Below, in pieces: positions 1 to 9,810 of a stretch of 9,810 nt of DNA. Origin of the DNA: Geosiphon pyriformis uo1 (taxonomy: Eukaryota; Fungi; Glomeromycota). Location of the stretch: positions 25,081-34,890 of the forward strand of contig JAAOMT010000649.1 in assembly GCA_016748015.1 (NCBI GenBank), given 5' to 3'. Made by a program: the position numbers and the translations under genes. Position 1 is the first letter of the stretch, and each line of letters starts with the position of its first letter. The notes under the pieces are model-generated. The model worked only from the letters and a program-made list of their open reading frames with translations, did not search any database and was not told the origin of the DNA.

Positions 1-884
1 ATTAGTATATATTATTATTATTAGTTTATTCTAATTAAAACAGTTTTACTAAAAAAATTAAAGATATTTAAATTTTTTTTATTAAATAAAAAAATAATAG
101 CAAGTATTTTATCTTTAGTAATTATAGTTAAAAAAATCATATTATAAGTAATTTGGTTGTTATTAAGAGAAAAAAAATTGGTAGATTTAATTATAGCTTT
201 TTTTTCAAAAGTATAATATTAAAATTCTGAGTTTTGTAAAAACCAAGATAAACAGCTTGGTTAAAATATCTATTTAATAGTACTTAAAGTGGTAAATTAC
301 TGTAATTTATACTCATAATAATATAAATATAAATTAAAATTGATTTTTTTTGTTGTTTTTTTATTTTTAATTATAATTGATAATTTAAGATCTTAAATTA
401 ATAAAGTGAAAAGTTTAATACTAAGACAAAGACTACACTATTATTTAAGAATATTAATAATAATTTTGTAATAATTAAGATAAATATTAGAGTTGTTAAT
501 ACTAAGAAAATAAATATTAATATCTTATTAATTATATATATTTTGATTGTACTTAATATTAATTTTCTTAATATTAATTAAATATTTTTTTCAGCAATTT
601 CTAATAATATGTTCTAATTTTTAACAATATATTCTAATTTTTAACAATAGTAATAGTTATGAAGATTTTGTTTTTATAATTTTTTTTATTTTTAATAATA
701 TTATTATTATTAATACTATGGACTGCTGTTATTTTTTTAGTATTGTAAAAACTAATATGTTTTTAAATTTTTAACAAAAAATTCTTAGTTAATTTTTTAC
801 TTAATTAAATAAGCTTTATATTAATATTAAAAATTTGGGTATGATTAACTTTTTGTTTAACCAATTTAAAATTATAAATAAGTA
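1..884. other. Extremely AT-rich, CpG-free non-coding or heavily mutated DNA
   Basis: No ORFs in the track, many A/T homopolymers, and no CG dinucleotide seen by eye before position 1070. Confidence 0.7.
606..649. repeat. 20-bp tandem duplication (about 2.2 copies)
   Basis: AATATGTTCTAATTTTTAAC (606-625) and AATATATTCTAATTTTTAAC (626-645) plus AATA. A diverged third copy lies at about 754-777. Confidence 0.75.
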
Positions 885-937
885 TTAGGGCTAGGGTCAA
901 GATTAGGGTTAAGATCAGGTGTAAAGGGTTGGATTAG
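885..937 (+). repeat. Degenerate telomeric (TTAGGG)n tract
   Basis: In-register hexamers TTAGGG(885) CTAGGG(891) TCAAGA(897) TTAGGG(903) TTAAGA(909) TCAGGT(915), followed by more decayed AAAGGG/TTGGA/TTAG. Deviations are mostly transitions. Confidence 0.7.
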
Positions 938-1091
938 CATCATAAAACAAAACTAATCATGTGCTAGAGCCTGTGACAATGGCCAATGAGATAAAAATCA
1001 CATGGCTAGACCAAAGATAAAATAATTTAACCAGCTGTCACCAAGTCAAGCCAGATCATGCAAACTAATCGGAATCCAACACTGGCAAACA

Positions 1092-3683
1092 CTAAAAAGT
1101 AAGTTCAGCCAGTTTTTGGGCGATTAAAGTCTTTCTGGCTCTATTAACAACATTGAAAACACTACTATCACGGATAACTATAGCTACCAAGGAGTTGGCA
1201 TAATCCGAAAATGAAGGAGAAATGATATTATGAATGACTTTACATATAAGAAGCCTTTCTGGTAGATTAGGAATCTTAACAATAATACTAAAAAAATCTC
1301 TTTTTCCATGAGAACCAAAAAGCCGAGGCCTTTCAACCCAAGTATTTTTGTTAAGTTGAAAGTTAACCACAGACAGAGGATAGCCTCTAGTCAGCAGCCA
1401 AGCTTTAAATTCCTTAATATGAACCCAGTAACTGGAAAAATCCAAATTATTTCGAATATGATAAATATTTTCACCCTGAATCCAGTTCATAATATATTTT
1501 CTAGGATAAAAAGTCTGAAGATCAGTATATATATGAAGATTACATGGTTTGTTATAAGATTGGACCAAAAATTTAGTAAGATTATCAGACCAGAAAACCG
1601 AAATATTCAAATCTAAAAATATGGCATTATAGTCATTATTATCAGTGCATTCCAAAATAAACATAGAAGGAACAGCAAGAGACTGGTAATACCATATCCA
1701 GGCATTAATATCAAATTTATGAGGTTCATAAATAATGATAATATCATCCAAATAATGATGAACAATAGTGGACCCAAAAGTATTACCCATAGTCATAACA
1801 ATTTTGTGTTCAATAGAAGCACAGAATAAATTCACGATAATGGGAGCAGCTGAAGTACCTATCGTCAGTCCTTTGTGCTAGTGATAAAATGAATCTTCAT
1901 AAAGAACAAAGCTATTCTCAAGAATAAACATCATAAGTTTAACTTTAAAGGTCAACCAAAGATTTTTAAAATTTGAGTGATCAGATAAAAAAAATTTCAG
2001 CCAAGCCCAAATGCACTGATAAAACGTACGAATTTCAATATTGGTATACATATTTTTAATGTCAAATGTAGTAATAGTAACATAACCATGATAATAATTC
2101 GAAATAAGTTTAACAAAACTCATAGAATTATTGAAGACTATTGGATATTTTTTAATGTAGGGTTGCCAACATTTGGCTAACTAATGTGAAGCAGTAGACA
2201 TAATCCAAGAATGATTAAGAGTAATGGGATGAAGAACACAAGAGTTTTTGTGTAATTTCCATAATCTATAAATTTCAAGGAAACGTAATTCAGAATTATG
2301 TAAAGAAAAAAATATTTTTCGCAAGTATTTATGAGTATTTTTATGTTCCCTTAAGTCAGTGCTCATATAAAAATCAGATATATGATCCAAGAGCAATTTA
2401 GAGCAGTGCAAAACATCAGACACATCACAAAGCTTAAAAACTAAAGTGTCAAAAAGTAGCTTAAGCATTTTAGTGTTATAATGAGAATAATTACAAATAG
2501 TGAGATCCATGTTTTTATTTGATAGAACAACAATCAAGTCATGATTTATTAAAAATAATAAAACATCATTAACACATTCAGAGATATTAAAAATACTATT
2601 TCTATAATCTTTAAGTACATTGAAATTATTTAAAATGTAGTCGGATGCAAAGAGTAAATGCTGATTGAAAATTAAGAAGCTTTCTCTTTTCCTTTCAGAG
2701 ATTTTACTATAGGCTTTGAGGATTTGTTTTCTGATGTCTGACCACGTTTAATAGGTCTTAACAAGAAAGGGTTTCGAAATAAGTTGAAAGTTTGAATCTA
2801 ACTTCAAGAAATCTATAACAAAAGAGGGAATAATCACAGAAAAAATATTGTGAACTAATACCTTTGTTGATTTTTTGGCTTTGAGTGGTTGTTTAACTGT
2901 TGTTTTTGAGGCCTTTTTTTTCCCTTTTGATTACCTTGTTTTGCATTTTTCACTTTTTTGTTTGGAAGATTTTTCTTGGCTGGAGATGGATGAATCTTAC
3001 ATTTTGGAGAAGGTTTTGATACTAGAATCTACAAAAACAACCTTATTAGAAAAATATTTTTTCAAAACAGGCTTGTGTGGAATAGAACTAACCACAGTAG
3101 AACCAATGACCAAGTTCTTTAAAGCTCAACAAGTTTTAATGAATGTTTTAAACTCCTTAATTTCTTTATCAAGAATTCTCAGTAAACCACTTTTAGCTTT
3201 ATCAGAAACCAAGTCATCAGTATGAACTTTACTGATTAAACTGGCAACATCCAAATAAACTTTTGAGGGAGATTTATTGATGAGAGCATTATACTTAGCA
3301 ATTTTTGCCAATAGCAGATTTTCACAAGAACGCTTTAAAGCCACACAAACTTCACCAAGCATATTATCAATTATAAGTAAGTCATCAGAAAGAAATTGAG
3401 AAAGATCATAAAGAGGAGTAGGTAGAAAAAATTTTGGGTCACAGTTTGAATTAGCAACAATTTTACATTTCAGATCATCTATCTTATGAAATAGAAAAAG
3501 AACATGATTTTTTTGCTTTAGAATTTGAGGAAATGACATATTATTAAGATTGGAAGAACCAATCTTGAGTGCAAGCTAGTTAGCAAGCTTTTGGACAGCA
3601 ACGAATTCCCTAATGTTCATTAGGGGGATGTCAATGTCCATGTCGTTAGAAGAAATAGTAGATTAAGAAGTAGATTAAGACAT
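1092..3683 (-). pseudogene. Penelope-like element reverse transcriptase, endonuclease-deficient (Coprina/Athena-like), single long ORF inactivated by nonsense mutations
   Basis: Track ORFs 3126-3539, 2181-2537, 1878-2123 and 1092-1835 are all in one frame. Manual read-through from ATG 3683 to TAG 1092 gives 864 codons with internal stops at 3675, 3663, 3576, 3126, 2997, 2931, 2748, 2181 and 1878, and no frameshift. PLE-type motifs occur in order: VHNIFSVIIP..FLKLDSNF (cf. V.NLS..L..LL.KGL.F), IVVLSNKNMDLTI..Y..KMLKLLFD (cf. PADKG), IYRLWKLHK...LHPIT (cf. YGLPKIHK..RPIV), TFDIKNMYTNI (motif A), FILENSFV..FYH*HKGLTIGTSAAPIIVNL (motif B, Q..G.AMG), HYLDDII (YxDD at 1743-1754), IFLDLNI, YNKPCNLHIY and LLTRGYPLSVV (thumb). 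The ORF ends without a GIY-YIG motif. Confidence 0.88.
3657..3680. repeat. 12-bp perfect tandem duplication inside the 5' end of the RT ORF
   Basis: AGTAGATTAAGA x2. On the minus strand it encodes S*ST S*ST (probably ancestral SQST SQST). Confidence 0.7.
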
Positions 3684-3865
3684 GTTTGATAAAAAGTTAG
3701 AGTTTTTGGAGACAAGTATAAGATAAAAGTGCTCAAGTAAAGCAAATGGTTGTCTACACAGAAAATTATTTTTAAAGAGTGTTAATCTAAGTTTGAAAGT
3801 CGATGCATTACAACCACTCTACAAGTAATGCTTATATACTTGCAATCAAACATGAAAATGGGCAA

Positions 3866-6800
3866 TTATGGCAAATCTGTTATGGATTTTTTAACTATGT
3901 TATTGTAAGAACTCTTTTTACAAACCTCATTACTGAATTTTGAAATGGTAATATTAGTAGTAATGAGTATTGAATCAAAAAGATCCTGAATTTCATCAAT
4001 TACCTTTGACTTATATGATAAAAAAACTGGAGCTATAGAACAATATTCAGAATTATCTAACTTCCTAGCTATTACTTCTTGATTATTAAAGCCAGCTTTA
4101 CAATATAGATTGTGATCAATCCAATACATTTTTTTCTATACTTGATGTTCTTTAGAATCTACACAAATTGTACTACTCTTGATAGTATAACCATACCAAT
4201 TACCCATTACTGCATTAATAAATTTTATTGTAGCATTGAAATCGGGCAATCTTTTAGCTCTGGTCTTAAAACCAAAGAGTAACAATACATCTTCTCAAAT
4301 TTTAACAATTTTTTCCCATGATTGCTTGAAAGTCTTAGCCACATCATCACCAGAAAGAATATTCATATCATCTATATCTCTAAAACCTATTGATTGGACA
4401 AGATTATGTACTGCTTCCTATTGTTTTGCTGAATAAAATTTATGCAAATTGACTGAAGATGGATCCATAGATTCATGTGAATTTTCTTATTGCATTTTTT
4501 TTTTGATTTTTTAATTTTTTATAGCTTTTGTTGCATTGAAACCTTGTCTTCTAAAATATGCCAGCTTTCTAAAATGTTGTAAAAATTCAGAATTATTGAA
4601 TTTTTTTACAAAATCTATATTACAAAGCTTAATCCAATCATCATTATTCATACTTCAGTTTTGAATATTATCTTTGCCACTAATATCACCTAAAGCATAT
4701 GTTCTCCATAAATAATGACATTGTAAAGTCATGTTATCAGCAAAAAAGCATATAAGATTTTGCTTAAAAATTTCAGCTTTATTGAGACTAATATCTGAAA
4801 CATTTGCTATTGATTCTGTACCCAAGCTTTTATATTTTTCTCAATATTCTTAATAGTATGAGAAATTTCATTTTTGTTAAATTTTTCAGTATCTTCTGCC
4901 AAAATTAATTCAAGAGTTGCTCCAGTACTAGCAATAAAACTACAAAGAATCTCAGAAAAATATTTGGCCAATAAGCATCTTTCATATTCGACCTCAATAT
5001 AAGTCTATGGCTAGAGATAAATCAAGTATATAACAGTCATTAATTTTATTCCATTTACAATGCCCTTTTATAACAGTTGACAAGTCCCCAGGTTTCAGAG
5101 CAAAAAGTTCAGCATAAATGAGATCATGATTCAGTTCTTTGAAAATGCCAGTTTTTTTACTATTATAGAGAGAAATAATATGATATAGACAATTGCAAAC
5201 TCAATAAAACATTTGTGCAAAAGCTTCAGCATGTACTCTTGTATTAATATTACTTATTTCTATAACTGCATCAAAATGATTGGAAATTTCAAAAAAGATG
5301 CCAGCTTCTACAGTACTTGTATAAACCACACAATTAAGACCACTCCAAGTAGTATTAATATCAGCAAAGTCATCCTGCCATTGCTTTCCATCCATTTGGC
5401 CAAAATAAATTCGTGATAAAATGTGCGAGCCATCTGGTTTTTGTAATTTGGAAGCTTGGTTTGCCAAAGCTTGTGCTTTTTTGCATGAGATCATTGAAAA
5501 AGCAACTCGTTTACCTTTCTAAAGCATCTTAAGACTTCTATGTATAGCTTCTGATTCTTTATTTAAATCATAAAGAATTTTAATAGTCTCATCTTTACAT
5601 GGCTTATATTTGTTATCAAAAATTTTTATATCTCCATCTCGATATTGTTTTAAAAAGTTTAAAGTCAATTTGTTTGCAATTGTATCCATAGAAATAACAT
5701 GAACAGCTGATTTTAATAAATCCTGCATAGTATTTTCAGATTTATATGCATGAACTCTATTAGACATTTGATGTATAATAGCATTATTTTCATCTAAGAT
5801 AACTACATAAAAATGCCTTTCATAGAAATTAAGATAATGAGTACTTTCAACTTGGACAATAATAATGTATAGCTAAATTACCCTTATTTTCCTAATAATG
5901 ACATACATAAAGTTCTGAATTTTGCAATATTTCAACTCTAGCTTTAGTCTTATTGTTAAGAGTTTTACGATATGAAATCTAATTAAAACAAGGCAAATTT
6001 GCTCTATTTTTGGCTAAAAAATCGAGAATTTCTCTTAGTGTTTTTGTTTTGCTACTAGCAACAGATGAGCAAATAAGAGTTGTAGTGAGATTCTCACATA
6101 AGAAATCAGGGTAAGCTTTTGGTGCATCTTTCATTTTCTTTACATTAATGATTTTTTCAGATAATTCAACAAGTGGGTGTGGGTGTTTTACAGCATTGGG
6201 TAATCTTTTAATTAATCCCCACTTAGGCTTTTCTTTTGACTCAACTTTGTTGGATACCTTATTGAAACTAAGGCCCTTGTAATCTGGCTTGTATTGTTTT
6301 TGGCAATAATACTTAAGTATAAAATACTCATTTTTTTGAATAAATCCATAGAGTTGATTCTTATTATATTTAATATCACATATAGGACATTCTTTAACAG
6401 ATTGTGCTTCAAAGTTGATGAATCTCTTCTCAGTTCTTCCAATTTGGAGCCACTTATATTTTGCAATAACTAAATTGGCTTCCTCAACCAAGATATTTTC
6501 ATTATCGATAGGTTGGGATTCTTGTTTTATTGGCTCCTCTGGAAAAAAGATTCATGGCCAGATTTCAGAATAATTCTCTTTAGGTTGAACTAAATAATCC
6601 TCCAGCTTTTGAAATCCATTTTAGACTGAAGAGATTGTGGGTCTTTTAACTCTACTTTCTTTTGTCAATCCAAGTAACTGAAGATTGAAATGTTTTTTGG
6701 GAAGACCAATATCAATGAACTTTGAATAAGGTTCCCTAACTAATTTAATAACTTTTTCTGTAAAACCCTTAAGTTCTCTATAATCCACAAATTGGGCCTG

Positions 6801-7382
6801 AAAATAAATAATATGCCAACTACATTTATTGGCATTCGATGAACTTGTTAATGCAAAAGAATTTAAGAAAGGCATACAGTCTGGTATAAGACTTAATGCA
6901 TCTGCATAAGCGACTAAAATTCAAGACATTAAATCCTCATGAGTAATTTTTTTACTATCTAGAAAAGAAAGTTTAGAATCAGAGGGATCAGGCTTTTGTC
7001 TTGCATCAATATCAATTATTAAATGAAGAGGCCAATTTCCATCAATACATTTATAAGTATTAGGCATTCCATAAACTTTGGTAGAATGATCAATTACTGT
7101 ATAACCTTTTCCTGCCATCCGAATTATATATTGATAATAAATTTCTTCTGATCAATATGCCTCTAAAAGTGCCATATCGTTTCTATCAGTAGAGCTGGCA
7201 TGACCATCTGATGCAAGCCAATATTTATAATATGTATGTCCTCTATAACTAGATTTATAATCAAGATCAGTTAAACTCATGAGAAGCTTTTTTGCTTTAT
7301 TATATTCAGCCAATTTTTGATTTAGGCACTGTTGTTATAATGATTCATGTAGATGTTTTTTTGCTTCACTAGACAGATTCAT
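3866..7382 (-). pseudogene. AEP primase-polymerase (PrimPol-like) + Zn finger + UL9-like superfamily 2 helicase (replication origin-binding protein) fusion, about 1170 codons, disrupted
   Basis: Read-through from ATG 7382 (MNLSSEAKKH...) joins track ORFs 6921-7118, 6621-6875, 5979-6491, 5519-5767, 5201-5494 and 3866-4129 via about 14 in-frame stops and about 3 frameshifts (near 5868, 5005, 4823). AEP motif I is PLHLIIDID (DxD 7005-7013), motif II is KCSWHII (6813-6821) and motif III is FIDIGL..HFNLQLL (D at 6711-6713). CPIC lies at 6378-6389. Helicase motifs: decayed Walker A LICSSVASSKT (about 6045-6075), Ia *ISYRKTL, IIIVQVES, Walker B VVILDE (5789-5797), motif III ISMDT, motif V VYTSTVEAGIFF, motif VI AQMFY*V (cf. 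QM.GRVR). Confidence 0.85.
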
Positions 7383-7567
7383 TTTATTGATTTGTATATG
7401 CACGTTGTTTGATCTGACAAAAAGTATATATAATAATATTTTGTAACTATAATAACTAGTAGATAAATTTTTAAAATAAAAATTAATTATTCTCCATTTT
7501 TTTTCGGAATGCACTTTGCCAAGAAAAAATATAAATTTGATTCACAAGATTATTATATACAATCACG

Positions 7568-7852
7568 ATGGTATTTTATCATTGCCCATATATCTATAGA
7601 ACTGGAAAAATCTGTAGTCGAAGTAGTTATAGATTAGAAGAATGTTATGTTCATTGAAAATCTTCAGTATGTACTCCTTGTAGAGATTGTGGTGAGCTAA
7701 ATAGTTCTATACATAATGCATGCTATAAACATGTAGGCAAATATCAAAGTAGAGAGAATTATCACAGAAAAAAGCAGGATGAATTATGTGCAAAAATTGT
7801 TATGCTTGAGAATCATATATCTGACTTACCCGATTCTAGACATGAAGTATAA
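7568..7852 (+). pseudogene. Small Cys/His-rich (double zinc-finger-like) protein, 94 codons, one internal stop
   Basis: Manual translation: MVFYHCPYIYRTGKICSRSSYRLEECYVH*KSSVCTPCRDCGELNSSIHNACYKHVGKYQSRENYHRKKQDELCAKIVMLENHISDLPDSRHEV*. It shows C-x9-C-x9-C-x2-H and C-x2-C-x10-C-x2-H patterns. TGA at 7655-7657 is a plausible TGG>TGA change. Confidence 0.7.
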
Positions 7853-8025
7853 TTATATACTTGGCATATATCAATAATTTTTTGGATGACCTCTTTGAGT
7901 AAAGCTATATCCTCTTTGATCTCATTGATATTTTCAGCAATCTTATTACATAGAGCTATGGATTCTATAACCTTATTTTGAGAAAAATGACATTTCGTGC
8001 CTGATCAATTTCGTGTCTTACTCAT
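7813..8025 (-). pseudogene. Possible small coiled-coil protein, 70 codons, one internal stop
   Basis: MSKTRN*SGTKCHFSQNKVIESIALCNKIAENINEIKEDIALLKEVIQKIIDICQVYN... with heptad-like I/L periodicity. TGA at 8005-8007 is a plausible CGA>TGA change. No family recognised. Confidence 0.4.
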
Positions 8026-8175
8026 ATCTATTTTCTGATAGAATTACATTAACCACGACCTATTCAATTTTTGGATATAGATATACCAACTTGCAAATAA
8101 TTAATTTTCGATTTGAAAGAATAAGTAGGAATGTATAATCACAATCTATTTATCTAATATATTATCAATACGATC

Positions 8176-9364
8176 ATGATAACTGCCCAAAAAACCCGAA
8201 ACCCCAAAACTAATAGCTTTACCTCTATTTTGGATCAGATCCTAAATAAATATAACCTATCAACTGAATCAAACCCACTTCAATTACGTGCTTATGCCAA
8301 TGAGCTTGGTACTATGCTACCAGATTGGAAGGCTCATAAAGATGTGAAAGAGACTTTCCGTCAGTGCCTATTCAAAGAAAATCAAATAGAAACTCTTGTA
8401 CCAGACAAAAGGGGGAAAAATCTTACTGTCAAGGAAAGAGTTCGATATTGTGCAAAAACTGAAGATGTGTCGGATATTTGGTTACATGCCTTAGATTTAG
8501 CTGTCCCAAAAAATAATACAGATAAGGCGATTGTAGCAGCCAGTTTCTGTCTTTCACAATTTCGTAAAAAATTAGCAGAAGCTGGAGTTGATTCCGAGCA
8601 AATTAATACATATGCCAAATTACCAGATATTACTCAAGCTTTTAATCAGTCGACCTAAAACGCCTAAACACTTTTCCTTAGAAGAGGGGCTTAGAAGACT
8701 TCAGAATATCCATACCACTGAGACTCCCACTCTACAAAATCTTGTAGATGTGATCATGATGTTGAGCATGAGACCTGCTGAAGCAACTACTCTTCGCATT
8801 ATCTATTATAAGCCTGACGAATCAAATCCTCCGGAATGGTATAATTCCGATTACTCTTGGTATTGTACTGGGTATATTAAAAATAAAGGAGAAGCAAAAA
8901 ACAATTCTGAGCCTTGACTGTTTCTATCCATGGAAAAAAATTCAGAACATGCAAGAAAATTGCTTACCTGGATTCAAAATGCAATAGCAATTGGAAAGTT
9001 GCATGATCCTGTCTATAGTATTAATGAAAAACGTAGTACAGGTATATTTAGTAAATTTTTAAAGCCATATGGCATTACAGCTAAAAGATTAAGAAAAATC
9101 AGAGGTAAACATGCTTCTAGAGTTCATGGTGGTCAAAATCCAACTTCACAACATCTCACTTTCCTCAGCAGGATTGCAATGAGGCATAGGATGGATCGTC
9201 ATGATCCTGGAATGTATTATGCCGAGGGTGATACTTCCGATTCTGATCTTGACTCAGATCTAAAGCCTGAACCCGAAACTCAAGCTTTTATAACTAAACC
9301 AATTGATAAAAAGACTTTTACATCTGAAATTAAGGATATCTATGACTTATATGGGAATATCTAG
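8176..9364 (+). pseudogene. Tyrosine recombinase-superfamily protein, protelomerase/telomere-resolvase-like, disrupted
   Basis: ORF 8176-8658 frameshifts near 8641 into the 8588-8917 frame, which continues through TGA 8915-8917 (SEP*LFLSMEKN) into 8930-9364. Candidate catalytic residues occur in order: R in MLSMRPAEATTL (8771), K in CTGYIKNKG (8879), R in KRLRKIRGKHA (9092), H in IAMRH (9185), Y in GMYYA (9215/9218), followed by an acidic tail. The YR assignment is from motif order. The protelomerase subtype is inference. Confidence 0.6.
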
Positions 9365-9378
9365 ATTAGTGCTGTCTC

Positions 9379-9753
9379 TTATACACATCTATTCTGATCT
9401 GTGATACACTCGGGCTTTATCACGTACCGAAATTTAACTAACCCATCTAATGATTGGTGCGAACTACGTGAGGATATAATAAGGTATCTAGCGCAAAGAC
9501 ATTTTATAAAATTAACGGCAATATTTACTCGAGTCGGATCAAAAATTATATCGGTGGTATTTATTATCGAATTCATTTCCGTGGAACTTGTGAGGGAGTT
9601 TGCATCAATCCCAGGTTCTTGATGTATCACAATCTGTTCTTGTTCACGCCTCTGTTTTTTATTTCTACGTGCTCGGGCCTGTCGTGATAACTTCTTCGTG
9701 GGTGGTGTTTCTTCCGACGTGACAGCTTCTTTTCGTTTGTTGGTTGAGTTCAT
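9379..9753 (-). CDS. Hypothetical 124-aa protein with basic, NLS-like N-terminus
   Basis: Intact ATG-to-TAA ORF with KRK...KKLSRQARARRNKKQRR. CpGs are retained. It converges on the recombinase gene with a 14-nt gap. Confidence 0.6.
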   Translation of the reverse strand: MNSTNKRKEAVTSEETPPTKKLSRQARARRNKKQRREQEQIVIHQEPGIDANSLTSSTEMNSIINTTDIIFDPTRVNIAVNFIKCLCARYLIISSRSSHQSLDGLVKFRYVIKPECITDQNRCV

Positions 9754-9810
9754 GGTTATAATAAAGCGAATGCAGAGAAAAAATGGTCTTAATGTATTAA
9801 ATAAGTGTCT

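What the first reader, a model, noticed from the sequence alone, without database searches (positions are those of the whole stretch)
3866..9364. PrimPol-UL9 helicase replicase divergently paired with a protelomerase-like tyrosine recombinase: candidate undescribed self-replicating (hairpin-ended?) eukaryotic element
Seen: a ~1170-codon AEP-Zn-SF2 helicase fusion and a YR-type gene in divergent orientation, with two small genes between them and almost no spacer. Known: a multi-domain primase-helicase plus a protelomerase is the minimal replication kit of hairpin-ended linear replicons such as phage N15 (RepA + TelN). AEP-UL9-type fusions occur in nucleocytoviruses such as asfarviruses. The familiar fungal YR elements (Crypton, DIRS, Starship) are not defined by such a replicase. 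Inference: this is the fossil of an autonomous DNA replicon or virus-like element that integrates and/or resolves through the YR.
Basis: partly seen in the sequence, partly recalled or inferred. Interest (0 to 1): 0.85.

Follow-up and report, generated by a model that had tools for sequence, protein, structure and literature searches.

The report
Fungal element with hairpin-end replication kit
This is a dead copy of a gene pair found side by side in many root-symbiotic (arbuscular mycorrhizal) fungi, a giant-virus-type primase-helicase and an enzyme predicted to seal DNA ends into hairpins, and the pair is likely the copying module of an undescribed virus-like mobile element that would replicate as a linear, hairpin-ended DNA.

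Summary
Window 7382-3866 (-) is a broken primase (AEP)-zinc finger-UL9 helicase fusion of about 1,170 codons. Window 8176-9364 (+) is a broken tyrosine-recombinase-fold gene whose best structural and language-model matches are protelomerases. Two small genes lie between them. Every species-named homologue is from Glomeromycotina. Linkage recurs: 6 of 8 metagenome loci long enough to test, 4 of 4 checked accession pairs, and three gene layouts. Intact relatives are under purifying selection (dN/dS 0.16-0.25). So this is a real, multicopy mobile module, not a chance pairing. Hairpin ends are not shown: no termini, target palindrome or fold-back was found. Stand-alone status is doubtful: one relative has an A32 packaging ATPase 8 kb downstream, so the pair more likely belongs to a larger Maverick-like element. 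F-box/LRR and retropepsin-like genes often follow the recombinase. A 19-base library adapter at 9372-9390 breaks the assembly just after the recombinase, and the left end abuts a dead retroelement, so the window holds neither terminus. Ten literature searches found no description.

The parts
3866..7382 (-). Replicase pseudogene: AEP primase, Zn finger, UL9-type SF2 helicase, C-terminal region; 3' end cut
   Evidence: Pfam PF02399 E 6.9e-8; tblastn of full-length P0258 over four frame segments; at least 14 stops and 3 frameshifts; AEP call from homologue P0258
6702..7019 (-). AEP catalytic motifs I (DxD), II (SxH) and III (hD), still readable
   Evidence: Positions; alignment A4; motif names recalled, motifs I and III also described in PMC5862659
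5789..6068 (-). Helicase Walker A (Gly of GKT lost in this copy) and Walker B
   Evidence: alignment to HSV UL9 chains at E 3e-12
7568..7852 (+). Small Cys/His-rich (Zn-finger-like) gene with one internal stop
   Evidence: Homologues beside the recombinase in L001, L035, L036, L038, L043 and others; no Pfam family
7813..8031 (-). Small 62-70-codon gene, likely coiled coil, one internal stop
   Evidence: Homologues in L001, L002, L038, L043, L045, L047, L071; only weak Pfam coiled-coil hits
8106..8117 (+). Conserved 12-base motif 70 bases upstream of the recombinase ATG; likely promoter or operator
   Evidence: Present once on the + strand in 29 of 78 loci and once here; 59-92 bases before the start in the 9 copies measured; only weakly symmetric
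8176..9364 (+). Protelomerase-like tyrosine-recombinase-fold pseudogene; R (8771), K (8879), R (9092), H (9185), Y (9218) retained; frameshift near 8645, stop at 8915
9372..9390 (+). 19-base Tn5/Nextera mosaic-end adapter (identity recalled): an assembly junction, not biology
   Evidence: Perfect match, 0 expected by chance; contigs of run X1 stop matching at 9371 and start at 9390
9391..9810 (-). Less-decayed piece of an element-associated ORF, joined here across the adapter
   Evidence: tblastx to L024 downstream of its recombinase, E 2.7e-5; CpG o/e 1.39 against 0.17-0.48 to the left; a contig of run X2 links 5881-6073 to 9484-9810
1092..3641 (-). Neighbour, not part of the module: decayed single-ORF reverse-transcriptase retroelement
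   Evidence: RVT_1 E 5.9e-7 on 1095-2747; no family when the whole 849-codon frame was scanned

Best explanation
The window holds a dead, truncated copy of a primase-helicase and protelomerase-like gene pair that is linked across Glomeromycotina fungi, and the pair is likely the replication and end-resolution module of a larger Maverick-like, virus-derived mobile element that would copy itself as a linear hairpin-ended DNA. Shown: the two genes, their breaks, their linkage in three layouts, purifying selection on intact relatives, and frequent F-box/LRR or retropepsin-like neighbours. Inferred mechanism: (1) the element leaves the chromosome; (2) the UL9-type helicase binds and opens an internal origin and the fused AEP primes synthesis, which is extended by a host or element polymerase; (3) copying through the ends gives inverted junctions that the protelomerase-like enzyme cuts and reseals as hairpins, as TelN does for phage N15; (4) a separate integrase puts copies back into the chromosome, where CpG deamination kills them.
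For: Fold: the top three of 48,161 chains are protelomerases (TelA Z 9.3, rmsd 15.0, 263 aligned; TelA Z 9.1; TelK Z 8.9, rmsd 23.2, 226 aligned), ahead of lambda Int 6.7 and Cre 6.1. Atlas features: ResT/TelK clusters at 0.96, with 19 of 30 hits in that set. Profile alignment to 9 natural protelomerases: E 0.0019 over 176 columns, including the linker helix, with the family's conserved R, K and R in register with TelN's GRR, AKKR and KDSR motifs. R-K-R-H-Y are kept in 21, 20, 19, 17 and 17 of 21 diverse members. Replicase N-terminus: AEP_C962R/UL52 clusters at 0.97. Best viral folds are about 1,000-1,200-residue proteins, the named ones from giant viruses. The helicase half matches the plasmid replicase family CyRepA1 at E 2e-39, below that family's cut-off. 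Linkage: replicase upstream in 6 of 8 loci with at least 1,000 bases upstream; neighbouring accessions in 4 of 4 pairs from three species; gene models that run from replicase into recombinase (P0112, P0273, P0164). dN/dS 0.16-0.25 in 8 of 9 pairs. A32 ATPase (Pox_A32, E 7.3e-8) 8 kb downstream in L056, which shares 6.7 kb at 99.7% with the replicase-bearing L043. L043 has two copies of a 55-base palindrome (16-base perfect arms in the first, A+T spacer) upstream of its replicase; the longest arm in 20 shuffles was 12. Precedent: phaeoviruses keep a separate integrase and a telomere resolvase (PMC13236599, passages).
Against: No hairpin, terminus or N15-like target palindrome was found in the window or next to the recombinase; N15 and PY54 have 56- and 42-base palindromes just upstream of their genes. 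The recombinase model is middling (pLDDT 66.7), Foldseek ranks Cre first at E 0.01, no member passes Pfam ResT-TelK_cat, the hhalign probability is only 14%, and single-sequence comparisons do not separate protelomerases from lambda Int or Cre. The ATPase link rests on 1 of 78 loci, and that copy's recombinase is cut at its 5' end by other DNA. The integrase beside it is only a recalled resemblance with no Pfam match. No capsid or DNA polymerase gene was recognised in any locus, but only L043 and L056 exceed 6.1 kb. The L043 palindrome occurs in no other locus or the window. The AEP part of the replicase model is low-confidence.
Confidence: 0.5

Rival explanations
1. A stand-alone 7-15 kb plasmid-like element: the replicase copies it and the single recombinase-fold protein both resolves and integrates it (hairpin fusion or Crypton-like recombination), carrying F-box, RING and protease cargo.
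For: 77 of 78 loci show no ATPase; L043 spans 12.8 kb from replicase to cargo with no virion gene recognised. Dispersed copies occur on many contigs of several species. The helicase half resembles the plasmid replicase CyRepA1.
Against: Most loci are under 3 kb, so absence means little. The L043/L056 overlap extends to an A32 ATPase. Protelomerases are end-resolving enzymes in the systems read, so another integrase is expected.
Confidence: 0.25
2. The recombinase-fold protein is an ordinary integrase or resolvase acting on a circular intermediate, and its protelomerase look reflects ancestry only; the element is circular, not hairpin-ended.
For: Foldseek ranks Cre above TelA. No target palindrome was found. 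The protein lacks the long C-terminal part of TelN (about 400 against 631 residues). Polinton-like viruses often use tyrosine recombinases to integrate (bioRxiv 2026.06.19.733378, passages).
Against: Three methods point to protelomerases, over the N-terminal helical domain and linker as well as the catalytic domain. TelA chains are also short (about 320 residues in the structures).
Confidence: 0.15
3. The pair is an internal piece of a giant endogenous nucleocytovirus (asfarvirus-like) that was later spread by segmental duplication or by other transposons.
For: The replicase is giant-virus-like. A neighbour in L043 carries a 2C_adapt domain at E 9e-4, below its cut-off. R. irregularis holds a 1.5-Mb asfarvirus-related region and scattered polB genes (PMC10640383, passages). 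Diverged copies share the window's junction with the retroelement.
Against: Three layouts with swapped small genes, intact frames and purifying selection in many genera. No giant-virus core gene beside the pair. 'Recombinase' and 'telomer' do not occur in the main text of PMC10640383. No relative was recovered from IMG/VR.
Confidence: 0.1

Closest known systems
Phage N15 / phiKO2 / PY54 linear plasmid prophages (RepA plus TelN protelomerase)
   Same: A multidomain replication protein and a hairpin telomere resolvase on one replicon (N15 gp37 and gp29); catalytic R, K, R in register.
   Different: Eukaryotic, chromosomally integrated and multicopy; AEP plus UL9 helicase rather than N15 RepA; no large palindrome upstream of the gene; no partition genes seen.
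Mavericks/Polintons and Polinton-like viruses, including those reported from R. irregularis (PMC7805220, PMC11296320, bioRxiv 2026.06.19.733378; passages)
   Same: Integrated, self-replicating DNA elements; some replace pPolB with primase-helicase fusions and RVE with a tyrosine recombinase; an A32 ATPase lies near one relative.
   Different: The helicase here is UL9-type SF2; the passages read name D5/SF3, SF1 or unclassified helicases. The recombinase-fold protein is protelomerase-like. No capsid gene or terminal repeat was seen.
Phaeoviruses integrated in brown algae (PMC13236599; passages)
   Same: Eukaryotic integrated DNA with a telomere resolvase and a proposed hairpin-ended linear phase.
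   Different: Those are giant viruses of several hundred genes with a separate XerH-like integrase and capsid; here only a small module is seen.
Nucleocytovirus AEP-UL9 fusions (Clandestinovirus, Marseillevirus, Bodo saltans virus, ASFV F1055L) and CyRepA1 plasmid replicases
   Same: Domain order and size of the replicase.
   Different: Identity is 12-23% to the viral proteins; the score is below the CyRepA1 cut-off; the neighbour is a protelomerase-like gene.
Fungal tyrosine-recombinase transposons: Crypton, Glomhopper (DUF3504), Starship (DUF3435), DIRS/Ngaro (PMC13465315; first ninth of text and passages)
   Same: Tyrosine-recombinase fold, repetitive fungal DNA, cargo genes as in Starships.
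   Different: No DUF3504 or DUF3435 match in 32 and 21 members scanned; 'helicase', 'primase' and 'protelomerase' do not occur in that paper's main text.

Membership tests
Hairpin telomere resolvases (TelN/TelK/TelA/ResT) | Tyrosine-recombinase fold with an N-terminal helical domain and long linker helix | tested here: met
   Top three structural matches are TelA and TelK over model residues 13-373 or 82-373; hhalign covers linker and catalytic domain; model pLDDT 66.7 and rmsd 15-23, so domain orientation is not matched
Hairpin telomere resolvases (TelN/TelK/TelA/ResT) | Catalytic R-K-R-H-Y set | tested here: met
   21, 20, 19, 17, 17 of 21 members; R, K, R aligned to TelN motifs, H and Y outside the aligned part; assignment of the catalytic roles is recalled
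Hairpin telomere resolvases (TelN/TelK/TelA/ResT) | Sequence match to Pfam ResT-TelK_cat (PF16684) | tested here: not met
   0 of 32 and 0 of 21 members; own 9-sequence profile gives best E 0.045 among 342 session proteins
Hairpin telomere resolvases (TelN/TelK/TelA/ResT) | Palindromic target site on the same replicon | tested here: inconclusive
   None in the window or beside the gene; one candidate in L043 only; no complete element was available
Hairpin telomere resolvases (TelN/TelK/TelA/ResT) | Hairpin-forming activity | not testable with these tools
   Needs an enzyme assay or raw long reads; the runs found are contigs only
AEP-UL9 primase-helicase fusions of nucleocytoviruses | N-terminal AEP of the NCLDV-herpesvirus clade, Zn finger, UL9-type SF2 helicase in one frame | tested here: met
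   Atlas 0.97 to AEP_C962R/UL52 clusters; PF02399 in 19 of 22 members; HSV UL9 is the top solved structure, Z 13.6, rmsd 5.8, 325 aligned; no Pfam AEP hit by sequence
Maverick/Polinton | A32-like packaging ATPase | tested here: inconclusive
   Found 8 kb downstream in 1 of 78 loci; not shown to be on the same element
Maverick/Polinton | RVE integrase | tested here: inconclusive
   ORF beside the ATPase in L056 resembles an integrase C-terminus (recalled); no Pfam rve match, and the locus ends there
Maverick/Polinton | Protein-primed polymerase B, capsid genes, terminal inverted repeats with target duplication | not testable with these tools
   No fungal genome is held; loci are too short; none recognised in the ORFs scanned
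Crypton / Glomhopper / Starship | DUF3504 or DUF3435 tyrosine recombinase | tested here: not met
   No match
Giant endogenous nucleocytovirus region | Flanking core genes (polB, RNA polymerase, VLTF3, capsid) over long viral DNA | tested here: inconclusive
   None in the window (left flank is a retroelement and A+T-rich DNA) or in the ORFs scanned from L043 and L056; most loci are too short

The most novel reading that the evidence does not exclude
Arbuscular mycorrhizal fungi host a family of self-replicating DNA elements that use a giant-virus primase-UL9 helicase and their own protelomerase to exist as hairpin-ended linear DNA, the first N15-style replicon among eukaryotic transposons, and these elements have spread F-box/LRR and retropepsin-like gene families through the fungal genomes.
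Probability: 0.4. Interest if true: 0.88.

Novelty: new variant of a known kind. Interest (0 to 1): 0.72.

Why it matters
[quoted passage not shown] This module gives two marker genes with which to pull out and delimit a whole element family. If the enzyme makes hairpins, it is a eukaryotic protelomerase outside giant viruses and a third way for a fungal mobile element to keep its ends, after terminal proteins and circles. The cargo link offers a testable route for the spread of F-box/LRR genes: F-box/LRR or retropepsin-like sequence follows the recombinase in 21 of 31 loci with at least 500 bases downstream. Many 'hypothetical protein' and 'origin-binding protein' gene models in these fungi would be element genes, some with false introns drawn over stops and frameshifts.

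Tried and rejected
No whole genome is held for the window, so copy number and termini could not be read directly. IMG/VR scans with alignments A1, A5, A4, with P0204, P0227, the L056 ATPase and the L043 palindrome pattern gave no locus (one search reported one tblastn relative but no locus). GTDB genomes and GenBank phages gave nothing. PDB sequence searches with recombinase profiles gave nothing credible. Pfam, PHROGs and NCBIfam do not name the recombinase. The conserved motif upstream of the recombinase was tested as a telomere-type palindrome: 13 of 29 copies fell in the top 5% of their locus, but scores were at most 4 of 45 and the motif's own core is symmetric, so I rejected it as a target site (one copy too near a contig end was dropped). 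Self-inverted contig ends in L039, L056, L069 and L070 sit beside truncated recombinase genes and look like other repeats. Apparent circular permutation in L004, L029 and L031 is a second gene for the N-terminal part of the recombinase, not a circle. An inverted-repeat pair in L056 is two short patches, not termini. No RNA holder was listed; this says nothing about expression. Runs X1-X3 are one sample and may be the window's source, so they are not independent. Telomere-like hexamers at 885-903 were noted but not pursued. Literature: ten searches found no description of this gene pair; Repbase, Dfam, subscription journals and all supplements were not seen, and the supplements of PMC11075540 and PMC10640383 may list these elements under other names.


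Full report
1. What is in the window. The minus strand from ATG 7382 to about 3866 encodes one long broken protein. A full-length database homologue (P0258, 1,142 residues, Gigaspora margarita) aligns along it in four frame segments, with at least 14 internal stops and three frameshifts. The middle matches Pfam Herpes_ori_bp (E 6.9e-8). The closest relatives continue 96-126 residues past the point matching 3860, so this copy is cut at its 3' end. The plus strand from 8176 to 9364 encodes the recombinase-fold protein, with one frameshift and one stop. Two small genes lie between them. A database gene model from Geosiphon pyriformis (P0004) is 100% identical to the first 158 codons and skips the two breaks as if they were introns, so the window very likely comes from that fungus. 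The copy is a fossil: against its two closest intact relatives, 31-32% of CpG cytosines changed to T compared with 9-13% in other contexts, and CpG observed/expected is 0.17 in the replicase and 0.48 in the recombinase against 0.70-1.02 in eight related loci.

2. Neither end of the element is here. On the right, 9372-9390 is a perfect 19-base library adapter (identity recalled), and contigs of run X1 break at exactly that place. The DNA beyond it is less decayed and matches sequence downstream of the recombinase in L024, so it probably comes from another copy. On the left, the replicase runs into a dead reverse-transcriptase element (1092-3641; RVT_1, no hit for the whole frame). Contigs with 19-36 differences cross 3488-3922 with no loose end near 3850, so several diverged copies share this junction.

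3. The replicase. The N-terminal 316 residues of P0258 match AEP_C962R and Herpes_UL52 clusters at 0.97, mostly from nucleocytoviruses. No Pfam AEP model matched by sequence, and the predicted structure of this part is poor. The helicase matches HSV UL9 by sequence (E 3e-12) and fold (Z 13.6, rmsd 5.8, 325 aligned). The best viral folds are long proteins such as the Clandestinovirus PrimPol/helicase and the Marseillevirus origin-binding helicase. NCBIfam gives the plasmid replicase CyRepA1 at E 2e-39, under its cut-off. All species-named hits among 36 and 108 proteins are Glomeromycotina.

4. The recombinase-fold protein. No family library names it. All species-named hits among 90 are Glomeromycotina. 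A profile search found 569 clusters, of which I saw the best 150; eight short, distant members have no species name. Three approaches point to protelomerases: the wide structure search (TelA Z 9.3 and 9.1, TelK 8.9, then 7.3 and lower), Atlas features (0.96) and a profile alignment to nine natural protelomerases (E 0.0019, probability 14%, 176 columns). Against this, Foldseek ranks Cre first with no match under E 0.001, single-sequence comparisons do not discriminate, and I built no multi-sequence integrase control. The R-K-R-H-Y set is conserved. Intact frames show dN/dS 0.16-0.25 in 8 of 9 pairs; the ninth had no synonymous change.

5. Linkage. Of 78 metagenome loci, 7 reach a replicase gene, including 6 of the 8 with at least 1,000 bases upstream of the recombinase; the misses are L045 and L072. 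Three layouts occur: divergent as in the window (L035, L038), tandem with a Zn-finger gene between (L011, L012, L013, L019), and tandem with three small genes between (L043). In named genomes I picked the four recombinase/replicase pairs that shared a contig length; all four have accessions one or two apart (G. rosea twice, D. epigaea, G. margarita). Three gene models run from replicase into recombinase.

6. Surroundings. F-box/LRR or retropepsin-like sequence follows the recombinase in 21 of 31 loci with at least 500 bases downstream; L043 adds a RING gene. L056 shares 6.7 kb at 99.7% with L043 and continues to an A32 packaging ATPase 8 kb from the recombinase (E 7.3e-8, above cut-off), beside an ORF that looks to me like a Maverick integrase tail (recalled; no Pfam support). 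This is one locus, and it may be a neighbouring element. I could test only the ATPase part. It moved my reading from a stand-alone replicon towards a module of a larger element, but it is a lead, not support.

7. Sites. A 12-base motif lies upstream of the recombinase in 29 of 78 loci and in the window. It is only weakly symmetric and is more likely a promoter or operator. No N15-like palindrome was found in the window. L043 has two 55-base palindromes with A+T spacers upstream of its replicase; the shape suits a UL9-type origin (recalled) or a resolvase site, but it is seen in one locus only.

8. Mechanism. Shown: genes, linkage, selection, decay, cargo neighbours. Inferred: excision; origin opening by the UL9-type helicase; priming by the AEP; hairpin resolution by the protelomerase-like enzyme, as described for N15 and Borrelia (PMC13685816, passages) and proposed for phaeoviruses (PMC13236599, passages); re-insertion by a separate integrase. 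I give this 0.5, a stand-alone element 0.25, a circular element with an ordinary integrase 0.15, and a giant-virus fragment 0.1.

9. Comparison and novelty. It likely works like N15's replicase-plus-protelomerase kit, but Pfam membership of the resolvase family is not met and activity is untested. It is not a Crypton, Glomhopper or Starship by its recombinase (PMC13465315, first ninth and passages). Mavericks are reported from R. irregularis (PMC7805220, PMC11296320, bioRxiv 2026.06.19.733378, PMC11075540; passages), and asfarvirus-related DNA too (PMC10640383, PMC7017919; passages), but none of the passages read mentions this pair. UL9-like helicases fused to AEPs are known from phages and plasmids (PMC5862659, passages). 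Ten searches found no description. I rate it a new variant of self-replicating virus-like elements, interest 0.72.

Noticed in passing
window 9372-9390: A 19-base Tn5/Nextera adapter (identity recalled) is built into the assembly, joining a decayed copy to a fresher one.
   Followed up: yes
window 1092-3641 (-) and 885-935: Decayed single-frame reverse-transcriptase element of about 850 codons, Penelope-like by recalled motifs, with degenerate telomere-like hexamers just past its 3' end; A+T-rich DNA (12-15% GC) at 1-900.
   Followed up: partly
L043 99-153 and 181-235; 1-23 and 155-165: Two 55-base palindromes with A+T spacers and three copies of an 11-base repeat upstream of the replicase: candidate origin or resolvase site.
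   Followed up: partly
L043 323-382 and 4404-4463; L045 1-374: A 60-base repeat precedes both the replicase and a small gene; near-identical copies L043 and L045 carry different Zn-finger genes upstream of that repeat, hinting at cassette swapping.
   Followed up: no
L004 1596-2120, L029 950-1071, L031 930-1420: A second gene directly after the recombinase encodes only its N-terminal part in L004 (the other two contigs end or decay); it could be a regulator.
   Followed up: partly
L056 9057-9809 (-) and 9831-10931 (-): A32 packaging ATPase with one stop, next to an ORF with a homing-endonuclease-like C-terminus (PHROG 559, E 7e-15) and a Maverick-integrase-like N-terminal part (recalled).
   Followed up: partly
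L020, L028, L033, L048, L050, L055; P0273: F-box/LRR genes directly downstream of the recombinase in the tandem-layout group; retropepsin-like genes in the other groups.
   Followed up: partly
P0186, P0204, P0221, P0227, P0237, P0241, P0242, P0252: Short (270-350 residue) intact homologues of the recombinase from unnamed contigs of up to 22 kb, about 30-36% identical to the fungal ones; host and context unknown.
   Followed up: partly
L069 1-32: A perfect 32-base palindrome at the very end of a contig, followed by 59-base tandem repeats and a truncated recombinase gene.
   Followed up: no
L066 1297-1979 (-): A DDE_3 (Tc1-like) transposase inserted downstream of a recombinase gene.
   Followed up: no
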